Shown here in pieces: positions 1 through 64,000 of a stretch of DNA of 64,000 bases. The stretch is from a virus. The stretch spans positions 39,738 to 103,737 of IMG/VR virus record IMGVR_UViG_3300005264_000005; one strand, given 5' to 3'. How positions within the stretch are numbered: position 1 is the stretch's first letter; each line of letters opens with the position of its first letter. The notes beneath the pieces are model-generated. The model searched no databases. It had not been told where the DNA came from and worked only from the letters and a program-made list of their open reading frames with translations. Made by a program: the position numbers and the translations under genes.

Positions 1-327
1 AAGAGAAATAGGATTATGAATAACAAACTCTTTTGCTCTGATTTCACGAAGCTCTGCCTCAATATTAACAAGCACTACGTTCTTGTCTGTGCTTAAACTC
101 TTACATTTAGCTAATTCATTTACCCAGATATCTTTTGCTGTATCACCTTTAAGTATCACCTTAACTGGAACAGCACTACCTTCTACTCTCATAGAAAATG
201 CACACACAGGAATAGCCACGGCTTTCTCTACGCTACCTTTTTCTACAGATATAATTGCAGCTTCCTTAATAGATATAGATCCATTAATATTAAATTTTCG
301 TTCACTCATAGTAATTTTCTCTTTACT

Positions 328-894
328 TTACTTAGATTTAGGAGTGTTACCTTTATATTTTTTAATAACACTCGCTTTATTAAAATCAGGCACAGGCTTA
401 TTCCCAGCCCGCTTAACTCTCTTTAAAACAGTATACTCGAACTTACCAGGAGCCAAGCCTTTCTCAACTAGAGGCCAGCTATTATACATCCATTGCCAGC
501 CTTCTTTTTCTAACACTGGAAGCATGTCAAGCTTCCATATATTATCACGAATGCTTAAATGTTCATACTGTATTGATAGCTCGGCAGCAACCTCAAGTCT
601 AAGTTGATCAAGTTTTTTATCAAAAATTTCCTTAACAAGACTTGCAACTAGCTCAGATATAACCTTATTAGCCTCAGCCTTATGCTCTTTTGTGAGTTTT
701 ACTTCAGGCTTAACAGGCACCTCTATGGCTGGCTGTGCAACGCCTGGCTGACTAAGTGCACCTTTATTTACTTGTGTGTCTTTTTTAATTACAGTCTTAG
801 CTTTTTGGTTCTTATTATATACTTCCCAGCAACCCCTGCAGTCAGTTCTGGGTTTACGAACCCCACCATAACCTGGATGATCTTTACATGCCAT
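328..894 (-). CDS. hypothetical protein, N-terminal Cys/His (possible Zn-binding) motif
   Basis: 188 aa ORF in the minus-strand gene run; CKDH...CRGC. Confidence 0.6.
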   Translation of the reverse strand: MACKDHPGYGGVRKPRTDCRGCWEVYNKNQKAKTVIKKDTQVNKGALSQPGVAQPAIEVPVKPEVKLTKEHKAEANKVISELVASLVKEIFDKKLDQLRLEVAAELSIQYEHLSIRDNIWKLDMLPVLEKEGWQWMYNSWPLVEKGLAPGKFEYTVLKRVKRAGNKPVPDFNKASVIKKYKGNTPKSK

Positions 895-896
895 TT

Positions 897-1649
897 CTAT
901 TCTCCTACCAAGCAGTTACTACAATAACTTTTACCACCTATTTCGCCACACATATGATCAGAGCTACAAAGCCAGCTAGTGTTAATATTAATAGGCTTAT
1001 AATATCCACCAGTCCACCTATAAAGCTCTTTATTTGCTTTGTATTCATTTAGCTGCTCCATACTTGCAAATCTTATTGGTGTAAGTATAATTCTGTCCCC
1101 AGGCAAGTCTTGATATTCACTAGGCATGCGAGCAGTTACATCATCAGTAATTCTCCAATAAGAATTAACTCCTACTGCATGATACTTAGACCCAACATCC
1201 TTACGAATATAGTTAAGTGGAGCCTTAGTAATCATACCAAGACTTACATGCAAGATATGATTACCGCTCTTTAAGACTTCTGCGAACTCTTTGTTGTATT
1301 CAAGAGACTTTGTGACGAAGACAACTCGTAAGTTTTCTTTTGTTGCTGCTTCAAGTATCTTAATAGCATCTCTGCGGACAGCAGGATCCCCAGGGTCAGA
1401 AAACTTTCCGAAGCGGACATATTTAATCCCTTTCTTTTTAGCTGCCTTACAGCTCGCTCTAAATATATCATCATTATATTCCTTTGAGATAATGTCGCTA
1501 TAAAACTGACCTCCTCTTCGGCTAGCTTTAGATCCATAGCATCCAACGCATTTATTTCTGCATCCGATTTCAAGATCTATACTAGCCTGATCAGCAATTC
1601 CTTGCTGCTTACCTCCAATATTAATTTTAACAAAATTCGCCTTGTTCAT
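897..1649 (-). CDS. radical SAM-like protein
   Basis: CxxxCxxC (CRNKCVGC), SDP motif, C-terminal Cys cluster. Confidence 0.65.
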   Translation of the reverse strand: MNKANFVKINIGGKQQGIADQASIDLEIGCRNKCVGCYGSKASRRGGQFYSDIISKEYNDDIFRASCKAAKKKGIKYVRFGKFSDPGDPAVRRDAIKILEAATKENLRVVFVTKSLEYNKEFAEVLKSGNHILHVSLGMITKAPLNYIRKDVGSKYHAVGVNSYWRITDDVTARMPSEYQDLPGDRIILTPIRFASMEQLNEYKANKELYRWTGGYYKPININTSWLCSSDHMCGEIGGKSYCSNCLVGE

Positions 1650-1708
1650 AATATCATTTCCTCTAAAAGTTTTACTTCTACCGCCTAAGCTTAAACTTAA
1701 CGAGCCAC

Positions 1709-1930
1709 TTAGTCATTGCGAGCTATGCTAGCGTTGGCCCACATAACGCACTCTTCAAGTCCAGTTAAGGCCTGCATTCTTTCTCTGCTATTAGGACACA
1801 GTTCAACCATCATAGCGGCTAGCTCCTTAGCCTTCTCTCTCAAGGCAGTATACTTTTCAGGCTGACCAGGCTTAGGCGTATGATACATAAAAATATTATC
1901 TACATTGTAATCATCAATTACTTTTATCAC
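1709..1930 (-). CDS. Acb2/Tad1-like hairpin-domain protein (putative signalling-nucleotide sponge)
   Basis: FMYHTPKPGQ...LCPNSRERMQALTGLEECVMWANASIAR resembles the Acb2/Tad1 hairpin family (recalled, not searched). Confidence 0.6.
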   Translation of the reverse strand: MIKVIDDYNVDNIFMYHTPKPGQPEKYTALREKAKELAAMMVELCPNSRERMQALTGLEECVMWANASIARND

Positions 1931-2038
1931 ATCTTAACCTTTCTTTTTAATAGCTCAACTTCTTTTCTTAACTCATCTAACTCATGCCCCATCTCTAACA
2001 GCAGGGGCTCAAGCTTAGATAGAGTTCTTTTTTGTTGT

Positions 2039-2347
2039 TTAATCTTTGAGTTCTTGCTCATGCTTTGCCTTACCCCATAAGAAAAAGTTAGTTATAGCTC
2101 CAAGTAACCAAGAGATACCAGCAGCAGATAACCATAAGCAAGTAAAGTTAAGCCCAACTGCATATGCAAGCGATAATAGCACTGCAAACCAAAAACTACA
2201 ACACAGCTGACAATAAGCTAATGGTGCAAATTCTCCAGTGTTCTCAAGCCACCAAGTACGAGCGTCTTCAAATCCAGGACTGTAAAGCCAAGCAGAACTA
2301 AGGCCAAATGTTCCAAATACAATTAAGAAAATAAACATTAAATCCAT
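2039..2347 (-). CDS. small membrane protein (DUF1360-like)
   Basis: hydrophobic helices and LAYCQLCCSFW motif. Confidence 0.5.
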   Translation of the reverse strand: MDLMFIFLIVFGTFGLSSAWLYSPGFEDARTWWLENTGEFAPLAYCQLCCSFWFAVLLSLAYAVGLNFTCLWLSAAGISWLLGAITNFFLWGKAKHEQELKD

Positions 2348-2670
2348 TACAGAGCTCCTGACTTATTGAAAGGTAAATCTAACCGCTCTCCATTTTCATT
2401 AAGTGTAGTCGCAGGCTTAAGTACATCTGGTACGTCATCATCTCTAAAATAGGTACCCTTAGGGAATACTGGCTTAGTTGGCACGATTTGATCATAGGGA
2501 TCACTGGATAAGCTTTTGTACCAGTCTGTCATCATTTCAAATTGCGTGGTAGTGAGTGTTACCTCACCAAGAAAGTCGTCTTTAATTAATAATCTTTCAG
2601 TACCAACAAATTCAATGGTTGGACATTTACATATTGGAGGAGAACAGGCCGTGAATTTATTCTGACTCAT
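2347..2670 (-). CDS. hypothetical protein
   Basis: 107 aa ORF abutting its neighbours. Confidence 0.5.
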   Translation of the reverse strand: MSQNKFTACSPPICKCPTIEFVGTERLLIKDDFLGEVTLTTTQFEMMTDWYKSLSSDPYDQIVPTKPVFPKGTYFRDDDVPDVLKPATTLNENGERLDLPFNKSGAL

Positions 2671-2923
2671 TAGTTATTCCTTTATCTAGATATTGTTGTA
2701 GTGCTTGTGCAAGTTGATCTACACAGCTAGTATCTCTACTCCCACACTTAACATCTTTAAGCATGGAGATAGCTACGGATATATTTGAACCTTCTATAAA
2801 GCGAGCAACAGTAGAAAGTGCGCCAGGACAACCGCCGTTGAATTTTACATCAACGACAGTCCCATTATCTTCTACGTCAAACTCGATACTCTTAGCGCAA
2901 GTTCCAGTTGTTTTAAAGTTCAT
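2657..2923 (-). CDS. TSCPD-domain protein (TIGR03905-like)
   Basis: GTCAKSIEF...GGCPG...CGSRDTSCVDQLA; start taken at MNFKTTG. Confidence 0.8.
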   Translation of the reverse strand: MNFKTTGTCAKSIEFDVEDNGTVVDVKFNGGCPGALSTVARFIEGSNISVAISMLKDVKCGSRDTSCVDQLAQALQQYLDKGITNESE

Positions 2924-3350
2924 CAACACTATCTTTTCTCTTATTAGTAAAGTCAGGAAAGTCATCATATTCTGCAGGAACAGAGCCTCGCTCTATCATC
3001 TCAAGTAAATGAACGATAGAGGTTAAGTTCCAAATAGCTTGAACTAAATGGTCCTCATCTCTATACCCTTCCAAGAATTGATTCATATGACGCTTAGCTG
3101 AATTATAGAATCGAGAAAGAGGCATGCCTTTCTCCCAATTTCTATCGGCATACTTGGCTACGCCACCCTCATACAACACTGCAAGTCTCCGCTCTAATAT
3201 TGGAGAAATAAGATCAAATCTACCTCGCCCAATGTCAGGCTCGCGCATCATGCCAGTTTCAGTAGTAGCTCTGTCGCCACCATCTTTTAATATGTGCTTC
3301 ACTGGCGGTACAAGTACTCGTGCTGGATGTATTTTCATATTATTCTCCAC
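2913..3350 (-). CDS. dATP/dGTP diphosphohydrolase domain protein (DUF5664-like)
   Basis: GRFDLISP, GVAKYADRNWEKG, SAKRH, EDHL motifs. Confidence 0.8.
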   Translation of the reverse strand: MENNMKIHPARVLVPPVKHILKDGGDRATTETGMMREPDIGRGRFDLISPILERRLAVLYEGGVAKYADRNWEKGMPLSRFYNSAKRHMNQFLEGYRDEDHLVQAIWNLTSIVHLLEMIERGSVPAEYDDFPDFTNKRKDSVDEL

Positions 3351-3566
3351 CTTTAATCATATGTTTCACCATCTCGCTCATAAATTTCCCCGTCATCTAA
3401 AGGGCACCATTTAGGGAAGCCAAATTCCTCACAGTCATCATCTTTATCATAAATCATATATTTAGAGTAAATATGCTTATTGGTGATAGAACAAATATCC
3501 TCTACCGCTCCACCATCTCTACGACAAGGACAATTTCTACATGACTTAACTATCTTATAAAAAACT

Positions 3567-4214
3567 TTACTCATTATCTTTCCTATCTGCTTCACTAAAA
3601 AAGTCAAAGTTAGTTCCTTTTAAGCTTACATCAACACTACTGCGATACTCAGATACACTAGCTGATACAGAGGCAAACATAGTTTGAGTTCCAATAGAAT
3701 CACTATTATAGCTCATGGCCTTACCGCTCTTGATACCAAATTTAGCACCTGTAGCAATAGCATCTTGACCTGCGCCTAGATAAATAAAGTCCCACTTACA
3801 CTCGTCCTCTTTAAAGTCAATCATTTCCTTGATAGTTGCACCATCAAATCCAGTAGACTTATTCTCATGTCCATCGGTTTGAATGACAAAGATAACATTG
3901 TCAGGCTTATTATCATCATCTAAGCCATCAATATAATCTGAAGTATCATGGATTGTATTACCTATAGCATCGAATAATGCCGTCATGCCACGAGGCACAT
4001 AAGTTTTATTGTTAAGTTCAGGGATAGACATGATATCTTTTGTACGGTGTAAAGTTTCAATTTCATGATCAAACTGCACGAGAGTCATGGTACAGAAACC
4101 ATTAGCTTCCTTTTGATCGTTTAGAAATTGATTAAATCCACCAATAGTATCTTTCTTAACATTGCCCATTGATCCAGAGCGGTCGATTATAAATGCGATG
4201 TGAGTTTTTGACAT
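3567..4214 (-). CDS. vWA domain protein
   Basis: DRSGSM MIDAS, TALFDA, TDGHEN. Confidence 0.85.
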   Translation of the reverse strand: MSKTHIAFIIDRSGSMGNVKKDTIGGFNQFLNDQKEANGFCTMTLVQFDHEIETLHRTKDIMSIPELNNKTYVPRGMTALFDAIGNTIHDTSDYIDGLDDDNKPDNVIFVIQTDGHENKSTGFDGATIKEMIDFKEDECKWDFIYLGAGQDAIATGAKFGIKSGKAMSYNSDSIGTQTMFASVSASVSEYRSSVDVSLKGTNFDFFSEADRKDNE

Positions 4215-5153
4215 ATTATGTCTCCTATAAATTAAAATGTTTTATTAGCATAACGTAAGTAGCCTTAAGAAGCCATAGCCTCCAATGCCATCATCAATTC
4301 TTTGCTTAATTGCTAAAATTCTATTGTATAATACAGATCCCTCAACCATAAGTTCCTCGAATATAGGAATAAAGTCATCTGAACGAAGCTTAGATATAAG
4401 AATAGGGTCTCCTGAGCCATCGGTCTTGATTACATAGCTAGACCATATACCAGAATTAGGATGTGTATGTGCATAGTGAATAAATTCATCATATGAATAT
4501 ACTCTAGTCCCCATAGCCGTAGCTCCATGACAACCAGTTCCAAATTTAATAAAGGCTATATTTTCTCTAATCATATTGTGTTTCCTGTAAGTTATTGTCC
4601 ATTATGTTGCTTTCTTAGCCATGCTGTTGTTTTTTTGATCAAATAAAGAATAAGTTCTATTGCCTATAACTGAGTTAGTCATACGCTTAAACAAATCATT
4701 ATGAATATGATTAGAGAGGTAGGTTTCAAAGTGAGTTTTCTTTAAAGATTTAATTTTTACTGGAATAAAGTCTATATTAACGCCAATGAGATAGTCATCA
4801 TGTGTATCAGTTAGTCTTCCGCTATTTTGTAGGTCTAGATAAGTTTCTATAGTAAAAAGCCTACAGTCCCTAAAGAATCTACTCTTTTTAATTCTTGCTA
4901 TCATGAACATACTATGTGTCCTTAGTTTTAATAATGTATTGTTTTGGTGTGTTGAGTCGCACAAAGGGTATTTCAAAAAGGATGGCATGAGAGGAGTGTC
5001 CAAATGGACAAAAGGATAAAGCACTGAGCCCCTACAAAATGCAGAGGCCCAGAATAGCAGATCCGAAAAATACCACTAAGAGGTTTTCAAGCTCTAGTGT
5101 GTGATTATAATTCAGATAACGTTATTAACACATAGATACCAAAAGGAGGTAAT

Positions 5154-5405
5154 ATGACATCACGTAACGCAGGATCCAATCACCCATTATATGGGAAAAG
5201 TGGAAAATTTTTAATTACACATATAAAGACTGGTAAGTCTTTTGAGGTAACAGGCATATATCACTGGGCTAAACTAAAAGGCTTAAATGCCACAGCTCTA
5301 CTAGAGATAGCAAATAATAAGCCTATTATAAAACCAAACGGTAAGATTACATTTAGAAGACAACATAAAGGATATGTATGTAAAAGAATTATTCAGGAAG
5401 AATAA
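5154..5405 (+). CDS. NUMOD3-type DNA-binding protein (homing endonuclease fragment)
   Basis: GSNHPLYGK motif; AGGAGG SD and TATAAT upstream; one of very few plausible plus-strand genes. Confidence 0.55.
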   Translation: MTSRNAGSNHPLYGKSGKFLITHIKTGKSFEVTGIYHWAKLKGLNATALLEIANNKPIIKPNGKITFRRQHKGYVCKRIIQEE

Positions 5406-5979
5406 TATTAAACTTATCGCCATATCCCATAAGCATATCTAAAACATCATTGCCATAGTTAACATATTCGATTTCTCCAATATAACTAGACAGTGAATCC
5501 AATACAATCTTCTCTCTCCATGCCGATTCTAGCTGCCACCAGCACAGAGACATATTAAGATTAGAATGTCCTTCTGTAATTTGTAATCTAGAAATAGACA
5601 ATGCTAAGTTAAAAGGATCACGAGATTCAATTATATTAATATCTGTACCTATTTGATAAAAATCACACAGCTCAGATATATGAACACCATTAATTGTTGT
5701 AATACTAGTTAATTCAATACTAAAGGCATCTTCTATTTTGCTAGCTATTAATACAGTATCTTCAAATAAGGTTTTATAATAAGAACAAGTCTCTGGTCCA
5801 CGCATAGATTTAACATTAATCCAGCTATCTCGTAAAATATGCTTAACTTCACTAAAATTTTGATTGAAGGACTTTAGGTCACTAACTTCAAGCTGAATTA
5901 AAGTACCTTGATCAGCTAAGTATCTTAGCTTATTTGCGTCGAATTTATTGCCTATATTAATCTTAGTAATGGTCTCCAT
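5389..5979 (-). CDS. hypothetical protein
   Basis: 196 aa ORF with GAGG SD. Confidence 0.55.
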   Translation of the reverse strand: METITKINIGNKFDANKLRYLADQGTLIQLEVSDLKSFNQNFSEVKHILRDSWINVKSMRGPETCSYYKTLFEDTVLIASKIEDAFSIELTSITTINGVHISELCDFYQIGTDINIIESRDPFNLALSISRLQITEGHSNLNMSLCWWQLESAWREKIVLDSLSSYIGEIEYVNYGNDVLDMLMGYGDKFNIILPE

Positions 5980-5989
5980 GTTAAGCCTC

Positions 5990-6457
5990 TTAGTTTTTAG
6001 GTATTACATCACTGTAGTCTTCTAAATACTGTACATTATCTGCAATCTTTAATAATTCAAGGGAAGTGAAATCTCTAGCACCGATAACTGTAGTAATAGC
6101 ACCTTGCTTAGAGCATAAATCTAAAGCATATGCAAAGTGGCCGTCTCCTGAAACGATAATAACTGCATCTGGTTTTAAATTCTTATAGTCATTCGTTAAG
6201 TCTGCAATTAAGATATGATCTACATTAGTATCTTGACCAATATCAATTGTGACACACTTGTAACCATTATTACATAAGTATGTAATAAAACCTTTTTGTG
6301 AATCTGAATCTTGATCAAGCGCCATATACGATGTAGCTTTAATTACATCGTACTTTTTATTTACTTCATCTAACAGACATTTAAAATTTAACTTCTTATA
6401 TCTGAAAAAAATATTGTTCTGATCAATACACATAATAGCTGTTGGCTTATTTGCCAT
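5990..6457 (-). CDS. NYN (LabA/DUF88) PIN-like ribonuclease
   Basis: IDQNN, NVD, SGDGHF, S..L...AD motifs. Confidence 0.8.
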   Translation of the reverse strand: MANKPTAIMCIDQNNIFFRYKKLNFKCLLDEVNKKYDVIKATSYMALDQDSDSQKGFITYLCNNGYKCVTIDIGQDTNVDHILIADLTNDYKNLKPDAVIIVSGDGHFAYALDLCSKQGAITTVIGARDFTSLELLKIADNVQYLEDYSDVIPKN

Positions 6458-6467
6458 AAATTACTCC

Positions 6468-7091
6468 TTAAGAATATGTTACTTTAAATGCTAGGTTCAA
6501 CATAGTAGTTGGCCTACTGGCTTTATATGTAAATGTATGAACATGCTCAACTTTACAGTTATGACTCTCCGCTATCTCGGAAATTGCATGAGAAATATCA
6601 TCTTGATTCTTAATTGCAAGCCTATGCATATTAACACCAATGCCAGTTATTTGAAATGTGAAAAACACTAAGCCACCGTTAGCGACATGTTGCTTTTCAA
6701 AAACTTTGTCAATTAAGGAAGCCGTACAATTAGGCTTACCGTTATCATAGAAAAAAGTACAGAAATCTAGGTTTACTACATCATAGAAACGCTTATGATC
6801 AAACTCACAAAAGTGCTTATATGCATCAATTGGAACAAGATGCTTAAATTGAACTTTCAACTTCTCATATTCGCCTGATTCATTCCAGCTTTTAAGTTTA
6901 GGAAGATTATTTTCACAAATAGTCATGAATTTAACATCTAAATTATCAGCATAGTAATTAGCACCAATACCGCCACCTAAAAATTCAAAAAAACGAAGAT
7001 CTTTATTATCTATATAGCTCTTAATTACAGCAACATTTTGAGGCCTTGAATACTTTTCTTTATTATCATTATTATCTTCAGTTTTGCTCAT
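6468..7091 (-). CDS. putative SAM-dependent methyltransferase-like protein
   Basis: FFEFLGGG and YDVVNLDF motifs. Confidence 0.4.
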   Translation of the reverse strand: MSKTEDNNDNKEKYSRPQNVAVIKSYIDNKDLRFFEFLGGGIGANYYADNLDVKFMTICENNLPKLKSWNESGEYEKLKVQFKHLVPIDAYKHFCEFDHKRFYDVVNLDFCTFFYDNGKPNCTASLIDKVFEKQHVANGGLVFFTFQITGIGVNMHRLAIKNQDDISHAISEIAESHNCKVEHVHTFTYKASRPTTMLNLAFKVTYS

Positions 7092-7105
7092 AAATAACTC
7101 CGTTT

Positions 7106-7130
7106 AAAAGCCCCCGGTTTCCCAGGGGCA
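7106..7130 (-). terminator. intrinsic terminator
   Basis: GCCCCTGG-GAAA-CCGGGGGC hairpin followed by TTTT on minus. Confidence 0.6.
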
Positions 7131-7137
7131 ATCAAAT

Positions 7138-7620
7138 TTACTTACTCTTGTTCATTGCAGCTTCTCGAGCACGCTCTTCTGACTCAAGCGCCTCCTCTAC
7201 AGCAAAACGCTGTGCATGAACCTCAAACCACTTAGCAATAGCATAAGCTTCGTCAGACTCTAGGCTGATATTAGCTTTCTTATCACCCTCTCTCATCATG
7301 ATAGAAACCTTACCATTATAGATATTAGCAGTGAGCTGCTTTTTAGCATCGCCTTTGCCTACACTTTTGCTCATATCAGCAAATTTCTTCAGCTCAACTT
7401 CAACTCCCTGAGACATTCCCAAGAACTTAAAAGATGCTTGAAACATTTCAAGGGTTCTAAAAGAAATACTACAAGTTTTATCATAATCAAATCTTACTTC
7501 GCCAGCTTGTGGCTGACCCTTGCTTGCTCCTGCAATGCCTGGAGTGATACGGATAAAAGCTCTTTTCTCTGCGCCCCATATAGACAGCTCGATTACTGAA
7601 TTAGTGCGATAAATTCTCAT
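7138..7620 (-). CDS. hypothetical protein, possible single-stranded nucleic-acid binding fold
   Basis: 160 aa ORF; repeated beta-beta-helix pattern (inference). Confidence 0.4.
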   Translation of the reverse strand: MRIYRTNSVIELSIWGAEKRAFIRITPGIAGASKGQPQAGEVRFDYDKTCSISFRTLEMFQASFKFLGMSQGVEVELKKFADMSKSVGKGDAKKQLTANIYNGKVSIMMREGDKKANISLESDEAYAIAKWFEVHAQRFAVEEALESEERAREAAMNKSK

Positions 7621-7640
7621 ACTTGTTCTCCTAGTTTAAA

Positions 7641-8051
7641 TTAACCCCAGGTAATTGTCTTTTTACCTGGGCTCTTTTCTGCCGTTTCAACAGAATCCTT
7701 TTTAGCTTCCTCAGCGTCTTTGACAACAGGATTAGTGGCCATAACAACATCAACCTTCTTTTCAGAGGCTTTTCCGCCATTAGTAATGCCCATCTTCTTA
7801 TTAAATTCAGAAACGATATGGTCCCCAATCTTATCTTTTGCTTCCATAGATGTAAAGGTAACTAATGCTACGTAATCACCATCAGCCTTTTTCTTTTGAG
7901 GCCAAGAGATAAAAAGTCTACCGTCTTTACCTGACTTTATAATAGTAAATTTTACAACAAGAGCTTCATTGAATGTAATCATTCCATATCCAACGCCACT
8001 GCCTGTATCAAAATTTGAAACAAAAACTTTAGTTTCAGTAATTTTTAACAT
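7641..8051 (-). CDS. SpoVG-like nucleic-acid binding protein
   Basis: KITETKV...GRLFISWPQKKKADGDY pattern. Confidence 0.7.
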   Translation of the reverse strand: MLKITETKVFVSNFDTGSGVGYGMITFNEALVVKFTIIKSGKDGRLFISWPQKKKADGDYVALVTFTSMEAKDKIGDHIVSEFNKKMGITNGGKASEKKVDVVMATNPVVKDAEEAKKDSVETAEKSPGKKTITWG

Positions 8052-8337
8052 ACTTTCTCCTTATTAAATACGTACAACAGCGCCTTTTTTGGCTTCATAC
8101 ATACCTGGCTTCTCATCTGATAAGCTATTAAATAGCTCAAAAATAATATCACTTAATTGGTCAATAAGGCTTCCGCTAAATAACATAGTACCTTCATGCT
8201 TCAATACTGAAACAGGACCTTCACCGCTATTGAGATCAATTTGAAACTTATTTAAAACAAGAGCAATATCAGGACCATCTTCAATTTTCACTGAAGCAGA
8301 CCCAGAAGACTCTCCTGTTTTGCTTATGATAATCTTT

Positions 8338-8838
8338 TTAATTATAAATGACATAACTATAAACTAACTCCTTTATTTCATCAAGATTACTATGATTATA
8401 TATACAGTACTTAGACTTCGGAAGCTTAACAGACTGTCTTAGTTTCTTTAAACTAAATCCGCCAATTCTATTACGATTAGCTTCACTGCCAAACAGAGAT
8501 ATAAATCTATCTTTATTCTTTTCATGCATAACTAAAGAAGGACTAACTGCAATATTTAAGCAATCTAGCCTATTAAGACTAGGACAATCAGACTTATTAT
8601 AGCCAATCCTGCTATTAACAGATTCTGCAATTACAGTATGTCCAAGATCAGAAAGCCTAATAACTTCTGTATAGAAGCCCATGTAGCCACCGTTGCCGTA
8701 AAATAGTTCATAATTAACAATCTTACATTCACCTATCTTATCCGCTAATTGAGCCACTAGATATGTTTTGCCTGAATACGGAGCACCATTTACAAATATA
8801 ATCTTACCACTAGAATGGTTTTGGGCTAGATCCGTCAT
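8338..8838 (-). CDS. P-loop kinase-like protein
   Basis: Walker A GAPYSGKT. Confidence 0.6.
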   Translation of the reverse strand: MTDLAQNHSSGKIIFVNGAPYSGKTYLVAQLADKIGECKIVNYELFYGNGGYMGFYTEVIRLSDLGHTVIAESVNSRIGYNKSDCPSLNRLDCLNIAVSPSLVMHEKNKDRFISLFGSEANRNRIGGFSLKKLRQSVKLPKSKYCIYNHSNLDEIKELVYSYVIYN

Positions 8839-9031
8839 AAGACAATTCTTCCCTTGAATAACCGTTAGCTTCTGAGTAGCCATTAATTTTACCTTGGCAA
8901 ACAGTAGGTACAGTTGCAATAGATGATCCACATTCTTTACACTTAAGTGTTTCTATTAAGCTATAGCTACATAATTTAGTAAACTCATATTTACACTCTT
9001 CGTTTACACATCTTAATAGATATTGTGGCAT
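8810..9031 (-). CDS. FmdB-like zinc-ribbon protein
   Basis: MPQY..RC...C...F...CKECGS. Confidence 0.7.
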   Translation of the reverse strand: MPQYLLRCVNEECKYEFTKLCSYSLIETLKCKECGSSIATVPTVCQGKINGYSEANGYSREELSYDGSSPKPF

Positions 9032-9033
9032 AT

Positions 9034-10218
9034 CTATTCTCCTTCCAAGTAAGCAATAACATCAACTTTCGCCTTTGCTATCTCATCTCTAATCGTAACA
9101 TTCTCATTTTCATACGAATATTTCTTTTCATGAGCGGCCCATATTTTCAATATACCATACTTTAATATGCCCTTGCCATTAGCTACTTCTAGAATTTTTT
9201 GCGATGAAACCCTACTTACCAATTCGCTGAAGAAATGACCAGAATAGCTATCACAAAAAGCAATAGTTGACTCATTGCAGAATCCAAATATACTAGTTAT
9301 ATATAGATTCCTCAATGCATACAAGCTAGAGATATAGCTAGTAGAAAAAGTATTATTAATGTCACACTTAACCATATTGTAATTTAAAGGCTTGCCAGAA
9401 ACTATATCATAAAATACATTATATGCAATCTGAGCAACCAGCATATTAATAGGCATTGATTGATCGTTCTGTAAAGTCATGTCCGTACAGCTTAAGACCT
9501 CAGTATCTTTAAAGTTTAAGTACAGATTAAGCAAAGAAGGCAGGCAAGGAGTTTTGTATTTAGGCTTAATACTAAAATCACAATTTAAATCAGCATTAAT
9601 CGTACTAATAATAGTACCGATTTCAGACTCAGGTGTAGCTGATTGAGAATAACTAACTCTTGATTCTGATGAAACTAAAACTTGCCCAAACGTATCTTCG
9701 TTACCACAGCTAATAATAGTAATACAGCCTCTATTGATTCCATTATCTTCAATAGACTTACGAGCATTTAAATTATCAGTACAGTCAAAGATAATGTAAT
9801 TTGCATCAGAGCCACCATGCAGATTCTTACCAGTCTTAAATCCACACTCATCAAAACGATTATTAAAATACTCAATATCGAAACCGAATAAAGCAGAATA
9901 TCTCTCTGCCATAACCTCAGCTTTACCTTTGCCTATATCGAAACTAAAGAAATTCTGTCTCTTTAGATTTTTATGTTCTACTGTATCCATATCAATTAAG
10001 ATTAATTCCATCTTATGTTTGATATATTCAGTATTGCGAATATTACTTTCTATTTCATTGTTATGATTTGAAATATGCTGTGCAATATTAGGAATTATCC
10101 TGCCGCCAGTACCACCGCATCCAACAACAATAATTTTCGTTACACCGTAGCTGCGAGAAAAATTCTTTAAGTTTGGTTTAAATTCCACTGATCTTAATTT
10201 TAATAAATCAACATTCAT
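9034..10218 (-). CDS. ThiF/E1-like activating enzyme (PRTRC-type)
   Basis: GCGGTGG, DMDTVEHKNLKRQNF, DCTDN, candidate catalytic Cys in SCTD. Confidence 0.85.
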   Translation of the reverse strand: MNVDLLKLRSVEFKPNLKNFSRSYGVTKIIVVGCGGTGGRIIPNIAQHISNHNNEIESNIRNTEYIKHKMELILIDMDTVEHKNLKRQNFFSFDIGKGKAEVMAERYSALFGFDIEYFNNRFDECGFKTGKNLHGGSDANYIIFDCTDNLNARKSIEDNGINRGCITIISCGNEDTFGQVLVSSESRVSYSQSATPESEIGTIISTINADLNCDFSIKPKYKTPCLPSLLNLYLNFKDTEVLSCTDMTLQNDQSMPINMLVAQIAYNVFYDIVSGKPLNYNMVKCDINNTFSTSYISSLYALRNLYITSIFGFCNESTIAFCDSYSGHFFSELVSRVSSQKILEVANGKGILKYGILKIWAAHEKKYSYENENVTIRDEIAKAKVDVIAYLEGE

Positions 10219-10230
10219 ATAAATATCCTT

Positions 10231-10998
10231 TTAAATTCTATCTCTAACGCTGTTCCATAAACCTGCATATCCACTTCGTGCAGAAGGAATTCCGTATTGA
10301 GAATATGAACTTCTATTATTAATTCTAGGACCAGCATTATCGGTTGCTGGTTTTGGTGTTTGAATAGAAATATTCTGCATACTTTTTTCAAAATCGAGAC
10401 TGAATGATTCAGTTGATTCGCAAAATAAGTCATCAAAATCAGCATCTACATGAGTACCCATAGTGCTAAACCTAGCTTTAAATTGAGGTATAACTTTATT
10501 AATTCTACCCATAACGCCAGAATATCGATCTCTATTGTCATCAGCGTTATCTGTACTAGACCAGAATGCATTCATGTTACTTGTATGAGAATGTACATCC
10601 ATAATAAGCTTACAGTTAGGGAAGTCAGTCCATAAATTAGATAAATCATACTTAGCTGACCCTGCACCAATAGCTTGTATCGGTACATGTAGGAAATATT
10701 TATCAGTTTCAGTATTATACATAATTAAAATATATGCTTCTAATTGCTTATTAGCATTATCTAATTCAACATACCTAAAGAATTTTTGTATCTCCCAAAA
10801 CAGAAGAGCTGGTATCTTCCTTGGCAGAACAGCAATATCAGACTCGCCTACTGGCAATCCAACAATACCGTTAATTTTTACTGTAATATAGCCACAGCCA
10901 CAAGCCTTGACTAAATAAATGCCATCCGAGCACAGGCAATACGTAGCTAATCCAAGCCCAGTTTTGTCTTCCGGAATTCCTTTAATAATATCAAACAT
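10231..10998 (-). CDS. prokaryotic JAB/MPN peptidase (PRTRC protein A-like)
   Basis: E...DVHSHTSNMNAFWSSTDNADD JAMM motif. Confidence 0.85.
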   Translation of the reverse strand: MFDIIKGIPEDKTGLGLATYCLCSDGIYLVKACGCGYITVKINGIVGLPVGESDIAVLPRKIPALLFWEIQKFFRYVELDNANKQLEAYILIMYNTETDKYFLHVPIQAIGAGSAKYDLSNLWTDFPNCKLIMDVHSHTSNMNAFWSSTDNADDNRDRYSGVMGRINKVIPQFKARFSTMGTHVDADFDDLFCESTESFSLDFEKSMQNISIQTPKPATDNAGPRINNRSSYSQYGIPSARSGYAGLWNSVRDRI

Positions 10999-11660
10999 TA
11001 AATAGTTCCTAACGTATAGTTACGACCAGAATCAACATATAGCTGATCAGGAAATTCTTCTTTTCCTTTTAGGAAATTAAATAAACCTAAAGGAGTATCA
11101 AATCCAACATGACGAAATAATGACCCTTGGAATAAATCATTATTAAATGGTGCATTAAACAATCTATTGATATAATTACCAAGACCACAAAGTGATTGAA
11201 ATTCACCAGATAAAACAGATCCACCACCCCAACACACCCAGCCACTATCACTTACATTTGGAAATGGAAGATTGTATAAAATAGTATTGTCATTAAAAAA
11301 CATAGGAGCATCTTTAACTGCCCATGCAAAAGTCTGACTTAGTGTAAAGTTTTTTTTATTTACCTGTAATTCAAACTTCATAATTACACCAGGACGAATA
11401 CAGTCAGTAATTACTTCGGACTTATAATTGGCATCAAACTTAACAGGAGGCGAATAAAGGAATAAGAATGCTCTATTACCTTTTTCTTGCCATTTAATAG
11501 TTCCAACAGGTAAAACAGGAGTATTAATACCAGTACCTTTGTCTTGGAATGCCTTTACTAAAGACTCAATCTTAACAGTTTTCTTAAATAAGCTATCGCC
11601 ACCATTTCCATGAGTAACAATAGCTGCATTTTCTCTTATTTCAATTAAAACATTTGACAT
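10998..11660 (-). CDS. prokaryotic E2-like enzyme (PRTRC protein B-like)
   Basis: LYNLPFPNVSDSGWVCWG with catalytic Cys; F..PFN motif. Confidence 0.8.
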   Translation of the reverse strand: MSNVLIEIRENAAIVTHGNGGDSLFKKTVKIESLVKAFQDKGTGINTPVLPVGTIKWQEKGNRAFLFLYSPPVKFDANYKSEVITDCIRPGVIMKFELQVNKKNFTLSQTFAWAVKDAPMFFNDNTILYNLPFPNVSDSGWVCWGGGSVLSGEFQSLCGLGNYINRLFNAPFNNDLFQGSLFRHVGFDTPLGLFNFLKGKEEFPDQLYVDSGRNYTLGTI

Positions 11661-11665
11661 AAATA

Positions 11666-12586
11666 TTACTCCCGGAGTGTGCTAGAGACAAATTCTATAT
11701 AAGTTTGCAGCTCAAGCATAAATGCATTTGTGTTTCGAATTCTGGCTTCATTAACGCTATATTCAAATACATAATGCATAGACATAAGAATATCAGTAAT
11801 CGCACAAGTAGCCTCTTCTAAATCGCTGACCTTATCATTAGCCATGGCATACAAGTATAAAGTTTCAGCTGCACTGCTAAGTGTATCAAAGCCGCCTCTA
11901 AAGCTGTTAATATAAATACTATGACCAACACATCCCTTTAATAGTAAGCATACTTCAAAAGCAGTGAATCTGTAGTCAGCATTTATATTACAATTAATTA
12001 AAATATCATCCTTAATATGCTTTTTAAATTCAGTAAAAGGCTTGGCTAAATTTTTAAGTTTAATTAAATCAATAAATGCCTGATCAAACATCTCTTTAAA
12101 AAAACTCTTATTGCTATTAACCTCTGTACTATCAAGTTCAAGATAAGCACTTCTTTCTGACATTGCTTCAGTTAATAATCTATGAACATTTAAGTATACG
12201 CTTAATTCTGATGCAGTGTGACTTAAATTAGATTTGCCAATAAGCATTTCATTGTTACAGTCAAGAATTTTACTTAAATGACTATAGTATCCTTTTTCCA
12301 ATCTCTGTATAGAGGCTGCCCAATTGTTCCACTTAGAATAAGAATACGTAATCGTAACAGATCCATTACTTATCCTTATATTATCAGTGTGCTCAAACAG
12401 ATTAGCAGCCTTTAGCTCTCTTATCCAATGAGTTTTAATAAAGAAAGAAAGCTTTCTCTCCATATCAGAACTAGTATGAGCAGAAGATAAAGAAGAAGAC
12501 TTAATGACTTTGTTTGTATATAAAAGGTATTGCAAATATGCATTTGATAATAAAAGTAAGCTACTATGCACTTGTTGATCATTCAT
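11666..12586 (-). CDS. hypothetical protein within the Ubl operon
   Basis: 306 aa ORF between the Ubl and E2 genes. Confidence 0.6.
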   Translation of the reverse strand: MNDQQVHSSLLLLSNAYLQYLLYTNKVIKSSSLSSAHTSSDMERKLSFFIKTHWIRELKAANLFEHTDNIRISNGSVTITYSYSKWNNWAASIQRLEKGYYSHLSKILDCNNEMLIGKSNLSHTASELSVYLNVHRLLTEAMSERSAYLELDSTEVNSNKSFFKEMFDQAFIDLIKLKNLAKPFTEFKKHIKDDILINCNINADYRFTAFEVCLLLKGCVGHSIYINSFRGGFDTLSSAAETLYLYAMANDKVSDLEEATCAITDILMSMHYVFEYSVNEARIRNTNAFMLELQTYIEFVSSTLRE

Positions 12587-12914
12587 TAATGCTACCTCCT
12601 AGCATAGACATGAAGTAATCAAACTCAATGTCAGTTTTCATTTGTTTAAAAATTATTTTAAGATTTTTTTCGGACTCCGTAAACTCTTGATATCGCTCAA
12701 TGCTTAAGAAAGCTGTCTTAATCTTTGATTCAACATCTTCTATGACAGACAGTCTTTTAGTCGTTGTTGCTCTGGCTATTTCTTTACATACATCATCAAC
12801 CTTAGACATATCAATTGATATAATAGACTCAGATTCATCAGGTAGATCAATAATTAAATCACATAGAGATTTATCTTCTAAAGAAGTTTCAATAACTTCT
12901 ACAGCTTCTTCCAT
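12579..12914 (-). CDS. hypothetical acidic protein within the Ubl operon
   Basis: start at MEEAVEV with AGGAG SD. Confidence 0.55.
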   Translation of the reverse strand: MEEAVEVIETSLEDKSLCDLIIDLPDESESIISIDMSKVDDVCKEIARATTTKRLSVIEDVESKIKTAFLSIERYQEFTESEKNLKIIFKQMKTDIEFDYFMSMLGGSINE

Positions 12915-12972
12915 AATAACTCCTTTGAGAATTGAAAATAATGGGGGAGTATAACCTCCCCCATAGAGCAAT

Positions 12973-13173
12973 CTATCCTTTTGTGCCAAGGCGCTCAGCG
13001 AAAGTAATGTATCGTACACCGTCTTCGACAGTGGTTGTAGAAGTACAGTTTAGGATATATGGAAACAATCCAGACATTTGATTTTTTACTGTTTCAGCAT
13101 CAAAATCACCCTTAAGCTCAGATACTTCTTCAACATTCGCAATAGACACTACAGTTTTAATAATTTCAGACAT
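12973..13173 (-). CDS. ubiquitin-like modifier (PRTRC protein C-like)
   Basis: 66 aa ending ...ITFAERLGTKG; GTKG terminus typical of PRTRC-C; upstream of E2/JAB/E1. Confidence 0.75.
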   Translation of the reverse strand: MSEIIKTVVSIANVEEVSELKGDFDAETVKNQMSGLFPYILNCTSTTTVEDGVRYITFAERLGTKG

Positions 13174-13258
13174 GTTATTCTCCTTATCCCTTTTCTCTAG
13201 GGAAGTTAAAATGACTCACACGGGAGTCTAGTTTAGCTAAACCTTTTCTAGGTTAGCA

Positions 13259-14233
13259 TTATTGGTAATGATCAGCATTGAACTCAAAATCTTCTCTGTT
13301 TATAAACTGATTATGGACTCTGTATAAATATCCTATATTAGTAAGTAGCCCAAATGATGCTAAAGCCCAATCTCCTAATTGAATAGACCAGCCTCTTTTA
13401 ATAAATTTTTCTACTCTAAGAAACTGATTAATCTTATCTGGTAAGATTTGAAATATAAGAACCTTATCGCGAATAGCATGTAGCGTACCTTTATGCCAAT
13501 ATATCTGACTTCCATCATATGCAATAGAGCTATGCTTAAAATCAAACTGACTTATTAAGTCTTCAGGACAAGCATAAATTTTTTTCATTATCTGGAACCT
13601 TAAACCAGTATCTTTTTGACAATACTCAATAAGATGTTCCTTCTCGGTACCAGTATAGTTATCGTTTTTCTTGAAGTATTGATTTACACTTTCAAAGTCA
13701 TGATCACTGCTAAAGAATAAATCAAAATCACTTTCAATTGTATCAACACCAGCAAACCAATTAACCATTTTGCCACCAGCTAATATAAAATTTAACCCTT
13801 GACCATAAAGCCCATCAATGACCTCCATGATAGCGGTAGTTGTATGGTTATTCATCTTAAATTTGCGGATAAAAACTTCACGCTCACAACTCAAGCAAAT
13901 ATTATCAAATCTTAATAACTTGCACAACATAGGCTTATAAAACTCTGTCATAAGTCCTTTGATGTCACTGGGCTTAATATTTACCAGCTTCTTGTGCTCT
14001 ACTTTAGTTGATGTAGAAAATAAATCTTTACCAGTGAAGTCAAGGTTTTTTAGGTTTTTAACTTCAGCAAAATCCGTAGATACTCTATTAGCCTTAAGCG
14101 TAGTGATCTGAGTATTAGACCAGTCATCAGCAGCTGACATAGCATAGCTTGAAATAGTAGTTATATTATTACCACATGGAACAGTTAAGATAGGCTCTAC
14201 TCCAAGAGCCGTACCCATAAAACTAGCTGACAT
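13259..14233 (-). CDS. nucleotidyltransferase-fold protein with N-terminal extension
   Basis: ILAGG...SDFDLFF (GG plus DxD), FDF motif. Confidence 0.65.
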   Translation of the reverse strand: MSASFMGTALGVEPILTVPCGNNITTISSYAMSAADDWSNTQITTLKANRVSTDFAEVKNLKNLDFTGKDLFSTSTKVEHKKLVNIKPSDIKGLMTEFYKPMLCKLLRFDNICLSCEREVFIRKFKMNNHTTTAIMEVIDGLYGQGLNFILAGGKMVNWFAGVDTIESDFDLFFSSDHDFESVNQYFKKNDNYTGTEKEHLIEYCQKDTGLRFQIMKKIYACPEDLISQFDFKHSSIAYDGSQIYWHKGTLHAIRDKVLIFQILPDKINQFLRVEKFIKRGWSIQLGDWALASFGLLTNIGYLYRVHNQFINREDFEFNADHYQ

Positions 14234-14580
14234 AATATCTCCAGAATAAATTGTAAAAAAAGTCAGACAGTAGCTTTCTCATAGATACTAACTACTGCCT
14301 AACACAAAACATGTATAAAAACCAAGAATATCATTCGCCATATTCTCAGCCCCCATACTTGCACGCACGCGGGCCAATTGACCCGGATCCTGACGGCGTA
14401 ATTCGGCTGGGTTTTACCCAGCTTTATTTGTCGCCTGCAGATCCATGGTCAGATCTCGTGTGTTTATCGATCGAGATTTTGGCCTGCTTAGTGCCCGGAT
14501 CTCCCCGTGCGGAGCTCGAGGAGATTAAGGACCATAATCTCAGACCAAAGGTCGGTTAAGGGTTATGGTCCTTTTCTATC
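14234..14580 (-). ncRNA. structured RNA 3' of the RT (candidate template), GC-rich and palindrome-dense
   Basis: hairpin 14527-14573, 56% GC over 14341-14520, ends in TTTATACATGTTTT, then a further hairpin and U tract. Confidence 0.55.
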
Positions 14581-14585
14581 ATAGA

Positions 14586-15362
14586 CTACCGATTCAGCAG
14601 TCTTTTAGCATCACAAGTCTTCTTGTAACGCATTAGTTTCAAATATTGCTCTGGATTGACACTATTTAAGTATGCCAAGTATCCCATCTCTTCACTTGAA
14701 ACATTTCCACTATAGATAGCAGCTCTCAATTTCTTGCGAGTCTCTCTGTTCATGGAAACTTTCTCATTGACCGTCATGCCGAGAACTTTTTGTGATGAAT
14801 TCTTATATGAATATTGAATCTTATCGTTCCTAACTCTAAATCCACTATATCTAAGTCTCGATCTAACTGTATCAATTAAAGCTTTAATATCAGGCTTATC
14901 ATAACCAGATATTGTAATATCATCAGCATACCTAGAATAATCTAGATTGCCTGTATCTAAAGATTGATTTAAATCTTCATCAAATTCTCTTAAAATAATG
15001 TTTGAAATAATAGGACTACAAGGACTACCTTGAACTAGCTTATTCTCATAAGTAGATACTTCACTCTCATATTCATCTAGAAAATACAAATCACTTTTCC
15101 TTATAGATGGAAAAAAATCAGCTATATCTATATTGAGAATCCAGTCTTTTTGAGTATGCATAACAGCAGCGTTACTTGCACTAGACCCCTTTCTGAATCC
15201 ATGACAAAAGCTTGATATCCACTCATCTTCCTCTAGCCTATTTTTAATTCTTCTTTGCTCTAGCTTCAACTCCTCACATGGAGCATGTATAATTCTTTTC
15301 TTGCCATTCTTTTTCTTACGATAATATATTTCATACAAAGACTTCTTATCGCTTAAAATCAT
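14586..15362 (-). CDS. retron-type reverse transcriptase
   Basis: KKNGKKRIIHAP, HGFRKG, NAAVMH (NAxxH-like), DIADFFPSI, QGSPCSP, YSRYADD, VLG (VTG-like); ATG at 15362 with GGAG SD. Confidence 0.92.
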   Translation of the reverse strand: MILSDKKSLYEIYYRKKKNGKKRIIHAPCEELKLEQRRIKNRLEEDEWISSFCHGFRKGSSASNAAVMHTQKDWILNIDIADFFPSIRKSDLYFLDEYESEVSTYENKLVQGSPCSPIISNIILREFDEDLNQSLDTGNLDYSRYADDITISGYDKPDIKALIDTVRSRLRYSGFRVRNDKIQYSYKNSSQKVLGMTVNEKVSMNRETRKKLRAAIYSGNVSSEEMGYLAYLNSVNPEQYLKLMRYKKTCDAKRLLNR

Positions 15363-15369
15363 TTTACTC

Positions 15370-15918
15370 CCTCCTATAGCAAGAGGCCGAAGCCTCCTAC
15401 AATAGCACTTACTCGGCCAGGTTTTAAACCTGGCAACGAAAGGCTGAACTCGCAGAGTCAGAGCTCTTGAGTTCAGTTTAATTAATTGCCGAAACAGCAA
15501 TTATGAATAACAAAAATTGTATAAAAAGAAATTTCTTTCTTAGAATACCAATTAAATTGACAGAGGAGATTGAAAACGAATAGAAATTTGTATCCTTTGG
15601 ATACTAAATTTTCTTTCGTAGCGTAAGTTTTGCTGTCACCTTTGGTGTCTGCAATTTTTAATCCCCGCCAGTCAATTGTAATATTCTGAACCGCGAGTGT
15701 GAAGCACGAGCTTCAACACGTACATAGACAACCGAAACGATTGTCAAAAAAATTGTATAAAGAACTTGCATAGCATTAACTAGTTAACATACAAGGATAT
15801 ACTTTCTTAAACTCAAGTAGTAGTTATGTCTACTTGAGTTTAAGAAATACTTCACTGAACTTTAGGTTTATTTCAAGTCAGAGTGAAGTCGTACTACATT
15901 CTTGCCGAAACAGCAAGA
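15370..15918 (-). ncRNA. array of three structured ncRNA units upstream of the RT
   Basis: repeated GTTTCGG hairpin at 15902-15916, 15727-15745, 15486-15500; repeated TTTATACAATTTTT at 15748-15761, 15512-15525; long variable hairpins between. Confidence 0.65.
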
Positions 15919-15920
15919 GC

Positions 15921-15998
15921 GCTAAGGAATAAGCAAATACAGTATGGTTAGGCATCGGTTTCATTGTGAGTGAAGTAATTGTATTTTACACCATTAGC
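15921..15998 (-). ncRNA. minimal Y-RNA-like element
   Basis: GCTAATGGTGTAAAATACAATTACTTC...ACTGTATTTGCTTATTCCTTAGC; same stem motif as six elements in the tRNA array. Confidence 0.6.
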
Positions 15999-16005
15999 TT
16001 AAATC

Positions 16006-16491
16006 TTACATTACTACTGTATAGGAATTGCATCCAAAGATAGCAAGTTCTTCTGCTGTAGGCCTTTCTATTTTTCTAGCCATATTATAAATAACAGATT
16101 CTGGCACTTTTCTATGCCTACTTCTCTGCCTTAGAATACAAGTTTCAGGACTAGCATCAAAGTAATATAAGTGAAACTTACATTCCACATCTAATTCCTC
16201 TGCAAATCTTCGATATTGAGAACGCATTTCTTTAGTAAGAGACGTATTATCAATAACAATATGCTGATGATTAGGGAGCGGAGATAGCAAGATTTTCTTA
16301 TATATTTCATGATGAGCTTTAAACACATACTTATTAGATGATTGTACCATGGCATCACCGGTAAACGCTTCTCTAATAATATCAGCATTAAGATTAGCAT
16401 AAGACTCTAAAGAAAGCACTGTCATGTGCTTTTTCATAAACGTAGACTTACCACAACTCGGAAGCCCTATTGTTATGTATACATTTTTCAT
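16006..16491 (-). CDS. AAA_33 / polynucleotide kinase-like P-loop protein
   Basis: GLPSCGKST, DIIRE, VIDNT, RKVPESVI. Confidence 0.8.
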   Translation of the reverse strand: MKNVYITIGLPSCGKSTFMKKHMTVLSLESYANLNADIIREAFTGDAMVQSSNKYVFKAHHEIYKKILLSPLPNHQHIVIDNTSLTKEMRSQYRRFAEELDVECKFHLYYFDASPETCILRQRSRHRKVPESVIYNMARKIERPTAEELAIFGCNSYTVVM

Positions 16492-17051
16492 AGGCTAAAC
16501 TTCACTAGTATTTTAATTAAAAATAATAACTCTTCATCACTACTTGCAAACATTACACCTTTAACATGCTCATTATAAAGATATTTAATACTCATGCAAG
16601 GAATGCTCTCACCAATAGCAAGCCCAAGGCTACTAGGAGAATCGTCTATGAATAGCAGTACGTTATAAGTATTAAATAACTCTTCCTTACCGCTCTCGCC
16701 AATCCATAAATCATCAAACGGTATATTGTTTTCACTTAGCCACCTTAATGTTGCACCGCAACTATCAGGATGTCTATGAGAAGCTATAATTACACAGTAG
16801 CCAGCATCACGTAATGTCTTTACCATATTAGCGGCGCACTTAAACGGCTTATGCTCATACTGGTACATGTGAACTTTCTTAGCAGCAAGTAAAGCTTCTT
16901 CTTTAGTCATGTAATTTGTATAAAAGCCCCAATCGCCATTATTACCAGGCTTTGGACAATTAGGATTGATCTTCTTTAACTCTTTCCACCAAGGCTCACT
17001 TAAAGACCATAGCGTAGCATCTATATCTACAACAATGACATCTTTTTTCAC
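16488..17051 (-). CDS. HAD 5'(3')-deoxyribonucleotidase-like protein
   Basis: VVDIDATL, FIDDSP. Confidence 0.75.
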   Translation of the reverse strand: MKKDVIVVDIDATLWSLSEPWWKELKKINPNCPKPGNNGDWGFYTNYMTKEEALLAAKKVHMYQYEHKPFKCAANMVKTLRDAGYCVIIASHRHPDSCGATLRWLSENNIPFDDLWIGESGKEELFNTYNVLLFIDDSPSSLGLAIGESIPCMSIKYLYNEHVKGVMFASSDEELLFLIKILVKFSL

Positions 17052-17257
17052 GGGGCCAGTCCTTTGTCATGTTCAGAGTTAGATAAATCTATTTCTAGCA
17101 TCTTAGCAATCTCTTCTAAATACCACTGCTTATGATGAGCTCCATCTGTTTCAAGAGCATCGAGAACAAAGTTTTCAATTTCATTAGCTGCATTTTGCGT
17201 AAGTTTCTTCTTCACATTATCTCCAAGAACAGAAAAGCCCCACAAATAGCAGGGCTC

Positions 17258-17920
17258 TTAATTATACATTAGCTTTCTCATCCACTGCTTTTTAACTCTT
17301 GATCTTTTCCAGCTACGTCCTCTGTATCTAGGATGACTATACTCAATCCTTTTTGAGCACTTAAATGTAGCACCATACTCTAATAGAGTTTCACTAGATT
17401 CAATTTGAGCAGCATACCACTCACGCTTATACGGAGTAATGCCACAGTGATTACCTCTGTGCTTTTGCCAGCCGCCACACCATCCTTGACCGCCAGCTCC
17501 AGGTACATAATTAGCAGGTCGCCAATGATAAAGATTTTTCTTTTTAACAACGAAAGGCTTAGTATTCCGTATATCAAACCATAAATCTTTAGCATTTAAG
17601 ATTCTGCCTAGTTCATCTGTAACTCGTAGTTCATTTGGCTCAAATACTGGATCAAGCCAAACATAATATGGGATGGTAATTGGTTCCCATCTTCGAGTTT
17701 CTTCATTCCATCTATTTTCATATCTGTACCTAGTAACATTTCGGCCTTTTATATAAATGCCATCATTGTCACTATGGCTATATTTCTGACAGAATTCTTT
17801 TAGTGAAATTGAATGAGATCCACCGCTCCATATAGAAACAACGGTACCATAATGACATCTGAGGCAGTTAATCATTTCATCATAAGAGTCATAGCTAAAC
17901 CCATTAACAAAATACTTCAT
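17258..17920 (-). CDS. hypothetical phage protein
   Basis: 220 aa, C-terminal RSWK...KKQW. Confidence 0.55.
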   Translation of the reverse strand: MKYFVNGFSYDSYDEMINCLRCHYGTVVSIWSGGSHSISLKEFCQKYSHSDNDGIYIKGRNVTRYRYENRWNEETRRWEPITIPYYVWLDPVFEPNELRVTDELGRILNAKDLWFDIRNTKPFVVKKKNLYHWRPANYVPGAGGQGWCGGWQKHRGNHCGITPYKREWYAAQIESSETLLEYGATFKCSKRIEYSHPRYRGRSWKRSRVKKQWMRKLMYN

Positions 17921-18749
17921 AATTTTCTCCTTTAGATTAAAATATCTATAGCATACTCATTACAGGCCTTCACTTATTAGTGTTAACTTACTCGTGCCAA
18001 TCCATCCATGCAACTTTAGCATGGCGATACAGCTTTTTAAATGAATACTTTTCCCATAATTCAGGATTAGCATCAACCATTGATCGTGTTTCTTTTCTAA
18101 TTAACTTTGCTCTTGTACCACGCATATAACATCCTTTGTTTTTGGAGACAGAAATGGAACTCAAACCCGAAATGCTTTACAGTAACAACTTTACAGATCG
18201 TTTCCTTGTCATTCGGATCATTCTGTCAATAAGCTTTTTCTTAAATCCTGAATCCACTTAGATTGATTAGCACAACGCTCTTGCTTCTCTTTAGTTAATG
18301 ATAGAAAGGCTTTTTCTTTTCTTCTGCTTAGCTAAACTATCTTTATAGTACTTATCAGGCTCAAATTCTTCAGATACTGCAGCATCACTAGGATCATCTC
18401 TCATATTAATATACGCACTAAACGCACAAGCGCAACCAATAGCAAACTCCTCGAAGCTGACACCAGCTTTAATACAAGCAGTATGTCCTGTAAGCATAAT
18501 TATTTCCTTTGCGCCATACGAGTTTTATGTGAAGCTTTACGCTTAGCACGGTTCTTAGCTTTTAATTTAGTATTCATACGATTCTTGTTAAAAGTACGAT
18601 TCACTTCAACAACAAGCTTCTTATGTTCACTAAGAGTAAGCTTAGAGCTTTTTGTCTCTTCCACAACAGCTGATTCGTTCTCGTTGGAAATTATTTTTTC
18701 TGGCTCATTCATAATATCTAATAGTCTTTCATCAGGGTTAATAGTCACT

Positions 18750-19353
18750 TTAATGCTCCTTTAGTCCGTATGTAGCACCAAATTCTTTAGCTGCATTAGG
18801 ATCTAGTTTCATGTGAAATTTCTTAGTATCACTTAAAAGTATAAACATATCAGCTTCACTTACAGGAGTATAATTACGAACATCAACGCCTGCATTAACA
18901 CAGTTATTCATTTTATCAAATTGTTGATGCAAGTGTCCACAAATCCAGGGGACATCCAAGTCAAGGATGCAACAGCTGGGATCATGAGCAAGACCAACGG
19001 GGCCAATACCTGGAAAATCAATAAAAGAAAATCTTTGAACAGAACTAAAGCCCGCTCTAATGTAATCGCTCCACTTATAATCTGTATCATGATTACCTAA
19101 AATTAAAATGTGCTGTCCATTAAGTTGCTTAATAATTGATTCTATTCTTTCAAGACTACCAAAACAAAAGTCTCCTATGTGATATGTAGTATCAGAATCT
19201 TTTACAACTGAATTGTGATTTTTAATTAATGTTTTATTCATTTGAGGTGCATTAGAAAATGGCCTCTTTGCATAGCTAATAATATTAGTATGAAAAAAGT
19301 CAATGCTGGTCGGCAGTAAAAAACCGCCGACCAAAAGTACCTTTATTTAACAT
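18750..19353 (-). CDS. calcineurin-like metallophosphoesterase interrupted by TGAC after motif I (recoded or pseudogene)
   Basis: ATG 19353 gives MLNKGTFGRRFFTADQH-stop; +1 frame continues FFHTNII...GDF...GNHD...HDP...GHLH. Confidence 0.75.
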
Positions 19354-19497
19354 TTTTAGAATTCCTTCCAGTAAATGTATTAATTAGCTTAAGTGCGATA
19401 ACTAAAACGAAAAATTTAAATTATTAATTTTATCACCACGTAGATTGCCATTTATATTATCTATAACTTAAGGCACTCTCCTCAATTCTGTTTATTT

Positions 19498-20097
19498 CTA
19501 CCGATTCATATTAGCCTTATAAGCACGAACCTGGTTAGATGTAATGCAATGTCCATCTGCTACAAGAATAGCAGCAATTTCATCAGACATAAGACCTGGA
19601 TTCTCATTAAGGCAAGCATACACTACTTCAGCAAAAGTAACAATAGCTTCTACTTCTTCCTCGTAATCTTCATCGTAATCTTCATTACAGTCATCATAGT
19701 GATCACATCCAGCACATTCATCATAATCTTCTTCGAGATCCACATCAATAGCAGGTGTAAGATTCTCAAACAAAGAAGTTAAAGTATCTGCTAAGCTGGG
19801 CTCAGTTTCAACAATTGGAGCTATTGGCCCAAATGAATATATAAAATATTCAACACCATTGCTAGCAGTTTTCTTTGACTGTACAATCTTAGACTTTACA
19901 CCGTTAATTGTTGGAGTAATGCCATGAGCATCAACCATCTCATAAATCTGATCCATAATATCGCTAACCTCATTAAGAGGCGCATCGTATCCAGCACCAG
20001 TAAGATAGTTTGTAATCTCTGACGCACAAACTTCACCATTATCTAACATGGCCCAATTCATAGTAATTCCAACAACATCAATGCTAATTTTTTTCAT
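19498..20097 (-). CDS. hypothetical acidic protein
   Basis: about 200 aa ORF with a D/E-rich tract. Confidence 0.55.
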   Translation of the reverse strand: MKKISIDVVGITMNWAMLDNGEVCASEITNYLTGAGYDAPLNEVSDIMDQIYEMVDAHGITPTINGVKSKIVQSKKTASNGVEYFIYSFGPIAPIVETEPSLADTLTSLFENLTPAIDVDLEEDYDECAGCDHYDDCNEDYDEDYEEEVEAIVTFAEVVYACLNENPGLMSDEIAAILVADGHCITSNQVRAYKANMNR

Positions 20098-20129
20098 AAA
20101 CTTATCCTTAATTATAAGTATCACTTTAC

Positions 20130-21629
20130 TTAAAGTGAGCTAATATTAAAATCTTCACCTAGCACATCTTGCCAAGTTTTATCGTCACGCCAACAGTTAA
20201 ACCTTGGAATAATAGCAGCCTTCTTAGTAAATTTCTGCGCAAGGATCTTCATTACACGTAATTTATAAACACTATCAAAGTTTTCTAGCGCCTCAGTATA
20301 GAACTTTTCCGTCCACCCCTTGCCAGTTCCAACTTCAAAGACTCTTCCTTCCGAGTCTCGAACGATGAACTTTCCAAGCATAGCTGGTTTCTTAGTACCA
20401 TCACTATTATACTTTTGCTTTTGTATAAGATAACCAATAATAACAACATCAGTTTCAACTTCTTCCTTAGACTTAATCCAAGACTTAGAACGAGTCCATT
20501 CATACTTATGTTTAGGGCGTTTAATGATGATTCCTTCGTATCCAGAGGCGATAACTTCCTTAGACCATACATTGGCCACACTATAAGTTTTAAATCGCTT
20601 AGAATCAAGAATATCAAGCTTAGTAGACAGGCTGTAAGCATGAATCATATTCTTAAGAACTACAAGATCAGCTCGACGCTCTTCATAGTTTTTCTTGCAG
20701 TCTTTTGCTTTCCATTCATTAATTGGCATAAGATCGAAAATAGTAAACTTAAGACGAGATAAGAACTCAGTGCATCTTACGTGATCAGCCTGATATTTTT
20801 CCCATCCCTTACCTACCTTACCACTCTTGCCACGATAGTCGTCTTCAGTCTTAGTAAAATCAAATCCATAAACACTCATGGTGTCTTCAAGATTATCATC
20901 TACACTGCATTCGCCCTCGAACATATAGTCTTCAAAGCTAGTACCGCTAACAACTTTTGCAATTAGCTTAGTAACATCTTTAAAGTTATATAATGGCAGA
21001 CCTTTACGACTAACAGGAACCTTAGCTAAGGTAAACTTCCCTCCTAGGACATCACTGCATTGTTCAACTTCCTGGAAGGTACGCATGCCATTTTTCTTTA
21101 ATTCACCATAAGCATAACCATCAATAAAAGTATCAAGATCTTCTTTCAGAATTTTACCGATCTGATCTTCTGGAGTAGCTAACATGCATTGCCAATACAG
21201 CACAGATCCAGGCCACACAGTATCCATAATCTTACGGCCTACCTTAGTAGATGCAATATCTTTTTTAATGCAGCGCTCATACCATTTCTTCTCAAGGTCA
21301 GATAGTAAATTACTCTGAAGAAAACTATTTATTGTAGCAATAGCAGAATGTCCAGTAATAACCTCATTAACAAGAGCATCAGTAAGTCGAATAAAAGTAT
21401 CCCAAGTAGATGAGCTAAGCTTGTGACTGCAACTTGAAACTGGATTAGCATCAACCTCTTTAAGTTCTTTAATATTAAACTTCACAGTATCACATACAGC
21501 TAGAACTAAAAATTCCTTAAGATGAGGTGTTATTTCATTAACTTTAAGGAGCTTAATTTTATCATTAGTTTTAGGTGTACATTCTAAGAGCTCAAGAATT
21601 TGAATAAACTCAGGAATTCTTTCACTCAT
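20130..21629 (-). CDS. lig: ATP-dependent DNA ligase
   Basis: ELKKNGMR motif I, SRKG, FEGE, FDL, EGIIIK, KYEWTRSKSWIKSK, R.DK. Confidence 0.9.
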   Translation of the reverse strand: MSERIPEFIQILELLECTPKTNDKIKLLKVNEITPHLKEFLVLAVCDTVKFNIKELKEVDANPVSSCSHKLSSSTWDTFIRLTDALVNEVITGHSAIATINSFLQSNLLSDLEKKWYERCIKKDIASTKVGRKIMDTVWPGSVLYWQCMLATPEDQIGKILKEDLDTFIDGYAYGELKKNGMRTFQEVEQCSDVLGGKFTLAKVPVSRKGLPLYNFKDVTKLIAKVVSGTSFEDYMFEGECSVDDNLEDTMSVYGFDFTKTEDDYRGKSGKVGKGWEKYQADHVRCTEFLSRLKFTIFDLMPINEWKAKDCKKNYEERRADLVVLKNMIHAYSLSTKLDILDSKRFKTYSVANVWSKEVIASGYEGIIIKRPKHKYEWTRSKSWIKSKEEVETDVVIIGYLIQKQKYNSDGTKKPAMLGKFIVRDSEGRVFEVGTGKGWTEKFYTEALENFDSVYKLRVMKILAQKFTKKAAIIPRFNCWRDDKTWQDVLGEDFNISSL

Positions 21630-22787
21630 ACTTTACTCCCAGCTAACTGCAGACTGGGCAGGAATAGCAGCAATGCCTTCCACGTACAGTACAATAAACT
21701 TCTTACTAGAATCATTTGCAGCAAGACGCTCAGCTTCAGCTACCGCTAAATTACGAGCGAAGTGAAAGGCGGGGTGATTAGACGCTGAAAACTCATTGTT
21801 GCTTTTCTTAACAGAAGCTACGATATAGCCTCCTGATTTAATTGTCGTATTAATATGTGTACAATTCATTATTTGCCTCTTTTTTTCTTTTTTTCGACTA
21901 TTAGCAATTTTAAAAAATACCTTTCGATATTCTTCACTTGAAACTGGCCAAATATCATTATTCATAATTTAGTTTTCTTTTTGAAGTAGTAAGAATGAAA
22001 TAATTCAAACCCTTTTACATTTTAATTATCTAATCACAAAATCCACAAACAACATTAAAATTATGCCAGATTACTTCATATCGATCATTATCTTCTTGTC
22101 GCTTAAGAACATGAGCAGTGAATCCAGCTTTCTTTTGAGTAGCCTCAATAGTTTTTGCTACAAGAAGTTGCTTAATATTAGCTCGTAAATGAATTACACC
22201 ATTCATTGCTTCCATTTTATTTCCCCTTAAACTTATCATAATCTAATTTAGATTCGCATTCTTCAGGATAACATCTTTGACTACCACAATTAGTGCAAGG
22301 ATCAGGTTCAAAAACTATGACTGTATCGCAATGCCTACATTTCCATTCAGCTTGACAGTCCATATACCCTATCAGTTGAACTTGGTCAGTTCCGCATATC
22401 AGGCATTTAGGAGAATTTTTACAAAGAAACTCTCTCCTATTTGTATAGGATTTAGCTTTATTATCAGTCAGCATCTTAGTAATAATAGCATCGGAAGCAA
22501 TATCATCACCATCAATACGTTCATACTCTAAGTTACTATTCATAGCTTCTGATTTAGTTTGTATTCTACTTTTAAGGCTATACATCACGAATCATATCTA
22601 TGTATAGTAGTAGCTATAAAAAGAAAACCAACTACAAGCGAAAGCATAATAGTTAAAAAAACTAAAAAGCTAAAGCCTGGCATAAACCATAATATGCCTA
22701 AAAATACAAAGAATATACCTGTAAAAATTCCAATAATAACTGGGAATACATCAAATAATGATCTTTTCCACTGGTTTAATTCGTTCA

Positions 22788-25700
22788 TTATAATAACTTA
22801 GCTCCTAACTCAGCAAGCTCACTTCTTTCGCCTTTAGTCAATGTTATGTGACCAGCTATACTAAGATTTTTAAACTTATCAACAACATAAGTTAATCCAT
22901 TGCTACTAGAGTCAACATAAGGATTATCAATCTGCTCAGGATCGCCAGTAAAGACGACTTTAGTGCCTTCGCCTGCTCGAGTAATAATAGTTTTTGCTTC
23001 ATGAGGTGTTAAGTTTTGAGCTTCATCTACAATGAGATATTGATCAGGAATAGAACGACCACGAATATAAGTAAGCGGAGCAACTTCAAGCTTACCCGCT
23101 TTTACAAGATAATCAGCAGGAGACATAGATACATCATTTTTATCTAAACTACCCTTGTGATCTCTTTTATTATCAGCCTTGCCAAGTAGAACTTCAATAT
23201 TATCCCAGATAGGTTGCATCCAAGGAGCCATCTTTTCATCCATTGTACCCAAACTAATGTTCAATGCAAGTCGTTAATTCGCATCCGCAATCTCATACCT
23301 AACAGAATAGCCATTCTTTTTACCAACTTCTTTTTTGATATTGGTCATATCTAAACTGGTCTTCACGCCAAGATTATTTTTAATCCAGGTTTCACAGTCA
23401 GTTTTTATGCCAATAAAAAGTAGCTTTTCTGTTAAGTTGTCAATTAAATTATATACAAAATTATTATTTTTATTACGTTGGTTTTCACTTCTAGTAACAA
23501 TCCTAATATTTCCAGGCTTATAGTTACTATTATTATTAATTCTATCAAGCTCGTAATTAAATGGTTCATCTAATAATAATTCAATCTTAGAATCATTTTT
23601 AATAGAAAACCACAACTCATAAACATTATTAAATTCACACCTAATGCCTCGACCACCATATCTTTCAAAGTCTTTTGCTTTAGGATTATTGCATCTCTGC
23701 AAAATAAACTCATAACGCTTATATATTGTTTTGTATCTATTGCTTTGATTATTTCCTTGTGAAAATGTAATCGGATATTTAAACTTACCGTTTGTTAAAT
23801 TATCAGATGCTATCCTACTAATAGAACCATCCTCAAATTCACAAAAATAAAATTTTGATCTTTTATCTTTAAGATCCTTGCCGACTATTTTTACAATCAA
23901 GTTACTAGAATTAATAAATTTTCTTCCAACGTAATATTTTTTACTTTTATAATTTGTACTAATTTTCATGACATAACTTCTTGAGATTACTGCTATATGT
24001 CTCCATATAGATCAGACTATATCTTGTTTAATTAATTATTTTTATGAGGACAAATGCCATTATTCTTGTGCTTGCCCACATTGCAATTCATGCAAAGAGT
24101 TTGAAATCCTAAAGGAAAGTTGTTTTTAACTAACCAATAATAAATATTATTATGTGATGTATCATTGCCTTTTCTATGCAAGTTGCCATCATTATTTATA
24201 TGATCTATGGTTAGAAATAAAGGTTCTGTTTCGCCACAACAAGCGCATTCCCATCCATAATGGGTAAATACATCTTCTCTTTGTTTGCGATACTGCTCCT
24301 TTTTTTGCGCTAAACGCTTTTCTTTATTTTTAATATACCACGCTGCACTATCTTTCCTGCGTTTTTGATTATAACAAATACTCTTCATCTTAAAGATTTT
24401 ATAGAACATTGTTAATAAAATAATAAATTAAACTCTCCCGTTTCGGCCCTACTTTAAAGCCTACGTCTTTCGACTAGTCGTTGAACGTTCTCCTGTTCGG
24501 AGCTTCGCTGCTGATTGTCCATATATCTATAATTTTCAAACATTCACGCCTAGGCATATTTCATCCTTACGTTGTAGTTTATAGATCTTAACTGGAGTTT
24601 CCAGCAATTAGAGAGATTTTATTTGCCCAGTACAGTTTTAGGCAAAAATCCAATATCCTGCTTACCTAATGCAATTACAGGTCTAGCAACAAGAACTCGA
24701 TCAAAAGGCTCCTCACCAGTATCGTCACTAGGTTCAGTAACGCCATACAATCCAGCAGCAATGGCAAGAAGAGTATTATGTGTAACAATAAAATCCTTAG
24801 TTACATATAAACTATTGCTATCCTCTACAGAGATGCATTGACATTCTTCCATCCCTACATTTTCAATGCTCTCAATATATCTGACAGGAACATACTTATC
24901 ATTAGGCTTATAAATAATAGATTTCCTAGTCAACCTGAAAGGACTTATTCCAGACGGCAAAACGATATTAACCTGAAAGGCCTTTTTGCCTTCAAGCTTT
25001 TGTTTATTATGGGTATAAAACTTAGTTTTTTCTTTCCACTTAGCTGTTCCACCAAGCGACTGAACAATAAAAACAATATCATCTCTAAGCTTTTCTGAAA
25101 CAGTAACAAAAAAAATATTTTTACCGGCTCTATAATCTAAAGTGCCATCAGAATCTAATAGTCCTTGTAAGATACTAATCCTATTTTCTGAACTAGTAAT
25201 CTTATAATCTTCAGGAATAAACTTATCTGCAGACTTACAACCATAAAGACCATATTCTTCAATGGCTACTCTAAGTGAATGCTTTTTATTGTTTCTCTTA
25301 ATTCGCTTAAAAGAATAATCATAATCAGACTTATGCTTAATGCAAGTATCTGATGGAAGAAGCTCAATAAAGGAATTTATAGTTTCCGTGTCAGCAGAAG
25401 AAAATAAAATATTGTAATCCAAGCATCCATCACCAAGGAGAAAGCCTAGTAAGTAAGGATCAATATTAATAGTTTTTGATACAAATTCAACCTTATCGAC
25501 AAGTGGGATTGAATGATTTCTTTTACCTTGCTTTCCATACCTAAGAGAATTCATAATCTCTTTAGTGGATCTAGTTTTAAAGCCCTTTCCTTGATCTCTC
25601 TCTAGTGAAGTTTTCGTATCCCACAAATGATCTAACGAACATCTTGTTGAGCTACCATCTGAAAATTTAATTTCATATATATCAAGCTTACCTTGCGGAT

Positions 25701-26607
25701 GAATTGATAATACTTTTGTTGGCTTACCAGATCTAGAGACTACCATATCACCAACTTCAACATCGCCCATGACTGTCCATCCATCAGGAGACAAAACAGG
25801 TTCGCTTAACGGTTGACTCTTTCCTGTACCCGCCTTACCTACAAGTGTTACTAGCTTAATATTAGGATCAAGTAATAAGTCCATAGCAAATCGTTGTTCC
25901 ATATTTCTAGGAATCAAGCCCATTGGAGCATTATCTTTAGTGATTTCAGTAATCTTAAAGACGCGACTAGTTGACTCATCATATCTAACTAAAGCTGTGT
26001 GCTTCTCGTTAACATCACTTACTAGCTTAATGCACTGATTTGGAACCCATCCACTATTTAAACTAATAGACTCTTCATTATATAAATCATCTATCATCTT
26101 CCTTGTAACCCAGCAGTTATCTTTACCAGTATACAGAGTATCAAAATCTACTCTATCATTCTTATATGACTCAGCTTTAACACCAATAGCATTAGCTTTA
26201 ACTCTTGCATTAGTGTCGTTAGATACAAAGATAACTTCCGTATCATCATTACCATGAAGAAAAGTAGAGTATAAATGAGCAACAGAAATAATTCTATTAT
26301 CATTAACTATCTTCTTCATTTCAGCAGGCATGCTAGTAAAGTATTCATCAGGACAAAATTCAATAGAAAGCTTACCTCCTACTTCAAGCTCAACGCCCTT
26401 ATCAAGTTCACCTTGCTCTCTAAGCTCATCAAGCTTACGTCCAATTTCACGAGCATTACGACCTATCTCACTCATATCATTCTTATGAGTATCAAGCTCT
26501 TCAAGAACTGTCATTGGAATAACAATATCATTACCATTAAACCTAAAAATAGAATGAGGATCATGCAAAAGCACGTTTGTATCAATTACGAACACCTTAT
26601 GAACCAT
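22788..26607 (-). CDS. phoH: PIN-PhoH (PhoH2-like) protein, spliced: exon1 26607-24640, exon2 23249-22788; contains an intein
   Basis: PIN IDTNVLL; GKAGTGK/T Walker A; splicing restores DIGFLP-GTMDEKMAPW; IRGRS, DEAQN, GDPEQID, RSELA. Confidence 0.9.
23274..23969 (-). CDS. intron-encoded HNH-type homing endonuclease
   Basis: RC.NP...F.RYGGRGI, ELDRINNNSNYKPGNIRIVT..EN. Confidence 0.8.
   Translation of the reverse strand: MKISTNYKSKKYYVGRKFINSSNLIVKIVGKDLKDKRSKFYFCEFEDGSISRIASDNLTNGKFKYPITFSQGNNQSNRYKTIYKRYEFILQRCNNPKAKDFERYGGRGIRCEFNNVYELWFSIKNDSKIELLLDEPFNYELDRINNNSNYKPGNIRIVTRSENQRNKNNNFVYNLIDNLTEKLLFIGIKTDCETWIKNNLGVKTSLDMTNIKKEVGKKNGYSVRYEIADAN
24032..24409 (-). CDS. intron-encoded HNH endonuclease
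   Basis: CACCGE...LTIDHINNDG...LCMNCN..K. Confidence 0.8.
   Translation of the reverse strand: MFYKIFKMKSICYNQKRRKDSAAWYIKNKEKRLAQKKEQYRKQREDVFTHYGWECACCGETEPLFLTIDHINNDGNLHRKGNDTSHNNIYYWLVKNNFPLGFQTLCMNCNVGKHKNNGICPHKNN
24775..25818 (-). mobile_element. intein (348 aa) with LAGLIDADG endonuclease in the PhoH Walker A
   Basis: starts SQPLSEPV, ends VTHN before T; LLGDG and GLLDSDG blocks. Confidence 0.9.
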
Positions 26608-26631
26608 GGTATATGCTCACTTTCTTATATT

Positions 26632-26708
26632 TGGTGTGGCGCCACGGTTTCGAACCGAGAAACACTTGAATCACAATCAAGCTGCGAACCAGTTTGCATT
26701 ACGCCACC
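26632..26708 (-). tRNA. tRNA-His(GTG)
   Basis: anticodon arm CTTGA-TTGTGAT-TCAAG, T arm, CCA. Confidence 0.75.
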
Positions 26709-26845
26709 ACAATTATTATTTTCTCTAAGTCCTTATGTCTCTATCTAAACACGACAATTAGGATACAGAAATCTAAGGTTACTTATTTTCTGGTCACTAT
26801 AGGCTTTATTTAGCTTTATGAACACCACAGTGCGTTCTAGGCTGA

Positions 26846-27355
26846 TTACTCATCACAAAGGTGCCCTAGCCCTACTAATGCGTCTAGATAGTCCCACATG
26901 CGCATTTCAACATCAGTGATATCATCTACATATAGAGTCTCTTTAAAGTATACATACTCTTTTACATACATAAGCCACTGTTTCTCTTTCTCATGCTGAG
27001 ACTGAGTCATATTAGCAATACGATCTGCAATTTTCAATATACGAGCAACAGTATTACCGGCAATAGCAGGATATGTTCTTTCTTGACGCTCTTTTCGATT
27101 CTTGCCACGCTTATCTGTTACAAGATAAACAAGGTCAGCCAAGTCTTTTCCAAATACCTCGAAAACATCCTCATATAAGCATTCAGTATCCTCAATTACA
27201 TCATGTAACCATGCACCAGAAAGAACTAATTCTCCATTACATCCAAACATTTTAAGAATATTATAGACTTGATTTAAGTGGAATGTATAAGGATAAATAC
27301 CATACATATCACCTTCGTGATACTTAAATGCTAATTCTTTAGCTTTAGTGATCAT
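26846..27355 (-). CDS. HD-domain (p)ppGpp hydrolase-like (SpoT/Mesh1-type) protein
   Basis: PYTFHL, WLHDVIEDT, KIADRIAN. Confidence 0.8.
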   Translation of the reverse strand: MITKAKELAFKYHEGDMYGIYPYTFHLNQVYNILKMFGCNGELVLSGAWLHDVIEDTECLYEDVFEVFGKDLADLVYLVTDKRGKNRKERQERTYPAIAGNTVARILKIADRIANMTQSQHEKEKQWLMYVKEYVYFKETLYVDDITDVEMRMWDYLDALVGLGHLCDE

Positions 27356-27509
27356 AACCCTCCAATTTAATTATTTACAGTTACATTTTTTCTTTTTTGC
27401 CTCAGCAATTAACCACTTAATATATCTTTTAACAAATAGTGATTGCGGAATAGTCATATATGCCAAAGCATTTTCTTCTTCCATAAATTCTTCTATTTCT
27501 TTTAACATT

Positions 27510-28217
27510 TTAATCTACATGCCTCTCACATACAATATGCTTAAAGCTACCATAAGCTTTAATATACGAAATTAAATTTAGTTCTGTGGTAATAGGAAAT
27601 GTTGTTTTATTCCAACAGAAATCTAAGCATAAAGGACTATGGGCATCACTATCGCAAACAGCAACTAAGTTTTCAAACTCTAAAGGCACATCACGATACT
27701 TGCCAAAGCAGTCAGAGGCACTGTTATAGCGCTCATAGCCATCAAGAGCTTTTGCGCCACTAGCTTCAATAAAATTAGGCCTATTATCATATGAGGCTAA
27801 GCATGGATGGCATAGAACAGTAGCACAATTATAGCATTCTCGTAAATTGATTAACTCATCAATCGAACACATATGTTCAGTCAAGGGATCATACTTACGT
27901 ATAATCTTTTTGTTACGCATTTTCAAAAGAGCTACAATAGCATCAGATCCAAATAACAGAACTTCCTCATATCTACCAATGCTAACCTCAGCACCAATAA
28001 TAACAGGATAGTTAAGTTCTTTTGATACAAGTTTAGCATCTTCTACTTGCCTAATATACTTCTCATAACTACTACTGTAGCTACTATCAGTACTATATAT
28101 ATGATCTGTAATTACACAAGCCGTAAACCCTAAAGACCTACATACTAAAGCCATATCAAGTACAGTACCAACACCATCGGAATATACAGAATGGGCATGT
28201 AAGTTTATTTTATACAT
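27510..28217 (-). CDS. PHP-domain phosphoesterase
   Basis: NLHAHSVYSDG, ITDH, CHP, SDAH. Confidence 0.85.
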   Translation of the reverse strand: MYKINLHAHSVYSDGVGTVLDMALVCRSLGFTACVITDHIYSTDSSYSSSYEKYIRQVEDAKLVSKELNYPVIIGAEVSIGRYEEVLLFGSDAIVALLKMRNKKIIRKYDPLTEHMCSIDELINLRECYNCATVLCHPCLASYDNRPNFIEASGAKALDGYERYNSASDCFGKYRDVPLEFENLVAVCDSDAHSPLCLDFCWNKTTFPITTELNLISYIKAYGSFKHIVCERHVD

Positions 28218-28232
28218 ATGAATCCTTTAAGA

Positions 28233-28320
28233 TGGTGGAAGAGGAAGGATTTGAACCTTCATCGGTTTAACCCTACACTTACTTTCCAAGCAAGCCTCTT
28301 GCCAATTAGAGTACTCTTCC
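28233..28320 (-). tRNA. tRNA-Ser(GGA)
   Basis: CTTGC-TTGGAAA-GTAAG, long variable arm, CCA. Confidence 0.85.
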
Positions 28321-28820
28321 GTCAACTTATATAACTAATCGTGGATCAAAAAACCCGGCCCAATACAATAAAATAAATTGCAGTAAGACACCTATAGCAG
28401 TAGCCTTAGCGCTATAAATAGTTGCTTCACCATCTTTATTTATATGAATAGAAAGTCCAAGCATTAATAAGCTACAGTATATAATTTGTGGTAGCATATC
28501 AAATACCTTTATTACTTAAGCAGTCACTAATCCATGCTGGCAATTGCTTACCTTCAAGATAATTAGAAAAGGTTTGCAAGAATCCAGGCATAGCTCTCTT
28601 AATGTCATGAGGAACATCTATGCTTTTCGCTTCAATAATATGGCGACCACGAACAGATGCTACAATTTCACCAAGATCACGATTAAAATCATCATGTTTA
28701 TTGCATTTAGAATACCCAATAATAGGCTTAGAGCCATTCTCTTCAAGGGTAATCATACCAATTTTCTGTCGCTTACTATTTCTTACATATTGCTTATTCA
28801 TTTATTTCTCCTAAAAATAT

Positions 28821-29051
28821 TTAAAGATTTACGTAAATGGTAGCAGTTATATTTCTACCAGCAGCATATGTATTAACCTTAACCTCTAGTCGATACTTGC
28901 TAAGTTCTGTTTTCGCTAAATGTTGCATCCTAAGACTATTGCCGCAAATAATAGCACATGTTTCACCGCATCCTAGATTGTCCTCAATGAAGCGCTTAAC
29001 AGTGTAGGCTACATCCATATGTCTTACACCATGAAGATCAAGATTCTTCAC
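28821..29051 (-). CDS. Smr-domain protein
   Basis: LDLHGV...IICGNS. Confidence 0.7.
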   Translation of the reverse strand: MKNLDLHGVRHMDVAYTVKRFIEDNLGCGETCAIICGNSLRMQHLAKTELSKYRLEVKVNTYAAGRNITATIYVNL

Positions 29052-29320
29052 GTATAATCTCGCTTATATAGTAGTGCTTGTCACTATCTCTACATTTAAA
29101 TCCAATCATGCGAGTATTTGTAAACCAGCCAAATGGACCGCATTTATATTCTTCATAGATATAACGACCAGCATTTTGTACTAATTCTAATTTACCGCAA
29201 TTCGGACACATCCTACCAGAAACAGAACTTATAGTCCAATGCTCAAACCATCCACATGTTTTACAAATTAATACATACTCATAATGGCCATATGTAATCT
29301 TTTTCATCTCAAAGCTTTCC

Positions 29321-29761
29321 TTATAATGCATCTCTTACAAGTTTAGATGCAAGCTTGCCATCATAGAGACCATTAAAATTACTTTTAAGATGAGACATAG
29401 CTTTACCCATAAGCTTCATGCTACGAGGCTCATTAAGTCCTTCTAAGAAGATCTCAATTTCACATGCAATATCAAACTCACTCATTTGCTGAGGAAGAAA
29501 GCTTTCAAGAATAACTTTTTCAGTTTTTAGAACATCAGATACTTCTCTACCGAGATCCAGCAACTTAGTACCAAATTCAACATTACCCTTAATAAAAACC
29601 TTAATCTTAGCAATACAATCCTGATCAGTAACAACACGCTGACCATCATTCTTGGCAACCACTTCAATATCACTCAAAAGCGTAGTAAGTAAGTTACTCT
29701 TCACTAAATCTTTTTCTATTCGAGCAGACATTCGCTCTTTTTTAATTTTACTATAAATCAT
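29321..29761 (-). CDS. GatB/YqeY domain protein
   Basis: E..ILESFLPQQMSE, MGKAM, DGKLASKLV. Confidence 0.85.
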   Translation of the reverse strand: MIYSKIKKERMSARIEKDLVKSNLLTTLLSDIEVVAKNDGQRVVTDQDCIAKIKVFIKGNVEFGTKLLDLGREVSDVLKTEKVILESFLPQQMSEFDIACEIEIFLEGLNEPRSMKLMGKAMSHLKSNFNGLYDGKLASKLVRDAL

Positions 29762-30099
29762 ATCTTACTTCACTCTTACCTTTCTGATATCCAATATCCC
29801 AAGAATAACGTTTTAAGTAATCATCAAAGAAGTCATATGAATTATCATATAGATCACCATTCTTAAATGCTTGAACCCCTTCTTTAAGCTCAGGCTCAAG
29901 ATGTCGTGTGCAAGCACTGCCTTTACATATCACTAATACATACTCCAAGGATAGCAAGAGATACACCTAAGCCAGTTATACTAATAGCCGCAGACTCTGC
30001 ATCAACACCAATACCAAGAATAGACATCCCAAGTATAAATGCAATCAGTCTAAACATCTTACTATCTATATCAAAATATTTTTTCATATAAAACCTTTT

Positions 30100-30173
30100 T
30101 GGTAGCTAGTCAAGGCTTCAAACCCCACTCTTCACTCTTATGAGAGATGATTATTCTCCACTGATCCTAGTCA
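30100..30173 (-). pseudogene. degenerate tRNA with CAT anticodon
   Basis: CTC-TCATAA-GAG, weak T arm, CCA end; poor D arm and acceptor pairing. Confidence 0.35.
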
Positions 30174-31194
30174 CAATAAATTAAGCATACAAATTAGAAA
30201 TAAACCTCATAGACTGACCACAACACTTAGGCGATGCATGAGGAATACCTTTCTTTGCATCTACGTGCTGTGTCTTGCCACACTTTTCACATTTAAATAG
30301 TTTTTGCATTATCGTCCTTCCATTCAAACGATTCTTCGTAAAACCCATGACAAGGTTGCCCATTGCGCATGTGATAAATAGGAAAAATAGTATTGTTAGC
30401 ATGCCTACCATTTCCTTTCGTATAACCCTTTACTTTAAGGCCACATATATTACATTTAACATATATCACTGTTCATCTTCAGTGAAGTAACGATAAATTC
30501 TTCTTACTGCAAATAGTGGCCAAGCTAATGCTATTGCAGACAGAGCTATGGCTAATGATACAAACAGTATCATTCCTATCGTTTCAATACTGGTGTTATT
30601 AAAAAGCTCATGTTGAGATATCTCTTCAAGAATATCATTCTTATCAATATACAAGGCATATAATACATATAATACTCCAAGTGCAATGTACAATATCATA
30701 ATTTTCTCCTTTATTTAGCTAATGCTTAACTAAACGCTCTCTCTTCACGCACGCGATCCGAGAGAGACATCAAGCTAGTATGCTAAGGCCTGGGTCCGCA
30801 GGATGGTATCAGGACATGACTCCAGTCTTCTCCATGCTTCCTTAACAGTGACTATAGTGGTTTTCCTAGGCATTTATATACCGGTATAGAGCGTATTTTC
30901 CACCAACGTACAGCCCGGTTTCTACCTTATTAAGCTCCTTGAAATGTGGAATAAGAATATTAATAAGATTGATCTTTCTAACAGTCCTCATCACCAGTGT
31001 TAATCAAATAAACATTATGCTTAGTCGCTCCACACCGATCACAAGAGCGCTTTTCCTTTAAGCCAACATTCATAGGCGTACCTATTTCAATATGACACTC
31101 TAAGCACATCCATATAATAGTCTTTTTTCTACTGGAGCAACTGCAATAATAGCAGAAGGCTCTTCTTCTGTTCTTAAATCATAATGATCCACAA

Positions 31195-32928
31195 CTACCA
31201 CAATCCAGTATTAGCACGAATTTCATCAAGACTATAGCTTACAGCTTGAACCTTATCGCCATAAACAGGAACAAGTACCTCAGTCCACTCTTCTCCAAGT
31301 GCTCTGTGGGTAGCCAATTCATTGTCAGAATATGTTTTCATTATGCCAAACATATCTTGATACAAGCTTAATCTTCCACGCTTAGACTGCTTAGTCATAT
31401 CAGTTTCTGGCTGCTTATATACTTCAATACCAGTGCCTTCAACTTCAATGTAACAGCATTTCATAGCAAACTGTAATATATCACGATCTACTTTCTGAAG
31501 CAGTCCTCCGCCAGAGCCAAATACAACATTAGTGACACAGAAGCCAGCAGTCTTAATTGCTTCTAAGACTTCAATAAGCTTAGCTTCATCAATGCCATCT
31601 CCTTGAATAACACGAACACAATTAGGTAGAACCCAATAGCCTTTTTCATTCTCAATCCCACCAAAATATTTCTTAAGCTCATTTAGGCAGAACAATACAG
31701 ACTCAACTGGATCACCACTGTCAGGACGAGTAACCCATCGACCACCCCAATCTAAAATACGCTGCTTCATTTTAGTGCCAAGATATTCAATATGCTTTTT
31801 CATACTATAAGAATCATTAACACAAGCAATAATCTTAGCATCCCAATATTGGGTCAAAGTACGTTCCATTACATCAAACTCACCATTGCATCCACGAGCA
31901 GTCATAACGCTGTGCTCTGTAGCTACAATACTATATCCAGCACACCCTTCGCTAATACCATATACTTCTTCTGCAAAAATAGCAGCCTCAACATTATCAG
32001 TACCAAGGAAGTTGAATAAATGACCAAGACCACCAAGTTCAGCTGAAGTATCAGAACTTACGCCTCTAGCGCCAAAGTCGTGCAATGCAAACGGAATCCA
32101 AGCTACAAAATCTTCTTCAGTAGCAGTCTCTTTGCTTGCCGCCATTAAATGCTTTTTCTGCATGTAGGAATTAGTTGCAACGGTTGCAGGATACCATATC
32201 GCTCGTAAAATCACGGTCTCAAGAAATGAAACAATGCTTGCACACTTAGGATCATCACATTCAACAGTGACAATAACATTACCTTCAGGAATACATTGTA
32301 TTCGACCAGAGTCGTTAATTCTGGCCCGCAGCATTACCTGCAGCTTATGCTTTCACATAAGATTAGACTATATCAAGCTCTTCAACATTATTTGTTAAGA
32401 GCCTCTCCATTTCCACTCACTTGAATGTACTCCCTCGCGGGATAGTCGTTGAACGTTCTATTTAAAAGTTATCACTCCGTGGAGTCTCTAAATAGCTTCG
32501 CTGCTGATCACCATATCTTTACAGACTTAGGCTTCCCAGCAATTAAAAGAGTTTCGACATGACATTTCTGTCATGAAGGGCTATTAATTAACCATTCCTT
32601 CAGGCACAGCTTTAATGGTGATAGGAATATATCCACTATATTCCTTAATGATATACTCAAAGATACCTCGCATCTTCCTATCAAACAAATCAAAACCATA
32701 GTGTCTCTTAAAAAACCGTGATGCGTATTCTACATCAGCTTGAGTTATTGGCTTCAACAAGTAATCAGAAATAAATGCTTTAATGCCAGCTACCTGAACA
32801 AACTTCCACTTACCACCAGCTCGTGCTTCAACATAATCAAACATAAGATTCATATTATCATCATAAATAAGTGCATGAGATGGCTTATAGCTATCGGTTT
32901 TTGTGCATAAATTTTTTCTGTTATACAT
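31195..32928 (-). CDS. nadV: nicotinamide phosphoribosyltransferase, spliced (exon1 32928-32591, exon2 32293-31195; 478 aa)
   Basis: TDSYKPSH, HDFGARG, ATEHS, RPDSGDP, IQGDG, FGSGGGLLQ; splicing restores AVPEGMVIPEGN. Confidence 0.9.
32294..32590 (-). mobile_element. group I intron without ORF (297 nt) in nadV
   Basis: P1 GGT/GCC, P10 AATA/TATT, same core blocks as the phoH intron, terminal G. Confidence 0.88.
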
Positions 32929-32947
32929 AACGAAGCTCCTTCGTCTA

Positions 32948-33901
32948 TTAGTTATTTTTCTTATCTTTCATCCATTTTTGAACATACCAAAGCTGACCAC
33001 ATCCTCCGCCAATATCATCTTGACCAGCAGGATCAAAAGCTCTAACATTATATCCCTTTTTAACAAAATGCTCAACTACACCGCTAATTGCACTTGTCTC
33101 CAAGTCTTTACTCAGAGTATCTTTAACTTTACCATCTTCGTTTTCGCAAATAACAGAAAAGGTAAGAGCAAAAGGAATTGGAGAAAATATTTCAGCAATA
33201 CGATTCTTCGACCAGCGAGAAAGGCCATCTTCATTAATACAGAAATTGAGATAAACCTGCCTACCAGTAGCTTTCCACCACATAAGACCAGCATCTCTAA
33301 GCTTAAGCAAGTCCATTCTTTTGTCAAACGGAATAAGGATATCTCGCTTATACTCAGATATAGCATGAACTGAGAATTGTAAGCCAATCTTATCAATCTC
33401 TTTGCTTAGTTTGATAATCTTACCGAACACCTCATCGTCATCAACGCCCATCGTAGAAATTAATAAATCAGCATTAGAGTAACATAAATTTAATGCTTTA
33501 ATTGAACGTTCAACATTATGCCAATTCAACATTGGCTCACCCATACTCATAAACATAATTTGTAGTTTATTACAATCTAAGTTTAGGCAGCCATCATGGG
33601 ACAAGTCAGGTATTTCTGAGTAAATCTCTCGCTCGATTTGCTCAATAACATACTCAACTTGCTCTGTAATCTCACCAGAAGTAAGATTACGTATAAACTT
33701 CTTACCAGTACCGCAGAACACACATCCAACAGGACATCCACACTGAGTAGAGATACAGAGAACCGTACGCTTGGTATAAGAGCCATATTTATACAATACA
33801 GCTTCTACACAAGCATCATTTTTTTCAAATACAAATTTCTTTACATCAGGATTCTCACCTTCAAAAACTTGTACATTATTCCAGTGCCGCAAATTAAACA
33901 T
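32948..33901 (-). CDS. RlmN/Cfr-family radical SAM RNA methyltransferase
   Basis: CISTQCGCPVGCVFC, MSMGEP, DIGGGCGQL. Confidence 0.8.
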   Translation of the reverse strand: MFNLRHWNNVQVFEGENPDVKKFVFEKNDACVEAVLYKYGSYTKRTVLCISTQCGCPVGCVFCGTGKKFIRNLTSGEITEQVEYVIEQIEREIYSEIPDLSHDGCLNLDCNKLQIMFMSMGEPMLNWHNVERSIKALNLCYSNADLLISTMGVDDDEVFGKIIKLSKEIDKIGLQFSVHAISEYKRDILIPFDKRMDLLKLRDAGLMWWKATGRQVYLNFCINEDGLSRWSKNRIAEIFSPIPFALTFSVICENEDGKVKDTLSKDLETSAISGVVEHFVKKGYNVRAFDPAGQDDIGGGCGQLWYVQKWMKDKKNN

Positions 33902-33902
33902 A

Positions 33903-35162
33903 CTAGATTCTCCCAGTCATATTGATAATGATATCAGCATGATCACTAAAGATCTTACCATCTTCAGACATCTGCTCAATCTCATACAAAGGAATCCATT
34001 GTGCATGTACTGCATCATCAGAACCCTTTACCTTGCTTAAGCCAGAAGCGCGAGATGGTAATTCAATAAGAAAGCCATGAGTAACAATGCGGCCACGAAG
34101 GTCACGATCAGGACTATCAAACACGCAAGTCTTTGCTTTCTTAAATAAATCAAGCAACATAGCTGGAGGTACATCAATCTTTGTTTCTTCTACCAGCTCA
34201 CGCTTAGCTGCACCACGAACAGTTTCCCTTTTAGATGCATCTAGAAATCCACCAGGCAGAGCCCATTGGCCATTACCTGGCTGACCACCACGTTGAATCA
34301 TTAAGATATGTCCAGACTCAATCATCACTGCATCAGTAGTAACGAACGTAGGATCATAAGGTACACGCTTTGTCTCAGAGAGACGCTCAATAATCAAGCT
34401 AAGCTCATCAGCCTTGAGATTGAACCCAGGAATCTTATCTTCTGCATATTTAGCAGCAACTTTAATGCCATTTACAATCTCAGCCATTCTGTCAGCCTCA
34501 ATATCGTCAGTACTATATCCATGCCACGTTCTCTTATACTCTTCTATAAATTTGCCTTCTTCGTACAGACGTTTAAACTCATCAGTCATGCGCCATGCTA
34601 ATAGATAGTTCATCACACTAGTAGGCAGAGAATCTCTACAAATAAGCTCAAACTCACCACTATCAGTATTAGAAAAATAACTTGATCGAATATTAGAGGC
34701 ACTCATATCACCATAAGCCTCTACTTCAACATACTTCCATTGTGGAAACATATCTAGATAGAAACTAGTGGAATCCTTCTTATGTCCAATCAAGGCTACA
34801 TTGAAGCCAGATATATATGCACCACCTTCTTTATGTCCAGTATATAATTCTCGAGCTACAACTAAACCTACTTGCTTAACCCAGTGTTGATCATTGTAAG
34901 CATAGTCAGATATACCAATTATCTTAAATCGACCAACTAACTCTGGAACACACTCTTCAATAGCGAGATTAATCATAATCTCTCTTTCATCCAGTCTCCA
35001 TGGATTCTTGATAGAGCGTGCGCGATTACGTGAACCACAAAGGATAATTACTTCTTTTCCAAGCTTAGCAGCTTCCCTAAGAATATGCATGTGTCCAAAG
35101 TGTGGACCTTCAAGTCTGCCGATAAATACTATTTTATCATATTTCTTTACTGTGTTTTCCAT
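33903..35162 (-). CDS. bifunctional NMN adenylyltransferase / Nudix ADP-ribose pyrophosphatase (NadM-Nudix)
   Basis: GR...PHFGH, KNPW, GHKKD, SASNIR; Nudix ALPGGF...RELVEET. Confidence 0.9.
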   Translation of the reverse strand: MENTVKKYDKIVFIGRLEGPHFGHMHILREAAKLGKEVIILCGSRNRARSIKNPWRLDEREIMINLAIEECVPELVGRFKIIGISDYAYNDQHWVKQVGLVVARELYTGHKEGGAYISGFNVALIGHKKDSTSFYLDMFPQWKYVEVEAYGDMSASNIRSSYFSNTDSGEFELICRDSLPTSVMNYLLAWRMTDEFKRLYEEGKFIEEYKRTWHGYSTDDIEADRMAEIVNGIKVAAKYAEDKIPGFNLKADELSLIIERLSETKRVPYDPTFVTTDAVMIESGHILMIQRGGQPGNGQWALPGGFLDASKRETVRGAAKRELVEETKIDVPPAMLLDLFKKAKTCVFDSPDRDLRGRIVTHGFLIELPSRASGLSKVKGSDDAVHAQWIPLYEIEQMSEDGKIFSDHADIIINMTGRI

Positions 35163-35503
35163 TGGAGCTCCTCCAAATAAGGATTATAAATAAAAAAAGA
35201 GGCACCACATCGGCACCTCTTTAATTAATCTTCACTAAAGAAGGACTGTAGCTTTTCAATAAACTTAGCACCACGTTCATTTGTTGCTTTTAAATCAAAA
35301 GCAACCTCCATGGCCTTGTGTTTCTTTACTTGCAACTTGTCTTCTTCTAACTTAAGCTTCAAGGCTTCAGTTTCCATAATATCGTTATTCTTCTGAATGC
35401 CTTTTTTAATCTTCTTTTCTGCTTCATCAAACATGCTTAGCGCAGATTCAATATCGGCATTACCATTCTTGGCCATAATAAAATTCTTTTCTTAAAAGGT
35501 TAA

Positions 35504-35580
35504 TGGAAAGGAAGATCGGACTTGAACCGATAACCACTAGACTCAAAATCTAGTGCTCTAGCCAATTGAGCTACTCCCCT
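35504..35580 (-). tRNA. tRNA-Gln(TTG)
   Basis: CTAGA-TTTTGAG-TCTAG, canonical D and T arms, CCA. Confidence 0.85.
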
Positions 35581-35718
35581 TCACTGAAATATTAATAAGG
35601 TACGACTACTGAACCATTGTTCTTATTCGCATTAGCTCTATCTCGATAAGATTCAAATTGAGGTATCGTAACAGCTACAAAGATACCAATAATAGCCACT
35701 ACACTAAGGAGCTTAAAA

Positions 35719-35861
35719 TACACAAGGAAAGAGCGAAAACGGGAACGTATCCCCTCGGTGGCTCACCAAGCATGGGGGATACAACATTAAGGGAATCGAA
35801 CCCTACGCGATTATATGTCTATTATAAGTATGAAGTATCCGTCTTCTATCACCATTATGTA
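35719..35861 (-). ncRNA. Y-RNA-like element with T arm
   Basis: AATGGTGATAGA..TACTTC / TCGCTCTTTCCTTG stem; GGGTTCGATTCCC inside. Confidence 0.65.
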
Positions 35862-35885
35862 AACTTTATCTAAAGCAATTTCTTA

Positions 35886-36077
35886 TTAATTTCTAAATAT
35901 CACTAAGTGTAATATAAGTAATATAAAAGCTACTGTAAGGCCAATAGAAACTGAAATCCATATTGGCGCCAATACCCAAACCCATGACCACTCAATAATC
36001 CCCATAAGCTTAAGCGTAACAAAAACAATAGTAAGTAAGCCAAAAAATCCAATACCATTACTACTTGAACTAGACAT
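35886..36077 (-). CDS. small membrane protein
   Basis: LKLMGIIEWSWVWVLAPIW, a common phage membrane-protein motif. Confidence 0.7.
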   Translation of the reverse strand: MSSSSSNGIGFFGLLTIVFVTLKLMGIIEWSWVWVLAPIWISVSIGLTVAFILLILHLVIFRN

Positions 36078-36096
36078 AAAGTCTCCTTAAAATTAT

Positions 36097-36172
36097 TGGT
36101 CCACTCTCCTGGTTTCGATCCAGACTCTTCGGTTCTTTAAACCGACGCTTTCACCAGATTAGCTTAGAGCGG
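36097..36172 (-). tRNA. tRNA-Phe with AAA anticodon
   Basis: TCGGT-TTAAAGA-ACCGA; acceptor CCGCTCT/AGAGTGG, CCA. Confidence 0.7.
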
Positions 36173-36188
36173 ATGTTAAAAATTATAG

Positions 36189-36262
36189 TCGATGCGGAAA
36201 GACTTGAACCTTCGACCCTCGGGGTAAAAACCCGATACTCTAGCCAACTGAGTTACGCACCG
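36189..36262 (-). tRNA. tRNA-Lys(TTT)
   Basis: TCGGG-TTTTTAC-CCCGA; CTA in place of CCA. Confidence 0.85.
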
Positions 36263-36269
36263 ATAATAT

Positions 36270-36752
36270 TTACAAAATACTTAATGCGCCAGCATGAACT
36301 TTTCTATGACAATTCGAGCATAGAAGAATACATTTTGACATTTCTTTCTCAATAGACTCCCAAGATTTTCTAGTAGTCATCATGGCACTAATAAGGTGCT
36401 CTTTATCTTTCATGTGATGAAAATCAAGGCATCCAGCAAAGTTCTCTCTACACAATAAGCATCCATTACTCTCTTTATGCTCATGTAATTTCTGCCTAAT
36501 GTATTGTCCATGTTTTTTATTCCTCTCACAGGTTGCTTGCTTATGCTTACCTGTATTATCAGCATAATACTTACGAGAGTTTTCCTTAGAGCATTCACGA
36601 CAGATAGTATTATATCCATCCTTCTTACTTTTATTTTTGTTGAAACTACCAATTGGTAGTTCCTGTTTATATTCACCAGTGCATTTTTTATCATTACTAA
36701 CCTCCAAAGATTGACTTTGAATGTTAATAGCTGACTTAAAAGCATTGCGCAC
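36270..36752 (-). CDS. free-standing HNH endonuclease in the tRNA array
   Basis: CREC, CLLC...LDFHH...C.LLCSNCHR..H; start uncertain. Confidence 0.75.
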   Translation of the reverse strand: MRNAFKSAINIQSQSLEVSNDKKCTGEYKQELPIGSFNKNKSKKDGYNTICRECSKENSRKYYADNTGKHKQATCERNKKHGQYIRQKLHEHKESNGCLLCRENFAGCLDFHHMKDKEHLISAMMTTRKSWESIEKEMSKCILLCSNCHRKVHAGALSIL

Positions 36753-36765
36753 ATGAAATTATAAT

Positions 36766-36901
36766 ACTAGGGTACAGGCAATAAGAGGCTTTGGAATAAC
36801 TACTCTACCATTGAGCTACGCCCAAGGGCTGCTTGGGACGACAGGGCTCGAACCTGCGACACGTTATGGGATATGAAGTATCTCTTACTTACACCACTAG
36901 T
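36766..36901 (-). ncRNA. YrlA-like Y RNA
   Basis: closing stem ACTAGTGGTGTA../..TGTACCCTAGT enclosing T arm, closed acceptor stem and D arm in permuted order. Confidence 0.75.
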
Positions 36902-37236
36902 AATTTTGTTAAATATTTTCTGGCTTAAATGAATATATTTTTATTTCTTTTTGTAAAAAGGATTCTTAAAAACAATCTCATGCTTATATTTCTGATATAA
37001 TAGATTCATACCATAGAAGAACCAGATAATAATCATTGCAACAAAAGATACAAAGCCCATAGCAATCAACCCTATAGATATGTACGCCATCTCACCACAT
37101 CCAAAGATATCATCTAATGTAATCTCTTCACCAAAGTTATATTCAGTTAATTTCATTATAATAGCTAGAGCTGCTGCCCCTAATCCAAACATTAACCATA
37201 ATACAAGTCCCATACTATAACCTTTCAAAAGTAGAC

Positions 37237-37364
37237 ATAAGGTACAAACGATAACACAAAGTTTAGTGCTCTACCTGCTGAGCTACAAGAGCCATGCTCC
37301 TGACAGGACTCGAACCTGCGACCACTCGTTTACAAGACGAAGTAAGTGTTATCTACACCATTAT
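37237..37364 (-). ncRNA. YrlA-like Y RNA
   Basis: ATAATGGTGTAGATAACACTTACTTC, Thr(TGT)-like arm, T arm, closed acceptor, D arm, GTGTTATCGTTTGTACCTTAT. Confidence 0.75.
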
Positions 37365-37421
37365 ATCATTTCATTATTATGTTGAGGCTGGAATCAAACC
37401 AGCACACTTCAGTTATTATTT

Positions 37422-37503
37422 TGGCAGATAACGTAGGAGTTGAACCTATTAGCGCTAGGTTTGGAATCTAGTGAAAGACCGTCTTTCATTAGCTTCGTTA
37501 TCT
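37422..37503 (-). tRNA. tRNA-Trp(CCA), atypical D arm
   Basis: CTAGA-TTCCAAA-CCTAG; AGATAAC/GTTATCT acceptor, CCA. Confidence 0.6.
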
Positions 37504-37598
37504 ATAATACAATTAGTCTGGGCCGAGACTTCTTAATATGCCTAAGCACACTCTTTATAAGCGTATCTTAAACCACTAGCGACAAACAGACTTAAATT

Positions 37599-37674
37599 TG
37601 GTAGGGGCAGATGGATTCAAACCATCAACCTAAGTGTTATCAACACTTTGCTCTATCAACTGAGCTATGCCCCT
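37599..37674 (-). tRNA. tRNA-Ile(GAT)
   Basis: AAGTG-TTGATAA-CACTT, CCA. Confidence 0.85.
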
Positions 37675-37680
37675 ATAACA

Positions 37681-37827
37681 TGTAAACAACAGGCCTCGAA
37701 CCTGTATCCCTGAACCTAATATCACCTCTACTAACAAGTCTACGAAGTTAATCTAACTTCCCAATAACTTGCTTTCATGAGCAATGTACGAATAATTGCG
37801 TCTTTAGCCTACTTAAGCTATGTTTAC
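37681..37827 (-). ncRNA. tRNA-like RNA with expanded anticodon region
   Basis: GTAAACA/TGTTTAC acceptor, D-like arm, ACAGGTTCGAGGCCTGT T arm, about 90 nt interior. Confidence 0.45.
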
Positions 37828-37843
37828 ATCCTATTTTGTGAAA

Positions 37844-37928
37844 TGGTGGCGTGTACTGGACTCGAACCAGTGAATCCCGAAGGAGGAAAATTTACAGTCT
37901 TCTGCAATTGCCGCTATGCGAACTCGCC
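37844..37928 (-). tRNA. tRNA-Tyr(GTA)
   Basis: GAAGA-CTGTAAA-TTTTC, variable arm, CCA. Confidence 0.85.
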
Positions 37929-38097
37929 ATAATACATAAGATTGCCATAAGCACTATTAGTTACTAGTATAATAGCTCTGAAAGTACGGTGCCAGAATGT
38001 GTAATGAGGAAGCAACTCCTCGTTGGGCTCTAGGGGCACTTATTCTCTACGTCTGATTTCGATATCACATTAGAGAGCGTCTTGACAATCTTAAATT

Positions 38098-38187
38098 TGG
38101 TAGCAGTAGCAGGATTCGAACCTGCGAGGACCGTTAAGTCCGCTGGATTATGAGCCCAGAGAGATGACCTGACTTCTCAATACTGCA
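38098..38187 (-). tRNA. tRNA-Met(CAT), initiator-like, with long variable arm
   Basis: CTGGG-CTCATAA-TCCAG; 1:72 mismatch; CCA. Confidence 0.7.
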
Positions 38188-38288
38188 TCAATATATATAA
38201 ATAAATTTTGTGCTTAATTTTGTGTTTAAAGGGTAGCGTGGGGAAAGATCACCTTCTTTCCCCACAATTCTCATCAGTAATGTATATG

Positions 38289-38384
38289 ATTGATTTTAAT
38301 ATCAATTGCGTCTACCAATTCCGCCACCGGCTCATAAAGAATATTTAAAACTTGTATGGTGAGCCAGGCAGGACTTGAACCTGC
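38289..38384 (-). ncRNA. circularly permuted tRNA-Leu-like element
   Basis: T arm, CTGGCTC-A-CCA, spacer, GAGCCGG, Leu-type D arm TGGCGGAATTGGTAGACGC. Confidence 0.6.
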
Positions 38385-38444
38385 AAAATACTAGTTAGAT
38401 GTTGGCTTAATTTTCTTTCATCGAGTACCTTATTTTAAGCTGAA

Positions 38445-38550
38445 AACCTATACTCTTCCGCTGAGTTACATGCCAGCAAATCAATATACGAATATTAAAC
38501 TCATATACTCATTGGTTGGCATGAGGGGACTCGAACCCCCGACATAGGTT
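38445..38550 (-). ncRNA. circularly permuted tRNA-like element
   Basis: AACCTA, T arm, CATGCCA-A-CCA, spacer, TGGCATG, D arm, TAGGTT. Confidence 0.6.
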
Positions 38551-38702
38551 GCATGTGGCTTGAAGCCACAAAAAGTACCAATTACTAGACAAATTATCAA
38601 TGCCTAAAGCTACAGAGCAATATGATAACACTAAATGATAGAGGCCATTATTGGCTTATCAAGTTACAACAACGATAAAGATAACGCTAGCTCTATATTT
38701 AA

Positions 38703-39449
38703 TTATCCTAAGATAAAGTTTACTAATTTCTTACCAATATTTACTTTCAGGACCTCAACATTATTAGCACGTTGACGAGCCTGCTTAACTGCACGAATTA
38801 AAGCATCAACACGACCAAGCATATCAGACTTATCGCTAGGCGTTTTCATTGAGCAAGTACTTGTTTCAACATACTTACCAACGTTACGAACATCATCAAC
38901 CATTTTTACTTGAGCAGGATGCTCTTTGGTTGCTTCATAAATAACAAGAGGCTTAACTTCCTTGATAGCACGGATACGCTCAACTGCATTCTTAGTACGG
39001 AATACACCTTTACCAGCAGCAGGATCAAGTTCCCATGCAATACCAGGAGCTAATGTAGGCACTGAGAGAATGATAGCTCGATAGTCTTTCAATTTAGCCT
39101 CAAGGCCTAACAAGAACGTAGCTGGTACATCAGTTGCAATAACATTACCATCAATAACGATATCAGACTTAGCAACTTGATTAGTTGCTTCTTTCTGGAG
39201 TACAACATCAAGATAGTTAACAATAGAATCGAATGTATATACAAGCTTATCATCTACAGTTGTAACTAACTCTGACGTTTCGCCAGGCATTTCATTTTCC
39301 TTGCCATCTATAAATGGTACATATGTTTTCACGAAGCCCTTAAAGTGCTCTGGCTTCTTTGTAAAAACACCAACTGTTTCGTTTACTACAAGCTTAGTAG
39401 CGCCTTGAAGATTACCTTCTACTGCTAAAATTTCATGTAACTTTGACAT
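38703..39449 (-). CDS. conserved-looking hypothetical protein upstream of the permuted tRNA-like RNAs
   Basis: 248 aa, KLHEILAVE...ATKEHPAQV...AVKQARQRAN. Confidence 0.7.
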   Translation of the reverse strand: MSKLHEILAVEGNLQGATKLVVNETVGVFTKKPEHFKGFVKTYVPFIDGKENEMPGETSELVTTVDDKLVYTFDSIVNYLDVVLQKEATNQVAKSDIVIDGNVIATDVPATFLLGLEAKLKDYRAIILSVPTLAPGIAWELDPAAGKGVFRTKNAVERIRAIKEVKPLVIYEATKEHPAQVKMVDDVRNVGKYVETSTCSMKTPSDKSDMLGRVDALIRAVKQARQRANNVEVLKVNIGKKLVNFILG

Positions 39450-39915
39450 AATAAAACCTTTCTAAAAGTGTATTTAAATTAAGTTAACCTCTTGTTGGCG
39501 CATCAAACAAGTTGGAATATTTATGTAACCAAGTTTGAATAGTAAGCCTACTGACTCCAGTATCTTCAATAGCTCTAATCATATAGCTAAATAGTGTACC
39601 ATTTTTCTGGCCTCGACCAGGCTTGCTAACGATAGCATTTATTTCGTCTAACTCTTCTTGAGTAGTACCATTTATGCCTACTATTCTTTGAGAAAAAGTA
39701 AACGCTGATTTGTTTTTAGCTGCACTACATAATTCCATAGCTAAAACCCTGCGTGCCTCATATCCATATTGAGCGCCAAAAGTTGGCTTGTTTGGGATTT
39801 CATTTATTTGCTTAGTATGAACAGCAGAACAATCTTCAAGGGCTTGCCTAAATGCAATACTCGGTTGCATAATGCCTCCAATAAAATGTTTAAGAATTAA
39901 TTACTACAAAAATAA

Positions 39916-39994
39916 TGGAGCAGGCAGGGAGAGTCAAACTCCTTATTTACAGCTTGGAAGGCTGCTTCCTGATATCCTCAGGTTAACTACCTGC
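39916..39994 (-). tRNA. tRNA-Gly(TCC), atypical D arm
   Basis: GCAGC-CTTCCAA-GCTGT; U discriminator, CCA. Confidence 0.65.
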
Positions 39995-40014
39995 TTACTA
40001 AAAAACTTTAAATG

Positions 40015-40087
40015 CCTAAGAGTTGGGATTGCACCCACGACCTCTGCTTAGAATAGCAGTGTTCTCTCATTGCTGAACTATCTTAGG
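40015..40087 (-). pseudogene. degenerate tRNA (anticodon unclear, Arg-TCT-like)
   Basis: acceptor, D and T-like arms present; 6-nt anticodon loop, no CCA. Confidence 0.4.
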
Positions 40088-40241
40088 ACTTTTTAAAATG
40101 GCGGTCTACTTTTTTGAACTACTAGACCATATCATACAAGGAATTTAGGTTTTTAACGTGGGGATATTCCTACCACCACAACATACTACATATTTGGTAA
40201 CTCAGGAGCTGGCATCCAATCCATAAATTACCTTTCTAAAA

Positions 40242-40319
40242 TGGTACGCCTTGCAGGATTCGAACCTGCGGCATTTGGAGTAGAAATCCAATACTCTGAT
40301 CCAGCTGAGTTAAAGGCGT
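40242..40319 (-). tRNA. tRNA-Arg(TCT)
   Basis: TTGGA-TTTCTAC-TCCAA, CCA. Confidence 0.85.
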
Positions 40320-40686
40320 ATAAATTCTAGGGAGGTATTTATATACCGTTCCTCCCGAACGGAACATAGCTTTAAGTATAAGAGCTGGTCGTTACCCCGC
40401 AGGGCTTGCCTAGTGTCTTCTCTTGTAGTTGCTACCGCGAATAGCATCCTCACCCCATCTCAGAGAACCTACCTTAAAACTATAATCTATATCAGCCACA
40501 CTGGTTAAGCATGTAAAGCCTAAGAGTACCACTCTTACTGGCCTACTGATAAATTTTGGCTCCAAAAGAAAGACTTGCCGCTATTAACAGCTATGCCTAA
40601 CTAAGGAGCTAAAATGATATTATCAAATAATATCAAATAAAATTTCGTTTATCCACTTAACCATTACTTACTCCTTAATTTAAAAG

Positions 40687-40778
40687 CCTGAGAACAAACA
40701 ATAACAGTATATTTGTTCTGGGTCATGCCCAGAAAGTATTCGCAGAATGAATGAAGTAACTGTTATCTACACTACAGG
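40687..40778 (-). ncRNA. short Y-RNA-like element without tRNA module
   Basis: CCTGTAGTGTAGATAACAGTTACTTC / ACTGTTATTGTTTGTTCTCAGG. Confidence 0.65.
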
Positions 40779-41242
40779 AATTTATATTTAATCTTCTTTT
40801 AATCCTCTTCTACACTTAACTCAGCAAGCTTGAGCTGTAAAAGAAACCAAAGATAATAACCAGGGATGAAGCATTTAATATACTCATTACGCTTTTTAAC
40901 TTTTGGAAAGTCACTGTACTGCTCATGTGAAACAGCAAACAAGCTATAACTAAGAACAGTAAGTGCAATAAGTACTATAAATAGGAATAAAAACATATTT
41001 TTTCTTTCTTTATGCTTTAGGAGTCAAAGCTGTTAAATTTACGAGAAACACAATACCAACAATAGCCACAAGGGACAAAGCTAATAATAAAATTTTTCTT
41101 ACAGTCTGGCTCAGGGAGACCAGAACTACGATCATAGCTAGCAATAAACATAGCATAGCTAGCAGCAATAGCAACAATTAATGCAACAATAAATACAACA
41201 AACATATAAAACTCTCTCTACCACTGATAGCAGTGGAATTAA

Positions 41243-41318
41243 TGGTGGGCGCAGAAGGACTTGAACCTCCAACAAACGAGTTATGAGCTCGCGGATCTAC
41301 CAATTGAACTATACGCCC
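41243..41318 (-). tRNA. tRNA with CAT anticodon (elongator Met or Ile2)
   Basis: GCGAG-CTCATAA-CTCGT, CCA. Confidence 0.8.
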
Positions 41319-41325
41319 ATTAACT

Positions 41326-41874
41326 TTATTCAGCTGGAACTGGTGGATTAAACTTGGGAGAAAATGTTAAAGTAATATTCGTATGAGCTAGAAGTAAATC
41401 ATAGAATTGATTAATTTCAACTTCAGTAGCTTTACGATAATCAGAATCGCGCATTGATCTCCAGCCACAAGTGCGCTCTGAAACCTTTCCAGAACCTCTC
41501 ATGCAATAGCTACCATCAGACAATACTACTATAGGCTTGCCAACGGCAAATCCACGCTCACTCTCTGTAGGAACAATAATAGCATAGTCATCAGCTGTAA
41601 ACGAGCTACTTGAGCTACTTGAGCTACCACCATGATATCCAGGCTTAATCTCTAAGTCTAATACAGTGCTCATTAACTGAGCAACATCAAGCTTAGCACC
41701 CTTACATAAATTGCTCATCTTGCGAATAGACTGACCAATTAATTTAGCTCTTTTTACCTCAGGCGTATCTTCCTCAACTTTAACTGGCTCTGCTTCTACT
41801 CCGATAAATGCAAGACTAAGAGTTCTAGCTCCAGCAATCATAGCCCCAACTTGTTCTTTTGTAAACTTAGGCAT
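41326..41874 (-). CDS. hypothetical protein
   Basis: 182 aa ORF with a Ser tract. Confidence 0.55.
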   Translation of the reverse strand: MPKFTKEQVGAMIAGARTLSLAFIGVEAEPVKVEEDTPEVKRAKLIGQSIRKMSNLCKGAKLDVAQLMSTVLDLEIKPGYHGGSSSSSSSSFTADDYAIIVPTESERGFAVGKPIVVLSDGSYCMRGSGKVSERTCGWRSMRDSDYRKATEVEINQFYDLLLAHTNITLTFSPKFNPPVPAE

Positions 41875-41893
41875 ATCTACCTTTCAAAATTTA

Positions 41894-41969
41894 TGGAGCC
41901 CCAGGACGGAATCGAACCGCCTTCTCTGGTTTACAAGACCAGACCTCATCCACTAAAGGTTTCAAGGGC
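41894..41969 (-). tRNA. tRNA-Thr(TGT)
   Basis: CTGGT-CTTGTAA-ACCAG, CCA. Confidence 0.8.
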
Positions 41970-41978
41970 TTAAATTAT

Positions 41979-42374
41979 TTAACTAACTACCTCACACTCA
42001 ATAGTTTTTAGTGCTGGTTGAGGCTGATGTGCAATTTGATTACCAACTTCAAAGATAGCTACTGGCTGAGCTACTACTACAATATCCCTACGAGACATCA
42101 CGCCATTAGACACAATGTAGTTATCATTGATTTTCTTGGCTGACTTAGCAACAATCTCCTGCATTCTATCTTTAGAGCTATGTGCATCATACCAAGACAA
42201 ATACTTACTAACAACAGGAAACTCTTTAAAGCTATTGGCAACGCCACGCTTCATGCCTGCAATATAGGCTTTCTTGACTGCTGTTAAAAGATCTTCATCA
42301 TTAAGAGAAATTTCTTGCAAAAGTTCCTCAAAATTCTTATCAATTACTTGCTTCTTTTCGCCAATCACATTCAT
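41979..42374 (-). CDS. hypothetical protein
   Basis: start moved to MNVIGEKK, downstream of tRNA-Pro. Confidence 0.55.
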   Translation of the reverse strand: MNVIGEKKQVIDKNFEELLQEISLNDEDLLTAVKKAYIAGMKRGVANSFKEFPVVSKYLSWYDAHSSKDRMQEIVAKSAKKINDNYIVSNGVMSRRDIVVVAQPVAIFEVGNQIAHQPQPALKTIECEVVS

Positions 42375-42394
42375 AGCATTCCCTTTAAGAATAA

Positions 42395-42472
42395 TGGTCG
42401 GAATGGCAAGATTCGAACTTGCGCTCCCCTCGTCCCAAACGAGGTGCGTTAGCCAGGCTACGCTACATTCCG
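42395..42472 (-). tRNA. tRNA-Pro(TGG)
   Basis: CCTCG-TTTGGGA-CGAGG, CCA. Confidence 0.9.
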
Positions 42473-42564
42473 ATGTAAAAACTAACTTGACCTGACATAA
42501 GCAGATAGTAGCTCCACCGCAGCTCAAAGGCCACAGTGCTAGCAAGTTATTTAAAATAATAATA

Positions 42565-42826
42565 TTCAATTGTCAAGGATCGATCAAAACTAAAAAAGCC
42601 ACAAGAGACATAGTCAATTGCGGCTTCATAAGGAGATATGTCTATTTACTCTTTATGTATTGCCGCTTGAACCTTTGCCCCAAAAATCACCACAAATGGT
42701 ATTATTTGTATTGAGTGTAGATTCATGCTTATTGCCTATTATATACACAGGTGCATTCATCTCTAGGGCTTGAAGCCTAGTAGGACGTGAATAGCAAGAA
42801 TGTGTGTTAGTTGATAAGCGAATCAT
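42565..42826 (-). promoter_or_regulatory. putative leader peptide (42826-42653, 57 aa), attenuator and boxA-like site ahead of the tRNA array
   Basis: short ORF, terminator AAGCCGCAA/TTGTGGCTT-TTTT with competing AGACATA/TATGTCT, then GATCCTTGACAATTGAATA. Confidence 0.5.
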
Positions 42827-43005
42827 TTTAGTTTCCTTAATTAATAAATTACACCATGTTTGGTGGTTATGTTTTGTTAATAACTAAGGTAGTAATCTTT
42901 CCAGGAAATTTTATGCAAACAACTTTTTTACTCGTGCTATACCGCCATAAAATAAGCCATAACCATCTTTAACATTATATAGCATATATTATCTTTCTTA
43001 AATAA

Positions 43006-43176
43006 GCTAGGGAATAAGCAAGCAGAGAAATGGGTTAAACCCGTTCTCAGCCGTGCGTTTACCAATTTCGCCACCCTACCCATAAAGAATTATTGGTGGG
43101 AGGGGAAGGAGTTGAACCTCCAATGCCAAAAAGGCGCGGCCCCTAATAGAAGTAACTCTACTCTATCGCCACTAGC
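43006..43176 (-). ncRNA. YrlA-like Y RNA (Leu-type D arm, internal CCA)
   Basis: GCTAGTGGCGATAGAGTAGAGTTACTTC, T arm, acceptor, D arm, GCTTATTCCCTAGC. Confidence 0.7.
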
Positions 43177-43189
43177 AAGCTATTTAAAG

Positions 43190-43319
43190 TCAAGGAACAA
43201 GCGAGAAGAGTATGATTACGCGCTCTACCATTGAGCTATGCCTTCAACATGTGAAGGCACCAGGAATCGAACCCAGACATCGTCCGCCAAAGGGAAGTAA
43301 CTCTTTTCTACACCATTGA
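43190..43319 (-). ncRNA. YrlA-like Y RNA
   Basis: TCAATGGTGTAGAAAAGAGTTACTTC, T arm, TGCCTTCA/TGAAGGCA, D arm, ACTCTTCTCGCTTGTTCCTTGA. Confidence 0.78.
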
Positions 43320-43333
43320 TTATTTTATATCTA

Positions 43334-44068
43334 TTACCAATCTACGCAATTATATCTAGGCTTACTTGGAGTATTGAGCTTAGTACGAATCCATTCTCCT
43401 TCAGAGCAGATATATGTAGAGCGAAACCCATTCTTGCCGATAATAATGCCAATATCACCAGCATTAACACTAACATAACCGCTTAAATGTTCAAAATTAG
43501 TAGAGTAATAAATACTCACACCATTAGGAAGAGTAATAAAGCCTATGTCTTCACAGAGGTAATAGTTATCTAAGCCAGCATCTTTACATGCGGCATCAGC
43601 CTTCTCCACTAAAGTTAACTCAGGTTCAGGTTCAGTACAACAGGCAGCATCCATAATAGTATTATACTCAGGATCAACCCATCCATACATTGCATATTCA
43701 GACTTATTCTCAGTAAGGATGGTGATCTCAATGTTACCGTCAATACCTTCATATACTACATACAAGCCTTTTAAGCATGATTCCTCATTAGTAATTGCAA
43801 TTAAATCACCAATAGCAAGATCACTAATATTTTTATATTCATGATAGCGATCAATCTTATAGTACATGAGCTCACCTAACGTACAAGACTCAGGTGTACT
43901 AAGGCTAATTTCACCACAAGGACCAGGATTATTCACAACATAGTCTTGCATCTTTAACTTATCACGCGATTCATCGCGCCATTTTTCAAAATCAAAATCA
44001 AATGCAGTAATAGCACAGTCCTCTGGAACCACACCAATGACAGGCATATCGCCTTCAGAGTCAAACAT
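43334..44068 (-). CDS. hypothetical acidic protein
   Basis: 244 aa ORF with AGGAG SD. Confidence 0.55.
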   Translation of the reverse strand: MFDSEGDMPVIGVVPEDCAITAFDFDFEKWRDESRDKLKMQDYVVNNPGPCGEISLSTPESCTLGELMYYKIDRYHEYKNISDLAIGDLIAITNEESCLKGLYVVYEGIDGNIEITILTENKSEYAMYGWVDPEYNTIMDAACCTEPEPELTLVEKADAACKDAGLDNYYLCEDIGFITLPNGVSIYYSTNFEHLSGYVSVNAGDIGIIIGKNGFRSTYICSEGEWIRTKLNTPSKPRYNCVDW

Positions 44069-44085
44069 AGCAGACTCCTTTGTGA

Positions 44086-44460
44086 TTATACTAGATTAAG
44101 AAACTTAGCAGCAACCAGCTCAGGACCAGCTTGCTTACGAGCTTGTTCCATACGCATAATAAGAACTTGAAGTTCCATTGCTAAATCATCACTCATATCA
44201 CGAACAGAAATCATGCCACCACGACCTTTAATAGAAGTAGGCTTTTCCAGCGTATTTTTAACTTCAGCTTCAAGATAGCTGATAAGATTTTCCTTGGTTG
44301 GATATTGTGTACCACAGCACAAGCTGTTTTGAAGAATAGTCTTATCACCTTCTTCGGTAACTTGGCCAAGATAAAAATTCGATCCAATTGTTACAATTTG
44401 AAGATTGAATCCTTGTTGAAGTACTGCTGTATCTTCTTGTACTGTTTCGTTATCAGACAT
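44086..44460 (-). CDS. hypothetical protein
   Basis: start at MSDNETV with AGGAG SD. Confidence 0.55.
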   Translation of the reverse strand: MSDNETVQEDTAVLQQGFNLQIVTIGSNFYLGQVTEEGDKTILQNSLCCGTQYPTKENLISYLEAEVKNTLEKPTSIKGRGGMISVRDMSDDLAMELQVLIMRMEQARKQAGPELVAAKFLNLV

Positions 44461-44542
44461 TGCTGTCTCCTTTAAAGTTTTATAGAAAGTTATAGAGCTT
44501 ATGCTACAGTAAGTATGGGGCCCCAAAGAGCCCCACCAATAA

Positions 44543-45943
44543 CTAGTCAGATGTATTAGATAATTTCTCATATTCACGAATATAATCGACTGTTGCCTCA
44601 GAGAATCCATTCACATGAACAAATTTAGAGTTATAGCCAACTCCATTTTGACAACAAGCAATATTAGCAATATAGCCACGACCAGTAGAATCAGGCACGC
44701 TGGTACGACTTTGCTCATCAGTAAAGATAATCATACGATCATACTTAAGATGAGCATTTACATGTCGAACAGCACCGCCCGTGTCGGTACCACCGCTAGG
44801 GTGACCAATAGCGTCACGAAGAGCAAATCCACGACGAGAAGCAATTTCTCTAATGCTAGTGTTGTATGTATAAATAGTAACATCTTCACATACCTCTCTC
44901 GCAAGAATAGCAATACCACATGCTGCATCTAAACGAGTCATTTCACTTCTATCAGACAGCTTATCGTTCATAGAATAAGAGACATCTACTAATAGCACAG
45001 TATGGCCAGGGATAACTTCCTGAGCGCTAAGACACTTAAGCATCGCAACCTCAAGAGCAGTTTCCGCCCATGGAGCATATCGAGCAGCAGTAATGAATCG
45101 ATAAGGCAATACACGCTCAGGGTTAACAGCCTTAAGTGCACGCTTGATTAAGTTACGATCTACACCAGCTTCATCCATGCCACGAAGATTCTTAAGTAGA
45201 GCCATTGCTCCAAGTAGATTCTTTTGATTAGGATCAAGATTAGCTTTAAGTCGACGAGTAAAATCTTCCTTCTTGTTTGCGCCAGCAGATAGCTTAGTTT
45301 CCCATGTATCAGGAGTCTTAAGCTCACCAGCCGCAAGCTTAGCCCATATATCAGCCTGCTCACCAGTTTCAGGCTTAGCATGACACATAAATAATACATC
45401 ACGAAGATTTACAACGCCCTTGCGATTATATTTAGCTAACTGATATTCATCAAACTTAGTAAACGCACGAGCAAGACCCTTCTTCACTGAAGCAGCAATA
45501 GGAGTCTTCTTGAACGTAGAAATAATTTCTTTATCACTACCCCATCCATAGCTTTGTTGTTCACTATACTCAGTCCAATACATAGCCAAGAATTCAGAAA
45601 GCTCATCAGCACGCTGAATAACATCTACAAGTGCATCAGCAACGACGTGTCGATGCGTAGGATAGCGTGCAGCCTCACGAATTAAGCAAAGTGATACATG
45701 ACGTAGATTATACTTATTGCGAGCCTCTATGGCCAATTCTGCAACAAACTCAGGCCGTACAAGCTTAACGAGATCACTAATACGATGATAGACAGTTTGC
45801 CCATCTTCATAAAAGTTCTTCTCAAATAGCAGACACGACAATACAGTTCTGCGTAATTTCTCTTCATTACCAGCTATAATTACACTGGCGCCTTCTTTAG
45901 TAAGGCTTCTAATAGCACGAGGTCTATAATTTGTTTTCGCCAT
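44543..45943 (-). CDS. rsr: Ro60/TROVE-vWA RNA-binding protein
   Basis: FYEDG, FDEYQLAKY, TWET, MALLKNL, LPYRF, DVSYSM MIDAS, TDEQS, GFSE. Confidence 0.9.
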   Translation of the reverse strand: MAKTNYRPRAIRSLTKEGASVIIAGNEEKLRRTVLSCLLFEKNFYEDGQTVYHRISDLVKLVRPEFVAELAIEARNKYNLRHVSLCLIREAARYPTHRHVVADALVDVIQRADELSEFLAMYWTEYSEQQSYGWGSDKEIISTFKKTPIAASVKKGLARAFTKFDEYQLAKYNRKGVVNLRDVLFMCHAKPETGEQADIWAKLAAGELKTPDTWETKLSAGANKKEDFTRRLKANLDPNQKNLLGAMALLKNLRGMDEAGVDRNLIKRALKAVNPERVLPYRFITAARYAPWAETALEVAMLKCLSAQEVIPGHTVLLVDVSYSMNDKLSDRSEMTRLDAACGIAILAREVCEDVTIYTYNTSIREIASRRGFALRDAIGHPSGGTDTGGAVRHVNAHLKYDRMIIFTDEQSRTSVPDSTGRGYIANIACCQNGVGYNSKFVHVNGFSEATVDYIREYEKLSNTSD

Positions 45944-45954
45944 CGTATTACTCC

Positions 45955-46992
45955 TTAAACGTGATTTAAGATTTCACTAAAAACTTCTCGCTGAATAAGT
46001 CGGACCAACCAGTCTTCCCAGCGTTTACGATCTACCTCTTCGGGCAGATCAGATATAGCAGACAGCATCTCACAAGTTTCAATAACAGAATCAAGCAAAG
46101 GTGCTACTTCAGTAAGATAATCCATCTCACCCATTTTAATGCGCCGCAACGCACCACTAATAGCAAGCGGGAATTGAATAGTTCCTACTGTAAGAATAGA
46201 ATTCAACTCAAAGCCAATACGAATAGTATGAGATACAGCTTTCCAATCAATGCCCTCATTAGCTTGAGCCTTCTTAGCTCTGGCACCGTATTCGTTATAC
46301 TTCTTTAGAATACTTTCTTTCATGTACTGTATCGACACAGTCTCTTGAAAGCTTTGACCACACACTTGATACATATAAAGCTTATTGGTATCATTTTTAT
46401 GAGGAGGAAGTTTATAAATATGCTCACCTTCAGGAAGGGCTGTCCATTCTTCATTAATTTTAAACTTATCAATGCCAGCAGAGCAACATTCGCCAGCCTG
46501 GTCAATCTCGTCAATCCAATCTAACACTAACTTCATTGATGCAAGACGAGACCCTTTAGCGCCATATTTAGCAGCCTGACTACGAGCATAGCCGACCAGT
46601 GATTTCAGATTCTTCGTATAAAACTCTTCTCTGGAAGCAGTCAACTCGTTCCAGATCTCAGAAGTTTGAATAATCTTATCATTAGGTGTATGCAGCATAT
46701 CAAGTGCAGTAGTATCGCCTTTAATAGCAAGTTTAACAAAATGGCTTAGTGAATAAATTTCAATATCCACATCTTCAGCACTATTTTTGCCTTCGCCTTT
46801 TTTGGCTTTAAAGCTAATAGAATTGCTAGTATTACCGAGATAGATATCTCTCTTAGTAGGCATATAAACGCCTTTAAAATCCCAGTCAGATTCTTCCGTA
46901 CTAGTTCCATGTAATCGGGATCCATATACGCAGAATGAGATTAAATTAAGATGCTTAAATTCATCATAAAACTTTACATTACTTAGCTTCAT
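45955..46992 (-). CDS. Pol-beta-family nucleotidyltransferase (RlaP/YcgL-like)
   Basis: YGSRLHGTSTEESDWDFKGVY, DWKAVSH..R. Confidence 0.75.
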   Translation of the reverse strand: MKLSNVKFYDEFKHLNLISFCVYGSRLHGTSTEESDWDFKGVYMPTKRDIYLGNTSNSISFKAKKGEGKNSAEDVDIEIYSLSHFVKLAIKGDTTALDMLHTPNDKIIQTSEIWNELTASREEFYTKNLKSLVGYARSQAAKYGAKGSRLASMKLVLDWIDEIDQAGECCSAGIDKFKINEEWTALPEGEHIYKLPPHKNDTNKLYMYQVCGQSFQETVSIQYMKESILKKYNEYGARAKKAQANEGIDWKAVSHTIRIGFELNSILTVGTIQFPLAISGALRRIKMGEMDYLTEVAPLLDSVIETCEMLSAISDLPEEVDRKRWEDWLVRLIQREVFSEILNHV

Positions 46993-47557
46993 TGTCAGCC
47001 TTATTTAATTGAGCTTCCCATTTATTCAGTTGCTCATCATAAATTTCAGATAGCTTCACGACACTACTCATATCAGACTTAACTTTAACAGCATTCTCAA
47101 TTTCAAGGAAAATACATCCAATTGAACGCATACACAAAACAAGCAAGGGTATTAAGTTACAAGACTCAATTCGTCCTCTTCGATAATGACTAATAGAGTA
47201 GATTAGATTACTTAAATTAAGATTTATTTCTGAAAACGTAATGAACGAATGATTTGAAATACAATTTTCTTTGTAAGCGAAGTAACAAAGTTCTTTATTG
47301 AGTAAACTATACTCCATCTGAGTAAGCATAAAATAGGCGCCATAAGATTCCTCAATAATATTATTTAAAAAGCTAACATCTTCTACACCTTTAGGATGCA
47401 TAAGATGTCTGCTTCCATTAACTCCTTCGTAGCTTGAAATTGCACTGATAAGTTCAGCCAGCTCTTCTTGAGTACGATCTAGAATGTCAGGCAAAGTGAA
47501 GGTACTATCAGAGCGTGCAATTAAATCACTCAGTCTTACATCTTTAGCGTTAATCAT
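46979..47557 (-). CDS. hypothetical protein, possible degenerate MazG-like fold
   Basis: EELAELISAIS...EE pattern. Confidence 0.35.
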   Translation of the reverse strand: MINAKDVRLSDLIARSDSTFTLPDILDRTQEELAELISAISSYEGVNGSRHLMHPKGVEDVSFLNNIIEESYGAYFMLTQMEYSLLNKELCYFAYKENCISNHSFITFSEINLNLSNLIYSISHYRRGRIESCNLIPLLVLCMRSIGCIFLEIENAVKVKSDMSSVVKLSEIYDEQLNKWEAQLNKADNEAK

Positions 47558-48278
47558 AATGCTATATTCCTTTCATGCTCCGTGTCTCTAATCTTACATA
47601 GGTCACGAACATATTGCTCAAATTCTTCAATGTTAAGATTAATAGTAGCTATTCTGTTCATTCTTAATGTTAACCTAAGCTCATCACAACTAACAGGCCT
47701 ACCAGACTCAAGATACTTAGGGCATAAGCTGATAGGAGCTTTAGTAGGCATGATATTATCAGGGTCAGACGTGCATAGTCCATCTACACTATAGCCACAG
47801 TCTCTATTGTGACACTTAATCGTCATCTTTATCACCTATTATAAATAGAGTTTTAGTAAAGAAATCATCAAGACCAAAGCTAGACCAATACTCTCCAATA
47901 ACAAGCATTAAAATTATCGGGCCAAAAACAATGCATGCAAAAACAGCTAGTATCTCTGGCAAGCAAACTGCAAGGTAGCCATGATTACGATAATTCTCAT
48001 AGCCTATAATTCCAGCACCAATAATACCACATAAAAGCCACATAGATAAATACGACATATTACTCCTCTTTCACCTTTCCGCGACAAGCCTTCTTGTTTA
48101 TTACTTTTTTAGGATTAGGAACAACGCGATTAGGAGGAAGAACAGCGCGAGGTTTAACTGCTTCAAATATTTTATTTTTCATAAGCTCTTTACCCATAAA
48201 AATATCCCTTATTAATATTAGTTACTAACTCTATAACCCCGTACAGTTTCCTGTACAAGGCTAACAATCAGTAATAAC

Positions 48279-49526
48279 TTACTTCTTTTTCATATCCATG
48301 TTAAGACCAAGGTCACTTGCTGTCTTAGCGGTTAGTAGATCAACAATTTGAGCTGCATTGCCACCTTGACCAGAGCCTTCGCCCATTTGAACAGTGGGAA
48401 CAAAGTTGGTGCCCTTTAGAGCTGCCCATTTAGCAACTTCAACGCGCTCATATGTTGCAAGCTTTTTATCTAACGCACCATCAGCTTGCATTACAAGACG
48501 TTTACGCTCAGCCTCACCTTGACCAAGTAGAATATCTTTCTCCTTAGTTTCAGCAGCAGCTTTGGTCGCAAGCTTTGCAACTTCAAGTTGCTGAGTGGCT
48601 AACAATTCGGCAACGTGCTTAGTCTTTTCTGCCATTGCAATTTCCTTGGCATTAACAACTTCCTGCAACCATTTCGCAGTAGCAGCATTGGCCTTACCTT
48701 CTTCTTCGGCACGAATTGTATTCTGTTGTGCCTCCTTAGCAGCAGCAATAGCAGTCTGAACTGCCATTAATGCCTTTTGCTGACCATCAATCTGAGCTTC
48801 AATCTTATCCTCATACTTAATATCTTCAATAGTAAGAGCACTGATAGTGATACCATATTTAGCAAAAGGAGCAACCTCTTGACGAGCAAAACCGCCTGGA
48901 GCATCAGCATCTTCAACAAGAGCAGCAACTGTTACAGTTTTCTCCTTGCCTGTCATTTCATCAATACGCTTGACTTCACAAGATGTAGTTTTGAAAGTAC
49001 CATTTTGAAGCTGATCATCAATATATTGAATCAATTGGTTCTTCTTACTTGCATAAGACTCATAAGAGCTCATAAGCGGACCAGTAGCAAAGATAACTTT
49101 TGCCATGGTAGGATCAACAAGCTCAAGCATAATTGATTCCATGCTACCAAAATCTTCTTGAATCATAGTAAGATATTTTGAATTACGCGGAATTACGATA
49201 CGAGCAGAGCCTGAGATCCAGCCTTTACCAGCGTCATTAAATACAATTTTCTTAGATTGATCAGCGCTAGCACCTTGATCAGTACGATTAGAGAACCACA
49301 TTTGAGTAGTTTTCTGATAACGAGTTAAGTCACCACCTTTTTGAAAATGAGTACCTTGATCAACCCAGAACTCCAACGTACCTGTAATTGGAACCTGATT
49401 GATAACAATCTCATCAGCTGCTGTTGTTTCAAACAGCTGACCACTTAGTGCAAATAATACTGCGCAAACGATAATTGTAATAATACCGCCAATTTTCATG
49501 CTTGTCTTGCTTTTCGAGCTTGCCAT
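48279..49526 (-). CDS. SPFH/Band-7 family membrane protein
   Basis: N-terminal TM, SPFH-like core, Ala/Glu-rich coiled coil. Confidence 0.75.
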   Translation of the reverse strand: MASSKSKTSMKIGGIITIIVCAVLFALSGQLFETTAADEIVINQVPITGTLEFWVDQGTHFQKGGDLTRYQKTTQMWFSNRTDQGASADQSKKIVFNDAGKGWISGSARIVIPRNSKYLTMIQEDFGSMESIMLELVDPTMAKVIFATGPLMSSYESYASKKNQLIQYIDDQLQNGTFKTTSCEVKRIDEMTGKEKTVTVAALVEDADAPGGFARQEVAPFAKYGITISALTIEDIKYEDKIEAQIDGQQKALMAVQTAIAAAKEAQQNTIRAEEEGKANAATAKWLQEVVNAKEIAMAEKTKHVAELLATQQLEVAKLATKAAAETKEKDILLGQGEAERKRLVMQADGALDKKLATYERVEVAKWAALKGTNFVPTVQMGEGSGQGGNAAQIVDLLTAKTASDLGLNMDMKKK

Positions 49527-49694
49527 AACTACTTCTCCTCTGATTGATTCTCTTTAGAATCCTCAGTATCTGTTTCTTCTTCGCCTTCTTGACCAAGAAA
49601 ATTATTAAAGATTACTTTTGCAATTACGGTATTCCAAAGAAACCAGAATAAGCCTACAAATATAAGAACTGAAAGTAAAAAATGTAAATACATC

Positions 49695-50264
49695 TCAATA
49701 CTCTCCTCTGTTAAAAGGGCGAACCAAGGTAGTAATATGACTCCATATACCAGACTTATAGCTATTGGGATCTGTACTTAAGTCAGAAACACCATTATAG
49801 CGGAGTAGTCCCTTGTTCCATTTTTTATCAACCCGATACATCATTAAGAAATAATGTGCACCAATACTAATATTGAATCTATCATCCATAAGTAAAGCTA
49901 CAATGAGATGCTCATCAGTAAGGAAGCGTCTGCCTTTAGACAGTTCAGGATATGCTTTTAGTACCCTCCATGCTGTTTCCACCTTAACTTGCATAACACC
50001 ATATGCTCTTTTGCCAGGACTACATCCAACATCACCAACAATACCAAATTCTTCAAACTTATATGTACCAAGGATTGATTCTTGATATGCAATTGCTTGA
50101 ACTGTTTCTGGAAACCCTACCTTAACGCCTTCATCATGCGCTAATATAAGGATCAGCTCTTGTCGCTCAGATAGTGCTGAGGGGTAATCGACCTGACTCC
50201 CATTCGCCACAGTACTCAGGATCGAAAACAGAATCAAACATACTGTCACTACAGTCTTCTTCAA
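49695..50264 (-). CDS. lytic transglycosylase / lysozyme-like protein
   Basis: signal peptide, IAYQES, YGVMQV, NISIGAHY, RYNG. Confidence 0.8.
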   Translation of the reverse strand: MKKTVVTVCLILFSILSTVANGSQVDYPSALSERQELILILAHDEGVKVGFPETVQAIAYQESILGTYKFEEFGIVGDVGCSPGKRAYGVMQVKVETAWRVLKAYPELSKGRRFLTDEHLIVALLMDDRFNISIGAHYFLMMYRVDKKWNKGLLRYNGVSDLSTDPNSYKSGIWSHITTLVRPFNRGEY

Positions 50265-50660
50265 CGCTTATTCCTTCTTTAATTTCCAAGAGAATCTCTT
50301 GCTCAATATTTGCAGACCTAACATCAATAAGATCAAGATCTATTAATTTAAATGCATCGCAAATCTCCAAGAAGGCTTCTTGCTTTGCTTTGAGTTTTAC
50401 AGTTTCCTCAAGATTAAATTCTTGAACTTTCTTTAAATCGGCAACCTCTTGCTTTAACGTAGCAATATTTTGCATTAACTCGCTAATTTTATTAGACAAT
50501 ATTTCGCTACCCTTCTTGTTCGCCATTATAACTCACATCATAAAGATAATTAGTAAACGGCTTACCTCCCCAGGAATGACCGTTCTCACTAAATCTTCCA
50601 TTCGTACCAATTAGGGTTAGAAGCTCGTCTTCTTCAGCTTTATCTTCTTTAGGTTTTTGA

Positions 50661-51245
50661 TTAATGTTCTGATCCACAGTCATCTCCTTTTATTCCGATA
50701 GGATCTTCTAGCTTCAGTGATTCCTCAAGAGCATCACTAAGAAACTTGTTAAGTGAATCTACTTTCGCATCAGACATAAGTACTTGCATCTTTGCATTTA
50801 ACTTATGATGATGCTTAGGAAAATCTCTAATCATAGTGCCAAGATGACCATCTTCATGTAACAATAGCCATGCAAGACAAAAATCTTTGCGAGTTATATC
50901 ACATGAATACCGCGCTACAGCAAATATGTCTGCCATAGCCTGATGCAACATTGACTTCTGAGTAAAAGACACTATGCTATCAGAATCAGTAGACAGATCA
51001 ATTTGATCTGGCTTAATATCTAAGAAGTTAGACATGACGGCATAGCTTGCCTCTTTCGAGTAAGCAATATTGAAAATCATATCAAATAAAGAATCATCAT
51101 TAATTAATAATTCAGAAATAAGGCATCCTATTTCTTTTAATTTACCTGAAATAGAAACTATAGCCTTACTAGCATAATCATGATCTTTGATGCAGTCAGA
51201 TAAATTCACTGCTTCACTATACATACTTTGAGCTTCAGGCGTCAT
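50661..51245 (-). CDS. hypothetical protein
   Basis: 194 aa ORF. Confidence 0.5.
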   Translation of the reverse strand: MTPEAQSMYSEAVNLSDCIKDHDYASKAIVSISGKLKEIGCLISELLINDDSLFDMIFNIAYSKEASYAVMSNFLDIKPDQIDLSTDSDSIVSFTQKSMLHQAMADIFAVARYSCDITRKDFCLAWLLLHEDGHLGTMIRDFPKHHHKLNAKMQVLMSDAKVDSLNKFLSDALEESLKLEDPIGIKGDDCGSEH

Positions 51246-51414
51246 TATTCTTCCTAATCACTATAATTGCAACTATCGCAAGCTAGTATACCTGAAGGAA
51301 TCTCTTCAAGCATACCTGTTTTACATAAAGGACACATATTACCAACTTCAAAATAATTAACAGTATCCACTACGCACTCTACATCATCGTCAATTAAGTC
51401 TTTCATAACTTCCC

Positions 51415-52095
51415 TTAGTTGTTAATAGAAGCCTCAAGCTCTAAGCTTTTACAGTATAGAACTTTTTGCATGATTTGTTCGCGGTCACTAACAGTTAAGA
51501 ACTTCTTAACTTGATAGATATCAGACAGTAAATCCTTAGCAGGCTTACAAGAGCTAGTTGCAACAACAAGCATATCGTATTCATCATAATTAAGGAGATT
51601 GTCAATATCTTGCGCATCAACAACAACCGCTTCTTCAACAGTTTCAGGCATGATAGTCACTAAAGGTATATTAGCTGCATTCACAGGAAGAATACAGTCA
51701 ACAGCAGTACCATTAGCTATTGCTACAAGTTGAGCATACCAAGCAGGATTAATATTCTCCCACTTACAATTATCAGCATTGCTCTTAACAGAAACAGACC
51801 AGCTATTTTTAATAATTAACTCAATATTATTATTTAAAATAATGATAGATGCAATATCGGCAAATGGAATAGCGTTAAAACCAGGCTTGCTACTGCGAGA
51901 ACGTATAGCTTCACGAACATAGATAAAGTGATTTTTGTTCCAAGCATTAGTAACCTTGGCATATAGCATCTTTTCTTTAACAGTTGCCTTAGTCCATGTT
52001 TGATTATATGCTTTACGGCCTTCAACAGGCTCAGGGTTACAGCCTGATAATAAGACAGTTAACCCAACGACCAAGCATATAGCAAAATTTTTCAT
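51415..52095 (-). CDS. putative lipoprotein
   Basis: lipobox LSGC after a hydrophobic signal. Confidence 0.65.
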   Translation of the reverse strand: MKNFAICLVVGLTVLLSGCNPEPVEGRKAYNQTWTKATVKEKMLYAKVTNAWNKNHFIYVREAIRSRSSKPGFNAIPFADIASIIILNNNIELIIKNSWSVSVKSNADNCKWENINPAWYAQLVAIANGTAVDCILPVNAANIPLVTIMPETVEEAVVVDAQDIDNLLNYDEYDMLVVATSSCKPAKDLLSDIYQVKKFLTVSDREQIMQKVLYCKSLELEASINN

Positions 52096-53768
52096 AATTA
52101 ATCCTTTTAATATAAAAGGGGACAGAAATAATATATAAGAGATATTAAACCTATCCCCTTCAGCTTAAAGCTTCACTAAGGCATGTAGTTGGCTATCGAG
52201 CCAGCGCACCGTTTTCTTTCTTAACAACATACTTATGATAGTTTTCCAAATAATCCAGAGTACCCCATGTGTTAATACCAACCATAGACATTTTAGATAA
52301 AGTAATAACTTTACTTGAAACAGAAATGCCTTTTACTTTTGACAAAGATTGAAGAGCCTCATTTACATTTTGGAACCGTTGCTTAGTCATGATGTACATG
52401 TCCTTTATTGGAGTTATTTATCTTCTTCAGGGACAATCATCCCCTTTTCAATAGCTTTATTATACAAAGAAAGCGCTTTGCCAGTAAGTTCATTGCTCTT
52501 TAAGTTTTCAATAACTTTTACTGATCTTATTCGCTCTGCACCCTGCTTGATAATTTCCTGCTGATATGCTTCAGCGTTAGCATGTATTTTGTTTATCTTA
52601 TGATCTATATAAGCTTGAGATAGCATTACACCAGCAATTAATCCTAAAACAATTGGAGCAAGGATAGCGATAATCTTCTTCATGTATTCTCCTTTATATG
52701 TTTATGTATTCTAGTAACTTCACAAGCACGGTTAACATCCGTAAAGCTTGGGCATCAAGTGTCTTTTTTGTATCCTCCACGGTAACTTACCCCATTTATG
52801 AGGAATTTATTTTACCCAATAGCTTCTGTGCTATCATCATAAAATTCATGAATATCGCTCTGAGCGACTTTACAATTACTGCTTTGGTCTACTGGGGTTG
52901 CCGCCCCACTAGCTTTGTTAGACGAATACGATAACACATTCAGTGTTAATTATCATAAACTTGTGAAATTAATACAATACATAAAACTATTAGCGACGAC
53001 GAGACTGAACGTGAGGTTTGCTTATATTTTTCTTACTACCAGTATATGACGCTTTCCTAAGTGAGCCACCTGGACTAACATAAGCCTTCTTGGCCTGAAG
53101 CTGCTTCAAGCAAAAGAGACCCCAGGCAGCAGCATTCTTGCTGCCACCCAGGGCAATGTACCCTTCTACAGATAAGGCTATATGCCGAATGGGTAAGACA
53201 TATAAAATTCTGGTTACTACACTACCAGTAAGATATATCACATAACGAGGATCAGCATCCATGCTTACTCTCTAGTGATAACAAAGATCTTTACTTAGCG
53301 CCATTGGGAGGATTTTCATCCCAGCGCTTAAGAGCTTTCGGACCACATACATCATTTGGATGACGAAGAATATGACGATTCAATTTACGCATTTTTGCTG
53401 CACGAGTACGATTTGCTGCCATTGTCTTTTCCAGATCAGTACGCTTCTTGCTACCTTTACCTTTAGCCATTTTCATTCTCCATTAAAAAGATTTTAATTT
53501 CACAAAATTACTACAAATTTATTGAGCATCAATTTGTGCTTGAATTTTAGCACGCTGCTTAACTGCACCAACACCAACTCCTAAGCGAAGATCAAGGCTA
53601 GCAAGCTGTTTTTCAGGTGATAATGAAGCCCAGTGCTCATTACGTTCGATAGCTTCTTTGTTCTTTGTGTTCTGATCATTTGTTACTTTTGGCATTTTAG
53701 CTCCCTTAAGGTTAAAGACTAAATAATCAAAGAATATGTTTCCTAGACTTTAGTCTCCACATAATAAA

Positions 53769-55172
53769 TTAAATGTTCGCTTGCTTATCAGTAATAGCAA
53801 TAAGCATATCTTTACCTCTAACGCAAGACATTAGATAGTCATGAGTATTTAAATCTGGCGCTGTCAATACAACCTCAAGTAAGACTTCCTGTATAATACC
53901 AATCCGCTTACCAGTAAAGCCACAGGCCATAATATCATGACCATTGACAGCAAGATCAGTGACCTTCATTGGCTCATCAGCCTCAATAATAGCAAATGCT
54001 TTATTGTAGAAAGTGAAATGAGAGTTAAGATCAAACGGAGGACGAGATGAAACAATGTCAGCAACCTGCAAGTCACTTAGTTCATCAAGATTTTCAATAC
54101 CAACACGAGTAATAAAACGCTTAACGCCAGAATCAGGCATATTCCACTCTCGACTCATGTGCTCACGCACAAGTTTACACACCTTGCTACTATCTTTATT
54201 TGAAAGTCGTAACCGTTCACAAATATCACGAGCATTATCTTCACTATCAAGATGATGCTTAGGATAATGAGCAACGCCATCATCACCCATAACTCGAGAA
54301 GTCATTTTACCCGTGTCATGGAGAAGCGCTGCTAATCTCAACGGAACAGTATTTGGTACACTTTCAACTACAGTCATGGTGTGATCCCATAGATTGCGAC
54401 TATGCCATGGACTATTTTGATTGAAGCCATACATTTTCTCAACTTCAGGTAATATATATCTTAGAATACGAGAAGAATGCAACAGCTCAAATCCAAAACG
54501 AGAGTAATCACTTATAAGAATCTTTTCAAGCTCCTTGCAAATAGCACTGCCATCACAATCCAGAACAAGATCTGCTAAATGATATGCTGCATTATATGTA
54601 TTCATTTCAACTTCAAAGTCAAGACACGTAGCTTGACGCACCATTCGCATTAGCCGTAACTTATCTTGACCAAAACGTACTTCAGGATTACCAATAGCAC
54701 GTACAGTTTTGTTTTCAATATCTTTAATGCCACCGACCCAATCATAAATAACACCAAGATTATTCATAAGTAGACCATTCATAGTAAAATCACGACGCAT
54801 TACATCTTCACAAGGATCAATAGAGAATTCTACACTGTCAGGGCGACGACCATCTCCAGCTTTACCATCAAGACGAAATGTTGTTATCTCAATACCAGGC
54901 TTAGTAATGTCACCTACAACAATAATAGTACCGTATTTCTTGCCAATAGGATATGTTATATAGGCTTCATCAAATAGCTCTTCAACCATATCAGGCAATG
55001 CATCAGTAGCAAGATCCCAGTCATCACATTCTCGACCAATAAGAATATCGCGTACCGCGCCACCAGCGATGAAACATTTAAAGCCTTTTTCGATAAGGAT
55101 AGCCATGATAGCACAAACATGTTCAGGTATTAAATTACGATCAACTTGTTTAGTAATAGGCTCAGTATTCAT
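53769..55172 (-). CDS. cca: CCA tRNA nucleotidyltransferase with HD domain
   Basis: GGAVRD, DWD, EITTFR, RRDFTMN, DKLRLMR, LLHDTGK. Confidence 0.9.
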   Translation of the reverse strand: MNTEPITKQVDRNLIPEHVCAIMAILIEKGFKCFIAGGAVRDILIGRECDDWDLATDALPDMVEELFDEAYITYPIGKKYGTIIVVGDITKPGIEITTFRLDGKAGDGRRPDSVEFSIDPCEDVMRRDFTMNGLLMNNLGVIYDWVGGIKDIENKTVRAIGNPEVRFGQDKLRLMRMVRQATCLDFEVEMNTYNAAYHLADLVLDCDGSAICKELEKILISDYSRFGFELLHSSRILRYILPEVEKMYGFNQNSPWHSRNLWDHTMTVVESVPNTVPLRLAALLHDTGKMTSRVMGDDGVAHYPKHHLDSEDNARDICERLRLSNKDSSKVCKLVREHMSREWNMPDSGVKRFITRVGIENLDELSDLQVADIVSSRPPFDLNSHFTFYNKAFAIIEADEPMKVTDLAVNGHDIMACGFTGKRIGIIQEVLLEVVLTAPDLNTHDYLMSCVRGKDMLIAITDKQANI

Positions 55173-55747
55173 TACGGTCTATATTTCCAATAGTTATCGG
55201 CTGTAACACCGAGGCTAAGCTCCTCAAAACACAGAATAGGAACACCATTAACAGAACATGCAAAGCATGAGGCCTGAATCATTTCAACTACTTAATCATT
55301 AGTAAAACAATTCTTAGCCTTAAAGGCTGCAGATCGACCAGCCATCATAGACTCAACAATACCTTTTGATTCCCTAAGACTAAAACTACTCACTTCTCTC
55401 AAAGCTTTAATGGCAGGTATCTTACGGCTGACATTAGGGTTATTAGGATGAATATACATACATTCAACTAATAACATTTATTTTATCCTTCTAGCTCTAT
55501 TTCAGCTCTTAATATTAAAGCATAAGCTTCCATGACTGCCCGAAAACTGTCTTCGTTAAACTTAATTGCAGTTTGTGCAATACGACGCTTTACCTTAAAC
55601 CGAGGATCAGCCTCATAGCCCCCTACTTCTCTTTTGGGAACTAAAATTTTCGTATGCAAAGTTATATTTGTACCTGTTTTATAAACAAATACTCTGCTAT
55701 TATTGCGTTTAACCAAGACTCCATTATTAAATTTACGAAATCGCACA

Positions 55748-56461
55748 CTAGGCTTCATCAATGCCTTCTCCTAACTTTAAAATTTTATTATAAAGACAGA
55801 CGTACTTAGGATGAAGTTGCACATCAACATGCATGTGTCCATGCAGCCACATATCAAAGTTCAATACCTGACTCATATCACGCAAATGCTGACCAACTAA
55901 ATCATTATCAAACTTACTATGATGTGAAACACTTAAGTAATAATCCAATATGTGCTCAGGTGGAACATGAGAAATAACATAATCAACAGTTTCATGCTTC
56001 ATGATGTTCTTCCATGCTAAGTCAAGCTCTTCAACGCTTGGATATTCACGAGCCCACCAGCTCTTACCTTCGATACGACATGCCTTATCAGTAGATAGTC
56101 CGCCACCAAAGGTAAAGATTTTCTTTCCATTGATAGTATAGACTCTACCTCGGCGTAAATGAAAGATATTATCACATACAACACCAACATCAGCGCCATA
56201 ACGCTCTTCTGTAGGTAGCGCATCTAGCATATCAAAGTTTTCGTGATTGCCGCAAATAAATAACGTAGTCCAAGGACGCTCAGATAGCCATTTTAGCCAA
56301 TATTTCTCATCCTTATCGCCATTCCATAGGAGACTAAAGTCACCAACATTGATAACTACATCATCTAAAGTTAACAGGCGACCCTCAGGCCAATTCTTAC
56401 CAGATAAACGATTAGGCTTACCATGAAAATCGCCAGTTACAAAACTCTTACCCGTCTTCAT
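55748..56461 (-). CDS. metallophosphoesterase
   Basis: GDFHG, GDF, GNHEN, SH.PP, HGHMH. Confidence 0.85.
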   Translation of the reverse strand: MKTGKSFVTGDFHGKPNRLSGKNWPEGRLLTLDDVVINVGDFSLLWNGDKDEKYWLKWLSERPWTTLFICGNHENFDMLDALPTEERYGADVGVVCDNIFHLRRGRVYTINGKKIFTFGGGLSTDKACRIEGKSWWAREYPSVEELDLAWKNIMKHETVDYVISHVPPEHILDYYLSVSHHSKFDNDLVGQHLRDMSQVLNFDMWLHGHMHVDVQLHPKYVCLYNKILKLGEGIDEA

Positions 56462-56940
56462 TAAGCTCTCCGTAAATATTATTGCTACCAATGAATTCAA
56501 TACAAGGACAATCACTGTCATGCTCATTAATGTCCATGCTACAGCCACCATCGCAGATGCACATACGATCTAACGCATCTTCTATTATACGTTTAATTCG
56601 ACCCATGCTGGTACTTCCTGAATCATAGGATAATTAACATCAGAACCAGATTTCTTACGCATATACGCAGGAATTAAAAGATCCTTCCATCCTTCATCGC
56701 CAAACTCAATATCCCATTCACGACAAGAGCAAGCCAATAAAATAGATCTATATGCAGTAGCAGGATCATCTCTAACCATAAACAAAAGATTAAACATATC
56801 CTTAACAGCGTCACCAAAAGTTAAATTTTTTGGATTATCTATACACTTAACACAGTCTTCAACGGTCATTATAGTCTCCATTTTATCCTTGACAGGATTT
56901 AAGCAAATTTGTATAATGGTCTTAAGAGATACTTACTTAC

Positions 56941-56979
56941 CAATATAAGCATTACATCAATATAAGCATTACATCAATA
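56941..56979. repeat. 17-bp tandem repeat
   Basis: CAATATAAGCATTACAT twice plus a partial copy. Confidence 0.8.
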
Positions 56980-57837
56980 ACACTAATATAGATTAACCTC
57001 AAGTTAATCACTAGAGTACATAATGAGAAGCTCTATTCAGTATTCATTTCAATAAAAAGATCATAGCACTTCTTATGAACCTGACGAGCCTCCATGACAC
57101 CATCTCTTTCAGTACCAGAAACAGGCACTAATATAGTTTCTGTATTCTTGGCAGTTCTACATACTGGACAAACACAGCCATTGTTACCATTAAACTCCTT
57201 AAAGACTCTCATTGATAGACACTTCACTATTAGGTATTTTAGGTGTAGTATTAACGCTATTAACTATAAAAGTAACAGCAATAGAGGCTACTAATATAAA
57301 CCAAGCAGCACGGACTAAACTATCAGCAAAATCATCTTCATTCTTACCGCACATATCAAACTCCCTTCTTAATAAAAAATTCATAAACAGCTACAGCATT
57401 GCTAATATTGACATCATAGCTAGCAGTCCAATTGTTATGATTTTTACAAACAACTTCTTATACTTCTGACTTACCATCGTTACTTGCTGAAACATAAACA
57501 AACCTTTCAAGTTATAAGATTAATACTCTATAACACACTCAAGTAATAAAATTGAGTGCATTAACAATATTAATCAGTCATATTAACAATCTCAGCTGTG
57601 TACTTTCCATTTATTGACACTGTTAGATGTAGCAATAAACCTATTGATTGCCTTTCGTTGCCCACTTCTTTTTTGACCATTTTTCTCTAGGGCAAATAGT
57701 GTAAAGGATACAATCTGTGGCGAATATATTAAGTTTACTTGACCACATCCCTATAACTGGACGTACCCCCCAAGGGCATTGATCTTCTATCGTGCAACGT
57801 TTTTTGTACATAGTATTGTGCTGCCTCCTTACGAAAC

Positions 57838-57920
57838 ACCTAGCAAGCCAATCAACCGAATGGAAGATGCTTGTCGTTAATTATTTAGTCATTACGCCGC
57901 CGCTTAGCTTTGTGTTAGAT
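57838..57920 (+). other. degenerate attC-like site
   Basis: ACCTAGC...TCAACC...GCTTA...GTTAGAT. Confidence 0.4.
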
Positions 57921-58228
57921 GTAAAAATAAGTTACACCTCAACCCTGTCTAGGCACTCTTCGATGCGGGCAATTGCATTCTCTATCTCATACAACTTGTT
58001 CCGGTATTCTGCTAAGATTGGTGGGTATTGTTCCTCCGTAGCCTCGCATTCTTCTGTACAGAGTGCTGCCTGTCTCATTATTGGCTCAAGCCTTATTGTG
58101 GTTCTTTGTGCTAAAGCCTGTGCTCTATCAGCAAGTGCAGCGAATCGTCCCAAGAGTTCATTCGCAATAGGTTGCCGTGTTGGTTCGCCTTTTTCGTTCA
58201 TAATTTCTCCATAGAGTAAATTCAAAAC

Positions 58229-58331
58229 ACCTAACAAACATATCAACCAGACGGGGGTACGCGCTAGGTGCTCGATTAATGTGGCAATACTTGTATCAGC
58301 GGTACGCCAACGGTTATTAAAAACGTTAGAT
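58229..58331 (+). other. attC-like integron recombination site
   Basis: R'' ACCTAAC, L'' ATCAACC, L' GGTTAT, R' GTTAGAT, internal GTACGCGCT/AGCGGTAC. Confidence 0.55.
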
Positions 58332-59046
58332 TACTTAGTTAATACATACGGCATTTAGTTCTTTCTCACTCTCAAAGTCTCTGTCTTTACTGTTATAATG
58401 CCCAACCGTAGGTGTATAGTGTACTAAGTTAAACCCGTTACCCTCATTGTCTATACTGGTAACAACATCAAACTCAGCAGTTTCTGGCCTACCCTCAATT
58501 AATTCATTCAAGTTTTTCACAAATTCTTTAAATTTCATAATCTTGTTTTCTTTCACTACCCGCAAATTTCAAGAATTACTTTCGTAGTTTTATTAAATGT
58601 ATCAACCTTCCCATTCTCGTACTCAACCGTAATAGTGCTTGAATTTTCATCTATTTTTGCATCAGCAAGGGCGGAGGTAATCTCAGTCTCAGAGTATCCA
58701 TCTTCACGTAACATCGTACGTATCTGGCTAATAAAATCTGCTGAAATACCCATCATTAATCTCCTATCCGGCTTTCGGCAAAGCACAAGCCAACCAATGG
58801 GTCGGGTAAATTTTATAGGTCCCATCATGCGACCACCAACCATTTAAATTATGACAGTAGAAACCTGTAAACGAACTTTTGGTGTCTAAATTATAGACAA
58901 CAAAAAGATCACTCTCTGTCGCGGTTTTTGATAGACCTTCAGGGGTTGCTGGTGGTACGGCATCTTTAACACTAATCCATTCCATTCCTCACCTCAGTAA
59001 TAGGCTAATAAGCAAATAAAGGCGATAAGAACTAGCGCCGATTTTT

Positions 59047-59577
59047 TTATTTGTACTCCTCCACTATTGCGTACAGGAAGTTTCTATTTAACGTGAGATC
59101 AACGTTAACCCTATCAGGTACAGAAACAACTCTATCATTTTCATCTAACTTGTACTTAGCACCAGCTTGGTCAGATACCGTACTACCTTGACCAATAGCA
59201 ACCAAAGCTTCCTGAGCTGACAGTGTGTACTTCAGCGCGTAAGGGTCGGTGGTGGTCATGTATCTCCAAGGGGTGAGAATTTCTATACCTCTGGTATTTA
59301 TAGCCCTGTCACCATCGTCGTAATTAATGCAGTGGTATCCACTATTAAATTCAACAACAAATATGCTTTTACTCCAAGTGTGCTTCTTTGACCCTCTGCA
59401 CCAAACAGTATCCCCTTGCTTTGGGCCTATTGACGAAGGTAACTCTTTAACTTTATTTATGACACTTTCAATCGCAGCATTATGAACTTTTGAGTAATTT
59501 GAAGTAAACGGGTCGGTTTCAGGGATCTTGCACTTATTAATAGTGTCAATTACATTACCTGCTTTTAATTGCTTCAT
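59047..59577 (-). CDS. hypothetical protein, paralog of 59580-60080
   Basis: shared LKAG.VID, GPKQGDTVW, DPYALKYTL.AQ.AL.AIGQG. Confidence 0.7.
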   Translation of the reverse strand: MKQLKAGNVIDTINKCKIPETDPFTSNYSKVHNAAIESVINKVKELPSSIGPKQGDTVWCRGSKKHTWSKSIFVVEFNSGYHCINYDDGDRAINTRGIEILTPWRYMTTTDPYALKYTLSAQEALVAIGQGSTVSDQAGAKYKLDENDRVVSVPDRVNVDLTLNRNFLYAIVEEYK

Positions 59578-59579
59578 CT

Positions 59580-60080
59580 CTACTTCTCTACTATTGCATA
59601 CATAGTTCGCGGGTTTATTTCAACAACGTAATCGTTTCCATTATACCACATCACCCTCAGGCCTTTATTATAGTAGAGGTAGTCAATCTTATTACTTGAG
59701 TTACTCTCAGGCTTAACTCGTTTACCTTGCCCAATAGCAATAAGTGCCTGCTGGGCTGTCAGTGTATACTTTAGGGCGTAAGGGTCGATTGTAGTGAGCT
59801 GTTTAAATCTTGAGTAGTTTTGATTTAGTTTCTTTTTTATAACGAATCCACTGTTAAACTCAGAGACGAATACGCCTTCAGTCCACTTATCGTGGTCACT
59901 GTTTCGTATCCAAACAGTATCCCCTTGCTTTGGACCTGTGCGGAGTTTAAACATAATGCCCTCATCATTACACATAACTTGACGATTATAAGCACCATGA
60001 AACAAGCATTCTGGACAGCTTTTTAACAAACCAGTACCTTCGACAATATCAATCACATCACCTGCTTTTAATTCAACCAC
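59580..60080 (-). CDS. hypothetical protein, paralog of 59047-59577
   Basis: same shared blocks. Confidence 0.7.
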   Translation of the reverse strand: MVELKAGDVIDIVEGTGLLKSCPECLFHGAYNRQVMCNDEGIMFKLRTGPKQGDTVWIRNSDHDKWTEGVFVSEFNSGFVIKKKLNQNYSRFKQLTTIDPYALKYTLTAQQALIAIGQGKRVKPESNSSNKIDYLYYNKGLRVMWYNGNDYVVEINPRTMYAIVEK

Positions 60081-60125
60081 CTTTGCTCCTCCAGCTTTAT
60101 TAATTGTAAGATTAACCTCTACAGC

Positions 60126-60665
60126 TTACACACTACGATATCTAGCCATGCTCGCTAAACTCTCAATCTGCAACACAAACATCTTATTGTCACCACTGCC
60201 TCTATCGAACCACACTGCCTGCTTAATATACGCTACAGCTGGATAATCTACCGCTATTTCACACTCGCGGAACTGGGCTTTTACGTAAGACTCAGTTAAG
60301 TCCTCATCAGCATGGTCGTAATCAAAGTCTACTAGTTCACAAAAGTTGCTGTAGGCATTAATTATCTCAGAGTCTGACTCCGCATAAAACGTATGACCGG
60401 CAAGCCCATCAAACTCCATAAAAGCTCCATTCCAAAACTCAACCCACAATCTAAAATGGTCTTCCTCTGTAGCTAAGTACACAAAATAAGGTACAGCACT
60501 TTCAGTAGGACTAAAGTGTTCGCACGTATTCTTTGTCGGAATAGTTCTAGCCTTGTAACCACACCAATTATCACTAGGGGTAAGCGGGTTATTTGCTGAA
60601 CACATATCGCAATTCTCACACTTACGATCAATTAAGCTAATTATCTCAAGTTTACTCATAACCAT
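60126..60665 (-). CDS. hypothetical protein
   Basis: 179 aa, N-terminal Cys cluster. Confidence 0.5.
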   Translation of the reverse strand: MVMSKLEIISLIDRKCENCDMCSANNPLTPSDNWCGYKARTIPTKNTCEHFSPTESAVPYFVYLATEEDHFRLWVEFWNGAFMEFDGLAGHTFYAESDSEIINAYSNFCELVDFDYDHADEDLTESYVKAQFRECEIAVDYPAVAYIKQAVWFDRGSGDNKMFVLQIESLASMARYRSV

Positions 60666-61129
60666 CCTCTCATCAATGGAATACCAATTATACGAATCAT
60701 AACAGTATATTACTTCGCATGCATAGCATTAAGAACAATATCACGACTAGTAATATCAACAAGAGCAGTACGTATAATACCAATCAAATACTCTTTATCA
60801 ACATCATTTGGAATAACAACACGAACAGAGCTAGCATCAGAAAGACGAATACGATAAGATTCACAATTGCGAAACTCATTCTTCTGCATCTCAAAATCAA
60901 GACGCTCAATAAGAGCACTATTCAACTTGACCATATTTTCACAAATAGCCGCCCTACCATCTTCTACACTAATAGCAGGCTCACCTACACTAATAACAGT
61001 AACTACACACATCCATATAACAGATACACACACCCCAACAATAAAATCACGACCAGTCATACAAGATACTCCAATAATAGTAAAAGAATAGAGAGAGAAC
61101 AAGAGAGAGTTACAACAGTATAACAAGAG

Positions 61130-62020
61130 TAGAGATTAAGATTAGGTTTAAGGTTCCAAGCACAAGAGCAGGAATAGCCCTACATATGCAAAACTAGATA
61201 TGTGGGTAGAGATATTATGTGCAAATAGCATGCGAATAACGTACTTTGTATTATATATGAGTCCAGCCCTAACTAACAAGAGCAGGAACAGGATATAGAG
61301 ATCAGTAATAGCAGAGCCAATAAGACTAATAAGAGAGAAACAGGCCTCCCAGGCCAGAGTATAGCAAGAAGATAAGACTATTAGTCCCTACATACATAAG
61401 GAAGATAGTGAGCTACAAAAGGCTAAGAATAGCAAAATCGGATAAGTTTCCGTAATCATTAAAGAAATTTCAAGAATAGCAAAGAATTAGAGGTAAGGTA
61501 GAATTAAAAACGCTTAAGTTTACGCTAAATTTAAAGTTTCCCTAGAAGATAGAAATCCCTAGTTAAATTAGATAGAGCATAAGAGGCCATAAAAGGCTAC
61601 AAGAGGCATGGATAAAATACAAGGGACTATAAAAGCATAAATAGAGCATAAAAAAGACAATAAGAGGCAAGATAAGAAAAGGAAAGACTACAAGAGACAT
61701 GGATAGGAAGTGAAAGGGGGGCTGTCCCCTTTTTTCCCCTTCCTTCCTCCCATTTTCACCCTCTTTTACCCCTTTTTTCTAAGTTTTTCAGATATAAAAC
61801 ATACCATATGTAGTATTATATTTCTTAGTTTAAGACAAAATAGGACAAAATAACCGTGTTTAGACCAACTTCTTTAAGTTTACCATACCATATGTAGTAT
61901 TTAACATACTTATAGGCGTTAAAACTAAAAGAAGGCTTAAAAGGAGAGGCTAGTGCCTCTTTTTAGAACAAAAGAAGTTCTAAAAGTTTCTCTTCATACT
62001 TACAGGCGTCAGACAATTTA
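61130..62020. other. long non-coding region with direct repeats and a purine/pyrimidine switch (candidate origin or control region)
   Basis: ACAAGAGCAGGAA x2, ACAAGAGRCATGGATA x2, CATACCATATGTAGTATT x2 (61800, 61884); hairpin near 61712-61735. Confidence 0.4.
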
Positions 62021-62342
62021 AATTTACAGACTGTGAGTGAGATGTTCTGGAGTATAATACTTGTGGTTTGAGCAAAGAAGTGGTGTAATAGTACAAGATA
62101 GGACGAACAAGAGTGTAACAAGATAGGATACTGTCAGGCGTTGAACAAGTGATTTAACAAGAGAAGGGATTATCAGTGTTTCTTTCCAGTGATGACGTAA
62201 TTGAATATCAATAAGTAATTGTAACATAAGAATGTCCTTAAAATAAAAAGATTAAATAGTAACAATACAGTAATAGCAAATAGCTAAAAAAAGGGCAACT
62301 CTATTTTTAGAGCTACCCAATCATATGGAGGTTATACATGTA

Positions 62343-62738
62343 CTATGTGTCTGATGTATCTGTTGTGTCTGGTGCTATTGTACTTAGTGCTGTTGTGTCT
62401 GGTAAGTCAATGAGGCCTTTCTTAGCTAATTCTTGAATTTCCTCATTTAATTTTTCATTACTCTTTTGATGCTTAAGAATAAGTTTAGTTGCTTGACGAA
62501 CTTTACGGTCATGACCAGCCTCTTTAATATCATCATAACCTTCAACAACCTTATTAATACTACCAGTAAAGAAGCTACCAATGTTACCGAGAGTTTTTTC
62601 AGCAATACCACCAATTAGTAAACTAGTAGTTGAAGGCTCATCTGTTTCGGAGTTCTTATTTATTAACTCAGCTAAACGTTTATTCATTTTTTCTGATTGT
62701 GCAAGTAGCTCTTTGAGTTCTGATTCTTTGTTGTTCAT
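62343..62738 (-). CDS. hypothetical coiled-coil protein
   Basis: 131 aa, AGGAG SD, downstream terminator-like hairpin. Confidence 0.6.
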   Translation of the reverse strand: MNNKESELKELLAQSEKMNKRLAELINKNSETDEPSTTSLLIGGIAEKTLGNIGSFFTGSINKVVEGYDDIKEAGHDRKVRQATKLILKHQKSNEKLNEEIQELAKKGLIDLPDTTALSTIAPDTTDTSDT

Positions 62739-63013
62739 AATTAACTCCTTTACGATTTACTATAGAAAGAATTGTACCTATAAATGCACAAAGTATGAAT
62801 GCAAATATAAGCAATACTGTATGTCTAAAAGAATGAGATGTAATTGAAAAGTAAAGCAAGGGTATAAAGATAGTAAATATTTTATGCATTACTCCTCCCT
62901 TATCTTACGTATGTTAATTTTCCAAATAATATTACCAATAATAGCAATTATGAAAAGAAGTGGTGCTTGTTTAAGAGTTGAGATTATAAAACTGATAATA
63001 GAAAAGATCCAAC

Positions 63014-63391
63014 CTACGTTAATGAAGATGACCAAGATGACAAGGCATGATCCACAGAACTTAAACATTTCTTGCCTCTCTTTCTTTCTGGAACCTTAAC
63101 AGTATAAAGATTCTTTTTTCGTTTAGCTATTTGTATAATAATAGAAGAAGAAGTAAAGCAAGCCATTAAAAGTACAAATGTTCCTATGCCGGCAGCAATA
63201 CTACCGCTAGAGCTTGATATTAATTTGCTACCAAAATAAGTGACAATAAGATCACATGCAATGATATATATTTTACGACTCATGATGATGTTTTTAATAA
63301 AAGTTGGACACCATACCATTAGATAACCCATCCATAAGCCCCAAATGCCTATTCCCCAAGCAAAACCTAATAGAGCCATCTGTTCAATCAT
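63014..63391 (-). CDS. membrane protein
   Basis: about three hydrophobic segments, AGGAG SD. Confidence 0.55.
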   Translation of the reverse strand: MIEQMALLGFAWGIGIWGLWMGYLMVWCPTFIKNIIMSRKIYIIACDLIVTYFGSKLISSSSGSIAAGIGTFVLLMACFTSSSIIIQIAKRKKNLYTVKVPERKRGKKCLSSVDHALSSWSSSLT

Positions 63392-64000
63392 AACAAACTC
63401 CTATTCAAGTTGTTTTAACACTAGCTCTTTATTATAATTACTCATTTTACTTATTTGCTTGTTAATATCACGATTTAATTCATCACGTAATATAAGAGAT
63501 GATTTTAATGTAATACGTTCATCTCTTGAATCGGAAGAGCAAGTTGGAAATACATCTTCACAGATATGACCAGTCCAAAGTATAAAACGATATAATACAA
63601 ATATAATTATACCAATACTAATTACTTGAAAGGTGTCCATTTTATCCTCCATGACCAAGTCTAATAGATTTATTAACTAAGCAAGTATTTAAGCAATTAA
63701 TTAATTTAGTTGTATTGAGAGAGTTTTCAACATAATCAATCATCCAAACCATAAAGTCATCAGCGATTTTATATGCAGTTTTAGGAGATTCTTTTTTGGT
63801 TAATTCAAGTGTGATAGTATTTTCAGTATATATAATGGTAATACTTTTATCTATCATACGTTGAGGAGCGTTTAAGTTCATTGACAATTTTATAATTGTA
63901 ATAAGCTCAGATATAGTAAAATGGTTAATTACACACCAATACTCACAATCCTTAGTGATATTGATAATAGACTTATTGCCTTTTACTGTAATGTTAAAAT

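Follow-up and report, generated by a model that had tools for sequence, protein, structure and literature searches.

Among described systems, the bacterial retrons, such as Retron-Eco1 (Ec86), come closest to the locus analyzed here: they combine a retron-clade reverse transcriptase (RT) with an adjacent structured non-coding RNA (ncRNA) on the same strand, and their RTs carry the signature NAXXH in region X and the triplet VTG in region Y (PMC7736814). For Retron-Eco1, experiments have defined a UUU terminal loop as the motif that the RT recognizes (PMC11754653). The msDNA of Retron-Sen2 (St85) senses phage Dam methylation (bioRxiv 10.64898/2026.10.13.758329; 10.1101/2020.06.22.160242), and the ncRNA next to the defence RT DRT2 is turned into double-stranded DNA in the cell, which provides a precedent for a prokaryotic RT that makes double-stranded DNA from an adjacent ncRNA (PMC12039810).

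The locus considered here lies in the 103.7-kb record of an uncultured virus from a marine-sediment metagenome (36% GC, estimated completeness 65%). The window, by which we mean the whole stretch of 64,000 nucleotides that was analyzed, represents positions 39,738 to 103,737 of that record. The phage carries 13 tRNA genes and a group I intron, almost all of its genes are on the minus strand, and DNA methyltransferases of the Pfam families PF01555, PF00145, and PF02086 were not detected in the 65%-complete record. One tRNA-like gene on the minus strand (40014-40087; Rfam tRNA, 36.5 bits) has an irregular anticodon loop according to ARAGORN (anticodon 'tc'). The subject of this study is a cluster of nine different 6-bp palindromes in a 352-bp gap between two minus-strand genes that code for a retron-type RT and a nucleotidyltransferase-like protein (Table 1).

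Table 1. Features of the locus and its surroundings; positions are those of the window unless another locus is named
Feature	Position	Strand	Basis or remarks
Terminal nucleotidyltransferase-like gene, 324 aa	13259-14233	-	conserved RT neighbour
Terminator-like hairpin followed by seven U	14255-14303	-	RNA fold
Closing hairpin H4, 19-bp G-U-rich stem, 3' arm = conserved motif UUUUUAUACAUGUUUU	14310-14361	-	fold z = -5.8
Branched domain H3, 7 of the 9 palindromes	14362-14497	-	RNA fold
Cluster of nine different 6-bp palindromes	14375-14520	n/a	site positions and shuffle statistics
Hairpin H2, overlapping GAGCTC/CTCGAG at the tip	14499-14525	-	RNA fold
Hairpin H1, 11-bp outer stem (14563-14573 with 14527-14537), inner GACC-UUU-GGUC (14543-14553)	14527-14573	-	RNA fold
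Retron-type reverse transcriptase, 258 aa, P0001	14586-15362	-	Pfam RVT_1, 5e-29
Upstream array, three non-coding units	15284-15920	-	each with a G-UUU-CG-topped hairpin at its start and the H4 closing motif at its end
G-UUU-CG hairpins of the upstream units	15902-15916, 15727-15745, 15486-15500
CUCUGAC...GUUCAG sites, window	15444-15463, 15855-15883	-
CUCUGAC...GUUCAG site, L002	2213-2242
CUCUGAC...GUUCAG sites, L082	1614-1638, 1915-1934, 2779-2807
Group I intron	32344-32600	-	Rfam, 77.6 bits, E 5.5e-18

The locus shares with Retron-Eco1 and other retrons an RT of the retron clade and an adjacent structured ncRNA on the same strand, UUU-loop hairpins like the Eco1 recognition loop (PMC11754653), and a variable body at the place of the msd template. 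It differs from them in that it is carried by a large phage, has a very small RT, and comprises several RNA units per RT, with the palindrome-bearing unit downstream of the RT. Furthermore, the unit has a conserved closing hairpin where no a1/a2 pair or priming G was identified, its branched body is full of different restriction-type palindromes instead of forming one long hairpin, no known retron effector was found, and the msDNA is only predicted. In likeness to Retron-Sen2, the functional element is proposed to be a recognition site that RT-made DNA offers to a DNA-modifying enzyme. However, Retron-Sen2 has one site and the toxin RcaT, whereas this toxin is lacking in the phage studied here, whose element has nine different sites, with as many as 38 in relatives. 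DRT2 produces rolling-circle concatemers that encode a toxic protein and uses an RT of another clade, whereas a second strand is only proposed for the locus described here.

The assignment of the RT to the retron clade is based on 76 matching PADLOC retron RT models, with RT_III-A as the best match (2.8e-58), and group II intron and DRT models scored far below the retron models (Drt2: 2e-10, 40 bits versus a 390-bit cut-off). The best NCBIfam match, retron_St85_RT, reached 182 bits, which is under the family cut-off of 235 bits, and no single retron type was assigned. At the NAXXH position, P0001 contains NAAVMH, which is one residue longer, and at the VTG position it contains VLG within KVLGMTVN. 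The most conserved residues of both motifs, H69 and G195, are invariant in the alignment of the 19-member family. The closest relatives of the RT are P0002 and P0003 with 64% and 57% identity, respectively, and a search of viral contigs with the single protein as query gave no match. PADLOC did not find any known retron effector family among the neighbours. A diversity-generating retroelement was considered and rejected, as neither the window nor the whole record contains the segment a second time.

The element behind the RT is non-coding, and its minus strand is predicted to fold from the RT stop codon to the terminator with -135.5 kcal/mol (z = -8.4 versus shuffles). As 17 of the 122 predicted pairs are G-U pairs, the minus strand is probably the RNA. 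Judged by sequence and modelled fold, an msr-msd-type RNA with a putative RT recognition hairpin thus appears to adjoin the RT. Its 5'-to-3' order would be a UUU-loop hairpin (H1) as RT handle, a palindrome body consisting of H2 and H3, the closing hairpin H4, and the terminator. H1 is a candidate handle in the RNA, and in the complementary DNA strand it would be a 3'-terminal snap-back hairpin. A terminal a1/a2 inverted repeat or a priming G could not be fixed around the element, and a duplex search of the regions flanking the RT was uninformative; in the related locus L002, an a1/a2-like 11-bp stem encloses the array. The conserved closing hairpin with its U-run and G could be a joined a2/a1, and the order of the unit would then be the canonical retron order (a1, G, msr, msd, a2) circularly permuted, with a2 and a1 joined as H4 and the template presumably starting beside H4. 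The closing element has two tiers, a constant GUAU...AUAC base followed by AAUUUUU, and the same fold was found in eight copies in the window, L002, and L082. This closing motif is the sole part of the elements of the three loci that can be aligned, which precludes a covariation test.

The original prediction had placed the segment behind the RT, between a hairpin and the array closing motif, where a template would be, and this location is correct: the segment is in non-coding DNA directly behind a retron-type RT, between the UUU-loop hairpin H1 and the conserved closing motif. It had also stated that the segment does not form one long hairpin, so that second-strand synthesis or intermolecular pairing would be required. 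The predicted fold is indeed multi-branched, and the need for a second strand is sound, as the fold itself does not pair the sites into duplexes. As nearly every site occurs only once and a long intramolecular hairpin would need each of them twice, duplex presentation could only be achieved via a complementary strand. In the predicted folds of five elements, 1 of 10, 0 of 11, 1 of 43, 0 of 25, and 1 of 15 palindromes were fully unpaired, and the sites were located neither in loops nor in perfect stems. This position argues against the palindromes being a by-product of RNA folding, as do the consideration that a contiguous palindrome cannot be a hairpin and the fact that control RNAs of the phage, addressed below, have no palindrome excess.

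Several further features of the locus were recorded. With the three units of the upstream array, the locus has a total of four UUU-loop hairpins. Rfam contains no family for the element; its match to mir-2797 at 15803-15848 is spurious, and the same minus-strand positions in the first upstream unit form a perfect 17-bp hairpin that resembles a classic msd stem. The CUCUGAC...GUUCAG hairpin motif is found specifically in these RT loci, with 0.01 occurrences expected per window, and in the unit before the RT it offers an alternative pairing of ACUGAACUC with GAGUUCAG. The final bases of the RT gene (TAGTCTATGATAGAAAAG, 14568-14592, minus strand) recur imperfectly inside the terminator (TAGTATCTATGAGAAAG, 14266-14296, minus strand). 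As the RT and nucleotidyltransferase genes abut in L002, the element appears to be inserted between them in the phage studied here.

The nine palindromes were found at the predicted positions (CAATTG at 14375, GGATCC at 14385, CTGCAG at 14435, CCATGG at 14443, AGATCT at 14451, ATCGAT at 14466, CGATCG at 14468, GAGCTC at 14512, and CTCGAG at 14515), together with five GATC, two CCGG, and two GGCC sites and the direct repeat CCCGGATC at 14382 and 14494. None of the nine is used twice, and some of them overlap (ATCGATCG, GAGCTCGAG). The GC content, given as 56% in the prediction, was 55.6% in our measurement, compared to 36% genome-wide. The prediction assumed a chance level of two to three palindromes, and dinucleotide shuffles gave 3.0-3.1. 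At least nine palindromes occurred in 9-14 of 3000-5000 of these shuffles, corresponding to P ~0.003; shuffles that kept the mononucleotide content also gave about 3 palindromes, with nine or more in roughly 0.3%. Nine palindromes per 180 bp are reached at six places of the window. When the whole 103.7-kb record was scanned with composition correction, the proposed enrichment held in rank but hardly in margin, as the segment came first with P 2.9e-3, narrowly ahead of two other scan positions with 3.1e-3 and 3.3e-3. For GC-rich palindromes, the segment is the record maximum (6 versus 4 in the runner-up), a lead that is clear for this class only. The full 265-nt element contains 9 palindromes versus 4.4 expected (P ~0.03). 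No excess was found in the control structured RNAs of the phage, which were the group I intron, the tRNA cluster, and the upstream unit array (13 palindromes versus 11.1 expected). By itself, the palindrome excess in this window is modest, and the statistics are compatible with chance; the case is weak in isolation because other stretches of the same phage score almost as high. The premise that phages usually avoid such sites fails for this phage, in which the genomic observed/expected ratios of 0.5-1.2 are close to the expected frequency.

The comparison with related phage loci gives the palindromes more weight. We compared L002, L007, L051, L082, and G004, whose RTs are 26-47% identical to P0001; the closest RT relatives, P0002 and P0003, were not part of this set. 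The same feature, often stronger, was present in four of the five. In L002 (RT 47% identical), the GC-rich element immediately preceding the RT contains 11 different palindromes versus 3 expected; L007 (36%) has 41 palindromes in 521 bp versus 10 expected, 38 of them different (P ~2e-13), and also 8-bp and interrupted sites; L051 (26%) has 22 palindromes versus 7.5 expected; and in the complete 206-kb genome G004 (46%), 12 palindromes versus 3.7 expected form an array 14 kb from the RT. This array (approximately 77,900-78,130; L293 17900-18130) is located in a gap without coding sequence, separated from the RT-nucleotidyltransferase pair by 14 kb, and contains GGATCC three times, CTGCAG twice, and CTCGAG, GCTAGC, AGCGCT, and GACGTC among others. 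The exception is L082 (44%), the closest relative with the same layout, whose homologous element at the same place has no 6-bp excess (3 palindromes versus 2.3 expected). Its odd palindromes, however, number 7 versus 2.4 expected, including CGGACCG and three extended CCWGG sites, and odd, interrupted palindromes are enriched overall (53 versus 28.6 expected). In four of five whole records, including that of the present phage, the densest palindrome stretch is only 12-1971 bp away from a retron-type RT (12 bp in this phage). The joint chance of this proximity, estimated from record lengths and by position alone, is roughly 3e-7. Five elements of the class jointly cover 49 of the 64 possible 6-bp palindromes with hardly any repetition, and GATC is among the most enriched 4-mers of the elements. 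The site sets show no relation to the sites that the phage genomes carry or avoid.

Two sequence patterns that could have characterized the class were rejected. The pattern GGATCCGG...CCGCGKG, common to four elements, gave only chance matches in GC-rich phages, and TATACAATTTTT...GTTTCGG led to six loci without RT, nucleotidyltransferase, or palindrome arrays, which served as negative controls only. In the GC-rich phage locus L232, which has no RT link, 14 palindromes, 12 of them different, are found within 200 bp (4150-4450) in what is probably coding sequence; dense palindromes are thus possible without an RT. A published description of such palindrome arrays at phage RT loci was not found in the literature. 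Palindrome arrays at phage retron-type RT loci look like a robust and apparently undescribed class, of which the element in the window is a weak and sparse member.

As the segment resembles a laboratory polylinker, contamination by a cloning vector or an assembly chimera had to be considered. Neither is credible. There was no match among 72,556 plasmid or 50,697 phage records, either with megablast or with sensitive blastn, and four further phages, found in other metagenomes, have different arrays. Positions 13200-15550 are covered with zero differences by an independent 29.7-kb contig of run X1, and a second sample, run X2, contains the element letter for letter. Both origins are thereby excluded as far as the assembled contigs of the two runs show; X1 is probably the source sample and X2 a second sample of the same study. 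At 15550/15551, inside the upstream array, the X1 contig has 124 additional letters, and it has a T>C exchange at 15659; the upstream array may thus have one unit more than the record shows, or the population may vary.

Run X2 contained four short pieces of a 3-kb stretch, all identical to the window. A contig of 85 nt consists of the plus strand from 14508 to 14573, followed by the minus strand from 14526 to 14508; it is a fold-back whose turn falls precisely where the H1 inverted repeat ends. A second contig of 179 nt (14359-14537) begins at the H4 border and reaches the near arm of H1. The depth of these two contigs was about 26, compared to 17-19 for the two other pieces, contig depth being a poor measure. 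As the 11-bp repeat of H1 is shorter than the assembler word, assumed to be 31 bases, the fold-back junction should derive from reads. Plus-strand DNA of 14359-14573 is predicted to end in the H1 hairpin with its last base paired. In this model, a plus strand that ends at 14573 would be the expected product of an RT copying the minus-strand RNA, and its 3' end would be extendable. The fold-back contig resembles a self-primed double-stranded cDNA, which is a weak hint and a lead rather than evidence of reverse transcription. It could also be an artefact of library preparation or amplification at the inverted repeat, or it could stem from a variant strain that carries an inverted duplication. 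cDNA does not account for the other two X2 pieces, one of which is the conserved core of the nucleotidyltransferase gene.

The nucleotidyltransferase gene follows the RT gene in four phages (the present one, G001/L002, L082, and G004/L003). In the alignment of the 324-aa protein, the polymerase-beta-type nucleotidyltransferase residues GG, DxD, and D are invariant. The core of the protein is predicted well (residues 90-300) and comes nearest in fold to class II CCA-adding enzymes, bacterial poly(A) polymerase, and the TENT5 tailing enzymes, and its N-terminus of 85 residues is disordered. An exhaustive search of the protein library detected 385 relatives, whereas a word-indexed search returned the protein itself alone. 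Just upstream are polynucleotide-kinase-like and phosphatase-like genes, which resemble an RNA-repair neighbourhood. The nucleotidyltransferase may tail the RNA or the DNA copy, may act as an effector, or may simply belong to the RNA-repair genes.

We take the segment to be a genuine functional element, namely the body of a retron-type RNA unit. Our preferred reading, held tentatively and at somewhat less than even confidence, is that the segment is the variable msd-like body of the last of four ncRNA units in a phage retron-type locus, and that its palindromes were selected to be copied by the RT into a bait. The selected feature of the class would be arrays of different sites of the kind recognized by type II restriction-modification systems. 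The RT would copy the body into plus-sense DNA of approximately 14359-14573, the 3' end of this DNA would fold back on H1 and prime the second strand, and the sites would thereby become double-stranded, so that many copies could bait host restriction enzymes or methyltransferases. Dimeric proteins, among them type II restriction enzymes and their methyltransferases, typically target odd, interrupted palindromes. That such palindromes are enriched, even though they cannot self-pair at their centre, favours recognition by a protein over self-pairing. The phage and plasmid proteins Ocr and ArdA counter restriction by type I systems through DNA mimicry. The proposed bait would resemble them by function only, in that restriction-modification enzymes are occupied with a non-genomic ligand, and would differ in that the ligand is real DNA with type II-type sites.

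Several points count against this reading. A cleavable bait titrates a turnover enzyme poorly, and as restriction hits the entering DNA before phage genes are expressed, a post-infection decoy could shield replicating DNA only. Nor do the site sets correspond to the sites that phage genomes carry or avoid. Furthermore, the excess is modest in the present phage, absent for 6-bp sites in L082, and found 14 kb away from the RT in G004. The function as decoy is possible, with a monitoring role nearly as likely or equally fitting. The bolder generalization, namely that large phages employ retron-type RTs to make a hairpin-ended double-stranded "polylinker" DNA with a self-primed second strand, which serves as a broad type II bait and evolves by the swapping of sites, is unlikely.

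In a monitoring role, the DNA copy would be a sensor: enzymes of rival phages or of the host that methylate or cut its sites would alter the RT-DNA complex and release an effector. This effector could possibly be the neighbouring nucleotidyltransferase, acting on the 3' ends of tRNA or other RNA, with exclusion of the rival or a switch of the phage programme as possible outcomes. Taken as a specific mechanism, we consider this rather improbable, although several points speak for it. A single Dam methylation site on the msDNA suffices to activate Retron-Sen2 (bioRxiv 10.64898/2026.10.13.758329; 10.1101/2020.06.22.160242), the GATC enrichment fits such a principle, the neighbouring nucleotidyltransferase has intact catalytic residues and is conserved next to the RT in the four phages, and site sets unrelated to the phage's own sites suit a sensor of foreign enzymes as well as a decoy. 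Yet no known retron effector family was found, the nucleotidyltransferase resembles housekeeping CCA-adding or poly(A) enzymes amid a kinase and a phosphatase so that its link to the RT may be nil, and the record looks like a large phage with its own tRNAs and not like a prophage with defence cargo. It is also conceivable, although rather improbable, that the nine sites arose by chance in a GC-rich structured retron-type unit, even though the dense arrays of the relatives may be real. The P value of only ~0.003, the two scan positions that score nearly the same, the count of 9 versus 4.4 over the whole element, and the homologous L082 element without excess all suit this view. It leaves unexplained why the top stretch of a 103.7-kb record should be 12 bp from an RT, and likewise near an RT in three related records, why the nine sites are all different and in several cases overlap so that space is saved, why the record maximum for GC-rich palindromes falls at this place, and why the other structured RNAs of the phage lack such an excess.

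A function of the palindromes in the double-stranded genome itself, be it as binding sites of dimeric proteins, as a break or recombination hot spot that moves the RNA units, or in methylation-sensitive control, appears to be quite improbable. Even- and odd-length palindromes would suit dimeric DNA-binding proteins generally, the element has apparently changed position (it precedes the RT in L002, follows it in the window and L082, and is 14 kb off in G004), and in the window it is flanked by the imperfect direct repeat of the RT gene end. However, sites for one or a few regulators would not be nearly all different, as is the case with 38 of 41 in L007, and the association with RT genes and retron-like RNA handles would have no explanation. 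Still more improbable is that the palindromes serve self-pairing, with RNA or single-stranded DNA copies pairing between molecules via kissing loops and thus forming dimers or assemblies. Six-base loop palindromes do drive RNA dimerisation in other systems, and large self-assembling RNAs occur in phages near tRNA genes. The palindromes of the five predicted folds are, however, almost never fully unpaired, the likewise enriched odd palindromes are not capable of self-pairing at the centre, some of the sites are weak, AT-only ones, and a catalogue-like set without repetition would serve no purpose.

With regard to the class as a whole, the window adds an independent member, a defined unit architecture with UUU handle, body, and closing hairpin, and a weak first trace of fold-back DNA. 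If the class is real, retron-type RTs would also have a function for the phage in the arms race, and the small orphan RTs in large phages with ordinary site content would be explained. The arrays would then represent the first natural DNA that is custom-made as a ligand with multiple specificities for restriction-modification enzymes, and they would offer a compact natural system to produce defined double-stranded DNA in cells.
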